This document shows, one piece after another, positions 1 through 63,767 of a stretch of 63,767 bases of DNA. The notes beneath the pieces were generated by a model. That model had not been told where the DNA came from and searched no databases. It was given only the letters and a program-made list of their open reading frames with translations. Positions within the stretch are counted from its first letter, which is position 1. Each line of letters starts with the position of its first letter. This DNA comes from Candidatus Firestoneibacteriota bacterium (GTDB taxonomy: Bacteria > Oederibacteriota > D2-FULL-39-29 > JBBTED01). Made by a program: the position numbers and the translations under genes. The stretch lies in NCBI GenBank assembly GCA_038042445.1, contig JBBTED010000095.1:1-63767 (forward strand), read 5' to 3'.

Positions 1-15
1 AAAACTCTCTACTTC

Positions 16-1602
16 TTAAATTACCCTTTCTTCCAATAAGTCCTGAACTTCAACAAGCTGGATTCCTGCACCTGATATACCACTCACTCCATCTGCTTTT
101 GTTACTTTACCTGATATTATTCCATTCGTATCTACTACTGTAAATGTTTTCTCTGCTGTATTTACTGCTACATCATGCCAATCATCCATCCCAGAAAAAT
201 AATATGTGTAGTCTCCTCCATAAGATGAAAATGCAAGTGTATAACTATATATGCTTCCTGTTACATTATCTCCGCTTACATATTGCATTGTATATGTTCC
301 TATTTCACTTGTTCCTTTTTTGATTGTCACCTTAGGATACCCTATTTCAGGCGAATCTCCATCTGCATCTGTCCATTTTACTCTGAATTGAACACTACTT
401 CCCCTGTTCACCACATCTGGATGAACTCCATCGGCGATATAATCCGTTTCCCCTGTCCATGATAGTATAGGAGCAGATCTTGAATTATCAATTATTGCAT
501 ACTTCAAACCAACAAAAGCACCAGCAGAAGAAGCAGAACAAATATAAACTTTATTATTACCATCTATAGCACTTGACATAGAATCTCCATATTTATCCAG
601 TGTCAAATATACCCATTCTCCAGAAATATTTGTTGTGTATTTTATATACTGAGAACTATAATGATAATAACTAATATGAACTTTATTGTTACTGTCTATG
701 ACAATAGATTCACGACCTCCAACACTCCCTATATCAGCACTATATACAACAATAAATACCCATGAACCAGTAACATTTGTTCCATATTTTAAATTCTTTA
801 CATATGTCATACCATTAATAACAGAAGGAGAATAATAGCTAATATGAACTTTATTATTATTATCAATAGCAATAGAGCCACCGTAATAATCACTACATAA
901 AGTAGAAATAACCCACGAACCAGTAATATTTGTTGCATATTTTAATGAATTCGTATCTGTATCTGAATAACTAATATGGACATTATTATTACTATCTATG
1001 ACAATGGATGAACCACTTCCAACATGACCAATACTATCTAAAGTAGTAAATACCCATGAACCACTAACATTTGTTGCATATTTTAAATCTGAACTCCAAC
1101 TATCATTATAACTAATATGAACTTTATTATTACCATCTATAGCTATTGATTCAGCAGCATACCCATTTCCATCAACACTTCCACTTTCTAAAGTATTAAT
1201 TACCCATGAACCACTGGCATTTGTTGCATATTTTAGATTTGAGCGACCACCACTTGGAATATGTTCACTATAAGCAATATGTATTTTGTTGTTATGATCT
1301 ATTGCTATTGAAGTTCCCATTACACTCATATTTCCATTATCTATGGTAACATACACCCAATCACCTGAAACATTAGTCGCATACTTTAACTTTTGTTCTA
1401 TTCCCCCAGCACTTCCCACATCAATAATATTAGTATAACTAATATGAATTTTATTGTTATTATCCAGTGCAATGGAAATATATTTATTTGGCCACAAGGA
1501 ATCTAATAATGTGGTTTTCCATCCTGCATTTGCAATTGAAGTTATAACTGATAAAAAAACAATAATCATTAAGCTCTTTAAATATTTTTTAAAAAATCGC
1601 AT
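16..1602 (-). CDS. Secreted/surface protein with ~7 repeats (SIAID.NNKVHISY...LKYATN.SG.W; probable beta-propeller), then an Ig/Fn3-like domain and the start of a carboxypeptidase-regulatory-like domain
   Basis: N-terminal signal peptide (MRFFKKY...ANA); ~45-50 aa repeats visible in protein and DNA; C-terminal GIISGKVT..DG...ISGA motif. The 3' end may be frameshift-truncated because the -1 frame stays open to the window edge. Confidence 0.7.
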   Translation of the reverse strand: MRFFKKYLKSLMIIVFLSVITSIANAGWKTTLLDSLWPNKYISIALDNNNKIHISYTNIIDVGSAGGIEQKLKYATNVSGDWVYVTIDNGNMSVMGTSIAIDHNNKIHIAYSEHIPSGGRSNLKYATNASGSWVINTLESGSVDGNGYAAESIAIDGNNKVHISYNDSWSSDLKYATNVSGSWVFTTLDSIGHVGSGSSIVIDSNNNVHISYSDTDTNSLKYATNITGSWVISTLCSDYYGGSIAIDNNNKVHISYYSPSVINGMTYVKNLKYGTNVTGSWVFIVVYSADIGSVGGRESIVIDSNNKVHISYYHYSSQYIKYTTNISGEWVYLTLDKYGDSMSSAIDGNNKVYICSASSAGAFVGLKYAIIDNSRSAPILSWTGETDYIADGVHPDVVNRGSSVQFRVKWTDADGDSPEIGYPKVTIKKGTSEIGTYTMQYVSGDNVTGSIYSYTLAFSSYGGDYTYYFSGMDDWHDVAVNTAEKTFTVVDTNGIISGKVTKADGVSGISGAGIQLVEVQDLLEERVI

Positions 1603-1615
1603 AATTATTTTCTTG

Positions 1616-2803
1616 CTATTCTCCTATTTTTTCTATAGTTAATATTGCCACAACTGCATAAGTAGGAGCCGGACTTTCTCCAGGAACATTAACATACATA
1701 TTATTATAATTCCCAGCTACTTGTAATCTTATCTCGTTATTTGCAGCTAATTCTACAATTATGTCTCTGTCTAACATACCGTAATTACCTGATCCGGTAT
1801 ATCCAGCTATACTAAAACTACCTATAAGTTCTTCCCCTGTTGATACTAATACTATTCTTCCTTTTATCACACCCGAATTTGAAGGATGAACAGCTGATAT
1901 CCAATATTGTATTCTGTATTTACCTGCATAAGTAACTTTAATTTTGTCTAAATCAGTAGTAATATTTTTTAGATTATCACTTCTTGTAAATGCTATTGCA
2001 TTCCAATTATTCGCATTATCAATTGGTCCTTGACTTCCAACTCTACATATCTGCCCATAGGCAAATAGCTCATTATCACTCATTATACTGTTTTCATCTA
2101 CTTCTTGTGCCCACCAACCTTCTGGAACACTTGCATCTCTTGATGCTGTTCCTTGAGCATTATCTGCTACTGTTCCACTTCCTTCATCAAAATGATATAA
2201 TGCTATTGTATTTCCATCAGAACTAAGGGGGGCTGTTATATCAAAACTTGTTCTAACTATATCTGATATTCGCACTTCATCTATACAGCTATTACCCAAT
2301 ATTTCATAACAATAATTGGTTGTCCCTATTTTCATTTTACCTATTGTAACGTCATTAGTAGTAGTACCAGGAGTTCCATCTGCATCAGTTCTACTCTTTT
2401 TTAGAACATTATCTATATATAATTTTATTTCATCTGTGCTATCTTTAAATGTTGCTGCAACATGAACCCATTGCCCAACTGGAATTGCATCTCCAGAGTC
2501 CACTTCTAAAGAAAATACAGTAAGGTCCGTTTTCTTAAATTGAAATCCAAGACGTTTACCGTATAAATATAACCAATAATTTAATTTGCCTGAAGTATTT
2601 GCATCTGATTTAGCCACAATTGTTTCATAAGTAGTAGACGCTCTATCAGCATTAAATCCTAATTTTACCCATGCCTCTATTGTTATTTCTGAAGTTAAAT
2701 CAAATCCAGAATTATTGCCACAAGATACTGTTCCTGTTTGATTAGGATTAATTTTCACACAGGATTTAAATCTTTCACTTACTTTTTGTAATTTTGTTGG
2801 CAT
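1616..2803 (-). CDS. LamG-like jellyroll protein with C-terminal C1q/BclA-like head; no signal peptide
   Basis: LamG motifs ITIEAWVK, WVHVAAT, LYID, IDEVRIS, ALYHFDEGSG; C-terminal VTYAGKYRIQY...IIVELAANNEIRLQV...LTIEKI pattern; SD AAGGAGG upstream. Confidence 0.7.
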   Translation of the reverse strand: MPTKLQKVSERFKSCVKINPNQTGTVSCGNNSGFDLTSEITIEAWVKLGFNADRASTTYETIVAKSDANTSGKLNYWLYLYGKRLGFQFKKTDLTVFSLEVDSGDAIPVGQWVHVAATFKDSTDEIKLYIDNVLKKSRTDADGTPGTTTNDVTIGKMKIGTTNYCYEILGNSCIDEVRISDIVRTSFDITAPLSSDGNTIALYHFDEGSGTVADNAQGTASRDASVPEGWWAQEVDENSIMSDNELFAYGQICRVGSQGPIDNANNWNAIAFTRSDNLKNITTDLDKIKVTYAGKYRIQYWISAVHPSNSGVIKGRIVLVSTGEELIGSFSIAGYTGSGNYGMLDRDIIVELAANNEIRLQVAGNYNNMYVNVPGESPAPTYAVVAILTIEKIGE

Positions 2804-2861
2804 ATCTTTACTTCCTCCTTTTCAGAAAACGGATATATTATACCCTCTTCTTTATATTATA

Positions 2862-2878
2862 TGCAAATTTCGTGCCAA
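2862..2878 (-). promoter_or_regulatory. sigma54 (-24/-12) promoter
   Basis: Minus strand TTGGCACGAAATTTGCA matches TGGCACG-N4-TTGCW, ~60 bp upstream of the 1616..2803 start. Confidence 0.7.
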
Positions 2879-3023
2879 GTGTTACTGTTTTTATAATTTT
2901 ATGGCGCTTTTGCATAAGTTGTTTGCTTTATTACGCTTCTATGCTGATAAATCAGCGACTACAAAATCAGATCCTGAAATAAGTTCAGGATGACAATACA
3001 TTTAATCCTAAAATTTCACAAAA

Positions 3024-3065
3024 ACTATGGAATCATTTCCATACACTATGGAATGATTTCCATAC
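3024..3065. repeat. Two tandem 21-bp units, each containing palindrome TATGGAA-N4-TTCCATA
   Basis: actatggaatcatttccatac / actatggaatgatttccatac; third copy at 5081-5102. Confidence 0.85.
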
Positions 3066-3080
3066 TACCTGCCTTTTTTT

Positions 3081-5032
3081 CTACGCTTCTCCTATTTTTT
3101 GTATTGTTATTATTGCTGATATTGCTGTTCCTGCTGATATACCTGTATCAACCCAACCAACTACACCCGCACCCCCACCTCTTGAAACTTGTATTGAAAC
3201 CCAATCATCTGCTGCTAACGTAACAATTACTTCTCTGGAAATAGAGTCTCCTAACCAATAATTAGCCGCATCCACGTGTGTCCAACATACACTCCCTGGC
3301 ACTTCTGTTCTGAATTTGCTGTCATAGAAGCATTTTTTGATAATCTCGCATTTCTGGAATCACTTGCTCCACCTTTAAATGCCACAGAAAAATTTATTTT
3401 GTATACTCCTGCATAAGCTACAGTTACCCTATGTGGATTTGTGCTCGCAGAATGAGAAACATTCTTGAGATTGTTATTTCCACCTGTCAATTCTAATGTA
3501 TCCCAACTTGCTTGTGTTAATGTATAATCACTACTCCTATATGCTTGTCCATACGCAAAAAATTTGTCTTCTATTTTGGAAAGTGTAACTGCACCATTTT
3601 TGATTTTTGCTTCTTCAACTGCATCTGTTGCGAGTTTATCAACATTAACATATCCGTCTGCCATTTTGGCTCTGCCTGTGGTATCTGCTGATAAAAATCC
3701 ATCTTCCATTTTGGCTCGCCCTGTTGTATCTGCAGCTAATGCGTTATCTGCCAACCCTGTTTTATCTATTTTCGGTGCATCGTTACCTGTTCCTGTATGT
3801 TTACGACCTGTGCTATCATTGAATTTATCCCATAGTGTTTTTAATGATGCTGAAATTGAACCCAACCAACCACCTGTAGTTGCTCCAATTATATCTTTAA
3901 TTCTATTTGCAAACATATCTAATCTATTCTTCAAATCTGTCGCACTTGCAGCAGGTGTTACCGTATCATCTACTGTTGTTCCCCCTGCTATTTTCGTCTG
4001 TGCAATTGCAGCAGAGTCATTCACTTTCGCATTTGTTATTCCACTATCTTTTAATCGTAATATATCTGCATTTATTTCAATTGTTGAATCATCTACATTT
4101 ACTTGTAAATTTTCAGACCCATCCTTGCTTAATCCATTTCCAGCTACTGCATCTGCTAATTTTGTTCCTGTAATCCCATCATCTTTAAGATTACCAGCAG
4201 CTATCTTTTTTGCATCTGTTGTTGCTTCCAATTGTGCCGCATCTATCTTCGTTGTCTCTGTTGATGCATTTATTATTGCTATTATATTATCTCCTATGTC
4301 GCCATCACTCACTATACTGTTTTCATCAACTTCTTGTGCCCACCAACCTTCTGGAACACTTGCATCTCTTGCTCCTGTCCCCTCTGCATTATCTGCTACT
4401 GTTCCACTGCCTTCATCAAAATGATATAATGCTATTGTATTTCCATCTGAACTAACTGGGGCAATTATATCAAAACTTGTTCTTGCCACATTTGATATAC
4501 GAACTTCATCTATGCAACTATTTCCCAATATTTCATAACAATAATTACTTGTCCCTATTTTCATTTTGCCTATTGTAACGTCATTAGTTGTAGTAGCTGG
4601 CGTTCCATCAGCATCAGACCTACTCTTTTTGAGCACTCCATTTATATATAACTTTATTTCATCTGTGCTATCTTTAAACGTTGCTGCCAAATGAACCCAT
4701 TGCCCAACTGGAATTGCATCTCCAGAGTCCACTTCCAAAGAATATACAGTAAGATCTGCTTTCTTAAATTGAAATCCAAGACGTTTACCATATAAATATA
4801 ACCAATAGTTTAATTTGCCTAAAATATTTGCATCTGATTTAGCCACTATTGTTTCATAAGTAGTAGATGTTCTATCTGCATTAAATCCTAATTTAACCCA
4901 TGCTTCTATTGTTATTTCTGATGTTAAATCAAATCCAGAATTATTGCCACAAGATACTGTTCCTGTTTGCTCAGTGTTAATTTTTATACAGGATTTAAAT
5001 CTTGCACTTGCTTTTTGTAATTGCGTTGGCAT
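3081..5032 (-). CDS. Paralogous fibre-like protein: LamG domain, tail-fibre-like stalk repeats and C1q/BclA-like head, with a -1 frameshift near 3305
   Basis: First ~243 aa ~89% identical to 1616..2803 (about 26 differences counted by eye); stalk with ITGTKLAD/VNVDKLATDAVEEAKI-type repeats; ORF 3081..3302 supplies the homologous C-terminus (IVTLAADDWVSIQV...ITIQKIGEA). Confidence 0.7.
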
Positions 5033-5080
5033 CTTTACTTCCTCCTTTTAAGAAGATGGGTATTATACCCTCTTCTTTAT

Positions 5081-5102
5081 ACTATGGAATGGTTTCCATA
5101 GT
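5081..5102. repeat. Palindrome ACTATGGAA-N4-TTCCATAGT upstream of the longer fibre-like gene
   Basis: Perfect 9-bp arms; same motif as 3024-3065. Confidence 0.8.
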
Positions 5103-5227
5103 GATCTCATTATACCCCTCACCCTACCCTCTCCCACAAGGAATAGAGGGGAAATACCTGTAATAATAAATACGCCGATAAATCGGCAACTACAAAAATT
5201 GAAAAAAGTTTTTAAAGAGAGACTTCT

Positions 5228-5255
5228 TATTGTGTATTGTGTATTGTGTATTGTG
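5228..5255. repeat. Heptamer tandem repeat (TATTGTG)x4
   Basis: Read directly from the sequence. Confidence 0.95.
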
Positions 5256-5293
5256 ACGGGTTTGCTTTGGCAATATTTATCATAGCTAATATA

Positions 5294-5321
5294 AGTATAC
5301 TACAAAATTCTGTTTTGTCAA
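5294..5321 (-). promoter_or_regulatory. Putative sigma70 promoter for the fibre-like genes
   Basis: Minus strand TTGACA-N16-TATACT. Confidence 0.45.
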
Positions 5322-5401
5322 GTTTTGCAGAATAAAATTTTGACAGTTATAGCAATTTATGATAAACTACAAAAATAAAGTTAAAAAAGCTTTTTAAAAT
5401 T

Positions 5402-5698
5402 ATGCTAAAAAATAAACCTTATGAGAAACTCATTGATGAAGAAATAATCTTGCGAGATTATTTAGCAATTGATAGAACAAAACTTTCCAATGAAAGAACT
5501 TTTCTTGCGTATCTGCGAACTGCATTGACTTTCTTAATTGCAGGTACAACCTTTATTAAATTTTTTGATACACCAATTCTGACACTTCTCGGTATTATGA
5601 TGATACCAATAGGCATATTGCTTGGTACAATTGGTGTAATTAGATTTAAAACCATCAACACCTCATTAACTAAAAGTAATAGGGATAAACCCATTTAA
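5402..5698 (+). CDS. DUF202/YidH-like small membrane protein
   Basis: LRDYLAIDRTKLSNERTFLAYLRTAL motif and two TM helices. Confidence 0.85.
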   Translation: MLKNKPYEKLIDEEIILRDYLAIDRTKLSNERTFLAYLRTALTFLIAGTTFIKFFDTPILTLLGIMMIPIGILLGTIGVIRFKTINTSLTKSNRDKPI

Positions 5699-5708
5699 TA
5701 AAACTATA

Positions 5709-8700
5709 TTATTCCTTGATTTGACTAAAAAATTCTTCCAAAAAAGCTGTTTTCTTTGAATTATTTAATTTCTCAGGCTTATTTAAATACAATATCAGTA
5801 AATTATTATCTGATTTAAAACTAATAGTATAGTTTTTGTATACTTCTTTAAATCTGTCTAACCATTTTTTGTTTATGCTACCTGATTTTCTATTGAATTC
5901 ATTAAAATCAAATTTTATTTCAAATTTTTTATGTTCTTCTTTAATTGTACGAATATTAAATTTTTTTGCAATTAATTTTAAGTGCATCAAATTTAAAAGA
6001 TTAAGGACAACATCCGGGATAGGTCCATATATATCACGCAATTTTTTATGCATATAATTTATTTCTTCTTCTGTGCTAATAGATGCAATTTCCTTATATA
6101 CTGAAATTTTTTGATTATTATCCTGGATATAGTCATCTGGCAAATAAATGTCAATCTGCATATCAATTTCCGGATCTATTGCTTTAATTATTTTTTCTCC
6201 TTTAAGTTCAGCAACTGATTCTTTTAAAAGTTCACAATACAAATCAAAACCTATTGCAAGTATATGCCCATGCTGCTCCTTCCCAAGAATATTTCCTGCG
6301 CCCCTCATTTCCAAATCTCTAAGTGCCAATTTAAAACCTGTTCCAAGCTCATCACATTCCTCTATTGCTTTTAACCTCTCCATACCCTGATAAAAAAGCA
6401 AACTATTCTTAGTATATGTTAAATAAGCATACGCCTGAACCTTACCCCTTCCCACTCTTCCTCTTAATTGATATAAATCGCTTAATCCATAAGTATCTGC
6501 GCTTTCTATTATTATTGTATTCGCATTTGGAATATCTAAACCTGATTCTATTATTGTTGTTGCAATCAGTACATCGAATTTTCTTTCAGAAAAATCTATC
6601 ATTACTTTTTCTAATGATTTTTCTCTCATTTGACCGTGTGCAATAACAATTTTTGCTTCTGGAACAAGAAACCTGATTTTACCTGCAACCTGTTCTATTG
6701 TTTCAACACGATTATGCACATAAAAAATCTGGCCATTCCTGTAAAGCTCACGTAAAATTGCATCTCTAATTATTTTTTCATCATATTCCAGGACATAAGT
6801 TTGAATCGGCATTCTCCCTTCCGGGGGAGTATTTATTACGCTCATTTTCCGGACACCTGAAAGTGATATATATAAACTACGAGGTATTGGAGTTGCAGAC
6901 ATTGAAAGAACGTCTATTGTTGTTTTAATATGTTTAAGTCTTTCTTTATGTTTAACTCCAAATCTCTGCTCTTCATCAATTATTAAAAGTCCTATATTTT
7001 TAAACTGTATATCGTGCTGTAATAATCTATGAGTGCCAATCACAATATCAACTGTACCATTAGCCAATTTTTTTATAGTTTTATCCTGCTCTATTTTACT
7101 TCGAAATCTGGATAACATTTCAATATTTATTGGATAATCTGCCATTCTTTCTCTAAAAGTATTATAGTGCTGTTCAGCCAATATTGTAGTAGGCACTAAA
7201 ACTACTACTTGCCGTGAATCCATTACAGCCTTAAAAGCAGCACGCATTGCCACTTCTGTTTTTCCATACCCTACATCCCCACAAAGCAAAAGATCCATTG
7301 GTTTATTACTCTCCATAACTTTTTTAATTTCTTCAATTGATTTTTTCTGATCAGGAGTCTCATTATATAAAAATGCGTCTTCAAACTCTGACTGCCAATT
7401 ACCATCAGGAGAAAATTTAGTCCCAGGTAAAGTCTCACGGTATGCATATAATTTCAACAGTTCAGATGCCATTTCTTTAATTTTCTCATTTGCCTGTGCT
7501 TTAACTCTTTCCCATACTGACGTTCCGAGTTTATTTAGCAAAGGGACTTGGGTAAATCCTATATATTTTTGGATACTTTTAATCCTATCAACTGGTATAT
7601 AAAGTTTATCCTGCCCATCATACTCTATGATAATAAAATCTTTTGTATTACCTTCTATATTAAGCTTTACTATCCCATTATATTTGCCTATTCCATAATC
7701 AATATGAACAACAAAATCATTTAGTTTTAAATCTACAATGTTACTAATACTCCTTCCTTCTTTAAATTTTAACTTCCTTTGTACAGGTCTAAAGTTGTAA
7801 CGCTTAAAGATTTCATGGTCAGGAATAACAATTAAATTATCATCCTCAATATAAAACCCAGAGGAAAGTCTACCAACAAATATTTTAATATTGGAATAAA
7901 TATCCTTTTCATCCAATAGTTCCTGCAACCTTGTTCTTTCTCCATCATTATTACAAAAGAAAATAATCCTTTTGTTTTCCCTCTGCCACTTATATATTTC
8001 AGTGAAAAATTCCTGTAAAATATTAGTTTCAGTATCTCTACCAGAATAAGATTTCCCATGTGTTGCAAAAGATATGGATTTAGCAGAAAATACAAACTTG
8101 TGTTCAATATTTGCAGTATCAACAATATAACTTGTTTGTAAAAAAACCGACCCGTAAAGTATTTGCAAATCATTCAAGCAATCCAATGACAATTGCATAA
8201 ATTCATCTAAAATATTTTGTTTTCTTAATTCCTGCTCTATTAAATTTATTTCGTCTATATAAATTAATTTTTTTTGGGGGAAATATTCTAAAATAGAACT
8301 ATTTTGCTTTTCTATACGAACAGGAGGTATACAAATTTCTTTTGTTTTTTTTATTGTAAGCTGAGAATAAACATCAAAAAACCTGAGTGATTCTATTGTA
8401 TCATCAAAAAATTCACATCTAACAGGATCTTCAAATGTTAAAGGAAAAACATCTATTATTCCTCCCCGAACTGCAAATCCACCTTTTTTCTCAATAAGAC
8501 TTACTCTCTCATAACCAAATTCTGACAATTTTTCGATAAAATCATCCTGTTCCAATATCTCATTATTTTTCAAATTAATTACTGCAGATTTAAAATCCAA
8601 AGGAGATGGCAAATTTTGAAGTAAAGACTTTGCAGATAAAGTAATTATAGGATGAGAAACATTATTTGCAATATTAAATAATACCTGTAATCGCTGCGAT

Positions 8701-8978
8701 AATATCACTTTTGAAGGTCCAAGCTCCATTTCCGGCAATATATCCAATGCTGGAAAATAACAAACTTCTTTTGGATGTTTTAGAAAATTTAGCCATGTAG
8801 AAATATCATCTGCAAGTAATTCTGCCTGTTCATCATTAGTAGTTACTATTAATATTGGACGATTTATAGCTTGAGTAATATGTGCTAAAAAATATCCTTT
8901 TGCACCACCATACAATCCACAAATCAACTGTTTTGAAATACCAGATTCTATATTTTGAATAATCTCATTAAGTTTCAT
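5709..8978 (-). CDS. mfd: Transcription-repair coupling factor
   Basis: UvrB-like region (FAVRGGIIDVF), RID/CarD domain (VVHIDYGIG), GDVGYGKTEV, DEEQRFGV, QLRGRVGR, TRCF C-terminus. Confidence 0.97.
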   Translation of the reverse strand: MKLNEIIQNIESGISKQLICGLYGGAKGYFLAHITQAINRPILIVTTNDEQAELLADDISTWLNFLKHPKEVCYFPALDILPEMELGPSKVILSQRLQVLFNIANNVSHPIITLSAKSLLQNLPSPLDFKSAVINLKNNEILEQDDFIEKLSEFGYERVSLIEKKGGFAVRGGIIDVFPLTFEDPVRCEFFDDTIESLRFFDVYSQLTIKKTKEICIPPVRIEKQNSSILEYFPQKKLIYIDEINLIEQELRKQNILDEFMQLSLDCLNDLQILYGSVFLQTSYIVDTANIEHKFVFSAKSISFATHGKSYSGRDTETNILQEFFTEIYKWQRENKRIIFFCNNDGERTRLQELLDEKDIYSNIKIFVGRLSSGFYIEDDNLIVIPDHEIFKRYNFRPVQRKLKFKEGRSISNIVDLKLNDFVVHIDYGIGKYNGIVKLNIEGNTKDFIIIEYDGQDKLYIPVDRIKSIQKYIGFTQVPLLNKLGTSVWERVKAQANEKIKEMASELLKLYAYRETLPGTKFSPDGNWQSEFEDAFLYNETPDQKKSIEEIKKVMESNKPMDLLLCGDVGYGKTEVAMRAAFKAVMDSRQVVVLVPTTILAEQHYNTFRERMADYPINIEMLSRFRSKIEQDKTIKKLANGTVDIVIGTHRLLQHDIQFKNIGLLIIDEEQRFGVKHKERLKHIKTTIDVLSMSATPIPRSLYISLSGVRKMSVINTPPEGRMPIQTYVLEYDEKIIRDAILRELYRNGQIFYVHNRVETIEQVAGKIRFLVPEAKIVIAHGQMREKSLEKVMIDFSERKFDVLIATTIIESGLDIPNANTIIIESADTYGLSDLYQLRGRVGRGKVQAYAYLTYTKNSLLFYQGMERLKAIEECDELGTGFKLALRDLEMRGAGNILGKEQHGHILAIGFDLYCELLKESVAELKGEKIIKAIDPEIDMQIDIYLPDDYIQDNNQKISVYKEIASISTEEEINYMHKKLRDIYGPIPDVVLNLLNLMHLKLIAKKFNIRTIKEEHKKFEIKFDFNEFNRKSGSINKKWLDRFKEVYKNYTISFKSDNNLLILYLNKPEKLNNSKKTAFLEEFFSQIKE

Positions 8979-9028
8979 AGAGTATAAAACAAATCCCCCT
9001 TTACAGACTGTGTCACAATGCTATTTTA

Positions 9029-9104
9029 GGTAGCCGCAGGCTTTAGCCTGCGGTTTTAACTGCTGAAATTCCAAGTATTTCGCAGGCTAAAGCCTGCGGC
9101 TACC
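9029..9104. repeat. GTAG-type REP-like inverted pair
   Basis: GGTAGCCGCAGGCTTTAGCCTGCG ... CGCAGGCTAAAGCCTGCGGCTACC. Confidence 0.85.
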
Positions 9105-9149
9105 ATACAAAAATTCCATTTATGAAACATTCTGTTATTAAATGGGGAT

Positions 9150-11192
9150 TTATTTACTATTTAACTTATCAGGTTTTTGAGGTATTGTCACTGCTGTTTT
9201 TTTACTGGCAAGTGTATATTTGAAATCAAAAATTCTATCTATGGTATTCTTTTTTTCATTTTTATATGTGAGCAATATAGGCACTATGTATCTATTGCCA
9301 GCATTTAAACGTGCTTTAGTAATTTTAAGATTAAATACTACTGAAATAGGGTTAGTAGCTGATTTTAACTTATCAATGCAAATTTTTAAATCACTCAAAT
9401 TCTCCAGATTATTGACATTAAGCATACTTATATTTATATTGGAAATATCATATATACTAATATTTTTTAATGTTACTGTTGCCTTAAAACTTTCATCAAA
9501 ATAAACAGAATTTGGAACATCTAATATAACATCTAACGGTAATGCTCCAGTTTTTGCTTTTAATTTTGAGAATGATGTGCCTCCAATTATCATCCATTCC
9601 ATCATAGAATACGGACCTCTACTACCATATATTCCTCTTCCTAAATCATGCCAAAACAAACCAATGTTTTTATTGTTTTCATAAAATGTATTCATTGCTA
9701 ACATAAGCCTGTCAAATACTTCCATAGGACCTGGCGGATTAATAGTTTTCTGATGTAATGTCCAATCCAAACATTCACCTAACACAAAAGCACTCTTTCC
9801 GTTTTCTGTATATTTTTTCCAATCCCCAATCATATTATTGTATGTTGGCCTATCACAATGATATAACATAATTGAATTAATCGAAATTCCTGCATCTATA
9901 AACATTACTGGATCCTGGCCGTGTTCTTTTCCCTGACGCCAACCAAGAGTAAAAACCCAAACAGGCTTAGAAACTTTTGCTTTATCCAAAATTTCTTTAA
10001 CAGTCTCAGCCATTTTATGTGCACGCCACCAATACCATCTCTCTTCTATAACCCAGTCTTTGTGCAGTTGGACCCTATATCCTACCCATTTTACTTTTGA
10101 TTCAAATGTCATCTTATCCCATTCAGATGGTAACTTTATAGTCATATCCTTAACAAATTCATCTACAAATTCATATCCACCAAATCCCATTCTAAGATAA
10201 TCCAAACCTATATAATCAACATTTGGATTTTTATCAAATAATTGCATTAATTTTATTATATCCTCTTTACGCCTTTCATCAGATATAGAGGCAAACTTTG
10301 CAGTTTCTACTGTATTAGTCTTAGGATTGTAAACTGTAGTAAATTTATATGGAGCTTTTTTTGCATCTTTACCTAAAATTACATAAGAAATAATCCAGCA
10401 TCCATATTTTATTCCCTCTTTATGAGCAAGTACCCCGATTTTATCCATCATATTAATATGTGAAACATCCCATGGAAATCTGGATTTTTTTATTTCACCA
10501 TCAATATATGTATGTCCCACAAGCTGCCAAAAAGCATCTGCACCTAAAAATTTAGTCCATTCTATTGTGTTTTCCCATCCTTTTTTACCTGTTTCGGGAT
10601 GTGGAATTTTTGCATAAATACCAGGTGTGCCTTCAAGCGTCAACACAGAAAATCCTTTAGGCAAAGATAATGCAGTTTTACCAATTATTTCAAAATCAAC
10701 CCGTGATGTAAAAATCTGTGGAATAACGGGCGAATTACTATTCGCCTTTTGATTAGTTCGATTTTTTTCTAAAGAAAGCACTTCAAGAGCAGCAACTACA
10801 TAATATTTACCAAGTTTAGATGTATATGGAATTGGCCATTTGCCAAACCATATATTTTTTTCTGAACTATATTTTAAATATAATGCTTTTAAATTTCCAA
10901 TAGATTCTACAAATTCATCTTTTGCAACTATTGTACTTCCAGTATTCCCTTCGGTCACAGCTTTTTTTTCTTCATTGGTCTGATTTTTAGAAAGATAAAA
11001 TTTACAATATACTTTTGCATTTTTACAATCATCTTTTTTAAAACCATCAGAAGAAACAGTAACTTCCACCATTTCATATCTATAATATTTTTCTTTATTG
11101 GTAAAAACCTTGATGTCTTTGGCAAAGACATAATCAAATGAACTTCCGAGGAATAAAACAAAAAATAATTGGAACAGAATTTTATTCTTCAC
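9150..11192 (-). CDS. Large exported hypothetical protein, possibly a glycoside-hydrolase-like barrel with Ig-like ends
   Basis: Probable GTG start at 11192 followed by a signal-like hydrophobic stretch; VDYIGLDYLR motif resembles GH-like barrels; function uncertain. Confidence 0.55.
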   Translation of the reverse strand: MKNKILFQLFFVLFLGSSFDYVFAKDIKVFTNKEKYYRYEMVEVTVSSDGFKKDDCKNAKVYCKFYLSKNQTNEEKKAVTEGNTGSTIVAKDEFVESIGNLKALYLKYSSEKNIWFGKWPIPYTSKLGKYYVVAALEVLSLEKNRTNQKANSNSPVIPQIFTSRVDFEIIGKTALSLPKGFSVLTLEGTPGIYAKIPHPETGKKGWENTIEWTKFLGADAFWQLVGHTYIDGEIKKSRFPWDVSHINMMDKIGVLAHKEGIKYGCWIISYVILGKDAKKAPYKFTTVYNPKTNTVETAKFASISDERRKEDIIKLMQLFDKNPNVDYIGLDYLRMGFGGYEFVDEFVKDMTIKLPSEWDKMTFESKVKWVGYRVQLHKDWVIEERWYWWRAHKMAETVKEILDKAKVSKPVWVFTLGWRQGKEHGQDPVMFIDAGISINSIMLYHCDRPTYNNMIGDWKKYTENGKSAFVLGECLDWTLHQKTINPPGPMEVFDRLMLAMNTFYENNKNIGLFWHDLGRGIYGSRGPYSMMEWMIIGGTSFSKLKAKTGALPLDVILDVPNSVYFDESFKATVTLKNISIYDISNINISMLNVNNLENLSDLKICIDKLKSATNPISVVFNLKITKARLNAGNRYIVPILLTYKNEKKNTIDRIFDFKYTLASKKTAVTIPQKPDKLNSK

Positions 11193-11730
11193 TAAAAATC
11201 TGAGCTGAAAATATGTAAACATCTGTATCTTTATCCTTCCATGCATTAAAAGGTAATCCGGCTTTTCCAGCACACAAATTGTTTAAAAATTCTTCTTTGC
11301 TCCACTTTGTTTCTGTAGCTACCTGTGGAAGAAAAACTCCAGATCTCATTCCTTTTCTTACTAAAACTCCATGTTTTCCCAACTCTATTTCATCAACATT
11401 TTCAATCTTTTTTAAAGGAGACAATACAGAGATTTCTATACTAATATCCTTAAGCTCTTCAAAACTAAGAGATGAAAATCTTGGATCTTCTGTTGCAGAT
11501 GATTTTGCCATTTCAACAACAGTATTTAAAAGCGGTTGTATTCCTTCTATTTGGCCAATACAACCACGCAACTCACCATTTTTATTATGCAGTGTAACAA
11601 ATGCACCATATTTTTCTTTAAATATAGCATTGTCAAAATCAAATTTTGGTGATTTGCCAGATGACAAATATAATTCCAAAGTCTGTCTTGCAACATTCAA
11701 AAGTATTAAACCTTCTTCTTTAGTCAACAT
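11182..11730 (-). CDS. amrA: AMMECR1-domain protein (AmmeMemoRadiSam protein A)
   Basis: GAFVTL..GELRGCIG, DPRF, EISVLS, GVFLPQVA motifs. Confidence 0.92.
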   Translation of the reverse strand: MLTKEEGLILLNVARQTLELYLSSGKSPKFDFDNAIFKEKYGAFVTLHNKNGELRGCIGQIEGIQPLLNTVVEMAKSSATEDPRFSSLSFEELKDISIEISVLSPLKKIENVDEIELGKHGVLVRKGMRSGVFLPQVATETKWSKEEFLNNLCAGKAGLPFNAWKDKDTDVYIFSAQIFSEE

Positions 11731-11754
11731 AATATAAAATGGAAAGCGAAAAAA

Positions 11755-11850
11755 TGTAGTTGCTGATTTATCAGCATTTTCAAAACAGTGATTTATGCTT
11801 TAAGGATAAATTACCCACTACAATTAACGCCGATAAATCGGCAACTACAT
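11755..11850. repeat. GTAG-type REP-like inverted pair (TGTAGTTGCTGATTTATCAGC ... GCCGATAAATCGGCAACTACA)
   Basis: Same family at ~2942-2963, 5173-5194, 34339-34381 and 54282-54302. Confidence 0.85.
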
Positions 11851-11862
11851 ATTGTGTTTTAA

Positions 11863-12969
11863 TCAGAAATTCTTCAATTGTTCCTGAGCAGATACAACGC
11901 TTGACATTATTCCAGTAATTGCCAATTTAACGTCATTTGGACTAGTAGCTTCAGCAAGAGCATTGTCCATAGATATTAACCCATTTTTATAAAGCTCTAC
12001 TAAACTCTGGTCAAAAGTTTGCATTCCATACTGCGAAGTTCCTGCTTGTATATTTGACCTGATTTGACTGGTTTTTCCTTCTTTTATCAATGTTTTAATA
12101 GTCTGTGTAGCAAGCATAACTTCTACAGCAGGCACACGACCTTTTTTATCTGAACGCTCTACTAACCTAAGTGAAATTACAGCAGCTAAAGTATTAGAAA
12201 ATTGAGAACGAATTTGATTTTGCTGAGTTGAGGGAAAAAAATCTATTATTCTATCAATTGTCTGACTCGCATCAACAGTATGCAATGTTGATAAAACCAA
12301 ATGCCCTGTTTCTGCAGCACTTAATGCTGTAGCTACAGTTTCAGTATCACGCATCTCACCAACAAATATTACATCTGGATCCTGCCTAAGTGAATATTTT
12401 AATGCACTGTGATATGAATCTGTATCTATGCCAAGTTCTCGCTGAGTAACACTACTTTTTGCATCTTCAAAAACAAATTCCATTGGATCTTCAATTGTTA
12501 TTATATGCGATGCAGTTTCTTTATTCATATAATTAATTATTGCAGCTACTGTAGTAGATTTTCCACTTCCTACTGCTCCTGTAAGCAATATAAAACCTCT
12601 TTGTATAAGTGCAATATTTTTTAAAACTGAAGGTAATTTCAAATCCTCAATTGTTGGTATTTTTGCAGGAATAAGTCGTATTATTATCTCTATACAACCT
12701 TTCTGACGAAATATATTTGCTCTAAATCTTCCAGATAATTCCGGTGAAGTATATGCCAAATCAATTTCATTTAAATTTTCAAATTTTTCACGCTGCTGTT
12801 GAGTCATTAAAAGCTCTGCTAAATGTTCCGTATCTTTCTCATCCAATTTCTCCGCATCCATTACTTCAAGAGTCCCGGATATTCTAAAAAGCGGGGGACG
12901 ACTCGGCTTCAAATGAAGATCTGAAGCATTTTTCTCAATCATCTCCTTCAATAATTCATTAATGTGCAT
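11863..12969 (-). CDS. pilT: Type IV pilus retraction ATPase, PilT/PilU family
   Basis: ASDLHL, GAVGSGKSTT, TIEDPME, LRQDPDVIFVGEMRD, AAETGHLVLSTLHT, GMQTFDQSL. Confidence 0.9.
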   Translation of the reverse strand: MHINELLKEMIEKNASDLHLKPSRPPLFRISGTLEVMDAEKLDEKDTEHLAELLMTQQQREKFENLNEIDLAYTSPELSGRFRANIFRQKGCIEIIIRLIPAKIPTIEDLKLPSVLKNIALIQRGFILLTGAVGSGKSTTVAAIINYMNKETASHIITIEDPMEFVFEDAKSSVTQRELGIDTDSYHSALKYSLRQDPDVIFVGEMRDTETVATALSAAETGHLVLSTLHTVDASQTIDRIIDFFPSTQQNQIRSQFSNTLAAVISLRLVERSDKKGRVPAVEVMLATQTIKTLIKEGKTSQIRSNIQAGTSQYGMQTFDQSLVELYKNGLISMDNALAEATSPNDVKLAITGIMSSVVSAQEQLKNF

Positions 12970-13038
12970 AATATTAAATTAAAAAACTAAAAGCTTAAAG
13001 CTACAAGCGAAAAACCATAATTTAAAATGACCTAAAAG

Positions 13039-13107
13039 GTCATCCTGAGCGATAGCGAAGGATCTCAAATATAGAATAGAGATTCTTCGGCTTTGCCTCA
13101 GAATGAC
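13039..13107. repeat. GTCAT-ended palindromic element (GTCATCCTGAGCG..GCGAAGGATCTC ... AGATTCTTCGGC..CTCAGAATGAC)
   Basis: Second copy at 21831-21898. Confidence 0.85.
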
Positions 13108-13139
13108 ACTTTTTTTCGCTTTTCGTTTTGTTCGAAGTA

Positions 13140-13325
13140 TTATTCTACTTTTATTGCTTCAACAGGACAATCAGTTGCAGCTTGCTTTGCACAATCTACT
13201 GCATCAGCAGAAACCTCATCACCTTTTACAATTGCAACTGCATCACCTAATTCAAATACTTGTGGACAAGTATCTGAACACAAACCACATCCTGTACAAG
13301 TATCTTTATCTACTGTAGCTTTCAT
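13140..13325 (-). CDS. Monocluster ferredoxin
   Basis: CTGCGLC...CP and CPVEAI; likely start MKATVD. Confidence 0.9.
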   Translation of the reverse strand: MKATVDKDTCTGCGLCSDTCPQVFELGDAVAIVKGDEVSADAVDCAKQAATDCPVEAIKVE

Positions 13326-13385
13326 TTTATATCTCCTTCCGTTTTTATTTATGAATGGTCTAAAGACCATTCACTACCTTAATTT

Positions 13386-14279
13386 TTATGGTTTTGGTTT
13401 TGAAAGCAAACCATAGTATTCTATATTATCATTTGCTATTTTTTGAATTTCAGCAATAGCTTCTTTTCCACCTTCTTTTGAAAATAAATGCCTGAATCTT
13501 GCTTGTGTTTTTAAATATTCTTCTACTGGCTTTTGCTCATTTATTTTTCGAACAGAAGTAATTTTTCCATTTTCAAGTTCAAAAATTGGATATATTCCTG
13601 TTTCAACAGCTAATTTAGCAATTGCTATTGTCAAGCTTGTATCATGTCCCCAACCTAATGGACAAGGAACAAGCATTTGAATATATTTTGGTCCTTTTAT
13701 TGATAAAGCTTTTTTAACTTTGTTTGCTATATCTTTTGGATATGCAATATTGCAAGTTGCCACATAAGGTATTCCATGTGCAGCTGCTATCATTGGCAAA
13801 TTTTTCTTTTTCTTTGGGTTACCTAAAGAAACTTCTCCAGATGGACTTGTACTTGTACGCGCATTAAAAGGTGTTAAACCACTTCTTTGTATACCTGTAT
13901 TCATATATGCTTCATTATCGTAACAGATATACAAAATATTATGTCCACGTTCCAACATACCTGATAATGCCTGCAAACCTATATCTGCAGTTGAACCATC
14001 TCCACCCATAGCTATAATATTTGCTTCATTTTCACGGCCTAAAGATTTTAAAGCTGCATCAATACCTGAAGCAACAGCAGCTACATTATCAAATAACGAA
14101 TGCACCCACGGAATTTCCCAAGCTGACTGTGGTGACCTCGTGGTAAACACTTCAAGACACCCAGTAGCATTTGCAACAATTGTATTCTCACCTGCAGCAT
14201 TTAAAGCCATCAATGCACCAAGTGATTGCCCACAACCCGCACATCCAGTATGACCTGGAGCTAAAAGATTTTTTGTCAT
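13386..14279 (-). CDS. porB: Pyruvate/2-oxoacid:ferredoxin oxidoreductase beta subunit
   Basis: GHTGCAGCG; TPP-binding motif GGDG...DNEAYMNTG. Confidence 0.92.
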   Translation of the reverse strand: MTKNLLAPGHTGCAGCGQSLGALMALNAAGENTIVANATGCLEVFTTRSPQSAWEIPWVHSLFDNVAAVASGIDAALKSLGRENEANIIAMGGDGSTADIGLQALSGMLERGHNILYICYDNEAYMNTGIQRSGLTPFNARTSTSPSGEVSLGNPKKKKNLPMIAAAHGIPYVATCNIAYPKDIANKVKKALSIKGPKYIQMLVPCPLGWGHDTSLTIAIAKLAVETGIYPIFELENGKITSVRKINEQKPVEEYLKTQARFRHLFSKEGGKEAIAEIQKIANDNIEYYGLLSKPKP

Positions 14280-14283
14280 ATTA

Positions 14284-15438
14284 TTACTCCTTTACATCAA
14301 TAAATTTACAAGATTCTTCATTTTTATCTGTAGATTCAATAGCCTTCATAATTGTATTCACTGTAACATCTCTTCCTCCAAGACCTGCAACAAATCCATA
14401 AATTTGTGGAGGATTAGGTGTTTTATAAAGTGCAGAACATATCTCTGTATATAGAACTCCATCTGAACCCAAAGATATATCTTTTTCTATTACTGCAACT
14501 TTCTTTTTATTTGCCAAAATATTTCGCACTTCATCTTTCGGAAATGGTCTAAAACATCTAATTTTCAGAACACCTATTTTTTTGCCTTTTTCACGCAATA
14601 AATCAACTGTCTCTTTAATTGTGCCAAGCATAGATCCCATTGAAACTATAACCAAATCTGCATCTTCAATTTTATATGTATCTATCAAACTTCCATAATA
14701 TCTTCCAAATGCATTTTTAAATTCTTCTGCTGTTTTTTTAACAAGAGAAAAAGATTCTAAAACTGTTTTGTGCAAATTAAAACGTGTTTCTGCATATAAC
14801 TCAGGACCTGCCATAGGACCAAAAGTCAAAGGATTTTTAACATCAAGATAATAAAGTGGTTTATATGGTGGCAAGAACTTATCTACTTCTGCAGCTTCCG
14901 GGTAATCAATAGGTTCATAAGAATGACTTAGCATAAAACCATCCATACATACCATTACAGGAATTAACATATCAGGATTTTCTGCAATTTTATATGCTTG
15001 TATATGCATATCTGCAGCTTCCTGATTTGTCTCAGCATATAACTGTATCCATCCACTATCGCGCACTGAAATCGAATCCTGCCAATCATTCCAAATATTT
15101 ATTGGAGCAGAAACCGATCTATTAACACAAGTTAAAACAATCGGCAATCTCATACCTGCTATGTTATATAAAACTTCTGTCATAAGTAATAACCCCTGGC
15201 TGGATGTTGCAGTATAAACTCTTGCACCAGCAACACTTGCACCAAGCACACAAGAAGCTGCAGAATGTTCACTTTCCACATTAACAAATTCTGCTTTAAG
15301 CTCACCATCTGCCACAATCTGCGCCAAATTTTCAACTATATGAGTTTGAGGAGTAATAGGATAAGCTGAAATAACATTAGGTCTACATAATTTTACAAAT
15401 TCCGCTACTGCCATTGAACCTTCAACGACTTTTTTCAT
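14284..15438 (-). CDS. porA: Pyruvate/2-oxoacid:ferredoxin oxidoreductase alpha subunit
   Basis: AYPITPQT, VESEH, TATSSQGL; start MKKVVEG overlaps the porD stop. Confidence 0.92.
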   Translation of the reverse strand: MKKVVEGSMAVAEFVKLCRPNVISAYPITPQTHIVENLAQIVADGELKAEFVNVESEHSAASCVLGASVAGARVYTATSSQGLLLMTEVLYNIAGMRLPIVLTCVNRSVSAPINIWNDWQDSISVRDSGWIQLYAETNQEAADMHIQAYKIAENPDMLIPVMVCMDGFMLSHSYEPIDYPEAAEVDKFLPPYKPLYYLDVKNPLTFGPMAGPELYAETRFNLHKTVLESFSLVKKTAEEFKNAFGRYYGSLIDTYKIEDADLVIVSMGSMLGTIKETVDLLREKGKKIGVLKIRCFRPFPKDEVRNILANKKKVAVIEKDISLGSDGVLYTEICSALYKTPNPPQIYGFVAGLGGRDVTVNTIMKAIESTDKNEESCKFIDVKE

Positions 15439-15698
15439 CAATGCACCTCGATTTCCATTGCTATTGCTTTTTGTGGACAAACTTGAGCACAAATTCCACA
15501 ACCTTTGCAATAGTCATAATCTATTTGACATTTTGTTTCTTTTGAAACTTTTATTATTCCTTCAGGACAATACATTTCACAAATTTTACAGGCTGTGCAT
15601 TTTTCCATATTGACATTAGGCTTATAAGAACGCCATGAACCTGTTTTGTTTTCCCTGCTTGTCCCAGGTTTTACTATTAAACATTGTGGCAACTTCAT
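15438..15698 (-). CDS. porD: Oxidoreductase delta subunit (2x[4Fe-4S])
   Basis: TGSWR..P, CTACKIC..YCP, DYDYCKGCGICAQVCP. Confidence 0.92.
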   Translation of the reverse strand: MKLPQCLIVKPGTSRENKTGSWRSYKPNVNMEKCTACKICEMYCPEGIIKVSKETKCQIDYDYCKGCGICAQVCPQKAIAMEIEVH

Positions 15699-15708
15699 TA
15701 AACCCTCC

Positions 15709-16107
15709 CTATTTTACCTGCCATCTTTTTAGATTTGGCATAACTTTCTTTAACGTTTCTTTTGCTTGTTCTTCTGACATAATTTGTTTTTCAACCATAA
15801 TCTTAGCACACATATCTATCATTTGTTCCATAGTCATATTTGGTCCTAGAAATGATCCATTAGCATAGCAAAAATGGCAATAATCCTGATTTTTAGTTCC
15901 ATCAGCATTTGTTCCAAAATCTTCTGCTTTTACCATTGGCATAGAACAACTTTGGCAAAATGGTGCACTGGCTTCTTCTAAGCTTGGACCATGCTTTTGT
16001 TCTGTAACAGGCTGAGTAGATTCTGTCTTTGTAACACAATTAGTTCCTCCACAACCAATAATAAATGTGGTAATAACAACTACTGATAATATTTTTATTT
16101 TTCCCAT
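15709..16107 (-). CDS. Putative lipoprotein with zinc-ribbon domain
   Basis: Lipobox-like IIGC; FCQSCSMPM...GTNADG..NQDYCHFCY..G...MPNLKRW. Confidence 0.75.
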   Translation of the reverse strand: MGKIKILSVVVITTFIIGCGGTNCVTKTESTQPVTEQKHGPSLEEASAPFCQSCSMPMVKAEDFGTNADGTKNQDYCHFCYANGSFLGPNMTMEQMIDMCAKIMVEKQIMSEEQAKETLKKVMPNLKRWQVK

Positions 16108-16124
16108 ATTCCCCCTCCTATGTT

Positions 16125-16179
16125 GTAGTCGCAAGCTTTAGCTTGCGCGCTTTTTCCGCAGGCTAAAGCCTGCGACTAC
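16125..16179. repeat. GTAG-type REP-like inverted pair inside the por operon
   Basis: GTAGTCGCAAGCTTTAGCTTGCG..CGCAGGCTAAAGCCTGCGACTAC; same family as 9029-9104. Confidence 0.85.
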
Positions 16180-16204
16180 CACTTCATACCACTTTTTACA
16201 AAAT

Positions 16205-16738
16205 CTAAGAAAACATTGTATATGTTTTCTTTGCTGCTTCTTTATTTTTTTCAGCAAGTGCTGGTGCAAAACGTTCATCTATTGCTTTTAAAACTGCATC
16301 TAAACTTATTTCTTTAGTTATTGCTGCAAATGCTCCAAGAAGTACAGTATTTGGTATAGGTCGTTTCAATATCTCTAATGCTATTTTTGTTGCAGGAACA
16401 ATTTTGATTGTACCATCAACTTTTAAACCATCAGGTATTTTTTCACTATTTAGTATAAGAATTCCACCTTTTTTAAAACCAGCAGTTACATCAACTGCAC
16501 CAATTAAAGTTGAATCCTGCACTATCACATAATTCGGTTCATAAACCTGATTATGAAACCTTATTTCTGCATCTGATATTCTAACAAAACCTGCAACAGG
16601 AGCTCCCATTCGTTCAGAACCAAAAGTAGGAAAAGCCTGCGAATATTTCCCATCTGCAAAAGCCGCTATTGCAATAATTTCTGCTGCAGTAACTACACCC
16701 TGACCACCACGACCATGAATACGAATTTCTTTCATCAT
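16205..16738 (-). CDS. porC: Oxidoreductase gamma subunit
   Basis: EIRIHGRGGQG, FPTFGSERMGAPV, PNTVLLGA. Confidence 0.92.
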   Translation of the reverse strand: MMKEIRIHGRGGQGVVTAAEIIAIAAFADGKYSQAFPTFGSERMGAPVAGFVRISDAEIRFHNQVYEPNYVIVQDSTLIGAVDVTAGFKKGGILILNSEKIPDGLKVDGTIKIVPATKIALEILKRPIPNTVLLGAFAAITKEISLDAVLKAIDERFAPALAEKNKEAAKKTYTMFS

Positions 16739-16851
16739 ATTTATCCTCTCTTGTTATTTGTTATAATTTTATAGAAACAAAAAACCCCTTATCTCTAATT
16801 TAAATTTTCACTAACTATATTATTAAAAATAGGTCAGACATCCTGCCTGAC

Positions 16852-17022
16852 AGCGGGCGATGGGGCTTTTTCTCCCCCACTAACTTTCGTTAGCTCCACC
16901 GAAACCTGCCACCCTCTCTTTCGGTGCTCACCATCTCGCACCGATGTCTAAACTCGTCGCCACTTATTCGTGGCGACAGACATTCTCGCTTCGCTCGGCG
17001 TTCGGGTTGGCTTCAAGCCCCT
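16852..17022 (-). ncRNA. Candidate structured RNA or tRNA-linked element downstream of tRNA-Gly, ending in a copy of the tRNA 3' end
   Basis: GC-rich with several nested hairpins and a closing stem GGGGCTT/AAGCCCC; 13-bp exact repeat of the tRNA 3' end. Confidence 0.55.
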
Positions 17023-17036
17023 ACATAAATTTTAAA

Positions 17037-17108
<72 letters not shown>

Positions 17109-17290
17109 ACTTTATTTTAATATTAACATTTATAAATAATTTTGTAAATATTTTTTATAAATATTCTTCCAACACTGATGCTTCAATTTCTTTAATTTTT
17201 TTAAATTCTTCTCATTAATTACAAAAGATGAAACTCACTAAGAATTAAATATTGTATCCATGGAATTTCTACTTTAAGTATAGCAAAATT

Positions 17291-18315
17291 TCAAAACTTA
17301 AAACTATAATTTAAACAGGTTGAATCTTTTGAAAAAGTAAATTTAAAATTATTTAAAAAACTTTGTTCACGTTTTAAAATTTCTTCTTTTATATAAGAAG
17401 CACTTATGAAATCTTGTACCCCACTTATAAATAGTATTAGTCCACCTCCACCTATTATTATACCAGTTACTTCAAGAATACCCTTGTAAGTCTTATATTC
17501 TTTCATTTCCCTATCATATTTTTCTTGATCGTCCTTCTTAAGTTGCCACTCACTAAGATAATTGGAATCATAGTATTCACCTTTTTTTGGTGGTTGGAGG
17601 TTAGCATCCCAAACAAACCAATTGATGTTAGTACACAAACTACACCCCATGTAGCTCTTATCTTCCCACTATCTATTAATTCATCATATCCTATATATAA
17701 TTTTTCTATCGTTATTAATGACATATCATCTCTTTTTAAAGTTTCCACTTTCAATTCGGGTAATTTCTTTTCCATTTTATATTTGTTAAGAGTAACATCT
17801 TTTTTATCAATACCTTTCCCCATTTCCTCATATTCAAGTGCTACACCAATTAATTTAATTATCAACTTTCTACTGGCATTTCTTAATTCATCTTCTTCTT
17901 TACAAGAAACTTCTTTTGATAGTTTAACCTCACCTGTTGCTACATCTACAACACGGACATTGATATAATATGTGTCTTTTAATTTACTTACGCTACCTAC
18001 TAACATTTGTTCCACATTCAAAATTTTGCCCACTTCTATAACACATTCTGTAGTAGTGCAACCCGTACGTTGAAATGTCTGTTCTTTTAATATATTTTCC
18101 ATCTGGTTTCGTTCAACGACTATAAATTTTTTTGTATCAAACAGGTCAATTCTTAAGAAATCAGATATTACAGAAGATGTCATAGTAGATACACCTCTGG
18201 GTTCTAAATCTATAACTGCTATTTTTATTTTTTCTTCTCCAAAAACATTTTGATATTGCACAAATAAGATTATACATATACCAATTATGCCTAAATAAAA
18301 TTTCTTTCTAAACAT
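17291..18315 (-). CDS. Exported CsgG/HfaB-like (TolB-N-like) protein with membrane C-terminus; -1 frameshift near 17585
   Basis: Signal peptide, IAVIDL, FIVVERNQMENILKEQ, EVGKILNV, VRVVDVATGEV; continuation in ORF 17291..17650 ends in FKF. Confidence 0.7.
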
Positions 18316-18333
18316 AAAAAGTTATATTCATCC

Positions 18334-18846
18334 TCATTGTAAAAAACCTATTTTCTTTTTTGGTGGTTTTGGTATTTCTGGTGGTCTCATCAATTGACGA
18401 ATTGCTTCGAAAACAATACTAAATTGTTTATCATATTTCTTTTCCATTTCTTCTATTTTCCTCTGTAATTCTTTATGAGTAGAAAGTATCTGCCTCAATT
18501 TCACAAAAGCTCTCATAATTTGAATATTTACAAGTATAGCTCTTTTGCTATTTAATACACTGGAAAGCATCGCCACACCTTGTTCTGTAAAAACATAGGG
18601 CTTAGCACCACCAAAATATGACTTAGATGGTATGCCAAAATGACACACCATTGCTTCAATTTCTTTACTATTAAGAACAAACATAAAATCTTCAGGAAAC
18701 CTTTCTATATTCCTTTTGACTTGTCTTTTTAATTGAGATGTTTCCACTTCATAAAGTTCTGCCAAATCTCTATCCAACATAACTTTCAAACCTCTTATCA
18801 AATAAATCTTTTTTTCTATTCTTTCCTTTGGAATTAAATTTAGCAT
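18334..18846 (-). CDS. ORF6N (KilA-N-like) DNA-binding protein
   Basis: [50 protein letters not shown]. Confidence 0.92.
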
Positions 18847-18961
18847 TATTTTACTCCCTTCTTAACTCATCGTTATAATTAAATTTTAACTCAAACTAAT
18901 GTTGTTAGCAAGAAAGTTATAATAATAAAACTTATTATTATTTTCTACCATTCCTCTTATT

Positions 18962-19972
18962 CTATTTATTCTCTAATTTTCTTTCCTCAACCCTATCTTT
19001 CAAAAGTGTCGTAGTTAATTCTGAACCTTTTAGTATCCCACGCGAATATTTAATCGGATATAAATATTCTGATAAACTATTATATAATTTGTACTCATGC
19101 TTGTCTGGATACGCAACTAATCTTTTTACTTTTTCTTGTACTTTCATGCAATCGTTGTCAATTATTTCAATTATAGAATTATTCATTTCCTCTTTCATTC
19201 CAAAATGATATAAAGCATATTTAAGAAAAATATCCTCATCTCGTAAAGAACAGCCTATAATAGACAATTGGTCAGCATTTTTTAATTTTTCTATTGCTTC
19301 TCTCCACAATAGCATTATTCCATTATTATATATCTTCAGGTAACTCATAATTATAATATGTGCACCTTTATCAGTTATAGAATTTCTACCATTCATATCA
19401 GCATAAATTTTAGGAAATATCTTGTTATTCACTTCAACAAATGGATATTCACCACCTTTGTCTCTAAAATTACAAGATCCGTGTAATTTAAATAATATAA
19501 TATTATCTAAATCAGAATTCTTTTTATCTCCTTCAGATGGAAAAGGAGTAAAGCTATATCCATCATTAGGATACCATCTGTTATTCAAATACAGATATTT
19601 ATCTAATATGCAATCATAATTTGTTGTTAATACACATGCATTTTTCGGTACTTTTTTAACAAAATCTACACACAATTGATAATTATTCTGAAATTTATCT
19701 ATGTCATAAAGACTTGCAATTATTTCATTAACATTTTCTATAAATTTACCGAGTTTTTCCTTCTTTTCATCATTATTTTCAGTTCTTATTTTTATTTCTG
19801 TCGAAGTTATGAATAATTCAATATCATGCATTTTTTTATAATCCTCTTCTACTTCTGGAATAATAATATCTTTTAATTTAGGCATTATATCATTAGTTAA
19901 TAAAGCTTCACCATTTGTAATAGCATGTGTAAATCCAGCCCCTAATAAAAAACATTGATTATTCATTTTCAT
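18962..19972 (-). CDS. SIR2-like (SIR2_2) domain protein, putative NADase
   Basis: LLGAGF, LTTNYD, FKLHGS, IIGCSLRDED. Confidence 0.8.
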   Translation of the reverse strand: MKMNNQCFLLGAGFTHAITNGEALLTNDIMPKLKDIIIPEVEEDYKKMHDIELFITSTEIKIRTENNDEKKEKLGKFIENVNEIIASLYDIDKFQNNYQLCVDFVKKVPKNACVLTTNYDCILDKYLYLNNRWYPNDGYSFTPFPSEGDKKNSDLDNIILFKLHGSCNFRDKGGEYPFVEVNNKIFPKIYADMNGRNSITDKGAHIIIMSYLKIYNNGIMLLWREAIEKLKNADQLSIIGCSLRDEDIFLKYALYHFGMKEEMNNSIIEIIDNDCMKVQEKVKRLVAYPDKHEYKLYNSLSEYLYPIKYSRGILKGSELTTTLLKDRVEERKLENK

Positions 19973-21042
19973 ACATTGAACCTAATGCCGAGGATATCGC
20001 CGTCTTCTACTATATAATCTTTTCCTTTCAGATAATATTTTCCTGCTTCTTTAAGTTTTTCTTCACTGCCATACGTGATTAACTCATCGTATTTCATCAC
20101 TTCAGCTTTTATGAATCCTTTTTCCAAATCAGAATGTATGGCACCTGCTGCATTTGGAGCTGTTGAACCAGCTCTTATTGTCCACTGCTTTACCTCATCA
20201 GAACCAACACCAAAAAATGAAATAAGGTTAAGAGCTTTTATGCAAACACGTTTTAAAACATCAACAGCAGGTTCTTCTATGCCAGTAGCATCAAGAAATT
20301 CTTTCTTTTCTTGTTCTGATTCAAATGCTGCTATTTCTGATTCTATTTTTGCTGAAATATGCATAAAGTATATATTTAAATGTTCGTAATCTTTTTTAAA
20401 TTTTTCAATCATTTCTGTATTTTTAATATCCTTTTCAGAAACATTTAAAACCACTACCATCTCTTTTAATGTTACAAAAGGATAACCTGAAATGATTTTT
20501 TTCTCTTCCTGTCCTATTTCTAAAAGACGCAAGGGTTTTTCCGTATTCAAATGTTCCTTTAATTTTAACAAAAATTCTTTTTCTTTTATTGCAATTGGGT
20601 CATTAGATCTTTTTAAATTCTTTTCAATTCTTTCAAGTCTTTTTTCAATGAACATCAAATCACTTAAAATAAGCTCTGAATTTATTTCATCTATATCTCT
20701 CTTTGCATCCACAGAGCCTTTCACATGATAAACAGAATCGCTTTCAAATTGTCGAACAACATGACATAAAGCATCTATAGTATTTATTTCTTTAGCAACG
20801 ATTTCATTCAACAATGAATCCTGCTCAAAATCCGGTAGCAATACTATATTAATTCTCGCCCTAACTAATTTTTCGGGTTTATACATTATTGCAAGCTTTT
20901 CAAAACGAGGGTCTATTATTTTTGCAATACCTTCTATTGGTTTCCCTGAGCCAATTTCATTTTCAGTTATTTTATGTTGTGTAATAATTTCAAACAATGT
21001 TTTCTTTCCTGCCTGAGTAAAACCTATAATCCCAATTTTCAT
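19969..21042 (-). CDS. Divergent YchF-like (DUF933/TGS) NTPase
   Basis: HVVRQF, ELILSDL, AAGAIHSDLEKGFIKAEV, GKDYIVEDGD..IRFNV; altered P-loop GFTQAGKKT. Confidence 0.85.
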   Translation of the reverse strand: MKIGIIGFTQAGKKTLFEIITQHKITENEIGSGKPIEGIAKIIDPRFEKLAIMYKPEKLVRARINIVLLPDFEQDSLLNEIVAKEINTIDALCHVVRQFESDSVYHVKGSVDAKRDIDEINSELILSDLMFIEKRLERIEKNLKRSNDPIAIKEKEFLLKLKEHLNTEKPLRLLEIGQEEKKIISGYPFVTLKEMVVVLNVSEKDIKNTEMIEKFKKDYEHLNIYFMHISAKIESEIAAFESEQEKKEFLDATGIEEPAVDVLKRVCIKALNLISFFGVGSDEVKQWTIRAGSTAPNAAGAIHSDLEKGFIKAEVMKYDELITYGSEEKLKEAGKYYLKGKDYIVEDGDILGIRFNV

Positions 21043-21090
21043 AGTTTCAAATCTCCTTTATTTTTCACATATTCATTTTTAAAATATGTG

Positions 21091-21765
21091 TTAAATTATA
21101 TTGCCATCTCTAAAGTGAATGGTCTTTTGGGCGCATTTTGCAATGTCAAATTCATGAGTAATTAATATTATAGTCTTTCCTTGTGTATGCAAATCAATTA
21201 ATATTTTCATTATTTCTTCACTTGAGTGAGTATCAAGATTACCAGTAGGTTCATCAGCAAGTATTATTGCAGGCTCATTAACCAATGCTCTTGCTATTGC
21301 AACTCTTTGCTGCTGGCCACCTGAAAGTTCATTTGGCTTGTTATTTATTTTGTCACTAAGCCCAACCAACTCTAAACATTTTAAAGCTTTTTCTTTTCTG
21401 TTTTTTTCTCCTGCATATATTAATGGAAGTTCTACATTATGTAAAGCAGTTACTCTTGGCAACAGATTAAAATTTTGAAAAATAAAACCTATTTTTTTGT
21501 TTCTGACTTTAGAAAGCTCGTTATCTAAAAGATTACTTATTTCTATATTTTCTAATTTGTATGAACCACTTGTTGCTTTGTCTAAACACCCTATAATATT
21601 CATACAAGTAGATTTACCAGAACCAGATGGACCCATTATCGCAAGAAAATCTCCTTCTTTAATAATTAAATCTATACATTTCAATGCTTCAAATTCTATA
21701 TCCCCTGTTTTATATATTTTTCGTATATCTTTTAATTCAATAACTACGTTATTTTGATATGCCAT
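21091..21765 (-). CDS. LolD/MacB-type ABC ATPase with no adjacent permease
   Basis: [33 protein letters not shown]. Confidence 0.9.
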
Positions 21766-21830
21766 TTTGTTAATATCTCCTAAATAATACCGTAACAAGT
21801 TAACTAAAATAAATTTTATTACACAGTAAT

Positions 21831-21898
21831 TGTCATCCTGAGCGTTAGCGAAGGATCTCGTATTTATATAGATTCTTCGGCTTCACCTCAGAATGACA
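21831..21898. repeat. GTCAT-ended palindromic element
   Basis: Near copy of 13039-13107. Confidence 0.85.
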
Positions 21899-22019
21899 GT
21901 CTGAAATGATTAACTTATAATCAACACATAAATTATATTAAAATAAATGGTTGTTGCCAATCTTTTTTATTGCTTTTAATATAAAAAATCAGTTAAAATA
22001 ACTTTTGGAGGTGGCAAAT

Positions 22020-23249
22020 ATGAATTATATTAAAAGTGGAATTGTTGTTTTAGTAACATTACTTGTGTTGTCAATAGTAATGCCATGTAATGCCGAAGAA
22101 TATTCAAGTGAACCTGGAATGGAATATGGTGGAGCATTCGGTGCTTTATCTGTAGATGGTAAAATGTATTATATGTTTGCTTTTAGACCGGAAATTACAT
22201 TCTGGAAATTCGGGCTTGGTTTGGAATTCAGACTTCTGTGGAATGATGATGGAATGCGGGAAAATGATTATACATTACCAAATATATTCAGGTATATCCG
22301 ATATGGTCATAAAAATGAAGCTCCTGTATATGCAAAACTTGGTGTCCTTGATAGTGCGATTTTAGGACACGGGTTTTTAATGAGAAATTATTCCAATCAA
22401 AGTATTACAGCATTTGATAGAATCTGGGGTACTGAATTTGATGTGTATTTAGGTGCTGCAGGAATTGAAACTGTAACAAACGATATACGAAATACACGGT
22501 TAATCGGAGGAAGAGCATATTACAAGCCACTGGAATCTTCCGGACTATTTCTTATAGACGGTTTAACAATAGGTGGAACATATATAATTGACCGCGATCC
22601 CGCTAAGGGAAAAATTGTTACAAAACCATACAGTGAACTTATAGTCTACGGCGCAGATATAGGTTTACCAATTATTGAAACCGAGCCGTTTACCTGCACA
22701 TTATATGCTGACTATGGAAAAATAAAAGAACAAGGCGATGGTTATGCTGCACCTGGATTTATGGGTAAATTATTAATCTTAGACTATAGATTTGAATACA
22801 GAAACAACGCCAGAAATTTCATACCGGGTCTCTTTGACTACATCTATGAAAATATCAGACCTATAGATTGGAGTCTTAGCAGATACGATGCTTCTCTTCC
22901 AAGAAGAAAAGGAACTTACGGAGAAATTGGCGCATCAATAATGAATATGGTATATTTGCTTGCAACTCATGAAAAATATGATGGTGAAAATTCAAATATA
23001 TTAGGACAAGCAACATTAAAAGCAAATTTTATACCCAAAATTACAGATGTTTCTTTAACATATTATCAAAAAGATGTTGAACTATTCAAAGGAATAACTT
23101 CCAAAAGTGAAAACACTGTAATAAAAGCAAGAGTAGGATTTCTACTCTCAGGTGGAGTAACACTTTATGCAGTAGTAAAACAGACTTACGACCCTGTATT
23201 GGAAAAATTCAAACGAACCACAACAATGGAAGTTGCATTCAGATTTTAA
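22020..23249 (+). CDS. Putative outer-membrane beta-barrel protein
   Basis: Signal peptide, alternating beta-strand pattern, terminal Phe (EVAFRF), SD GGAGG. Confidence 0.6.
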   Translation: MNYIKSGIVVLVTLLVLSIVMPCNAEEYSSEPGMEYGGAFGALSVDGKMYYMFAFRPEITFWKFGLGLEFRLLWNDDGMRENDYTLPNIFRYIRYGHKNEAPVYAKLGVLDSAILGHGFLMRNYSNQSITAFDRIWGTEFDVYLGAAGIETVTNDIRNTRLIGGRAYYKPLESSGLFLIDGLTIGGTYIIDRDPAKGKIVTKPYSELIVYGADIGLPIIETEPFTCTLYADYGKIKEQGDGYAAPGFMGKLLILDYRFEYRNNARNFIPGLFDYIYENIRPIDWSLSRYDASLPRRKGTYGEIGASIMNMVYLLATHEKYDGENSNILGQATLKANFIPKITDVSLTYYQKDVELFKGITSKSENTVIKARVGFLLSGGVTLYAVVKQTYDPVLEKFKRTTTMEVAFRF

Positions 23250-23268
23250 AAATAAATATTTCAGTATA

Positions 23269-23305
23269 AAAATCAGCCAACGTCACTCAAGCGTTGGCTG
23301 ATTTT
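23269..23305. terminator. Bidirectional intrinsic terminator
   Basis: AAAATCAGCCAACG-N9-CGTTGGCTGATTTT between convergent genes. Confidence 0.75.
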
Positions 23306-23739
23306 ATTTGCAATGGATTTTTACTCAAATTAAAATCTTCAGATTTAAAATTACTATAATACCTGCCATTCTGCGCAGTAAATTTAAGCACGCAATAATC
23401 CGGGTCTGTTACACCCTTTGAATAATACATTTCATCTCCGTTATGCCATATCATCTTTTTTGATTTGCTATCATGCAAAACTTTCATTGTTCCTTTAAGC
23501 ATAACGCCTCTAAAAAATCTTTTATCAAAAAAATATATACACGCTTTTGGATTATTAATATATTGCTTTACTCTCATAGAAGATGTATTAGTTGTAAAAA
23601 ATATATGTTTTATGCCTTCTCTTTTTCTTGGCACAAGCATTGCTTTTGTATTAGGAAAACCTGCTTCATCAACAGAACTTATTATAGAAACAGTTGCTTT
23701 GTCTATCAAATCTCCAATAGTTTTAATTGAATCTCTCAT
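23287..23739 (-). CDS. Pyridoxamine 5'-phosphate oxidase-like / general stress protein
   Basis: SSVDEAGFPNTKAM, FFTTNTSSMRV, YYSKGVTDPDYCVLKF. Confidence 0.85.
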   Translation of the reverse strand: MRDSIKTIGDLIDKATVSIISSVDEAGFPNTKAMLVPRKREGIKHIFFTTNTSSMRVKQYINNPKACIYFFDKRFFRGVMLKGTMKVLHDSKSKKMIWHNGDEMYYSKGVTDPDYCVLKFTAQNGRYYSNFKSEDFNLSKNPLQIKSANA

Positions 23740-23740
23740 T

Positions 23741-23992
23741 TTATTTTTCTCCTTTCGAATTTTTGCAAAACCACCAGGGAACATTTAATATTACTCCTCG
23801 CAATTGATACAACACACAGATATCTAATTTTCCTCCTTCTTTTTTCTTTAATTTTTCATATATTTTTTCCGGATTAGATTTTTTTAGTTGGGAAACTGTA
23901 GCAACACCGATTGACTGAAGTCTTTTTTCCGTAGCTGGACCTATGTTTATTACTGATTGCAAATTGTTAGATGATTTTATTTGTTTTTTCAT
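23741..23992 (-). CDS. TfoX C-terminal (helix-hairpin-helix) domain protein
   Basis: NIGPATEKRLQSIGV...LYQLRG...PWW. Confidence 0.75.
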   Translation of the reverse strand: MKKQIKSSNNLQSVINIGPATEKRLQSIGVATVSQLKKSNPEKIYEKLKKKEGGKLDICVLYQLRGVILNVPWWFCKNSKGEK

Positions 23993-24157
23993 ATTAAAAG
24001 TTTCTATATCTCCACCGTACCCATATTTATTTCTTTTATAAATAGTATATCCCAACTTTTGATAAAAGTATATATTTTATCACTATCATTCCTGCAAACA
24101 GACTGTGTTATAATTCTATTTTTTGTAATTTTATTTGTAGTAGTAGCCGCAAGCTTT

Positions 24158-24177
24158 GGTAACTGCGAAATAAATCT
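24158..24177 (+). repeat. 20-bp direct repeat, copy 1 (GGTAACTGCGAAATAAATCT)
   Basis: Identical copy at 26309-26328. Confidence 0.85.
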
Positions 24178-24196
24178 CAAGCCTTCCAAAATATAG

Positions 24197-24225
24197 TTGA
24201 CAAAATTGTAGCTATGAAGTATACT
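24197..24225 (+). promoter_or_regulatory. sigma70 promoter, probably giving a leaderless mRNA
   Basis: TTGACA-N17-TATACT with ATG at 24232 and no SD. Confidence 0.7.
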
Positions 24226-24231
24226 TTCAAT

Positions 24232-25467
24232 ATGCAAGGTAGAAATAAAGTATATATTGCACGAAATTTGGAGCAACAAATTAAAAAGCTTATAAAAAAT
24301 CAACAGTCTGCTTTAATTTTTGGTGCTAGACAAACAGGAAAAACCACATTGGTAAAACAGTGTTTATTACAACAACCCAATACAGTGAATTATCCATTTC
24401 AAAATCCAGAAATTCGCCAAGAGATGGAAACAAACCCTTCACGCATTATTAAACAGTTAAGTATTTATAAAGAAAAACCTTGTGTCTTTATAGATGAAGC
24501 ACAAAAGGTACCAGAAATATTTGATAGTGTGCAATATTTAATTGATGAACAAAAAGCTAATTTTATCATTACAGGTTCTTCAGCACGAAAGTTAAAAAGA
24601 AAAGGAATGAACTTACTTCCTGGTCGCATAAAAACATTCAGACTTGAACCTTTACTATGGAATGAATTTGGTTGGATAAAAGAACAGCTTCTAGGAATAT
24701 TCAAAATTCAAAATCTAAATGCTGTGTCATCTTATACATTTGAGCAATCCTTGATTTATGGAGCATTACCTGGCATAGTAAGTTTATCCGACAATACAGA
24801 ACGAAAAGAAATACTAACTGCTTATAGCCATATATATTTAGAGGAAGAAATCAGAGCGGAAGCTTTGAGTAGAAAAATTGGAGCATTTGGACGTTTTATC
24901 GAATTAGCTGCACAGGAATCTGGAACAAATCCTAATTTAACAAAACTTTCATTAGAATCAGGAGTAAGTATTCCAACAATAAAAGAATTTTATAATATTT
25001 TAGAAGATACATTAGTTATTGAAAAAGTAGAACCATATCTCAAAAATGCAAGAAAAAGAATTTTATCGTCACCACGATATTATTTTTTCGATTTAGGTGT
25101 ACGAAATGCATTAGCACGAGTTCCATTAACAGAAAACCTGATCAATGCTGAAAAGGGTAAATTATTTGAACATGCTATTATCCTTGAAATTATACGGAGA
25201 ATACGCACTTTTAATTTAGACTATAAGATATATTACTGGCGCACAGGAGGAGGAGCAGAAGTTGATTGTATAATTGATACAGGTTCAACAATAATTCCAA
25301 TAGAGATTAAAGCAAGTGCGAGAGTAACATTATCTGAACTTCGTGGTTTAATCAGTTTTATTGATTCATATAAAAAACAGGTTAAACACGCATATGTAGT
25401 AACTAATGGACGTGTTCCTGAAAAACTGACTGATAAAATAACAGCCATCCCCTGGAGATTTATTTAA
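24232..25467 (+). CDS. AAA_14 + DUF4143 ATPase with C-terminal restriction-endonuclease-like motif
   Basis: GARQTGKTT, FIDEAQK, TGSSAR, YYFFDLGV, YWRT..GAEVD, PIEIK. Confidence 0.9.
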   Translation: MQGRNKVYIARNLEQQIKKLIKNQQSALIFGARQTGKTTLVKQCLLQQPNTVNYPFQNPEIRQEMETNPSRIIKQLSIYKEKPCVFIDEAQKVPEIFDSVQYLIDEQKANFIITGSSARKLKRKGMNLLPGRIKTFRLEPLLWNEFGWIKEQLLGIFKIQNLNAVSSYTFEQSLIYGALPGIVSLSDNTERKEILTAYSHIYLEEEIRAEALSRKIGAFGRFIELAAQESGTNPNLTKLSLESGVSIPTIKEFYNILEDTLVIEKVEPYLKNARKRILSSPRYYFFDLGVRNALARVPLTENLINAEKGKLFEHAIILEIIRRIRTFNLDYKIYYWRTGGGAEVDCIIDTGSTIIPIEIKASARVTLSELRGLISFIDSYKKQVKHAYVVTNGRVPEKLTDKITAIPWRFI

Positions 25468-25597
25468 AATACAAACAATTCACTATATCAGGTAATTCCG
25501 GTATCTCCCGAATTACAGGTAATAACAATTACTTCTTTAACAATTTTGGTTTTTTTGATACAATATTAGACAAGTTTAGAAATTTGATACTCTAAGT

Positions 25598-26176
25598 ATG
25601 AAAAATAAAAATGTTTATATAATTGCTGGCCCTAATGGTGTAGGAAAAACTACTTTTGCTAAGAAGTTTTTACCAAACTATGCAAAATGTTTCTACTTTG
25701 TAAATGCTGATTTAATTGCTCAAGGGTTATCTCCTTTTTCTCCACGACTTGCTGCAATAAAAGCAGGTAAACTTGTTCTTGAACAACTTCATGATTTGGC
25801 AGATAAACATAGTGATTTTGCTTTTGAAACAACACTATCTGGAAAAGCATACATTCATTTTTTAAAAGAGCTAAAAAAAAATGGCTATCGTTTACAGCTT
25901 TTCTTTTTGTGGCTCCCAACTATAAATTTAGCATTAGCACGTATTAAGGATAGAGTAGCTGAAGGTGGACATAATGTAGCTACGAAAGATGTCCGACGTC
26001 GTTTTTACCGAGGAATCTATAATTTTTTTAAACTTTATAGACCATTATTAGATTCATGGATGTTGTTTAATAATGCAAATGCTACTCCAAGTTTAATTGC
26101 AGAAGAAAAAAATGGGAAACTTTTAGTTATAGATAAACATTTATTCAATAAAATTATCCAAATAGAGGAGAATTGA
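25598..26176 (+). CDS. Zeta-toxin-like P-loop kinase/ATPase
   Basis: IIAGPNGVGKTT, NADLIA, FETTLSG, RVAEGGHNV. Confidence 0.85.
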   Translation: MKNKNVYIIAGPNGVGKTTFAKKFLPNYAKCFYFVNADLIAQGLSPFSPRLAAIKAGKLVLEQLHDLADKHSDFAFETTLSGKAYIHFLKELKKNGYRLQLFFLWLPTINLALARIKDRVAEGGHNVATKDVRRRFYRGIYNFFKLYRPLLDSWMLFNNANATPSLIAEEKNGKLLVIDKHLFNKIIQIEEN

Positions 26177-26180
26177 ATTT

Positions 26181-26324
26181 ATGAAAAAAAGACTTACACT
26201 TCATGAGAAAGCATTTCTTGCACTTAAAGAAGCAGTGCGTGAGGTAGTAGAAAATCACAAAAAAACCGGGCGTCCTCTTGCAATCTGGAAAAACGGAAAA
26301 GTAGTTTGGGTAACTGCGAAATAA
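26181..26324 (+). CDS. Small protein (47 aa), probable partner of the zeta-like protein; not in the ORF track
   Basis: MKKRLTLHEKAFLALKEAVREVVENHKKTGRPLAIWKNGKVVWVTAK; SD GAGGAG. Confidence 0.7.
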   Translation: MKKRLTLHEKAFLALKEAVREVVENHKKTGRPLAIWKNGKVVWVTAK

Positions 26325-26328
26325 ATCT
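26309..26328 (+). repeat. 20-bp direct repeat, copy 2
   Basis: Identical to 24158-24177. Confidence 0.85.
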
Positions 26329-26332
26329 AAAA

Positions 26333-26470
26333 ACTTAACCATCGCCGTTCAAAAGAAATGATAATTCAGGGATACACATCACTTAATGCATCAACATAAT
26401 CAAACTCAAGAAGTTATAAAGAACAAAAAAATAAGTATTGTGTCCCTAAAATTCAAATGTATTGTTACAA
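26333..26470 (-). mobile_element. Degenerate attC-like site containing an internal AGGGACAC-type inverted repeat
   Basis: TTGTAAC just after the 26473 stop and GTTAAGT at the far end; inner IR 26363-26386/26432-26453. Confidence 0.4.
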
Positions 26471-26472
26471 CT

Positions 26473-27294
26473 CTAATATCGCATTTTTAAATAACGAGTT
26501 ACTTGAAATCTATTCATATATGGCTTTGAACGAATCTTATTCATTAAATCGCAATAACAATTTTTTGCAAAATTATTTTTTACTTTCTTTGGATAAGTAT
26601 AATGATATATTCGTCGGTGATCATACCCAGTGCTTTCATAAACAATAGATTGCTGAAATTTGGGTTGTAGGTAATCATAAATGCCCCACCTGATATTATT
26701 AAGAAATTCTGCTATAGCACTGCTGTGATAATTGAATATGTCAGTATGAAACAATTCATAAAATTCATCAAGTATGAGTAATGCATTTTCGTCTTTAAGA
26801 GTAATTTTATTTCTTTTGAAGATTTCTATTAATTCGCGTACGACACCAGACAATCGGCTAAAATTATGTTTTGAGATATTCCCACACATTTTTATAAATT
26901 CAATTCTTTTAATTGATAAGTCTGCTTCTATTTTTATTGAGGGTAACCAAATTTTTTTAACTAGGATTTCTTTTTCTAACCAATCAATAAATTCTTTAGT
27001 TGATTGAGTTAAGCTATTTATAGAATTATTTATATTAAAGTTCGGAGATTTGCAAATTGATTGAAGAGCTCCAAGATATGACAATTTTTCTCCCAAAATT
27101 TTTTCGTCAGAGCAGGAAAGAAAATCTAAAAGGATTATATTAAAATATTTCATATGTGTCCTAGAGTTAAAAGAAATCGTTAAATCAGTATTATTGCCCA
27201 ATAATTTGACAACCTCATTGTTAACCATATCATCAATAAGCCTTTTAGTAGCTTTCAAAAATATTACTTCTTTTTCTATATTATTGAACTTCAT
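26473..27294 (-). CDS. Hypothetical protein (probable gene cassette)
   Basis: 273-aa ORF starting ~10 bp after GTTAGAT; no family recognised. Confidence 0.7.
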   Translation of the reverse strand: MKFNNIEKEVIFLKATKRLIDDMVNNEVVKLLGNNTDLTISFNSRTHMKYFNIILLDFLSCSDEKILGEKLSYLGALQSICKSPNFNINNSINSLTQSTKEFIDWLEKEILVKKIWLPSIKIEADLSIKRIEFIKMCGNISKHNFSRLSGVVRELIEIFKRNKITLKDENALLILDEFYELFHTDIFNYHSSAIAEFLNNIRWGIYDYLQPKFQQSIVYESTGYDHRRIYHYTYPKKVKNNFAKNCYCDLMNKIRSKPYMNRFQVTRYLKMRY

Positions 27295-27303
27295 TTTTTT
27301 ATA

Positions 27304-27424
27304 ATCTAACCATCACTATTAGCTAAGATATAGCCACAGCATGAACCTTCTGTTTATGTTTATACCATTAGATTGACACAATGCAAAGCAATGCAGCATC
27401 ATTAGCTGTAGCAAATTATTAGGA
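27304..27424 (-). mobile_element. attC-like site (~121 bp)
   Basis: TCCTAAT..GCTACAGCTAA ... TTAGCTAATAGTGATG GTTAGAT; imperfect inverted arms. Confidence 0.55.
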
Positions 27425-27430
27425 ACGAAA

Positions 27431-27844
27431 CTATTTGTGCTGGCGAAGAATAAAATAAGCCAGTAAACCGATTAGGAATAGACACCCCATGATAAAAAAG
27501 AACCAGGCCAATCCAGTGCCTCGGAGCGCCCCGTTGCTCCTCTTGATTTTACGAATAACATAATAGCCAAGTGGTACATTAATGTAGCCTTGGCCAATAA
27601 CCATGAGGACGAGCATGGTAAAGATAAGCCTCTCAAATTTTGGTTTCGTCACTACAGTTTGTTCCATACTATCAGCAAGAATCTTATCCATAAAATTATC
27701 AGGTATTATATTACGCATGGATAATTCCGCTTGAAGAATAGTTAAAGCATCTTCTGTCAACTCGCCAGACTGAAAAAGTCGTACCAATTCTACATTTGTA
27801 AGTGACTTATATTTATTTCTAAGTTCTTCACTGTTTGGATTCAT
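27431..27844 (-). CDS. Membrane protein with DUF4190-like C-terminus (probable gene cassette)
   Basis: LGYYVIRKIKRSNGALRGTGLAW motif; visibly more GC-rich than its flanks. Confidence 0.65.
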   Translation of the reverse strand: MNPNSEELRNKYKSLTNVELVRLFQSGELTEDALTILQAELSMRNIIPDNFMDKILADSMEQTVVTKPKFERLIFTMLVLMVIGQGYINVPLGYYVIRKIKRSNGALRGTGLAWFFFIMGCLFLIGLLAYFILRQHK

Positions 27845-27871
27845 GTTGACCCCCTTTAATATCTATAATGG

Positions 27872-27931
27872 TGCTAACGACCGAAATCAGCGACGACGAG
27901 TTTTACCATCCGCTGAATTTATTGGTTATAC
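27872..27931 (-). mobile_element. Integron attC site (60 bp)
   Basis: GTATAAC caataaattcagcggatg...tcgctgatttcggtc GTTAGCA: core-site boxes and bulged inner arms immediately after a stop codon. Confidence 0.8.
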
Positions 27932-27932
27932 A

Positions 27933-28598
27933 CTAAAATTTCGTCTTCTCTTCTTTTGTATAATTTGCCAATAATCTTACTCTTCTATAAAAAGATAATA
28001 GTATTTTCAGACTTATTAAAGGATTTTGTGTTAATTTAGATATTGCTTCGATGTTTTTAAATCCCAAAAGTTTCGCTAAAGATTTAGCTGAATAGCTTAT
28101 GAATTCTATATCTGCTTTCTTGAGTTCTAATCCTTTTTTCTTCACGTCCATCTGCAACAATTTTCTTTCTTGCATCCCTTTATAAATTTCATTATATAGG
28201 GAATGTATTGCTCCTCCCGACTCACAAAATGATTTAATAATTTCTTTTATTGCTACGGCGACAGGAACAAAAAGAATTAATTCAATAAAACCCGGTGATT
28301 CATAATGAATTGCTTTTATTCGTGGACGATGTTTTGTGGGAACAAGATTTTTTAAATAATTATAAAAATTTACTGCACTATAACCGCCTCGCCACGGTTG
28401 TGAAGTAAATGTAAATAATATTCGTTCATCTATTTCATCAGATAAGTTTATCTCTTCCAGATTTTTAAAATTACCGAGACTACAAAGGGAATATACGAAC
28501 CCATAAACTTGACTATAAGTATGGGGTAACAAATACAAGTCATCAAGAAACCACTCGCCATCAATATTTATTTTATAATTTTTTTCCATATCATACAT
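27933..28598 (-). CDS. Hypothetical protein (probable gene cassette)
   Basis: 221 aa with IHYESPGFIEL motif; followed by attC. Confidence 0.7.
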   Translation of the reverse strand: MYDMEKNYKINIDGEWFLDDLYLLPHTYSQVYGFVYSLCSLGNFKNLEEINLSDEIDERILFTFTSQPWRGGYSAVNFYNYLKNLVPTKHRPRIKAIHYESPGFIELILFVPVAVAIKEIIKSFCESGGAIHSLYNEIYKGMQERKLLQMDVKKKGLELKKADIEFISYSAKSLAKLLGFKNIEAISKLTQNPLISLKILLSFYRRVRLLANYTKEEKTKF

Positions 28599-28881
28599 AA
28601 ACTGCCTCTTTATCTATCCGTTTTTTCAAAAATGAATTCATTTTTTCTCTATAACTGACAACATCTACAGGAAAATTTAAACTTTCTTCCAACTTTTGTT
28701 TAATACCAATAATCTCAAATAAATCCTGTTTTGTCAGAACTACAACAATGTCAATATCGCTGTTGTCATTCGCTGTATCTTTAGCAACTGACCCAAAAAC
28801 TCCAAGACGATCTATGTGGTATTTGTTTTTATTTTCTTCTTTGAATTTCTTTAAATATTCTATTATTTCTTTGCGGTTCAT
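28591..28881 (-). CDS. Minimal nucleotidyltransferase (MNT antitoxin-like)
   Basis: LGVFGSVAK...SDIDIVV...PVDVV. Confidence 0.9.
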   Translation of the reverse strand: MNRKEIIEYLKKFKEENKNKYHIDRLGVFGSVAKDTANDNSDIDIVVVLTKQDLFEIIGIKQKLEESLNFPVDVVSYREKMNSFLKKRIDKEAVYV

Positions 28882-28967
28882 TATTGCTCCTCCTTACTAA
28901 TGGAAATATATCATATATAGTTTTTATTGACAATCAGATTTTGTACAATTGAAATAATTACTTGTTC

Positions 28968-29163
28968 TGTCATGCTGAATTTATTTCAGCATCTCTTTTA
29001 GACCCTGAAACAAGTTCAGGGTGACAGTTCAGAGATTGTCTTGAATTTACTATAAATATCTCTCTCCATCTCTCTTTGCCATGTTGTGTCAAATTTAAAA
29101 AGGTAAAAAATTCTTTGTTTGTTATTTTAAAGACACTGGATTCCCGCTTTCGCGGGAATGACA
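28968..29163. repeat. Cluster of GTCAT-ended palindromic elements
   Basis: TGTCATGCTGAATTTATTTCAGCATCT..AGACCCTGAAACAAGTTCAGGGTGACA (half copy at ~2969-2995) and CTGGATTCCCGCTTTCGCGGGAATGACA. Confidence 0.85.
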
Positions 29164-29176
29164 TAAATATGTATAC

Positions 29177-31873
29177 TTATTTCTCTATTTTTACGGCACA
29201 GGCTTTGTATTCGGGAATTTTGGCTATGGGGTCTAGAGCATCGATTGTTAGGAGATTTGCGGCGGATTCTTTGTAATGGAAAGTTGTAAAAACTGTTCCT
29301 TGTGAGATGTTGTCTGTTATTTTTACTGTTGCTTTAATGGTGCCTCTTTTGGATGATACTTTGACTATGTCTTTGTCTTTACAACCTAATTTTTGGGCAT
29401 CTTTTGTGTGGACCTCAATTGTTGCTACTGGGGCTAATATGTTTAGTCCTTCTACTTTTCTTGTCATTGTTCCTGTGTGGTAGTGATACAATATTCTGCC
29501 TGTAATTAAAATAAATGGGTATTCATTATTGGGTTCTTCATAAGGTGGTTTATATTCTACTGGAGTGAATTTACCTTTTCCTATTGGAAATTTTTCTGTG
29601 TGCAAAATTTGTGTTCCGGGATGTTCTTTAGATGGGCATGGCCATTGTAATCCTTTTTCTGCGAGTCTGGTATAAGATATACCAGCATAACTTGGAACAA
29701 GTGTTCCTATTTCTGACATTATCTGTTCTGATGAAGAATAATTCATATCATATCCGAATGCTTTTGAAACTAAACATATAATTTCCCAATCTTCTTTTGC
29801 TTCACATGGTGAGTCTATTGCTTTGTCCAATCTTTGCACTCTTCTTTCTGTATTTGTAAATGTGCCGTTTTTTTCTGCAAATGAAGCAGCAGGCAAAACA
29901 ACATCAGCAAATTCTGCAGTTTCTGATAAAAATATATCCTGAACAACAAGAAATTCCAATTTTTTAAGTGCCTCAATTGTAAAATTCATATTTGGGTCGG
30001 AAAGAACTACATTTTCACCCATCATATAAAATGCTTTCATCTTTTTATCGTGTGCTAAATGAATCATTTCTGTAGCAGTTAAACCTGGTTTTTCTGGAAT
30101 ATTTTTTCCCCATACTTTGCCAAATTTTTCACGTATATTTGCATCTGATATTTTTTGATATCCGGGTAGAACATCCGGCAAAGCACCCATATCACAAGCA
30201 CCCTGAACATTATTTTGTCCCCTAAGTGGAGCCAAACCAGCACCCTCTCTTCCAATCTGCCCTGTCAAAATAGCGAGGTTCACAAGAGTAAATACATTAT
30301 CAGTTCCACAGGAATGTTGAGTTATACCCATACCCCAGCAAATAAAAGCATTCTTTGCCTTTGCATATTTAATTGCAACTTCTATGATTACTTCTTTTGC
30401 AACTCCAGTTATTTTTGAAACATATTCAGGTGTATATTTCTTAATTGTTTTCAGAAATTCATCATATCCTTCTGTTCTGTTTTTTATGAATTCTTCATTT
30501 ATCAAACCTTTTTCAATGATTACATTTGCAATTCCATTTAGAAGTGCAGAATCTGTTCCAACTTTATGATTTATCCAAGTATCGGCAAAATCCACAAGTC
30601 CTACTTTTCTTGGGTCTGCAACTATTAAAACCGCCCCATTTTCCTTCACAGCTTTCTTTATATAAATAGCTGTAACTGGTTGTGTTTCAATAACATTTTC
30701 ACCTATTACAAATATAACATCAGATTTCAGTAAACCATCAAGAGAATCTGTCATTGCAGCGCTTCCTAATGTTAAACCCATTCCTGAAACAGACGATGCA
30801 TGACATAATCTGGCACAGTGGTCAACATTATTTGTTCCGATAGATACTCTTGCAAATTTCTGTAGCAAATAATTTTCTTCATTAGAGCATTTTGCAGATG
30901 AAAACACACCTATTGCATCAGGAGAATATTTATTTTTTATTTCATTAAGTTTTGTAGTAATCAGAGAAATTGCTTCTTCCCAACTCGCTTCTCTAAAACC
31001 ATCTAAACCCGAAGGTTTGTCTTTCACTCTTATAAGCGGTTTTGTTAATCTATCTGGTGAATTCACAAATTCGAATCCAAATTTTCCTTTTACGCAAAGC
31101 CAACCTTTATTTACAACACCTGAATCTCTTCCTGTAACATAAACAATTTTATTATTTTTAACGTTTAAAGTAATATTGCAACCTACTCCACAATATGGAC
31201 AAACAGAAGAAACTTTTTTAAATTCCCAAGTTCTACCTTTACCATTTCTTTGCTTTTCTACAAGAGCACCTGTTGGACAAACCAAAACACACTGACCACA
31301 AAAAACACAATTTGCTTTTTCCATTGGTCTTTCAAATGCAGTTGAAATTTTTGTAGAAAATCCGCGTTTTGAATAGCAATAAACATCATTACACTGAACA
31401 TCTTTGCACACAGAAACGCATCTGCCACAAACAATACATTTGTTATAATCCCGAGCTATAAACGGACTTTCTAAATTAACAGGATAATTATGTTTATCTC
31501 CTTTAAAACGTATATCAGACACTTTATATTCATACGCGTATTTTTCAAGTGAACAATTACCAGCCATTTCACAAACCATACAATCAAATGGATGGTCAGA
31601 TAACAAAAGCTCTAAAACTAATTTGCGTGCCTTGACAACTCTTTCAGAATTAGTTTTAACTTTCATACCTTCTGCTACAGGAGTTGCACAAGATGCAACC
31701 AACGTTCGTGCCCCTTCTACCTCAACAACACATAATCTACACGCACCTGTAATTTGAAGATACGGATGATAGCACAAAGTAGGAATTTCTATACCATTAG
31801 ATAAAGCCGCCTTAAGTATAGAAGTCCCTTCTACCGTTTCAATTTCTTTGTTATCTATATTTAGTTTAATCAT
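29177..31873 (-). CDS. fdhF: Formate dehydrogenase alpha subunit with NuoG-like FeS N-terminus, Cys form
   Basis: IPTLC..GACRLCVVE, CPYCGVGC, NNVDHCARLCH, PLRGQNNVQG, PEYKACAV; start probably 31873 or 31891. Confidence 0.92.
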   Translation of the reverse strand: MIKLNIDNKEIETVEGTSILKAALSNGIEIPTLCYHPYLQITGACRLCVVEVEGARTLVASCATPVAEGMKVKTNSERVVKARKLVLELLLSDHPFDCMVCEMAGNCSLEKYAYEYKVSDIRFKGDKHNYPVNLESPFIARDYNKCIVCGRCVSVCKDVQCNDVYCYSKRGFSTKISTAFERPMEKANCVFCGQCVLVCPTGALVEKQRNGKGRTWEFKKVSSVCPYCGVGCNITLNVKNNKIVYVTGRDSGVVNKGWLCVKGKFGFEFVNSPDRLTKPLIRVKDKPSGLDGFREASWEEAISLITTKLNEIKNKYSPDAIGVFSSAKCSNEENYLLQKFARVSIGTNNVDHCARLCHASSVSGMGLTLGSAAMTDSLDGLLKSDVIFVIGENVIETQPVTAIYIKKAVKENGAVLIVADPRKVGLVDFADTWINHKVGTDSALLNGIANVIIEKGLINEEFIKNRTEGYDEFLKTIKKYTPEYVSKITGVAKEVIIEVAIKYAKAKNAFICWGMGITQHSCGTDNVFTLVNLAILTGQIGREGAGLAPLRGQNNVQGACDMGALPDVLPGYQKISDANIREKFGKVWGKNIPEKPGLTATEMIHLAHDKKMKAFYMMGENVVLSDPNMNFTIEALKKLEFLVVQDIFLSETAEFADVVLPAASFAEKNGTFTNTERRVQRLDKAIDSPCEAKEDWEIICLVSKAFGYDMNYSSSEQIMSEIGTLVPSYAGISYTRLAEKGLQWPCPSKEHPGTQILHTEKFPIGKGKFTPVEYKPPYEEPNNEYPFILITGRILYHYHTGTMTRKVEGLNILAPVATIEVHTKDAQKLGCKDKDIVKVSSKRGTIKATVKITDNISQGTVFTTFHYKESAANLLTIDALDPIAKIPEYKACAVKIEK

Positions 31874-31896
31874 TTTCGTAAGTTTTTCCATTTCTT

Positions 31897-31967
31897 TGTC
31901 ATTCTCGCATGTTTTTAGCGGGAATCCATACAAAATACTTCTGGATTCCTGCTTTCGCAGGAATGAC
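31897..31967. repeat. GTCATTC...GAATGAC palindromic element; CCCCCTT/AAGGGGG element follows at ~31981-32010
   Basis: Family copies at 29136, 38117, 40252 and 58498. Confidence 0.8.
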
Positions 31968-32026
31968 GCGTACTTCAAATTCCCCCTTAATCCCCCTTTA
32001 ATAAAGGGGGTAGAAAGAACGATAAT

Positions 32027-33877
32027 TCATTTTATTAAGACTGCTTTGAATTTGCATACTTCAAAACAGGTGCCGCATTTTGTGCATATACTTTTATCTA
32101 TAGTATGCGATTTTTTCTTTTCTCCTGAAATAGCATTTGCAGAACAATTTTTTGCGCAAACAGTGCAACCTGTGCATTTATCAGCAAGTATTGAATAATT
32201 TATTAGTTTTTTGCATACACCAGCTGGGCATTTTTTATCCTTAATATGAGCTTCATATTCATCTCTGAAATATCGTATTGTTGTAAGAACTGGATTTGGA
32301 GATGTCTGGCCTAAACCACACAAAGAAGTGTCTTTAACAGTTTTTCCAATTTCTTCAAGCAAACTTATATCTTCTTCTTTTCCATCTCCTTCAGAAATAC
32401 GATTTAATATTTCTAACATTCTCTTAGTTCCAATTCTACAGGGAGTACATTTTCCACAGGATTCATCCTGACAAAAATGCATAAAGAAACGCGCCAAATC
32501 CACCATACAAGTATTCTCATCTAAAACCACCATTCCACCTGAACCCATTATGGAACCAACAGAAGCTAAAGATTCGTAATCTATAGAAAGGTCAAGATGT
32601 TGTTTTGGAACACATCCACCAGATGGACCACCCATTTGAACAGCTTTAAACTCTTTATTGTTTGTTATACCACCGCCAATATCAAAAATTATTTTTCTAA
32701 GCGTTATACCCATTGGCACTTCAACTAAACCTGTATTATTTATTTTGCCAGCCAAAGAAAATACTTTAGTTCCTTTACTTGTGTTAGTTCCTATGCCTGC
32801 ATACCAATCTCCACCATTATTTATAATTGGCGCGATATTTGCAAAAGTTTCTACATTATTTATATTTGTTGGCATACCAAAAATTCCTTTTTGTGCAGGA
32901 AAAGGAGGCCTTGGTCTTGGCATTCCACGTTTACCCTCAATTGATGCAATTAAAGCCGTCTCTTCACCACAAACAAATGCGCCAGCTCCTTCTTTAATAT
33001 GAATATTAAAATTAAATCCTGTACCAAAAATATTTTCTCCCAACAATCCTAATTCTTGCGCCTGATTTATAGCTAATTTAATATGCCGCACTGCAATTGG
33101 ATACTCTGCCCTCACATAAATATATCCTACTTGTGCACCAATTGCCCAAGCAGCAATTAACATCCCTTCCAAAACACTATGCGGGTCTCCTTCTAAAACT
33201 GCTCTGTCCATAAAAGCACCCGGATCACCCTCATCTCCATTGCATACTAAATACTTAGTTTTTCCAGATGAATTTTTTGCAAGCTCCCATTTTTTGCCTG
33301 TTGGAAAACCTGCTCCACCTCTTCCTCTTAATCCAGATTTTTTAACCTGTTCTATTATTTCATCAGACTTCATACTTGTTAATACTTTAATAAAAGCTGT
33401 ATATCCACCTCTGATTAAAAAGTGATTGATGTTTGTTGGATCTATAAACCCGCAATTTCTCAATACTATTTTCTTCTGCTCTTTATAAAATGGAACATTC
33501 TCAGAATTTTCTATATGCTTATTTGATTTCGTATCAAAATATGTAAGATTTTCAAAAACTTTCCCTTTTTTAATAGTTGTCTCAATTATTTGGGAAACAT
33601 TTTCAGGTTTTACCTGCTGATAAAATATATTATATGGGTCAATAGCAAGAACAGGAGCTTTAGCGCAAAAACCATGACATCCAGTTTCGCGAATTTCAAG
33701 TTCTGGCAATTTGTGCTTTTTTATTTCACTCAAAAAAGTATTGCGTATTTCATCTGCTCCAAATGCCTTACAACCTGTCATACATATTCTAACAACAAGT
33801 TTATTTTTATTCTCGTTAGCTATTAATAATTCCTGTGCCTTTTTAAATTCTGTAATTGTTGTTTTATTTGCTTTCAT
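32027..33877 (-). CDS. NuoF/HydB-like flavoprotein subunit (N-terminal 2Fe-2S, FMN/NADH site, C-terminal 2x[4Fe-4S])
   Basis: GLRGRGGAGFPTG, DEGDPGAFMDR, GAGAFVCGEETAL, ESCGKCTPCR, two terminal CxxCxxC motifs. Confidence 0.92.
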   Translation of the reverse strand: MKANKTTITEFKKAQELLIANENKNKLVVRICMTGCKAFGADEIRNTFLSEIKKHKLPELEIRETGCHGFCAKAPVLAIDPYNIFYQQVKPENVSQIIETTIKKGKVFENLTYFDTKSNKHIENSENVPFYKEQKKIVLRNCGFIDPTNINHFLIRGGYTAFIKVLTSMKSDEIIEQVKKSGLRGRGGAGFPTGKKWELAKNSSGKTKYLVCNGDEGDPGAFMDRAVLEGDPHSVLEGMLIAAWAIGAQVGYIYVRAEYPIAVRHIKLAINQAQELGLLGENIFGTGFNFNIHIKEGAGAFVCGEETALIASIEGKRGMPRPRPPFPAQKGIFGMPTNINNVETFANIAPIINNGGDWYAGIGTNTSKGTKVFSLAGKINNTGLVEVPMGITLRKIIFDIGGGITNNKEFKAVQMGGPSGGCVPKQHLDLSIDYESLASVGSIMGSGGMVVLDENTCMVDLARFFMHFCQDESCGKCTPCRIGTKRMLEILNRISEGDGKEEDISLLEEIGKTVKDTSLCGLGQTSPNPVLTTIRYFRDEYEAHIKDKKCPAGVCKKLINYSILADKCTGCTVCAKNCSANAISGEKKKSHTIDKSICTKCGTCFEVCKFKAVLIK

Positions 33878-34325
33878 CTTTAAAAGATTTCAATATTGTT
33901 TTTATTCTGTTTTGAGTTAATTTGCCAAAATATTGTTCATCAATCATTACAACAGGTGCAAGAAAACAAGTTCCAAGACAAGCAACTGTTTCTAATGTCC
34001 ATTTCATATCAGGAGTGGTTTCACCTGGCTTTATATTAAGTTCATCCTGTATTGCCTGCAAAATCATAGGTGAATTTTTAACATGACAAGCTGTTCCCTG
34101 ACAGGTTTTTATAGTATGTTTTCCATGCGGAGTAAAAGTAAATTGCGCATAAAACGTAACAACTCCATATATTTCACTTAAAGATACTTTAAAATATTTG
34201 CCAACTTCTTCTAAAACTTCAACAGGCAAATACCCATAAACACCTTGAACTTCCTGCAAAACAGTTATCAAGAAAGATTTGTCTTTGGGTGTAAATTTAT
34301 TTAAAATTTCCTCTAATTTATTCAT
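33864..34325 (-). CDS. NuoE/HydC-like 2Fe-2S subunit
   Basis: GVVTFYAQF, CQGTACHV, CLGTCFLAP. Confidence 0.92.
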   Translation of the reverse strand: MNKLEEILNKFTPKDKSFLITVLQEVQGVYGYLPVEVLEEVGKYFKVSLSEIYGVVTFYAQFTFTPHGKHTIKTCQGTACHVKNSPMILQAIQDELNIKPGETTPDMKWTLETVACLGTCFLAPVVMIDEQYFGKLTQNRIKTILKSFKDESK

Positions 34326-34376
34326 GTTCTTTTTTTAAGTAGTTGCTGATTTATCAGCATGCCAATAAATTGGCAA

Positions 34377-35063
34377 CTACAAATTACCATTAATCAATGC
34401 TTCTGCCAACTTTAAATCTTCTTGTGTGGTAATTTTGAAATTTTTATAATTTCCCATTACTAATTGCGCTTTATGCCCTGAATTTTGTAGAAGACCTGCA
34501 TCATCAGTTACATCTAAACCATTTGTTTTAGCATTTTCATAAGCTTCTAATAATAAATTCATTCTGAAAACCTGCGGTGTCTGTGCAGCCCATAATTTAT
34601 TTCTATCCAAAGTAGCAGAAACAAATTTGCCTTCTTCGGAACGTTTTACAGTATCTGTAATTGGAATAGCAACTATAGCAGCACCATATTCTACAGCTGA
34701 TTTAATAGAATCATTTATCATTTCCAAATCTAAAAATGGTCGCGCTGCATCATGAATTAAAACTATATCACATTGAGATATAGCTTTTAAACCATTATAA
34801 ACTGAATCCTGTCTTTTTTCTCCACCACAGATTATTTTTTTTACTTTTTTGAAATTAAACTTCTCCAGTATCTCTGTTTTACAATATTTCATATCCTCAG
34901 AATTTACAACAATTATTACTTCTCTTATTACTTTACATTTCTCAAGTTTCTCCAAAGAATGGACAAGCATAGGTTTTCCAGAAAGCAGAACATAAGGCTT
35001 TCTAACTTTTCCACCAAAACGCTCACTTTTACCTGCAGCAACAACAATAGCTATAACTTTCAA
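34377..35063 (-). CDS. ispD: 2-C-methyl-D-erythritol 4-phosphate cytidylyltransferase
   Basis: AAGKSERFG, GGEKRQDSV, HDAARP, QTPQ, TDD, NFKIT. Confidence 0.95.
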   Translation of the reverse strand: MKVIAIVVAAGKSERFGGKVRKPYVLLSGKPMLVHSLEKLEKCKVIREVIIVVNSEDMKYCKTEILEKFNFKKVKKIICGGEKRQDSVYNGLKAISQCDIVLIHDAARPFLDLEMINDSIKSAVEYGAAIVAIPITDTVKRSEEGKFVSATLDRNKLWAAQTPQVFRMNLLLEAYENAKTNGLDVTDDAGLLQNSGHKAQLVMGNYKNFKITTQEDLKLAEALINGNL

Positions 35064-35298
35064 AGTATTTCTCCAGATATCATTTGTCTATCATTATAAA
35101 AGTTTTTGATAAAAATGCAACAGTTTTTAAGAAAATTTTGCAATGGGGCACTATAAGCTGGCTTGCCAGCCCTTAATTATTGGGCGGATAAATCCGCCCC
35201 TACGCGATATAACAGGAAAAACCCAAAGACTAACCCATTACTTTTTATAATGTTTTTTTTGTGTAATTATGATATAGTAAATTTCGGAGGTGATTTAA

Positions 35299-36336
35299 TT
35301 GAAAGCAGCAATATTTTATGAACCAGGTAAGATGTGTGTTGAAGATGTAAAAAAACCAGAAGCAAAAGAAGGCGAAATACTGATAAAGGTTTCTTCTTGT
35401 GCGATTTGTGGAACTGACCTTAGAATTTATAATTACGGTCATCATAATGTAAAACCGCCTCAAACAATAGGCCATGAAATTGCAGGAACAGTTGAGGAAA
35501 TCGGCAAAGGAGTCCATGGCTACGAAAAAGGAGACAAAGTAATAATAGTTACAGAAGTTGGATGTGGAAATTGTAATTTTTGTCTACGCGGTATACAAAA
35601 TTTATGCAAAAGTTTTACTGCTATTGGATACCACTGGCCAGGTGGATTTGCTCAATATTTTTTAATGCCTGCAAGAGGTGTTGCACAAGGAAACGTTCTT
35701 AAATTTCCAAAACATTTGTCTTTTGAGGAAGCAAGTTTGGCAGAACCACTATCTTGTGTAATAAATGGTCAGAGTTTTTTAAATATTGGATTAGGTGAAA
35801 CCGTAGTTGTTATAGGTTCCGGGCCAATAGGATGTATGCACGTTGAATTAGCAAAAATAAGTGGTGCAGGAAAAGTCATTCTGGCGGACATATCTGAAGA
35901 CAGACTCAAACTCGGAAAAATGGTATCTACTGATGTAATTATTGATTCAAGTAAAGAAGATTTAGTGGAAAGAGTTATGCAGGAAACAAATAAAGAAGGC
36001 GCTGATGTTGTAATCGTAGCTTGTTCTTCAGGAAAAGCGCAGGAAGATTCATTAAAACTTATAAGCACACGTGGCAGGATAAGTTTCTTTGGTGGTTTGC
36101 CAAAAGATAAACCAGTAATAAATTTCAATAGTAATATAGTCCATTACAAAGAAATATCTATATATGGAGCATTTGCATCATATCCATACCAATATAAACA
36201 AGCACTGGATTTAATTTCCAGTAAAAGAATTGATGCATCCAAATTTATAACACATAGATTTAAACTTGATGAAATAGTAAAAGCTATAGAAGCCGCTAAA
36301 TCAGGAAAAACATTAAAAGTGGTTATCAATCCATAG
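35299..36336 (+). CDS. Zinc-dependent (polyol/sugar) dehydrogenase
   Basis: CGTD, GHE, CGNCNFC...C, GSGPIG. Confidence 0.9.
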   Translation: MKAAIFYEPGKMCVEDVKKPEAKEGEILIKVSSCAICGTDLRIYNYGHHNVKPPQTIGHEIAGTVEEIGKGVHGYEKGDKVIIVTEVGCGNCNFCLRGIQNLCKSFTAIGYHWPGGFAQYFLMPARGVAQGNVLKFPKHLSFEEASLAEPLSCVINGQSFLNIGLGETVVVIGSGPIGCMHVELAKISGAGKVILADISEDRLKLGKMVSTDVIIDSSKEDLVERVMQETNKEGADVVIVACSSGKAQEDSLKLISTRGRISFFGGLPKDKPVINFNSNIVHYKEISIYGAFASYPYQYKQALDLISSKRIDASKFITHRFKLDEIVKAIEAAKSGKTLKVVINP

Positions 36337-36415
36337 TTTCCATATATAAAAATAAAGTCTTTAGGGAATTTAGTGGGTTAAACAATTGATTTCCAACTTT
36401 GAAAGAGGAGAACTT

Positions 36416-37357
36416 ATGAGTGAAGTTATATGTGTTGGAATTTTTGTGGCAGATATTGTTGCAAAACCTGTAGAAAAACTTCCTAAAAAAGGTAAATTGT
36501 TGTTGGTTGACCAGATGGGACTGCACAGTGGCGGATGTGCCTGTAACACTGCTAATGCACTTGGAAAAATAGGAATAAAAACAGGTGTAATTGGAAAACT
36601 TGGGAAAGACGTACTTGGAGATTTTATGCTAAACACAATGAAATCATATAATCTAAATGTGCAAGGCATAAAAAGAGATCCGAAAACTCATACCTCAGCT
36701 ACAATGGTACTTCTTTCCCCTGATGGAGAAAGGAGTTTTTTACATTATATGGGAGCAAATGCAGAATTTTCTTATAATGATATTGATTTCTCACTTATAA
36801 AAAAATACAAGGTATTACTTTTATCAGGATTTTTTGTAATGCCTAAATTAGACGGTAGACCTGCTGCAAAACTTTTAAAACAAGCAAAGCTTTTTGGTTT
36901 AACAACAGCATTAGATACTGCATGGGATGCAACAGGCAAATGGTTTTCCTTAATTGAACCCTGCCTGCAATACACAGATATATTTCTGCCTTCAATTGAA
37001 GAAGCAAAAATGATATCTCGCAAAAACTCACCTGAAGATATTGCAGTATTTTTCTTAAATAAAGGAGTAAAAATTGTGGGATTAAAAATGGGAGAAAAAG
37101 GAAGTTATATCCGAACAAAAAATGAAAAATATATAATTCCGCCATTTAAAACAAAAGTAGTTGATGCTACTGGTGCAGGTGATTCATTTGTAGCAGGATT
37201 TCTTACAGGAATAATAAAAAAATGGCATTTAAAAAAAACTGGTGAATTTGCAAATGCAGTTGGTGCCTGTTGTATTTCTGCAATAGGTGCGAGTTCTGGA
37301 ATTAAAACACTTAATGAAACCTTGAATTACATAAAGAAAAATGCTATTTCTCATTGA
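36416..37357 (+). CDS. PfkB-family carbohydrate kinase
   Basis: GGCACNTA, GERSF, DATGAGDSFVAG. Confidence 0.92.
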   Translation: MSEVICVGIFVADIVAKPVEKLPKKGKLLLVDQMGLHSGGCACNTANALGKIGIKTGVIGKLGKDVLGDFMLNTMKSYNLNVQGIKRDPKTHTSATMVLLSPDGERSFLHYMGANAEFSYNDIDFSLIKKYKVLLLSGFFVMPKLDGRPAAKLLKQAKLFGLTTALDTAWDATGKWFSLIEPCLQYTDIFLPSIEEAKMISRKNSPEDIAVFFLNKGVKIVGLKMGEKGSYIRTKNEKYIIPPFKTKVVDATGAGDSFVAGFLTGIIKKWHLKKTGEFANAVGACCISAIGASSGIKTLNETLNYIKKNAISH

Positions 37358-38150
37358 TTTAGATGGTGTTTTATTCAGAGGGAATAAAGTAATAAAAAAT
37401 GCTCCAAAAACTATTAAGTCAATTTTAAAAGCAGGGCATAAAGTTATTTATTTAACCAATAATGCTACCCAAAGCAGACTACAATACGTCTATAAATTAA
37501 GAAAAATGAATTTTCCTTGCACTATAAACAATATAATGACTTCAGCTTATGCTACTTGTTTATATTTAAAAGAAAATAATGCCAAAAAAATCATAGTTAT
37601 CGGTGAAAATGGATTAAAACAAGAACTTAAGAACATTGGAACACCTGCTTTGCCTTTAACTTATAAAGGCAAAGTGGAATATATTATTGTTGGATTAGAC
37701 AGAGCATTTAATTATAATAAACTTTGTCGAGCACAAGAGTTAATATTAAAAGGCGCTAAATTTATCGCAACAAACAGAGATAATACATGGCCAGCAGAAA
37801 ATAGGATATATCCAGGCGGAGGCAGTATAGTTTCTGCAATTGAAGCGGCAACATCAATCAAACCAATAGTAATTGGCAAACCACAAACTTATGTATTTAA
37901 AAAAACTCTTGAAATCACCAAAACATCTCCAAAAGATACTATTATTGTAGGAGATAGATTAGACACAGATATACTTCTTGGGAAAAAAATAGGGGCAAAA
38001 ACTGTATTGGTTCTAACAGGTGTAACCACTCTTTTGCAGGCAAAAACATCTCCTAAAAAAATGCATCCTGATTATATTTTTAAGGATATATCTGGATTAT
38101 TAAAGATTTTGTCTCCTGTCATTCCTGCCCCGTATCGAAGTACGGGGTAA
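37341..38150 (+). CDS. HAD-IIA (NagD-like) phosphatase
   Basis: DLDGV, LTNN, GKP, VGDRLDTDI, VLTGV. Confidence 0.92.
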   Translation: MLFLIDLDGVLFRGNKVIKNAPKTIKSILKAGHKVIYLTNNATQSRLQYVYKLRKMNFPCTINNIMTSAYATCLYLKENNAKKIIVIGENGLKQELKNIGTPALPLTYKGKVEYIIVGLDRAFNYNKLCRAQELILKGAKFIATNRDNTWPAENRIYPGGGSIVSAIEAATSIKPIVIGKPQTYVFKKTLEITKTSPKDTIIVGDRLDTDILLGKKIGAKTVLVLTGVTTLLQAKTSPKKMHPDYIFKDISGLLKILSPVIPAPYRSTG

Positions 38151-38205
38151 ACTCCAGCAGGAATCCAGTTCTTTTTTCTGGATTCCCGTTTTCACGGGAA
38201 TGACA
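38117..38205. repeat. GTCATTC...GAATGAC palindromic element overlapping the HAD stop codon
   Basis: TGTCATTCCTGC..GCAGGAATCCAG..CTGGATTCCCGTTTTCACGGGAATGACA. Confidence 0.85.
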
Positions 38206-38248
38206 AAAAATAGGGAAACAACAAAACTAAAACTGTATCAACGAATAC

Positions 38249-40246
38249 ATGGGTACTATAAAATTTCAATACATTTCAAAATATCAAAGTTTGGCAATAT
38301 TTTTTATATCCCTGTTTGTATATTTTGCTACTCTATGCCCTACAGTTTATGTAGGTGATAGTGGTGAACTAACAGCCGCTGCATATTCATTAGGAATTCC
38401 ACATCCATCAGGATATCCGTTATATTGTGTTCTTGGAAAAATTTTTACATTATTATTCCCTTTTGGAGATATTGGATTTAGAGTAAATTTACTTTCAGCG
38501 TTTTTTGCAAGTGTATCCATTGTATTTTTATATCTTATTCTTATTAAAATAACAAATGATTCCCTATTGGCATCTGCTGCAAGCTTAGCATTTGCATTTT
38601 CAAAAACTCTATGGTCACAATCTGTATTTGCAGAAGTCTATACACTAAATATATTTTTTATCGCAGTATTGTTCTATTTATTTTTAGTCATTAAAGAGAA
38701 ATATGATAAAAATATATTGCATTGGAACACTTTTTATTTGTCAGCTTTTATTTTTGGCATAAGCCTGACAAATCATCACACAATGCTGTTATTTACACCT
38801 ATATACTTAGCTTTTATTATTTATATTCGGACACCAATAAAAAAACTGCTAATTACTTTTGCTTTGATTATTTTAGGACTTTCATTTTATTGCTATATAC
38901 CAATACGTTCTTTAGCTAACCCTTATGTTAATTGGGGAAATCCTGAAACATTTAATAATTTTATTCATCATATTACCAGAAGCCAATATGGTAGTTTAAC
39001 AAAAGAAATAAGAACATTTTCATTATTTTTAAATCAAATTAAATCTTATTATAATTCGGTTTTTATTCAATACACACCGTATCTTTTAATTCTAATTCCA
39101 TTTGGAATAGTTTATTTTAGAAAACAAAAGTTATTACTGTATTTTACCTTGGCACTATTTTTTATTTTTAGTTTTGGTTTTATATATTTGCTTAATTCAA
39201 AACTAACACCGGAAATTTTAGATTCAATAGAAGTATTTTCCATCCCTTCATATTTCATTCTTGCAATATTAATTGGCAGTGGCAGTAAGTTTATAATTGA
39301 ACAATTCAAAAGCAATCTTGTTAAAATTTTATTAGCAACATTCATTATTCTTCTTCCACTTAAACAAAATTTTCCCGTATGCAACCAGAATAACAATTTT
39401 ATAGCTTATGACCTTGGCAAAAATATATTCAAAAGTATGTTGCCTAAATCAACCCTATTATCTTCAGGAGATAATCACGTATTTTCATTAGTGTATCTAC
39501 GTACAATTGAAGAAACAAACAAAGATATAAAAATTTATGATGACAGTGGAAACTTATTTCCAACTACTAATATTAATTTGATTTCCGAGCCATCTGTTTA
39601 TTATACAATTTTCAGCAAATGGGGCAATTCATTTGAAGCAAAAGCAATAGAAATAGCCCCAAATGGAATTATTTACAAATTAGGCAAATATTCTGAAAAA
39701 GAAAGTAAAAAAATATGGGAAAGCTATAATTTAAGAGGATACATTAAGGAAAAAGATTTTTTGTCAAGAATAGTAATAGTTCAATATTATTTCTTCTTAG
39801 GTGAAAAATTTTTTGCAGAGAAAAACCCTCAAAAAGCACTTTATGAATATAATCTTGCAAGCGAAATTGGTTTTGATATGGAAAAATTACATTACAATAT
39901 AGGATATAGTTTATATAAAAAGAATATGTGGAATTTGGCAAAAAATTATTTTAAAAAAGCAATAGATGTTGACTGGACATATACTCAGGCACATAATAAT
40001 TTATCTGTTATTTACCTTACGGAAAACGACTTTGAGAATGCAACCAAAGAAGTTGAATTAGCTATTAAATTCAACCCCAATAATGCTGAAGCATATAATA
40101 ATTTAGGAACAATACTTGGAAGAAAAGGAGATTTGAAAAATGCCATAACTGCATGGAAAAAAGCATTACATCTAAATTCCAACATAACAACTGCAAGAGA
40201 AAATATAGAACGTGCAAAATCAATGTTAGAAAGCAAAACCCCATAA
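38249..40246 (+). CDS. DUF2723/TMEM260-like GT-C glycosyltransferase with C-terminal TPRs
   Basis: GDSGEL, HPSGYPLY, AEVY, NHH, NWGNP, GDN; TPRs (AHNNL, AYNNLG). Confidence 0.85.
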   Translation: MGTIKFQYISKYQSLAIFFISLFVYFATLCPTVYVGDSGELTAAAYSLGIPHPSGYPLYCVLGKIFTLLFPFGDIGFRVNLLSAFFASVSIVFLYLILIKITNDSLLASAASLAFAFSKTLWSQSVFAEVYTLNIFFIAVLFYLFLVIKEKYDKNILHWNTFYLSAFIFGISLTNHHTMLLFTPIYLAFIIYIRTPIKKLLITFALIILGLSFYCYIPIRSLANPYVNWGNPETFNNFIHHITRSQYGSLTKEIRTFSLFLNQIKSYYNSVFIQYTPYLLILIPFGIVYFRKQKLLLYFTLALFFIFSFGFIYLLNSKLTPEILDSIEVFSIPSYFILAILIGSGSKFIIEQFKSNLVKILLATFIILLPLKQNFPVCNQNNNFIAYDLGKNIFKSMLPKSTLLSSGDNHVFSLVYLRTIEETNKDIKIYDDSGNLFPTTNINLISEPSVYYTIFSKWGNSFEAKAIEIAPNGIIYKLGKYSEKESKKIWESYNLRGYIKEKDFLSRIVIVQYYFFLGEKFFAEKNPQKALYEYNLASEIGFDMEKLHYNIGYSLYKKNMWNLAKNYFKKAIDVDWTYTQAHNNLSVIYLTENDFENATKEVELAIKFNPNNAEAYNNLGTILGRKGDLKNAITAWKKALHLNSNITTARENIERAKSMLESKTP

Positions 40247-40251
40247 AACCG

Positions 40252-40368
40252 TGTCATTCCCGCATGTTTCCCCGTTTTCACGGGGACAAGTTTAGCGGAA
40301 ATCCAGTATCTTTAAAATATTGATAAAATAAGACTCTGAATACCCAATTAATACACTCGGGCATGACA
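40252..40368. repeat. GTCAT-ended palindromic element (degenerate)
   Basis: TGTCATTCCCGC..GCGGAAATCCAG ... CGGGCATGACA. Confidence 0.7.
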
Positions 40369-40399
40369 AACTCTCAATCACTGACCCATTACAGATATG

Positions 40400-40624
40400 T
40401 TAAGATACCTTTTCAAGGCGATCAGCAACCCAAACTTTGATAATAGATTGACGAGGAACACCCAAACGTCTTGCTTCTTTATCTAATAATTGAATTATCC
40501 ATACAGGAAAATCTACGTTTACTCTTTTTTGTTCTTGTCCTACTCTCCTTGCTTTTGATATATCAAGGTGTTTTAAAACATTCTCACCTTTATCAAATTT
40601 TTTTTCAAATTCCCGAACCTTCAT
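40400..40624 (-). CDS. BrnA/CopG-family antitoxin
   Basis: KRVNVDFPVW...LDKEARRLGVPRQSIIKVW. Confidence 0.88.
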   Translation of the reverse strand: MKVREFEKKFDKGENVLKHLDISKARRVGQEQKRVNVDFPVWIIQLLDKEARRLGVPRQSIIKVWVADRLEKVS

Positions 40625-40874
40625 ATATCTCAACCTCCTCTTTTCTAGATCGTCTTACTGAAATAATTCTTATTTTTTCACCTCTATAAGTAATAACTGC
40701 GGACCAGTGTTTTTCTGAAATCTCTCCGATTACCAAAAATCTCGGCTCATCACTGACTTTTACAGGAATCTCAATCAAATCAGGATCATCCCATATCACT
40801 TGAGCTTCGTAAAAATCGATGTCATGTTTCTTCTTATTGCTATTGCTTTTCGCAGAATCAAATTCAAATTCCAT
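40605..40874 (-). CDS. BrnT-family toxin
   Basis: FEFD..K...N..KH.IDF..A...IRIISVRR. Confidence 0.9.
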   Translation of the reverse strand: MEFEFDSAKSNSNKKKHDIDFYEAQVIWDDPDLIEIPVKVSDEPRFLVIGEISEKHWSAVITYRGEKIRIISVRRSRKEEVEIYEGSGI

Positions 40875-40927
40875 AGTATATTTATTATACCTTATATATA
40901 CCTTTAGTCAAGCAAATATTCTCTTTT

Positions 40928-40984
40928 TTTAATGTTACAAATCAATGGAGTGCTATTGCACATCCGCTGAATTTGTTTGTATTT
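40928..40984 (-). mobile_element. Degenerate attC-like site
   Basis: Shares AAATTCAGCGGATG (14 bp) with the attC at 27872-27931; the right arm TGATTTGTAACATTAA has ATT in place of GTT. Confidence 0.5.
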
Positions 40985-41312
40985 CTTTTATTGTTACGAC
41001 TGGATTTTCAATATCTACAACTACTTTGGTGTATTTATCATTCTCCAAATCAATAACAATTCCTTTGCCACTGTTGGGTATTACATCCCAGAATTCTTTT
41101 CTTTTTCTTCCATAATACGTGCCGGCTATTATTACCCATGGAATATACGTACCAGGTATTCGCCAAAATGGTGGCTTCAAATATCGGTCGAGATGTTTCA
41201 CTGATTTTATATTTTTTCTGGTTAGTTCTATTTGGGACTTACATGCCAATAATTTGTGTAATCCAAGAATACTAATTATAACTTTATCACTCTTAATCAA
41301 TATTTCAACCAT
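40953..41312 (-). CDS. Hypothetical protein (bacterial PH-like; possible cassette)
   Basis: WRIPGTYIPWVIIAGTYY...EFWDV...IVIDL. Confidence 0.65.
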   Translation of the reverse strand: MVEILIKSDKVIISILGLHKLLACKSQIELTRKNIKSVKHLDRYLKPPFWRIPGTYIPWVIIAGTYYGRKRKEFWDVIPNSGKGIVIDLENDKYTKVVVDIENPVVTIKEIQTNSADVQ

Positions 41313-41330
41313 TTATGTATCCCTCCATTT

Positions 41331-41624
41331 TTATAATCTTTCAATCCAATAATTAGGACGGCGATGCAAATGCATTATAGCAACAATAATAATGTGATTA
41401 CCATTAAGTTTATAAAGAATTGAATAGGGAAAACGCTTGATTAAACGTCTGCGAATTCCATAATTTACAATAGACCATCGTAAAGGATTTTTTGAAATAT
41501 CATGGAGAGTAATTTCAATTATACGTAAGAAATCTTTACCTAAATTATGAGCCTGTGCTTCATAAAATATTGCAGCATTAAGCATTTCTTCTTCGGCAGG
41601 ATCGAGAAAATAAATGTTTCTCAT
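41331..41624 (-). CDS. RelE/ParE-family toxin
   Basis: AEEEM..A..FYE...LG..F...RFPYSILY...VAIMH..RRP.YW. Confidence 0.9.
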   Translation of the reverse strand: MRNIYFLDPAEEEMLNAAIFYEAQAHNLGKDFLRIIEITLHDISKNPLRWSIVNYGIRRRLIKRFPYSILYKLNGNHIIIVAIMHLHRRPNYWIERL

Positions 41625-41842
41625 TTTATTCTTTTTAACACAGATTTTAAAACTTCTTCTGCCGGTTTACTTTTAATATTACCTTTTTTATACTCCTGAT
41701 ATCTTCTTCCTGCTTCTTTCACCCATAAACATTCATTTTCTAAATTATTAGTATTTTCTATACTTCGAATTAAATGTTCGGCAAGTTTTGCCCGTTCTTT
41801 TAAAGGTAGTTTAAGCGCTTTTTCTTTTAAAGCTAAAGACAT
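41621..41842 (-). CDS. Addiction-module antitoxin
   Basis: ALKLP..ERA.LA..L..S...W..EA.RR; ATGA overlap with the toxin. Confidence 0.88.
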   Translation of the reverse strand: MSLALKEKALKLPLKERAKLAEHLIRSIENTNNLENECLWVKEAGRRYQEYKKGNIKSKPAEEVLKSVLKRIK

Positions 41843-41969
41843 AATTTTTCACCCCCTAAAAATATTTTCTTCATAAATTATAACAATTATATGTTTATGT
41901 TACAATAAATTTAAATATATATTCTTTTTATTGCATAATTTTCGTAATATAATTACAATAATACTGAAA

Positions 41970-43805
41970 ATGAGTAAAATTTGCACAATAATTCTTGTTC
42001 TTGTTTCAATAATTGCTTATTCTAATTCTTTGCAAAATGGGTTTATAATGGATGATAAATATATTATTGAATCCAATCCTTTAGTTAAGAGTTTAGCAAA
42101 CATTCCAAAACTATTTGCTTCAAATTACTGGGCAAATACTCCTTATGAAAAAGATGTTCTATTATATAGACCATTGACTATGTCATCATTCAATATAGAT
42201 TATGCAATATGGGGATTAAACCCATTTGGTTATCATTTAATTAACATTTTAATTAATGCAATAAACAGTATTTTGGTTTTTTTGATAATAAAATATTTGA
42301 TTACAAATCCTGCTATTGCCTTAATTTCATCACTTTTATTTGCCATCCACCCGATACATACAGAACCAATTAATATGCTCGTTGGCAGAACAGAACTTTT
42401 ATCAACATTTTTCCTTCTATGCGCTTTTTTAACCTATATCAAGCGATATAATCTGCTTATAACTATTGCATTGTTCTTATGTGCCTTATTAAGCAAAGAA
42501 ACAGCAATTGTATTATTTGTACTATTTATATTATTTGATACAATTAGCGAATTACCAAAAATGACTATAGCTGAAATCTTTAAAAAATACTTTAAAATAT
42601 GGTTTTTATTCTTTGGTTTAATCTCTATATATATTATTTTAAGATTTTTAGTACTTGGAGGAACATTCTCACAAGGTGGTCAGGCAGGAATATTTCAGGG
42701 CAAAAACTTTATCATACTATTTGCAACCATGATAAAAGCATTTGGAAGGTATTTAAGCTTGCTCGTTATCCCTGTTCACCTTTCACCTGATTACAATGAC
42801 TTTTTGTTTTCACATTCCATTTTTGAAACTAATGTGATGTTATCTTTTGTCATACTAACAGTAACATTTATATCTGCAATTTTTCTATTCAAATTAAACC
42901 CTACAATTACTTATGGGATTTTTTGGATATTTGTTGCGTTAATGCCAGTATCAAATATTATCCCTATTGGAGCCATTTTAGCAGAAAGATTCTTGTATCT
43001 TCCTTCTGTTGGATTTAGCTTTTTTATATCTGGAATTTTAAGCAGTATTTCTTCAAAAAGCATAAAAATAATAAGCACAACTCTAATAGGATTTGTTATT
43101 TTAATTTTTGGGATTTTGACTTTTAATAGAAATTTTGTTTGGCAAAATGAATACACTTTGTGGTTGGAAACAGCAAAATTATATCCTGATAATGTTAAGG
43201 CACATTACAACCTTGGCACAGTTTGGACAAATAAAGGAGAATTTGAAAAAGCAATCAAGGAATTTGAAAAATGCTTAATTTTTAATCCTGATGCAACATG
43301 GAATCCAGGCAAAAAAGCAAAAGCCAATGTTTACTACAATATCAGCTTAATTTATAAATCAAAAGGAGAAAACGAAAAATATTATTTAGAACTAATAAAA
43401 GCGTTTGAATTGGATCCTGACAATATTGATGTAAAAAATGCGCTCTCAACATACCACAATGAAAAAGGTCTTGAATATTCCAAAAAGCAAAATTTAGCAC
43501 AGGCATTAGCCAAATACAAACAGGCAATTACACTTAACCCAAAACTTATAGAAGCATATTATAATTTAGGATTAACTCAATACAAATTAAAAGATTACGA
43601 AAATGCATTAAATTCTTTTAATGAATGTCTTAAAATAGAGAAAAATTACGCAAATGCCTATATCTGCATAGGTAATATATTTTATGTAAAAGGATTATAC
43701 AACAATGCTATTGAACAATACAAAAAAGCGCTCTCTATTGACCCAAATTCTAAAGAAGCCAGAACAAACTATGAAACATTAAAAAACTTAGGCAAATTTC
43801 AATAA
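41970..43805 (+). CDS. TMTC-like GT-C glycosyltransferase with TPRs
   Basis: FIMDD, YRPLT, HPIHTE, GRTELL, LLSKE, AERFLYLPS; C-terminal TPRs. Confidence 0.85.
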   Translation: MSKICTIILVLVSIIAYSNSLQNGFIMDDKYIIESNPLVKSLANIPKLFASNYWANTPYEKDVLLYRPLTMSSFNIDYAIWGLNPFGYHLINILINAINSILVFLIIKYLITNPAIALISSLLFAIHPIHTEPINMLVGRTELLSTFFLLCAFLTYIKRYNLLITIALFLCALLSKETAIVLFVLFILFDTISELPKMTIAEIFKKYFKIWFLFFGLISIYIILRFLVLGGTFSQGGQAGIFQGKNFIILFATMIKAFGRYLSLLVIPVHLSPDYNDFLFSHSIFETNVMLSFVILTVTFISAIFLFKLNPTITYGIFWIFVALMPVSNIIPIGAILAERFLYLPSVGFSFFISGILSSISSKSIKIISTTLIGFVILIFGILTFNRNFVWQNEYTLWLETAKLYPDNVKAHYNLGTVWTNKGEFEKAIKEFEKCLIFNPDATWNPGKKAKANVYYNISLIYKSKGENEKYYLELIKAFELDPDNIDVKNALSTYHNEKGLEYSKKQNLAQALAKYKQAITLNPKLIEAYYNLGLTQYKLKDYENALNSFNECLKIEKNYANAYICIGNIFYVKGLYNNAIEQYKKALSIDPNSKEARTNYETLKNLGKFQ

Positions 43806-43873
43806 ATGATATTTGACCGCAAGTTTTTTTAAAAATTGTTATCTAAATAAGTAAGGAGGAGTTTGAAATTGCT

Positions 43874-45121
43874 ATGAGAATACAAATATATATAATAATT
43901 TATCTTTTATCACTTGCATTAGTACAAATTAGTCAGGCAGATGAATTATATCTGGATAACTGCATAAAACAAGCACTTGAAAATAATTACACTCTAAAAC
44001 TTGCAGGTTATAATGTTGAACAAATTAAAGAGAAGAAAACCATTGCTATTTCTACTTATTTACCGCAGTTAGATTTTAATTCATCCACAAGTTATAATAC
44101 TTCTAATAATTATTCTTTAGGTCTTTCCTTACGACAAAATATTTATGATTCTGGAAAAACATTTGCACAAATAGATATTGCATCTGAAAAATTAAATTCT
44201 GCAGAATATAATTTAGAATTGACCAGACAAAATCTTATTTTTAATGTAAAAAGGTCATTTTATCTATGTTTACAAGCACAAGAAGAAATTAAAATTTATG
44301 AAGAAGAAGTTTCAGCTATGCAAGAGCACTTTAAAAAAGCAAAAGTACTTTATGAAATTGGGCTAAAATCAAAGTTTGATGTAACAAAAGCAGAACTTGA
44401 ATTATTAAATACACAACTTGCTCTTATAAAAGCAAAAAACAATTTTAAAATTACGAAAATAACTTTAAGTAACATAATTAGCAATATACAAATTGATAAG
44501 TATGAACTTAAAGATGAACTTAAAATTGAATTAACACCTGAGAAAGTTAATTTAGAAGAAATAAAGAGTTTTGCATTAAAGAATCGGCCTGAAATGTTAG
44601 ATGCACAAACTAAAATACGTGAGTCAGAAGCTACATTATCTCTTGCTTTAAGCAAATATTTTCCAAGTTTATATGCTACATCAGGCTACAACTGGAAAGG
44701 CCAGGGCTTTCCTCTTACAAATGATTGGAATGTAGGTTTAACATTATCCTTAATCTTATTTAATGGCTTTTCCACACCTGCTGAAGTAACAACAGCAAAT
44801 ATACAAAAAGAAACCGCATTGGCAAATGAAGAATTAAACAGACAAAACATTCTGTTAGAAATTGAACAAGTGTATGCAAATTTAATTGAATCCAGTGAAA
44901 CTGCTACTATAACTGAAAAATTAATTGAACAATCCAAAGAAAATTTAGAGCTTGCCAAAACAAGATATGAAGCGGGACTGGGTTCAATACTGGAACTAAT
45001 AGATGCAGAAGTTTCATATGCTCAGGCAAAACTTAACAGAATAAAAACATTTTGCGGTTATAAAATTTCAATTGCTCAATTCAAAAAAGCAACTGGAGAA
45101 ACCGAAAGGAAGGAAAAATGA
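43874..45121 (+). CDS. TolC-family outer-membrane efflux protein
   Basis: Signal peptide, repeated OEP halves, RYEAGLGSILELIDA. Confidence 0.9.
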   Translation: MRIQIYIIIYLLSLALVQISQADELYLDNCIKQALENNYTLKLAGYNVEQIKEKKTIAISTYLPQLDFNSSTSYNTSNNYSLGLSLRQNIYDSGKTFAQIDIASEKLNSAEYNLELTRQNLIFNVKRSFYLCLQAQEEIKIYEEEVSAMQEHFKKAKVLYEIGLKSKFDVTKAELELLNTQLALIKAKNNFKITKITLSNIISNIQIDKYELKDELKIELTPEKVNLEEIKSFALKNRPEMLDAQTKIRESEATLSLALSKYFPSLYATSGYNWKGQGFPLTNDWNVGLTLSLILFNGFSTPAEVTTANIQKETALANEELNRQNILLEIEQVYANLIESSETATITEKLIEQSKENLELAKTRYEAGLGSILELIDAEVSYAQAKLNRIKTFCGYKISIAQFKKATGETERKEK

Positions 45122-46286
45122 AAAAAATTATTATAGGTTTAATAATATTATTGCTGATTTTAGCCGTAATTTTTATTATAACAAAAACATTTAAAAATAA
45201 TTCTCCACAATATAAAACTGTAAAAGCAGAAAAAGGAGATATTACAAACACTATTTCTGCAACAGGAATACTTAACCCTACAGTTTTAGTACAAGTTGGA
45301 AGCCAGGTCTCAGGTACAGTAAAACATATTTATGTAGATTTTAACTCAATAGTAAAAAAAGGTGATATGCTTTTGCAAATTGACCCTGCTATATTTGACG
45401 CACAACTTCTTCAGGCAGAAGCTAATGTTGAAAAAACAAGTGTTGACCTTACAGATGCAAAAAGAAATTTAGACAAAAATAAGATTTTATTTGAGAAAAA
45501 TCTGATTTCTAAAAACGAAATAGATATTTTAGAGTCACGTTATAATTTTGCCCTTGCATCTAAAAAACAAACAGATGCAGCATATAAATTAGCAAAGATA
45601 AATTTGCAGAATACTACAATACTTTCGCCAATAGATGGAATAATTGTTTTGCGCAATATTGATGAAGGACAAACCGTAGTTGCAAGCTTCCAATCTCCAA
45701 CACTTTTTACAATTGCAAATGATTTAAGAAAGATGCAAATAAATACAAATGTTGATGAAGCAGATATAGAAAAAGTTAAGATAGGGCAAAAAGTAAATTT
45801 TACAGTAGATACGTATCCTGATGAAGAATTTAATGCAGTTGTATCACAAATTAGACTTTCACCAAATACAGTACAAAATATAGTAACATACGACGTAATA
45901 CTTGAAGTTTTTAATTCCAAATTAAAATTAAAACCTGGTATGACTGCAAATGTTAATATTATTATAGCACATAAACAAAATGTGCTAAAGCTTCCAGCTT
46001 CTGTGTTACGTTTTACACCAAGTGAAACAATATCAAGACTCCAGAAAAAGGGTTTTTTAGAATTTGGGCATTATTAATAAATAGAGTAGCACCACTAGAT
46101 ATTAAATTAGGTATTTTTGATGGTAAATATTATGAAGTTTTAGAAGAAAACACAGCACAGATACATAAAGTATTGCATTATCATGAAATAATAACTGAGA
46201 TGTATAGTAAAAAAAATACAGCAAAAACCAAAGAAATGTCTTCATTTGTATCTGGTTCAAGAACAATGGGGCAGATGCGACATTAA
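45118..46286 (+). CDS. MacA-like membrane fusion protein; -1 frameshift at ~46050-46059 restores the C-terminus
   Basis: VGSQVSG, SPIDG, VDEADI, LKPGMTA; the -1 frame continues RIWALL...IKLGIFDGKYYEVLE to a stop at 46286. Confidence 0.85.
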
Positions 46287-46291
46287 TTAAT

Positions 46292-46972
46292 ATGAACAAT
46301 ATCCTTTTGCAGTTTGAAAATTTATACAAAATATATGTCGCTGGTGAAACAAAGGTATCAGCAGTCTGCAATGTATCACTTTCAATAAATAGTGGTGAAT
46401 TTGTTGCAGTTACAGGTCATTCAGGTTCTGGAAAATCAACATTTTTAAATATTATTGGTTGCCTTGATAAACCCACTTCAGGAAAATATTTTTTAGAAAA
46501 TGTAGATATTGCACAATTAGACAAAAATAAGCTTGCAGAAATAAGGAATAAAAAATTTGGATTCATCTTTCAGAATTTTAACCTGCTTCAACGCACAACT
46601 GCACTTGAAAACGTGGAACTCCCAATGATATATGCGGGGATATCAGGAAAAAAATCCTATAAAAGAGCAAGTGATTTACTTGAATTGGTTGGCTTAAAAG
46701 ATAAATTATATAGCATTCCGTCAAAACTCTCCGGTGGGCAGCAACAAAGAGTAGCAATTGCCAGAGCTTTAGCAAATAATCCTTCAATAATTTTAGCAGA
46801 TGAACCTACAGGTAATTTAGATAGTAATACAAGCATGGAAATAATGAATATATTCACTGAATTAAATAAAAATAATATAACTATAATATTAGTCACACAT
46901 GAAGAAGATATTGCACGATATGCCAGACGAAATATAATTTTTAAAGATGGCAAAATCATAAATTCATTATGA
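46292..46972 (+). CDS. MacB-type ABC ATPase
   Basis: [33 protein letters not shown]. Confidence 0.92.
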
Positions 46973-48192
46973 AATTTTCAATAATAAAAAAAATGGGATA
47001 TAAAGCACTTATAAAAAATAAAATGCGCAGTTTCCTAACTATGCTTGGCGTTATGATTGGTGTTGCATCTGTTGTTACTATGATAAGTATTGCTACAGGT
47101 GCAAAAATTTCTGTAAAAAATAGTATTGCAAGTATGGGAACAAATGTTATGTTTGTTATGCTCAAAAATGTTATTAGAGAAGGAGTTCAGGCAGGCACAG
47201 TGCAAACTTTAACTACATATGATGCGGACGCTTTAAAAAAAGAATGCGCACAAATAACGTCTGCTTCTCCTATATTTAGAGCTAATGCACAGGCTATTTA
47301 TAAAAATCAAAACTGGACTACTTCGGCAGTAGGATGCAATGAAGATTATTTTAAAATCCGGAACTGGTCATTGGAAAAAGGCGAGTATTTTACGCAACAG
47401 GAAATTCGTGGAAATATGAAATTATGCATATTAGGTAAAACTGTCGCAGATAATTTGTTTGGGAATCAGGATCCAATCAATGAGATAATACGAATGAAAA
47501 AAGTCCCATTTAAAGTTATTGGTGTTCTTACTGCAAAAGGACAATCAAGTTTTGGTCAGGATCAGGATGATATGATATTCATGCCGTATACTACTGCACA
47601 GAAAAAAATATTTCGTATGGTTGGTATTCCAGCAGCTATTCATGCAATAATGATGTCTAGTACATCTCAGGAAGAAATGGAAATTGCAATAAAACAGGCA
47701 AAGGATCTCTTGCGACAACGTCATAATCTAAAAGAAAAAGATGATGACGATTTTACAATAAGAACACAAACAGATATATTATCAACAGCAGAATCAACAT
47801 CAAAAGTAATGACAATTTTACTTGGAAGTATTGCATCTGTATCACTATTAGTAGGTGGAATTGGCATAATGAATATAATGCTTGTATCTGTAGCTGAACG
47901 AACAAGAGAAATCGGCATTCGTATAGCAATTGGTGCAAAAGAAAAAGAAATATTGCTACAATTTTTATTTGAAGCAATAGCATTAAGCACTTTTGGTGGA
48001 ATTATAGGTATAATATTAGGAATAATTTTTTCAAACCTCATTCCCTTATTGGCTGGATGGGATACATTAATATCATTTAAATCAATTATAATTTCCTTTG
48101 TATTCTCTATCGCAATAGGTATTTTTTTTGGACTACAGCCAGCTTGGAAAGCTTCAAAATTAAACCCAATAGAAGCACTTCGATACGAATAG
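46969..48192 (+). CDS. MacB/FtsX-type ABC permease
   Basis: [37 protein letters not shown]. Confidence 0.93.
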
Positions 48193-48246
48193 ATAAATTA
48201 TTTAACATAATAATATATATTTGTAAAATAGTTTTATATTTATGGT

Positions 48247-51200
48247 CTATTTGTGTAGTCTTTTTGAAAAAGCAATGTGTAGGTTGTCAAAAATTTCATA
48301 TACTACAGGAACAATTATTAATGTAAGAATAGTTGATGAAAATAAACCACCGACTACAGCTATGCCAAGTGGTATTTGAAGTTCCATACCTTCTGCCCTG
48401 CCTAAAGCAACAGGCAAAAGTGCAAAAAGAGTAGCGATTGCAGTCATAAGAATTGGTCTTAAACGAATTTTCCCTGCTTCAATTATCGCCTGATGTCTTT
48501 CTATACCTTTTTTCTGATTTTTTATAATAAAATCAATTAAAACTATAGAATTAGTAGAAACTATCCCAATAAGCATTATTAAACCAATAAATGCCGTAAC
48601 ACCGAGCCCTACTCCTGTAATAAACAAAGCAAATATTGCACCAGTAAATGCAAAAGGAATTGCCAACATAATTGTTAATGGATGAATTAACGATTCATAC
48701 AATGATGCCAATATCATATATACAAGTAACATTGAAAGTAATAGCGCTATAAATAATGCTTTCATAGAATCCGCCATATCTTTCTGCTGACCGCCATATT
48801 CAACAAAATATCCCTCAGGCAATTCTATTTTTTTTAATGCTTTATCTAATACAGTATTTATCTGTGATAATTTCTTCTTACCAGTTATATCCGCAGAAAT
48901 TAATGCCAAACGTTTTGCATTTTCTCTTCGGATTACACCAGGACCTTCTGTATATTTAGCAGTTGCAACATCTCTAACAGGAAAAACAAAACCTAATGGC
49001 GAAGTAATCGGTATATCATTTATATCGCGTAAGTTTTTTCTGTTAGAAGTTTGCAATCTAACTCTAATATCAACTTCTTCTCCCTTCTCACGAAATATTG
49101 AAGCAACTTGACCTTCTACTGAAGTACGTATAATATCCGCAACCTGTGCAACTGTTAATCCATATCTTGTTAATTTTTCTCTGTTAAATTCTAATACTAT
49201 TTCAGGGTTCCCCTGCTCCATACTTGAATTGACATTTTTTACTCCATCTATCTTCCGTATTTCATTTGCAATTAAATCACTAAATGTCTTCAGCACATTA
49301 AAATCAGCACCATATATTTTAACCTCTACAGCTCTTCCTGTCCCAAACATCTCACCACCAGCAGGAGAAAGTTCTATTAAAGCTTTTGGATTTTCTCTTG
49401 CTATTGTATTAAATATTTCCTGTAAATCATCTTTTGTCGTTATCCTATCTTTTTTATTCAATACAAGAAATAATGTAGCATTATTTGAACCTTGCATCAT
49501 ACCAGTCATTGCTGCCTGCCGCTCACCCATCGCAGACGAACCAACTGAAACAGAAAGTTTATTTATATCTGGTAACTTCAATATTTTCTCTTCTATCTTT
49601 TCTACCATACGACTAGTTTCTTCAAGTGGAGCACCAACAGGTAATTTAAGCTTTATTTGATATTTTCCACCAGCTATTCCCGGCAAAAATTCCTTTCCTG
49701 TTTTTATAAATAATATTCCAGTAATAAACAAAACTATTACAGCTATACTTATAACTTTACTTTTGTTAGTAAGTGCCCACTCAAGTATTTTTCCATAAAT
49801 TTCTTTTATTCTGTAATATACACCTTCCTCTTTTTCACCTTCAAATTTTATACCTGCTTTAAATAACTTAGATGCCAGCATTGGAACCATAGTAAATGCA
49901 ACTAAAAGTGAGCCCATTAATGAATAAAACACTGCAAGACCAAATTCTTTAAATAATTCAGCTGCAATTCCTTTAACATATAATATAGGTAAAAACACAA
50001 TAACTGTAACTAAAGTTGATGAAATAACAGCAACTGCTACTTCAGATGTTCCCTCAGAAGCCGCATTAAATGCATCTTTACCTAAATTCCTGTGTCTGAA
50101 AATATTCTCCATTACAACAATTGAATCATCTACTAAACGACCAAGAGCTAATACAAGACCTCCAAGACTCATTATATTTATACTTGAACCACCAAAATAC
50201 AAACCAATGAATGCAAACAAAATAGATACTGGAATTGCTGTGCATACAATAAGAGTCGGACGAATTTTGCCGAGAAATGCAAATATTATTGCAAATGCCA
50301 AAAATGCACCTTCTATAGCGCTATTTTTTAATGCATTTATTGAATCAGTTATCATCTCCGAAATATCCATTACCATTTCAAAAGTCACATCTGAAGGAAG
50401 TTCTCGCTTTATCTGTGGTATTATCTTTTTTATACGCCCACTAACCTTAACTAAATTTGCATCACTTTCTTTCTGAATAACAATACTAACTGAACTTCTG
50501 CCATTAATATGTGACAAGCCTTTTTCATCTGCAAAACTATCTACAACATCAGCAATATCTATTAAATGTATAGGCACACCTCCTCGTGCACCGATATTTA
50601 GATTTTTTATTTCAGACAAATTGTTAAATTCTCCGATACTACGAATATTATACTGGAATTGATTCTCCTTGATATCACCCGCTGAAATATTGATATTTTC
50701 AAATCGTATTTTATTCATTATCATATCAATTGATAAACCATATCCAATAAGTTTGCTTTTATCTATGTTAATCTGTATTTCACGTTTTTTACCTCCCATC
50801 AGCATTATACCTGCAACTCCATCCACTCTTTCAAGACGAGGCTGTATTACATCTTCTGTCAATTTCTGCAACTCATACAAACTTCTGTTACCATATACTG
50901 TCATAAAAGCAACAGGAAACTCTGAAGTATTAACTTTAATAATTATAGGATCAGCTATACCTGATGGAAGATATTTTTTTATTTGCCCAATTCTATCCCT
51001 TATATCATTAGTTGCTTCATCAAGATTTGTTCCCCAGACAAATTCAGACATTATTACGGAAACTCCTTTTTGTGAATTTGCTTTAACATTTTTTATTCCA
51101 GAAATACTACGAATCGCTGTTTCTAATGGTTTGGTTAAAGCTTTTTCTATTTCTTCGGAACTCACACCTTCGTATTCTGTTATTACTGTAAGATTTGGAA

Positions 51201-51324
51201 AAGTTATTTTAGGCATCAATTCAACATTTAATTGCCACAATGACATACCACCTAAAACAACAATAATCAATATAAGCATTATTGTAGTAATAGGTCTTTT
51301 TACTGAAAACTCTGCAAGTTTCAT
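48247..51324 (-). CDS. RND (AcrB/AcrD/AcrF) transporter
   Basis: SVKRP, LVDDSIVVMENI, RLRPILMT. Confidence 0.93.
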   Translation of the reverse strand: MKLAEFSVKRPITTIMLILIIVVLGGMSLWQLNVELMPKITFPNLTVITEYEGVSSEEIEKALTKPLETAIRSISGIKNVKANSQKGVSVIMSEFVWGTNLDEATNDIRDRIGQIKKYLPSGIADPIIIKVNTSEFPVAFMTVYGNRSLYELQKLTEDVIQPRLERVDGVAGIMLMGGKKREIQINIDKSKLIGYGLSIDMIMNKIRFENINISAGDIKENQFQYNIRSIGEFNNLSEIKNLNIGARGGVPIHLIDIADVVDSFADEKGLSHINGRSSVSIVIQKESDANLVKVSGRIKKIIPQIKRELPSDVTFEMVMDISEMITDSINALKNSAIEGAFLAFAIIFAFLGKIRPTLIVCTAIPVSILFAFIGLYFGGSSINIMSLGGLVLALGRLVDDSIVVMENIFRHRNLGKDAFNAASEGTSEVAVAVISSTLVTVIVFLPILYVKGIAAELFKEFGLAVFYSLMGSLLVAFTMVPMLASKLFKAGIKFEGEKEEGVYYRIKEIYGKILEWALTNKSKVISIAVIVLFITGILFIKTGKEFLPGIAGGKYQIKLKLPVGAPLEETSRMVEKIEEKILKLPDINKLSVSVGSSAMGERQAAMTGMMQGSNNATLFLVLNKKDRITTKDDLQEIFNTIARENPKALIELSPAGGEMFGTGRAVEVKIYGADFNVLKTFSDLIANEIRKIDGVKNVNSSMEQGNPEIVLEFNREKLTRYGLTVAQVADIIRTSVEGQVASIFREKGEEVDIRVRLQTSNRKNLRDINDIPITSPLGFVFPVRDVATAKYTEGPGVIRRENAKRLALISADITGKKKLSQINTVLDKALKKIELPEGYFVEYGGQQKDMADSMKALFIALLLSMLLVYMILASLYESLIHPLTIMLAIPFAFTGAIFALFITGVGLGVTAFIGLIMLIGIVSTNSIVLIDFIIKNQKKGIERHQAIIEAGKIRLRPILMTAIATLFALLPVALGRAEGMELQIPLGIAVVGGLFSSTILTLIIVPVVYEIFDNLHIAFSKRLHK

Positions 51325-51327
51325 ATA

Positions 51328-52254
51328 TTATTTTAACTGCACTTTAATTCCATCTTGAATCATATTTAAATCACTTACTATAAGTATTTCACCAGAATAC
51401 ACACCACTTATAACCTCAAAATAATTTCCATCCGTATATCCAAGCACAACTTTTTTCTTTTTTACCACAGAATTGTCAACGACATATACATAATCTTCAC
51501 CCATAATTTTAACAATTGAACCCACAGGAATAACAGATACACCTGTATGCCTATTAACAATCAAATTAATATCTGCAGACATTCCTGATTTCAATACATT
51601 ATCAGAATTGTTGATTTCTACTTCAACTTTTGTCATATGATTAACAGAATCAGCTATTGTATTAATTTTAGAAATTCCACCGTAAAATTTTTTGTCAGGA
51701 TATGCAGAAGTTGTTATTTCAACTTTCTGACCTAATTTAACTTTGGCTATCTCACTTTCTATTACAGAAAATTCAACCTTAATAATATCAATGTTTACAA
51801 TTAATATTATCGGAGTTGCCATTGTAACTGACTGGCTAGCAGGTGAAACAGATGTTCCTTCATCTATATATCTTTTCGCTATAATACCCGCCATCGTTGC
51901 TCTAACAGGTGCTAAAACAAATTGAACACCAGGATCGTCCCTATCTATTTCTGCAATTATATCTCCAGTATTAACTTTGTCACCTTCCTGGACAAGATAC
52001 CTGTGCAACTTCCCTGAAACTTTTGATAATATAACAGCCTGCTGTTTTGGGAAAATTATACCTGCAAAACTTATTCTGTCCTCAATATCACTTTTTTTAA
52101 CACGTGACCATTCTACTTTCAAACCTTCCGTTAGATTTGTTTTATTTACTTCAATTGGTTTTGGATTTTTGGGGTTCATAAAACGCATAAAAATTAATCC
52201 TGCAAAAACAATTAATATTATAGCAATAATAATTGTTATATTTCTTTTACTCAT
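51328..52254 (-). CDS. RND periplasmic adaptor
   Basis: SKVSG..EGDKV..G, LKSGMSA. Confidence 0.88.
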   Translation of the reverse strand: MSKRNITIIIAIILIVFAGLIFMRFMNPKNPKPIEVNKTNLTEGLKVEWSRVKKSDIEDRISFAGIIFPKQQAVILSKVSGKLHRYLVQEGDKVNTGDIIAEIDRDDPGVQFVLAPVRATMAGIIAKRYIDEGTSVSPASQSVTMATPIILIVNIDIIKVEFSVIESEIAKVKLGQKVEITTSAYPDKKFYGGISKINTIADSVNHMTKVEVEINNSDNVLKSGMSADINLIVNRHTGVSVIPVGSIVKIMGEDYVYVVDNSVVKKKKVVLGYTDGNYFEVISGVYSGEILIVSDLNMIQDGIKVQLK

Positions 52255-52265
52255 ATATACTCCTC

Positions 52266-53624
52266 CTAAAATTGTCCAATTGATTTTTTTAATTTTGCTT
52301 TTGATAAATTATAATCATAAAGTGCCTGCAAATAATTTGTGTTTGCCTGCAATAAACTCATTTCAGTATCAAGTACTTCCAAATTAGTCGCCATACCCAA
52401 GTTATACCTTTCTTTAACTATATTTAAACTCTCTTGTGCCTGCTGTATATTTTTCTCCTGTGCAAAAATACTTTCTTTTGCACTTTTTAAATTTAGATAC
52501 GCTGACTTAACTTCCATAGTTATAAGATTCACAAGTTGCTCATTTGCCAATTTTGCCTGTTTAAGATTTGCCTGAGCCTCTTCAATTTTTCCAGAAGTTG
52601 CAAAACCATCAAAAATAGGAATATTAACTCCAACACCAACATCCCAACCCTGCTGCCATATAGTATCACTTGGTGGAAACTGTTGTCCTCTATTCCACTG
52701 ATAACCACCTAACAATGCAACACTTGGTCTATATCCTGTCCAAGCAATTTTTATTGTTTCATCACTTATTTTTTCTCTTAAACTACCAATTTTTATTTCT
52801 ACTCTATTTGCCAATGCCTCATTAATAAAAGAATCACTATTGAAATTCTCATCTTCATAACTTAATTTACCTATTAGTTTTATATCTAATAATGGACTTA
52901 ATCCCAACACAGTTACAAAATTCATTCTTGCAATTTCTGCTCCATTTTGTGCCTTTAAAAGTAATGGTTGAAAATTTGACAGTTGAACTTCACTACGAAG
53001 CACATCAAATTTTGAAGCCAAACCTTCATCATATCGTTTTTTTACAGATTCTATATATGTTGCAAGTGATTTATTTCTTTCAATTGTTGCCTTTAATACT
53101 TCTTCTGCAAGAATTACAGATAAAAATGCCTGAGTTACATTTAACTTCGCATCTGATATATTTCTGCTATAATCTTCCTGAGTAAGTTGTTCACTTAATA
53201 AAACCAGGTTATATCCTCCGCTAATTCTACCCCATGTCCAAACCGGCCATTGCAGAGAAATTTTTCCAACATACACATTTCCTTCTCTATCAGATACAAA
53301 ACCAAATGATGGGAAATATGTATATTCACCTGTTGGTAATCCTTGCGCATCAAATACAGGCATTTTTGTTGAACTACCCAAACTTAAATTTGAAAGATAT
53401 GAAGACCGTGTCAATCCGCCATAAGCACTAACCTGTGGGAAAAAATAAGAATATGCGGTTAATTTTTGTCCCCCAACTGCAGCAATGCGCTCTTTTGCAG
53501 ACAAAACATTTTGATTATGCACAAGAGCAAATGTTATACTCTCCTCTAAATTCAATGATGTAGGAATATCTTCTGCAAATGCAGAACAATGTATCAATAA
53601 GATTAAAATAATAATAACCCTCAT
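52266..53624 (-). CDS. TolC-family protein
   Basis: Signal peptide, OEP repeats, RYNLGMATNLEVLD. Confidence 0.9.
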   Translation of the reverse strand: MRVIIILILLIHCSAFAEDIPTSLNLEESITFALVHNQNVLSAKERIAAVGGQKLTAYSYFFPQVSAYGGLTRSSYLSNLSLGSSTKMPVFDAQGLPTGEYTYFPSFGFVSDREGNVYVGKISLQWPVWTWGRISGGYNLVLLSEQLTQEDYSRNISDAKLNVTQAFLSVILAEEVLKATIERNKSLATYIESVKKRYDEGLASKFDVLRSEVQLSNFQPLLLKAQNGAEIARMNFVTVLGLSPLLDIKLIGKLSYEDENFNSDSFINEALANRVEIKIGSLREKISDETIKIAWTGYRPSVALLGGYQWNRGQQFPPSDTIWQQGWDVGVGVNIPIFDGFATSGKIEEAQANLKQAKLANEQLVNLITMEVKSAYLNLKSAKESIFAQEKNIQQAQESLNIVKERYNLGMATNLEVLDTEMSLLQANTNYLQALYDYNLSKAKLKKSIGQF

Positions 53625-53638
53625 CAGTGTATAACTCC

Positions 53639-54109
53639 TTATTTAACTTCCTTCTGCCGTTTCAATATTCCCAATAAATTCTCAAGTGTAACAATAAATG
53701 CTTTCTGGTCATCAGTAGTTAAATTTTTGAGTAAAGAAGTCATCATATCACGGTGACACGATTCGATTTTTTTTATTATTTCCTGCCCTTTTACAGTAAG
53801 AGAAATTAGAACTATTCTTCTGTCTTTTTCATCGTGATTACGTTTCACAATATCTTTTTTAACTAATTGGTCAATACAATGAGTCATTGTAGGAAGCGTA
53901 AGACCAAATATCTTCGCCAATTCAGTCATTTTAAAAGAATCTTTATGAATAAATAATGTTACAGCTTTCCACTGAGGCATTGATAATTGAAAATCTTCAA
54001 ATTTTTCAAATTGATTAAATTTAGGCGCATAAACATTCAACATTTGCATTATATTGGGAATTAACTGCATTATTTTGTTAACATATTTTTCTATTTTCCC
54101 ATCACTCAT
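53639..54109 (-). CDS. MarR-family regulator
   Basis: ELAK..GLTLPTMT..ID.L..K..V.R..D..DRR...I.LT..G. Confidence 0.92.
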   Translation of the reverse strand: MSDGKIEKYVNKIMQLIPNIMQMLNVYAPKFNQFEKFEDFQLSMPQWKAVTLFIHKDSFKMTELAKIFGLTLPTMTHCIDQLVKKDIVKRNHDEKDRRIVLISLTVKGQEIIKKIESCHRDMMTSLLKNLTTDDQKAFIVTLENLLGILKRQKEVK

Positions 54110-54502
54110 AAAACCTCCCAGAAAACAGTCTTTTGTTTTCTTGTTTTTTAGATTAGATATTCAATATATTTAATCTTCTAAGTATTATATTATAAAACTA
54201 TTAAATCGTCAAGCTATTTTTAGTAATTTGTTAAATAAAAATTAAAGGTAATAGTTTAGCAATTGCAAGTAAGATCTTAATTGTAGTTGCTGATTTATCA
54301 GCGTTTTTAAAACAGTATATTTGATGGTATATACCATATCAAAAAATTATGTTTTAAGATAAACCAACAAATTGAGTATTACAATTAAAGACGCACTGTT
54401 TTAGATAGCTTTTCAATTAATACACTTGCCAAAATGTATTTGACTTAAACTCGTTAATCTACTATATATATTTACTGTAACTATTAAACCGTTACAAAAA
54501 AA

Positions 54503-54558
54503 TATGGTCTGGTGGAAAACTTGTCCTCGCAATCTTTAAGCGGGAAAGACAGACCATA
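54503..54558 (+). promoter_or_regulatory. Structured leader hairpin immediately upstream of lepA
   Basis: TATGGTCTG/CAGACCATA outer stem with inner CTCGC/GCGGG stem. Confidence 0.45.
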
Positions 54559-54569
54559 CTCTAAAAAAT

Positions 54570-56363
54570 ATGAATAATATTAGAAATTTTTGCATAATAG
54601 CGCATATAGATCACGGCAAGTCAACTTTAGCTGATAGAATACTTGAAATAACTGGCGCCATTTCAAAAAGAGAAATGAGAGAACAGGTTTTAGATAAAAT
54701 GGACCTGGAACGAGAAAGAGGTATAACCATAAAAGCAAAAGCCGTAAGATTGGATTATACTTTACCCGAAACCGGGCAGCAATATATATTAAATCTTATT
54801 GATACACCAGGTCACGTGGATTTTACTTATGAAGTATCTAAAAGTCTGGCAGCTTGTGAAGGTGCAATTTTGGTTATAGATGCAAGCCAAGGAGTAGAAG
54901 CACAAACTGTTGCAAATATTCATTTAGCATTAAACCACAATTTAACAATAATTCCTGTTATAAACAAAATTGATTTGCAACAAGCTAATCCTGATGGAGT
55001 AAAACTACAAATAGAAGAAATATTGGCTATTCCTGCCGAAGAAGCGATATTGGCAAGTGCAAAAGAAGGAATAGGAATTGCTGAAATACTTTCTACAATA
55101 GTAAAAAAAATTCCTCCACCAATATCTTCTGTTGATTTACCATTAAAAGCATTAGTATTTGACTCTGCTTTTGACATATACAGAGGAGTAATAATATTTG
55201 TGCGAATATTTGACGGTTGTATTAAAGCAAAGGACAAAATCTTAATGATGAAAACTCATACAATTTATGAAGTAGAAGAAATTGGAGTTTTTAGGCCAAA
55301 TATGGCACCTGCAAAAAAACTTTGTTCAGGAGAAGTAGGATATATAGTTGCAGGTATAAAAGAAGTAAGTTCTGTTAAAATCGGTGATACCATAACAAAT
55401 GCTGAATTTCCAACAACTGAAGCATTCCCTGGTTATAAAGAAGTCATGCCAATGGTATTTTGTGGATTATTTCCTATAAATCCAAATGAATACGCATTAC
55501 TCAAAGATGCACTTGATAAATTAAAGTTAAATGATGCTTCATTTAACTTCGAACCAGAACGGTCAACTGCATTAGGTTTCGGATACAGATGTGGATTTCT
55601 GGGGTTATTACATATGGATATCATTCAGGAACGACTTGAACGCGAATACAATTTGAATTTAATTGCAACATCTCCAAATGTTCGATATGTTCTCAAAGAA
55701 ATAGATGGCAATGTATCAGATATAGAAAATCCCAGTGAACTTCCACCAATAGGCCAAATAGAAGCTATTGAAGAACCCTATATAAAAGCAACACTTATAC
55801 TTCCACCAGAGTATATAGGTCCTGTAATGACTCTTTGTCAGGATAAACGCGGTATATATAAAAACACAGAATATCCTACAATAGCAAGGGCAATACTTAT
55901 TTATGAATTACCTCTTGCAGAAGTAATGTTTGATTTTTACGATAAACTTAAATCAATAAGCAAAGGTTATGCCTCATTTGATTATGAACTAATTGGCTTC
56001 AGACAAGGGGATTTGGTAAAATTAGATATTCTTGTTGCAAGTGAAATTGTAGATGCACTTTCATTTATTGTACACAGAGATAAAGCATATTCAATTGGAA
56101 AACAACTTGCTGAAAAACTTAAAACTATTATCCCCAGACAATTGTTCGAGGTTCCACTTCAAGCATCTATTGGAAATAAAGTAATAGCCAGAGAAACAAT
56201 TCCACCAATGCGAAAAGATGTTATAGCCAAATGTTATGGCGGTGACATAACACGCAAAAGAAAACTTCTTGAAAAACAAAAAGAGGGAAAAAAACGTATG
56301 AAAAGAATAGGTAAAATCGAAATACCTCAAGAAGCCTTCCTCGCAGTTTTAAAAGTTGAATAG
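54570..56363 (+). CDS. lepA: Elongation factor 4
   Basis: [51 protein letters not shown]. Confidence 0.98.
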
Positions 56364-56405
56364 TAAAAATATTTGTGGTACAATAATAGATAGAAAGGAC
56401 ATAAT

Positions 56406-56996
56406 ATGCAATTAAAAGAAGAAACGAAAGCAAAAATAAAAGAATATATTGAATCGATAGTTACTGCAGTCATACTCGCACTTTTAATAAGAACATTTGT
56501 AATTCAAGCATTTAAAATACCATCAGGTTCAATGGAAGACACTTTAAAAATTGGCGACCATCTTCTTGTTTGCAAATTTATATATGGCACCCGCATTCCA
56601 TGGACAGACATAATAATTCTTCCAATAACAAAACCTAAAAGAGGAGATATAGTTGTTTTTAAATATCCAAAAGACCCAAAACGTGATTTTATAAAAAGAT
56701 GTATAGCTGTTCCAGGTGATAAAGTTGAAATACGCAACAAAACTTTATATGTAAATAATCAAATACTTGATGAATCCTATATAATTCACAGAGATTCTTT
56801 TGTCCAACCACCTACTATTTCACAAAGAGATTTTTTTGGCCCGGAAATAATACCGCCAGATAATTATTTTATGATGGGTGATAACCGCGATACAAGTTTA
56901 GACAGCAGATTCTGGGGATGTTTACCTTATAATCATATAAGAGGTAAAGCATTAGTTAAATACTGGCCCCCATGGCGTATTGGACTAATTAAATAG
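56406..56996 (+). CDS. lepB: Signal peptidase I
   Basis: PSGSM, FIKR, GDNRDTSLDSR. Confidence 0.96.
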   Translation: MQLKEETKAKIKEYIESIVTAVILALLIRTFVIQAFKIPSGSMEDTLKIGDHLLVCKFIYGTRIPWTDIIILPITKPKRGDIVVFKYPKDPKRDFIKRCIAVPGDKVEIRNKTLYVNNQILDESYIIHRDSFVQPPTISQRDFFGPEIIPPDNYFMMGDNRDTSLDSRFWGCLPYNHIRGKALVKYWPPWRIGLIK

Positions 56997-58482
56997 TATT
57001 TACAAGACCTTGTATTGTATGTTGCCTTGCTTCACCAAATATATTTAAACCTAAATTTTTAGCAGTCTTTGAAGTTACAGGACCTATTGATACAAATTTT
57101 AAACTTTTACCATACCTCTTTAAAAATTCAATTCCAAGAAGCTGTACAAAGTTTTTAACTGTTGATGAAGAAGTAAAACTAACAAAATCTATTTCCCCTG
57201 CTTTGATTTTATCTTTTAAATCCAAAACATTTGTTTTATCAGGAACAGTATTATATATAATAATTTCTAACACATTAGCCCCAAGCTTATTTAACTCTTC
57301 AACAAGTATTTGTCGCGCACCTGATGCACGTGGAATTAATATATTTTTGCCTCTTAAATTTTCAATGCTTTTAATTTTTTTGATTATACCTTCATTTATA
57401 TATTGGTCTGGCATTAAATCCACTTTTATTCCAAACTTTTCAAATTCATCCTTTGTGCCGGGTCCTATAGCACAAATTTTCACTCCATCTAAAATTCGCA
57501 AATCCTTACCTTTTCTAAACACTCTATCTATAAAAATTTTAACTCCATTTCTACTTGTAAATATAACCCAATTGAATTTTTTTATTTTTTTTATAGCTTT
57601 ATCAAGTTTCGAAAAATTACGAACAGGAGATATTTTTATGGTTGGGAATTCAAAAACATAAGCGCCTTTTTCTTTTAAAAGAGATGTAAGCTCACTTGCC
57701 TGCTCTCTTGTTCTTGTTACAACAACAGATTTCCCAAAAAGCGGAAGTTTTTCAAACCAATTTAAGTTTTTGTGGAGTTGAACAACCTTTCCCACAATAA
57801 ATAATGCAGGCGGAGAAACCTTCTTTTTTTCTACCTCTGCTATTGCATTTTTTAACGTGCAGACTATTGTCCTTTGCTTTGGAGTTGTCCCCCATTCAAC
57901 AAATGCACATAATTCATCTGGAGAACGGCCATTTGCCAATAATTTTTTTACAATTTCAGGAGTATTTTTAACTGCCATATAAAATACCAAAGTGCCAACC
58001 CCAGGAGCTATTTTTGAAAAATCTACTGCACTTGCTTTTTTTGTAGGATCCTCATGACCTGTTATCAAAGTTACAGTAGATGTAAATTCTCTATGAGTAA
58101 CAGGTATTCCTGCATAAGCAGAAACACCTAAAAAAGCCGGGACACCGGGAACAACTTCAAATGGAATTTTTGCATTTAAAAGAGTTAAAGCTTCTTCTGC
58201 ACCTCTTCCAAACATATAAGGATCTCCACCTTTTAAACGGACAACATATTTCTTCTGTTTTGCTTTTTGGACAATTAATTTATTTATTTCATTTTGTTCT
58301 AAAGTATGAACACCTGCTTTTTTACCAACATATATTATTTGGGCATCTGGTTTAGCATATCCAAGCAAAGATTTATCAACAAGATAATCATATATCACAA
58401 CATCTGCCTGTTTTAAACACTCAAGCCCTCTTACAGTTATAAGCTTTGGATTACCCGGACCTGCACCAATTAAATATACCAT
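56989..58482 (-). CDS. cobA: Uroporphyrinogen-III C-methyltransferase / synthase fusion (CobA-HemD)
   Basis: VYLIGAGPG, RLKGGDP..FGRG.EE; HemD half VVTR, FTS.NGV, FTSSST. Confidence 0.93.
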   Translation of the reverse strand: MVYLIGAGPGNPKLITVRGLECLKQADVVIYDYLVDKSLLGYAKPDAQIIYVGKKAGVHTLEQNEINKLIVQKAKQKKYVVRLKGGDPYMFGRGAEEALTLLNAKIPFEVVPGVPAFLGVSAYAGIPVTHREFTSTVTLITGHEDPTKKASAVDFSKIAPGVGTLVFYMAVKNTPEIVKKLLANGRSPDELCAFVEWGTTPKQRTIVCTLKNAIAEVEKKKVSPPALFIVGKVVQLHKNLNWFEKLPLFGKSVVVTRTREQASELTSLLKEKGAYVFEFPTIKISPVRNFSKLDKAIKKIKKFNWVIFTSRNGVKIFIDRVFRKGKDLRILDGVKICAIGPGTKDEFEKFGIKVDLMPDQYINEGIIKKIKSIENLRGKNILIPRASGARQILVEELNKLGANVLEIIIYNTVPDKTNVLDLKDKIKAGEIDFVSFTSSSTVKNFVQLLGIEFLKRYGKSLKFVSIGPVTSKTAKNLGLNIFGEARQHTIQGLVNTI

Positions 58483-58497
58483 AATATTAAATAAACT

Positions 58498-58587
58498 TGT
58501 CATTCCCGAATGTTTTTATCGGGAATCCAGTGTCTTGTTTTATCAATATTTTAAAGACGCTGGATTCCTGCTTTCGCAGGAATGACA
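58498..58587. repeat. GTCATTC...GAATGAC palindromic element
   Basis: TGTCATTCCCGAA..TCGGGAATCCAG..CTGGATTCCTGCTTTCGCAGGAATGACA. Confidence 0.85.
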
Positions 58588-58634
58588 CGATGTTCAGTAA
58601 GTTTTTACCAAAATGCGTAATTATTTCAGCTTTT

Positions 58635-59564
58635 TTATGAAACATTATACTCGACTTTTTCAGCTAATTGTCTGCCTAATTCTTCTGCTTTATCTTTTTT
58701 GCCTTCAATTTTAGCACGAGATATTTTTTGACCATCATCAGAAAATACACCGCCAATTATAGTCAATTTCTCTTTATTAATCGTTGCAAAAGCTCCTATT
58801 GGCGTCTGACATCCACCACCTAAAGCTTTTAAAAAACTTCTTTCAGCAGATATAGCAATATGTGTATTCTTATCATTAATTTTACTCAACATATTAATAA
58901 TTTTTAAATTGTCAGAACAAACTTCTACACCAATTGCTCCTTGTCCAACTGCAGGCAACATAATATCTAAGGGTAATATATTACCATAAAGTAATTCATC
59001 TGGAGATTTTAAAAAACCTTTGCCTTCTTTTATCCAACCAATTCTAAGTAATCCAGCAGCTGCAATAACAATTGCATCGAAATTTTCAGAAAATATTTTT
59101 TTTAATCGTGTAGTTATATTGCCTCGCAAATCAAAAATTTTAAAATCTTTTTTAACCGCCCTTAATTGTGCAGCTCTTCTTGGACTTGATGTACCGATTT
59201 TAGCGCCATCTTTTATGTTTTTTAGAAATACTTTTTCTCTTGAAATCAACACATCACGTGGCTCTATTCTTTTCATTATTGCTGCTAATATTAATCCTTC
59301 AGGTAAATCTACAGGCAAATCTTTCATACTATGAACTGCCAATGAAATCTCTTTTTTAAAAAGAGCATCTTCTATTTCTTTTGTGAATAACCCTTTTCCT
59401 CCTATTTTTGCCAAAGCAACGTTCTGGATTTTATCACCTTTGGTTTTTATAATTTTTAGGTTAAATCCTCTATTATTATAAATTTTTTCAAGTGTTGCTT
59501 TCACTTGTTCTGCCTGTATAAGCGCTAATGCACTTCCTCTTGTCCCGATTACAATTTTTTCCAT
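58635..59564 (-). CDS. hemC: Hydroxymethylbilane synthase
   Basis: GTRGSALA, GKGLFTKE, VHSMKD, GTSSPRR, GGCQTP. Confidence 0.96.
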   Translation of the reverse strand: MEKIVIGTRGSALALIQAEQVKATLEKIYNNRGFNLKIIKTKGDKIQNVALAKIGGKGLFTKEIEDALFKKEISLAVHSMKDLPVDLPEGLILAAIMKRIEPRDVLISREKVFLKNIKDGAKIGTSSPRRAAQLRAVKKDFKIFDLRGNITTRLKKIFSENFDAIVIAAAGLLRIGWIKEGKGFLKSPDELLYGNILPLDIMLPAVGQGAIGVEVCSDNLKIINMLSKINDKNTHIAISAERSFLKALGGGCQTPIGAFATINKEKLTIIGGVFSDDGQKISRAKIEGKKDKAEELGRQLAEKVEYNVS

Positions 59565-60109
59565 AGCTCTTTCAAAATCTTTTTACGTGAAACTTGTGAT
59601 TTAACTTCTGATAGTATTTTTTTCCTTGAATTTTTTAATTTCTCCAACATCACGGCATATTCAGGACCATATTTTAGCTCAAGTTCTTTTTTTATTTTAA
59701 CGGCATAAGCAGGACTTGAACCACTTGTTGATACAGCTATTGTTAAATCGCCTCTTCTCACAACTGCTGGCAGTATAAAATTACAAAATTCGGGTAAATC
59801 CACAACATTTACAAGAATTCCTTTTTGTTTTGCGATTTTATAAACTTCTGCATTAATTAATTTGTCAGAAGTAGCAGAAATTACCAAAAATGCTTTATTT
59901 ATATCTGATTTTTTAAATTTTCGTAAGATTAATTTTATTCTTCCTGATTTGGAAAGATTTTTGACCTGTGGTATTACATCTGGTGCAACAACGCTAACTT
60001 TCGCATTACATTTAAGTAAGTTTTTTATTTTACGTAAAGCAACATTTCCTCCGCCAACAACAACACAAAGCTTATTTGATATATCTAAACATATTGGATA
60101 ATATTTCAT
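59549..60109 (-). CDS. Precorrin-2 dehydrogenase / ferrochelatase (SirC/CysG-N/Met8-like)
   Basis: VVGGGNVALRK, VNVVD.P..C.F, AVSTSGSSP. Confidence 0.9.
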   Translation of the reverse strand: MKYYPICLDISNKLCVVVGGGNVALRKIKNLLKCNAKVSVVAPDVIPQVKNLSKSGRIKLILRKFKKSDINKAFLVISATSDKLINAEVYKIAKQKGILVNVVDLPEFCNFILPAVVRRGDLTIAVSTSGSSPAYAVKIKKELELKYGPEYAVMLEKLKNSRKKILSEVKSQVSRKKILKELWKKL

Positions 60110-60118
60110 TATTGGAAC

Positions 60119-61453
60119 TTACGTTTGTTTGAATTTATCTATTATCTGGTTAAATTCTTTTTCAAAATGTACTGGATTGCGGTGTGCATATCCCCCAATA
60201 TAAATTGTGTCCTTGTCAATTTTTATCCACACTCTTCTATAATATGAAAGAAGGGAAAACATAAGACCCAGCAAAAGCAAACCACTTCCTATATAAATAA
60301 AAGGAACTCCAGGATCTTTGGTTACTTGCAAACCACTGTAATATACCTGTTTAAAATCATTAAAATAGAAATTATATGGAAGACCTTTTGACACGTGATA
60401 TTCAGGGAAATTTTTAAATGCCCAGAAAGAAACGTAGAATTTATCATTCTTAAAAAGACTTATTAAAACTGCAGGATTATTTGACTCCTCTGATTTAGAA
60501 AATGGTTTCATATGCTCATCCATAGCAAAATCAGGTAAAAAATCCTCAACTTTTGCTTTAAAATCAGTTTTTGGAAGATTAAATTCCTCATCTAATTTTA
60601 CTTTAAAAGAAAATACTTCTTTATTTCGGACACCCTTAACAGTAAGAGCGATATATTCTACTTTTTCACTTGTTCCAAAACTTGATTGATAAAAAGAAAA
60701 CTTTTTGTATTTAAGTGGGTGATTTACTTCTATTTTTTTATCCAAAACAACTTTATCTTTTTCTGAAATTTCAACCTCGCTTATAAATGATTTAGGTCTT
60801 TGAGTATCAGGATAATACTCAACAGTAAATTTTTTTAGATATATTGAAAAATCAAGTGGGTAAGGAATTTGTGAATTGCGGGAATAGAATTGTGAAACTT
60901 TTTCGCCCTCTGCAATTTCAATATTTCCTTTAACTCCAAAAATTCCGCCTATTGCAGCACCAACTAATATTAAAAAGAAACTAAAATGCACCAGAATAAC
61001 ACCTATTCTGGACCAAGCACCCTTATGCCCAAAAACATTTTCATCTTTTCCAAGAACTGCATAACCAAATTTTTCAAGACCCTCAGATATTTTATCATTT
61101 ATTAAATTAGGTGCTGTTTTAAACTTGATTTTTGAATTAAATTTTTGTTGTGTGATATATGACAACTCCACCTTTATAGGTGGAGAAATAATTTGCCTAA
61201 ATATAATACCCAATCTGTCAATTGAACAAGTCAAAATATTAAGTGTAAGTAATACCAACAAAACAATAAACCACCAACTATGGTAAAGATCAAATATTCC
61301 CAAAAAATTAAATATTTGAAACAATACCCCGTATCGCTGCTTTAAAAAATCAACATCCGCTTGTTGTATTATCAAAGTCCCAACTATAGATGTAATTGCT
61401 ATTATTACAAATAAAACTATAGTAAATTTTATGGATGCTAATTTTTTTATCAT
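60119..61453 (-). CDS. resB: Cytochrome c biogenesis protein ResB/Ccs1
   Basis: GTLI.Q, YHSWWF, ILVH, VNHPL, SGLQVTKDPG. Confidence 0.9.
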   Translation of the reverse strand: MIKKLASIKFTIVLFVIIAITSIVGTLIIQQADVDFLKQRYGVLFQIFNFLGIFDLYHSWWFIVLLVLLTLNILTCSIDRLGIIFRQIISPPIKVELSYITQQKFNSKIKFKTAPNLINDKISEGLEKFGYAVLGKDENVFGHKGAWSRIGVILVHFSFFLILVGAAIGGIFGVKGNIEIAEGEKVSQFYSRNSQIPYPLDFSIYLKKFTVEYYPDTQRPKSFISEVEISEKDKVVLDKKIEVNHPLKYKKFSFYQSSFGTSEKVEYIALTVKGVRNKEVFSFKVKLDEEFNLPKTDFKAKVEDFLPDFAMDEHMKPFSKSEESNNPAVLISLFKNDKFYVSFWAFKNFPEYHVSKGLPYNFYFNDFKQVYYSGLQVTKDPGVPFIYIGSGLLLLGLMFSLLSYYRRVWIKIDKDTIYIGGYAHRNPVHFEKEFNQIIDKFKQT

Positions 61454-61456
61454 TGT

Positions 61457-62272
61457 CTATTGTGCATAACTATGCAACCCTGATAATAGGAAATTTACTC
61501 CCCAATATGTAAATAGCACTGCTAAAAATCCTACAATAGAAATCCATGCAATTTTTCTTCCCTGCCACCCTCTCATCAACCTTGCATGAAGATATATAGC
61601 ATAAACTAACCATGTAATTAATGACCATGTTTCTTTTGGATCCCAACTCCAATATGTTCCCCATGCAAAATTTGCCCATATAGCGCCTGTAATTATTCCT
61701 CCTGTAAGCAAAATAAATCCAAGTGTTACAGATTTATAATTTATAGTATCTAATGCTTCCTGTGATGGCAATTTATCTAAATTTTTGCCTGTGCGTTTTT
61801 CTTTTAAAAGAAAAAGTATTCCTGCAATAAAAGAAACAGCAAATGCCGCATATCCAAGCATACAACTTATAACATGTATTTCAAGCCATGAACTTCTAAG
61901 AGCTGGAACTAATGGTTGTATTGCTTTATAATCATCAGGCAATACTGAAGCTGAACCTATAGCAAGAAATGCCAAAGGTATTACAAAAGTCCCAAGTATA
62001 TCCCATTTATAAGTATAAGATAAAATCAAATACACTAAAACTATTGCCCAGGAAAAAAATACTGAAGATTCATACATATTGGAAAATGGCGCATGTTGTG
62101 CTTTAATTGTCCACAAAACCAACCCAACAGTATGCAAGAGAAAACCAAGCAATACAACTATTCGTGCAAATTTTATAAATTTATTTCCCTGCGAAATCAA
62201 ATTAATAAAATAAAAAATTGCCGTAAAAAAATATACTATTGTAGTTATATAAAACAAGTTATGTAAGTTCAT
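61457..62272 (-). CDS. Cytochrome c biogenesis protein CcsA/CcsB (ResC)
   Basis: WWD domain WANFAWGTYWSWDPKETW, LHSY. Confidence 0.93.
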   Translation of the reverse strand: MNLHNLFYITTIVYFFTAIFYFINLISQGNKFIKFARIVVLLGFLLHTVGLVLWTIKAQHAPFSNMYESSVFFSWAIVLVYLILSYTYKWDILGTFVIPLAFLAIGSASVLPDDYKAIQPLVPALRSSWLEIHVISCMLGYAAFAVSFIAGILFLLKEKRTGKNLDKLPSQEALDTINYKSVTLGFILLTGGIITGAIWANFAWGTYWSWDPKETWSLITWLVYAIYLHARLMRGWQGRKIAWISIVGFLAVLFTYWGVNFLLSGLHSYAQ

Positions 62273-62327
62273 AGTAACCCCCTTAATAAAACAATTTATT
62301 AATTTGTATTATAAAATATAACAGATT

Positions 62328-63374
62328 TTATGTAAAGAATAATTTCTTTTTAAAATATAGTGATATATTGACTAAACTAATAAGCACAGGCACTTCAACC
62401 AACGGACCGATTACTGCTGCGAAAGCAACTCCAGAATTGATTCCGAATACGGCAACTGCTACGGCAATTGCGAGTTCAAAATTATTACTTGCTGCGGTAA
62501 AAGAAAGTGTTGCGGTTTTTTTGTAATCTGCTCCGAATTTTTTACCCATATAAAAAGAAACAAGAAACATTACAATAAAATATATCAAAAGTGGAATTGC
62601 TATACGAATAACATCAAGAGGGATTTTTACGATATATTCTCCCTTAAGTGAAAACATAACCATAATCGTAAATAAAAGTGCTATTAAAGTTATAGGACTG
62701 ATTTTTGGAATGAATTTTGTATGATACCACTGTTTGTCCTTTATTTTTATAAGTGTAAAACGAGTAATCATTCCTGCTAAAAAAGGAATACCAAGATAAA
62801 TAAAAACACTTTTGGCAATCTGTACAATTGTAATATTTACAATTGCGCCTTTAAGACCGAACCATCCGGGAAGTATTGTAATAAAAATCCATGCATATAC
62901 AGAATAAAATAAAACCTGAAATATAGAATTAAATGCTACTAATCCCGCGCAGTATTCAGTATCACCTTCAGCAAGATCATTCCACACAATTACCATTGCA
63001 ATACATCGCGCAAGCCCTATCATTATAAGACCAACCATATACTCAGGATAACCTCTCAAAAAAACAATTGCCAAAATAAACATCAAAATCGGACCTATAA
63101 TCCAATTTTGCACAAGCGAAAGGGTTAACACCTTTGTATCGCGAAAAACATCGCCGAGTTCCTCGTATTTCACCTTGGCTAAAGGTGGATACATCATCAA
63201 TATCAAACCAATAGCAATAGGAATAGATGTAGCCCCTATTTGCATATTTGAAATAACTTGCGTTACTCCAGGAAAAAACCAACCTATTAATACTCCTATT
63301 GCCATAGCCAAAAATATCCAAAGTGTTAAAAATCTGTCTAAAAATGATAATTTTTTTCCGTTCACATTTTCCAT
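62328..63374 (-). CDS. acr3: Arsenite efflux transporter, ACR3 family
   Basis: [39 protein letters not shown]. Confidence 0.95.
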
Positions 63375-63412
63375 TTTGTCTCCTTTCTTATTTCTCCTTG
63401 AAGTTTTTATTT

Positions 63413-63767
63413 TTAAATAATAAACTTTTGTAAAATATTAAACAAATAACCTGTAATAATAATTGCTACTGTTGTAATTGCAAAGAAAATAATTATTAAT
63501 TGTAATTTAATTGCACGACGCAACATTACAGCTTCCGGCAGACTTAACGCGGTTATTGCCATCATAAAACTTAATGCTGTTCCAAGTGGCACGCCTTTTT
63601 GAAATAATACAATTGCTATTGGCACAATAGCAGCACAGCTACCATACATAGGCACTCCGAGAATTACAGCTAATGGCACTCCGAATATTCCGGCTTTACC
63701 TATAATTGATTGAATGGCTTCCTGCGGAACATAATTGTGTATAAACGCACCAATACCTACGCCTATT
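63413..63767 (-). CDS. ArsP/DUF318-like permease, 5' part outside the window
   Basis: [14 protein letters not shown]...GVPMY...[12 protein letters not shown]...LSLPE. Confidence 0.85.

Follow-up and report, generated by a model that had tools for sequence, protein, structure and literature searches.

The sequence directly behind the tRNA-Gly(GCC) gene is one copy of a real, gene-less repeat that trails several tRNA genes. Positions 16852-17036 of the window (the whole stretch of 63,767 nucleotides that was analysed), read on the minus strand, probably represent a single unit of the tRNA-linked repeat (TLR) type: a gene-less, GC-rich and folded segment placed between two copies of the 3' part of the tRNA and forming part of a tRNA-trailer RNA. 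Comparison of its copies shows that the module is gene-less and present many times over, keeps a single-strand fold on the tRNA strand, takes both of its ends from the local tRNA and turns over between direct repeats.

The tRNA-Gly(GCC) gene is the sole tRNA gene called in the window by ARAGORN and Rfam, and its position on the minus strand places the element, running from 17036 down to 16852, downstream of it. The T-loop and 3' end of this tRNA are the source of both element ends. The G+C content of the element is 53-57% in 100-nt windows against 31.9% for the genome. The element itself was called neither tRNA nor tmRNA by ARAGORN or Rfam, which call the tRNA-Gly alone, and it matches no known Rfam family at E values up to 10. 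The spacer separating tRNA and arm measures 14-16 nt at other loci of the same genome, and the consensus scan located neither a promoter-like nor a terminator-like site between tRNA-Gly(GCC) and the unit. Immediately upstream of the tRNA, one ORF6N/Rha-like gene and one with a SIR2_2 domain occupy 18334-19972 (minus strand); the pair may constitute a small defence or phage-derived islet. Read in the direction of the tRNA, the features of the locus are:

17120..17148, minus strand: promoter-like TTTACA-17-TAATAT with extended TG, upstream of the tRNA (consensus scan only).
17037..17108, minus strand: tRNA-Gly(GCC), no encoded CCA (ARAGORN; Rfam tRNA model, 73.2 bits).
17022..17036, minus strand: AT-rich spacer of 15 nt from the tRNA 3' end to the 5' arm (sequence).
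17012..17021, minus strand: 5' arm GGGGCTTGAA, reverse complement of tRNA T54-C63 with one A-to-G change; its GGGGCTT is the 5' strand of helix P1.
17004..17011, minus strand: 5' strand of P2, GCCA-A-CCC; helix 2 is 100% paired in nine sequences, with three pairs changed on both sides.
16984..16998, minus strand: P3 hairpin CCGAGC-GAA-GCGAGA with tandem G·A/A·G, the tandem G·A being present in 21/23 distinct copies.
16921..16983, minus strand: 63-nt insertion with two hairpins between P3 and the P2 3' strand, not in the other 10 copies of the genome.
16908..16914, minus strand: 3' strand of P2, GGGTGGC (sequence and nine-sequence alignment).
16879..16894, minus strand: P4 hairpin GCTAAC-GAAA-GTTAGT; 5/6 pairs changed on both sides in the 9-row and 23-row alignments.
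16852..16868, minus strand: distal copy of the tRNA 3' end, AAGCCCCATCGCCCGCT, its last 13 nt identical to the tRNA; its AAGCCCC is the 3' strand of P1.
16823..16851, minus strand: terminator-like hairpin GTCAGGCAGGATGTCTGAC (16833-16851) and T run, abutting the distal copy (consensus match only).

The pairings originally picked out from the sequence were all recovered. On the forward strand GGGGCTT (16862-16868) closes with AAGCCCC (17015-17021), the stem GTCGCCAC (16956-16963)/GTGGCGAC (16970-16977) lies inside ATGTCT (16944-16949)/AGACAT (16978-16983), TCGGTGC (16921-16927) pairs by sequence with GCACCGA (16938-16944), and CTAAC-GAAA-GTTAG forms a hairpin on the tRNA strand. The proposed repeat of the tRNA 3' end (16852-16864 = 17037-17049) is identical at 13/13 positions and at 16/17 when extended, and the inverted T-arm suspected at the element start is indeed there, the arm being the reverse complement of tRNA TTCAAGTCCC apart from the A-to-G change. 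The GTCGCCAC/GTGGCGAC and TCGGTGC/GCACCGA stems fall within the 63-nt insert and are specific to the window copy. P3, the motif that varies least within the family, also occurs in E. coli RtT, and P4 is itself a tandem G·A hairpin in some copies. The distal copy of the window reads GCCCC as opposed to GTCCC in the tRNA, and the arm reads GGGGC as opposed to GGGAC in the other Gly copy; these two substitutions, T-to-C in the former and A-to-G in the latter, compensate each other within P1.

The terminator-like hairpin at 16833-16851 belongs to a separate family of REP-like hairpins (GTCAGGCAAGATGCCTGAC followed by CTATT) that has about 50 loci genome-wide. Copies of this family flank a 152-aa IS200-like (Y1_Tnp) ORF at G000 C59:5177-5930, probably a RAYT, and in three places the REP-like hairpin abuts a tRNA-Gly-type 3' end in ...CGCT.

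A nine-sequence alignment defines four helices, with P1 formed by the arm and the distal copy, P2 by GCCA-A-CCC and GGGTGGC, P3 by CCGAGC-loop-GCGAGG and P4 located before the distal copy. Paired cells make up 86.9% of this alignment, compared with 31-40% in slid controls, and in 11 of the 27 pairs both bases have changed (3.7 on average after shuffling, none of 500 shuffles being as high). A larger alignment of 26 copies from the phylum (23 distinct), fitted to the model and hence favouring its structure, has 18/26 pairs changed on both sides (1/500 shuffles as high), pairing of 84% against 30-42% in slid controls and a covariation score of 0.335 against 0.129 (0/500 shuffles as high). P1 is paired in 100% of cells in the nine sequences and in 96% in the 23. 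Covariation among the homologues downstream of tRNA genes, evaluated by shuffle tests on both sets, thus supports the fold. Folded as a single sequence, the tRNA-sense strand reaches z = -3.03 (3/200 shuffles as good) and the antisense strand z = -5.15 (0/200); since both strands beat their shuffles, energy alone does not select between them, and the counts of G·U and A·C display no strand bias (10 vs 8 cells). The tandem G·A of P3, found also in P4 of several copies, would correspond to C·T mismatches on the opposite strand, and constitutes the main sequence evidence marking the tRNA-sense strand as the one that presumably folds.

Eleven copies were found in the genome by BLAST and the covariance model R1, distributed over six tRNA loci and one detached copy, and every copy examined applies the same logic of arm and 3' copy to a different tRNA, which excludes chance. 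The units lie behind 6 of the 43 tRNA genes called by ARAGORN (Gly-GCC, Gly-CCC, Pro-GGG, His, Ser-GGA and Ser-CGA), always on the tRNA strand, with 1 to about 2.5 units per locus: two at Gly-CCC, 1.5 at Pro-GGG plus the detached unit on contig C92, two at His, one at Ser-GGA, and two plus the start of a third at Ser-CGA. Each unit is composed of a spacer, the arm, a core of ~95 nt and the copy of the tRNA 3' end. The core is 78-93% identical across loci. The arm is the reverse complement of the host T-loop and the first three 3' bases of the T-stem and follows the host tRNA, being GGGACTTGAA for Gly, Pro and His and GGGGTTCGAA and GGGATTCGAA for the two Ser genes, and the distal copy spans the tRNA from T-loop position 56-58 to its last base.

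Several of these loci display further peculiarities. Behind tRNA-Pro(GGG) the second unit is cut off (G000 C7:7184-7500), and the stretch of at least 85 nt that follows it recurs inverted, with 91% identity, before the detached unit (C92:19877-20010); between the two inverted stretches lie CBASS-type genes (Cap15, CD-NTase-like) and a TaqI-like fragment, an arrangement suggestive either of an array that contains a defence islet or of an assembly that broke at inverted repeats. At G000 C59:746-4802 an 816-aa PriCT-domain primase-like gene is accompanied by a 356-aa tyrosine integrase gene ending 31 nt before tRNA-Gly(CCC); within the contig no second copy of the tRNA-Gly(CCC) 3' end was found upstream of the integrase, the other end of the island lying beyond the contig start. 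An orphan unit tail, GAAAAAAATCCCCACCCGCT, is located beside a REP hairpin at G000 C4:10226-10245 (minus strand), with no tRNA nearby, and an arm-only remnant, ATAGAGGGATTGAA, with no core, stands behind tRNA-Ser(TGA) on C14 (downstream of the tRNA at 10383).

The source genome is without a close relative in the collection, the nearest belonging to the same class. Of the 99 genomes available for the phylum, R1 detects the family in 9 and the broader model R2 in 23, with up to 12 copies per genome and none in the 31 genomes of the largest family. In the R1 scan all 13 matches outside the source genome lie directly behind a tRNA and keep the arm and 3'-copy rule. Among 15 further loci, 13 are situated 11-72 nt behind a tRNA, with an exact 9-nt arm in 12/13 and an exact 20-21-nt 3' copy in 13/13, and the other two have no tRNA within 260 nt. 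Host tRNAs in the phylum comprise Gly, Pro, His, Ser, Gln, Met, Thr, Leu, Asn, Arg and Glu.

Arm complementarity always starts from T54 and the arm GAA is invariant in 26/26 aligned copies. The distal copy begins at position 56-58 and often extends into the downstream flank; its exact length is mostly 20-71 nt, with a few shorter copies of 8-16 nt. These boundaries were measured over 25 rows, of which C59_1, C59_2, C76_2, G083b1 and G083b2, where a false T-loop had been picked, and the detached C92 row, without an adjacent tRNA, were read by eye. A scan of 185,579 species genomes with a family-consensus pattern gave 33 loci, none near a tRNA; all are in GC-rich genomes, and they were therefore discarded as chance matches. 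Tandem arrangements of a real tRNA with tRNA-like pseudogenes were observed upstream of tRNA-Gly(TCC) (L074, G081:C1), of tRNA-Ser(GCT) (L068, G083:C70) and of tRNA-Ser(TGA) (L072, G015). GC-rich inserts with many CGAGC/GCGAG words are present in their D-, anticodon and T-loops, the one in the T-loop resembling the core, and these pseudogenes may be intermediates or relatives of the units.

Filled and empty alleles, the latter among the checks proposed in the original prediction, were found in three genomes of one genus (G017, G091 and G092). The tRNA-Thr site is bare in G017 and G091 and carries a unit in G092, where it is bounded by a 42-nt direct repeat extending from T-loop A58 to 21 nt past the CCA. 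At tRNA-Met, G017 is empty and G091 and G092 are filled, while at tRNA-Leu a full unit is present in G092 and G017 retains the terminator and a degenerate arm, GGGGAATTAAC, only. A filled allele exceeds its empty counterpart by exactly one unit, flanked by direct repeats whose start lies in the T-loop. The DNA thus gains and loses units, a pattern equally compatible with insertion and with loss through recombination of the repeats. A separate repeat of ~370 nt occurs in dozens of copies per genome in genus g11, many of them in G017 and G091, and in G092 it is inserted directly behind the tRNA-Leu unit (L077 about 1090-1460, G092:C18).

The original prediction offered two identities for the element, a co-transcribed ncRNA and a mini-element targeting tRNA T-arms. 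The multi-copy family is compatible with both, and the kind of element is not new, as its layout is that of the E. coli TLRs. The second identity would make the unit a non-autonomous integrative mini-element (a CIME or bare attP), a circle of ~125-170 bp inserted through T-loop crossover by tyrosine integrases acting in trans, with arm and core serving as DNA bound by recombinase or accessory proteins, and is considered unlikely. It would accommodate the direct repeats, which invariably start at T-loop nt 56-58 and end variably after 20-71 exact nt in the manner of an att identity block, as well as the one-unit difference between alleles and the tandem arrays, and it draws further support from the PriCT-type primase and tyrosine integrase genes near tRNA-Gly(CCC), which has two units, and from the defence island within the tRNA-Pro array. 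However, loss by repeat recombination yields identical empty alleles, and a single core at tRNAs of at least 11 amino-acid kinds would require many integrase specificities. The integrase gene itself is present at one of the six loci, on the 5' side of the tRNA, and at neither the window copy nor four other loci; the ORFs scanned on either side of the window copy (about 11.9-23.8 kb) include neither a tyrosine nor a serine recombinase gene. If arm and core were bound as double-stranded DNA, strand-specific tandem G·A pairs and compensation within P2 and P4 would be unexpected as well, and the E. coli TLRs are also found behind 5S rRNA genes according to PMC8144298.

Re-pairing of the element with the pre-tRNA had also been suggested, and would turn the unit into a cis-acting switch in which the arm pairs with the T-loop and the distal copy acts as an alternative acceptor strand, controlling folding or 3' maturation of the tRNA. 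The pairings themselves are those of the most stable structure predicted for the tRNA together with the unit (-112.5 kcal/mol, z = -4.47), which joins the 5' acceptor strand to the distal copy and the T-loop to the arm, and the arm, complementary from T54 and with GAA in every aligned copy, includes the complement of the TTC missing from the distal copy. The fold is, however, a single thermodynamic prediction and kinetically unlikely, as transcription reaches the unit only after the tRNA, which should by then have folded; moreover, the arm of the window copy has changed to match the distal copy rather than the tRNA, terminators or long hairpins separate tRNA and unit in relatives, and 37 of the 43 tRNA genes have no unit. 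A switch of this type is therefore highly unlikely. Barely credible is a passive, unselected attL/attR scar of a large deleted island, the alternative named in the original prediction, for although a partial direct repeat of a tRNA 3' end is the classic mark of a scar, and orphan 3' tails and arm-only remnants exist (C4, C14, G017), it is contradicted and excluded by the covariation, with a core conserved over 23 genomes, compensatory changes in three helices and an arm adapted to the host tRNA at every locus.

The preferred reading, a TLR-type unit within the tRNA trailer, would proceed as follows. Pairing of the arm with the distal copy would form P1, the helix closing the conserved core made up of P2, the tandem-G·A P3 and P4, with the acceptor 3' strand left as a single-stranded tail. 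Consensus matches suggest that the unit is transcribed from the tRNA promoter as a 3' trailer and that transcription ends at the hairpin right behind it; in some relatives (G092c) a strong terminator lies between tRNA and unit, and co-transcription there needs read-through. A search of RNA runs returned one soil metatranscriptome with 4% of the words, whose sequences match the tRNA alone, at 85-99% likeness, and stem from other organisms. As the distal end replicates the tRNA 3' end, release by the same 3'-end enzymes is possible, and by analogy with the E. coli rrnB unit RrB the unit may be set free as a discrete RNA. In relatives, recombination between direct repeats would explain how units are gained, lost and multiplied, and a similar turnover may operate in the source genome. 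Arm complementarity would be maintained by selection for P1, as the window copy suggests. Slow compensation alone can hardly explain exact arms at tRNAs of 11 amino-acid kinds, and the arm may also be corrected by template switching against the T-arm of the tRNA itself, a mechanism known from quasipalindrome mutation, which would explain the arm GAA opposite the TTC that the distal copy lacks.

A much broader proposal, which must be regarded as doubtful, is that TLR modules form an ancient pan-bacterial class and that each of them, on settling behind a stable-RNA gene, acquires the T-arm and 3' end of that gene in inverted as well as direct copy through an undescribed single-strand, hairpin-templated DNA transaction. 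Their RNA would then be a tRNA minihelix mimic, with a large domain replacing the T-loop, that acts on the tRNA 3'-end machinery, and the pseudogenes of G081 and G083 would be intermediates.

The same TLR design is encountered in a distant, AT-rich phylum. To what was known of the class the present analysis adds the junction rules, the empty-site alleles, the rejected link to Y1 transposases, the tRNA-like pseudogenes with core-like loop inserts and the tandem-G·A hairpin common to these units and E. coli, to which a protein could bind. Strong covariation of the core, natural filled and empty alleles and precise junctions (arm from T54, copy from nt 56-58) make the family usable for studying the class. 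Should its distribution prove as wide as it seems, the trailers of tRNA genes harbour an overlooked structured RNA or mobile module, and annotation and att-site prediction currently misread the units as island scars.

Four known systems invite comparison. A T-loop class of integrase crossover sites was reportedly described by Williams in 2002, and like tRNA-integrated islands and CIMEs the units directly repeat the 3' part of the tRNA from the T-loop onwards, accrete in tandem and occur as filled and empty alleles. In contrast to those elements, they have no integrase and no cargo, possess a conserved single-strand fold and use one core at many tRNAs. Integron attC sites in gene-less cassettes pair an inverse core with a core in a folded single strand, with units in tandem behind a primary site, but both ends of the present units are derived from the neighbouring tRNA and follow no fixed consensus. 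REP/RAYT and IS200/IS605-derived elements are likewise small, gene-less, hairpin-rich intergenic repeats. The Y1/HUH transposase domain PF01797 occurs in 70 of the 99 genomes and is missing from five carriers of the unit. A link to this transposase was rejected, as none is present in G081 (10 units) and G083 (12 units), the relatives richest in copies, and in family f11 21/31 genomes have Y1 and 0/31 the unit.

The closest system is that of the E. coli TLRs, which comprises the 178-bp tyrT-tyrV repeats (RtT, rttR, RF00391), repeats in other tRNA operons and rrA, rrB and rrF behind rRNA operons. TLRs have been known since 1978 (Egan and Landy, via PMC8144298), and a literature search for them outside E. 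coli returned nothing beyond PMC8144298 and an editorial in which the term 'tRNA-linked repeats' appears. PMC8144298, which cites Egan and Landy 1978, Rudd 1999 and Bösl and Kersten 1991 and 1994, lists 22 E. coli TLRs, spread over ten loci that each have one to five of them, and describes them as without known function. [quoted passage not shown] According to the same paper, RrA/B/F arise from terminator read-through, undergo processing and can bind Hfq as well as CsrA in vitro; conservation in Enterobacteriales is reported there for rrA/B/F only.

The Rfam RtT model (RF00391) matches four E. coli tyrT units at 133-138 bits, whereas neither the window nor the genome as a whole contains anything that it recognises at E values of 10 or less (gathering cut-off 45 bits), so that formal sequence membership of RF00391 fails. 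Tested on E. coli, R1 reaches E values of about 0.07-0.5 at the tyrT locus, its best matches lying on the wrong strand, and R2 finds the Ser units at E = 0.0048 and the tyrT units at about 0.2 on the right strand and in register, weak scores that stem in part from common tRNA-Ser 3' ends. Further differences are the distant phylum and AT-rich genome, an arm that here covers T54-C63 (the T-loop and three stem bases) and in E. coli the T-stem and acceptor, and the absence here of a direct T-stem 5' strand plus TTCGA segment and of a small ORF like tpr. None of the units seen here stands behind an rRNA gene, as some of the E. coli TLRs do.

The architecture, in contrast, is closely matched. As in E. 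coli, the units lie directly downstream of a tRNA on the same strand, in tandem and at several loci, and terminate by repeating the end of the gene before them (13 exact nt, 16/17, in the window). In both systems the 5' arm closes the fold with the 3' copy and varies with the tRNA, the E. coli arm being GAGGAT for Pro and GGGGGGAT for Ser at other TLR loci. In the RtT consensus GGGGAAGGAU of the 5' arm pairs with AUCCUUCCCC of the tRNA 3' copy, leaving CACCACCA free, and P1 likewise leaves the last acceptor bases and CCA unpaired. Inside, the CGAGCG..GCGAG hairpin of RtT corresponds to the CGAGC-loop-GCGAG hairpin with tandem G·A. In E. coli a variable hairpin comes after it, where the window copy has its 63-nt insert, and a second GCGAGCGAAGCGAG hairpin occupies the position of P4 just before the 3' copy. 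With arm, 3' copy, closing helix and CGAGC hairpin in common, the layout of these units is thus the same as that of the E. coli TLRs.
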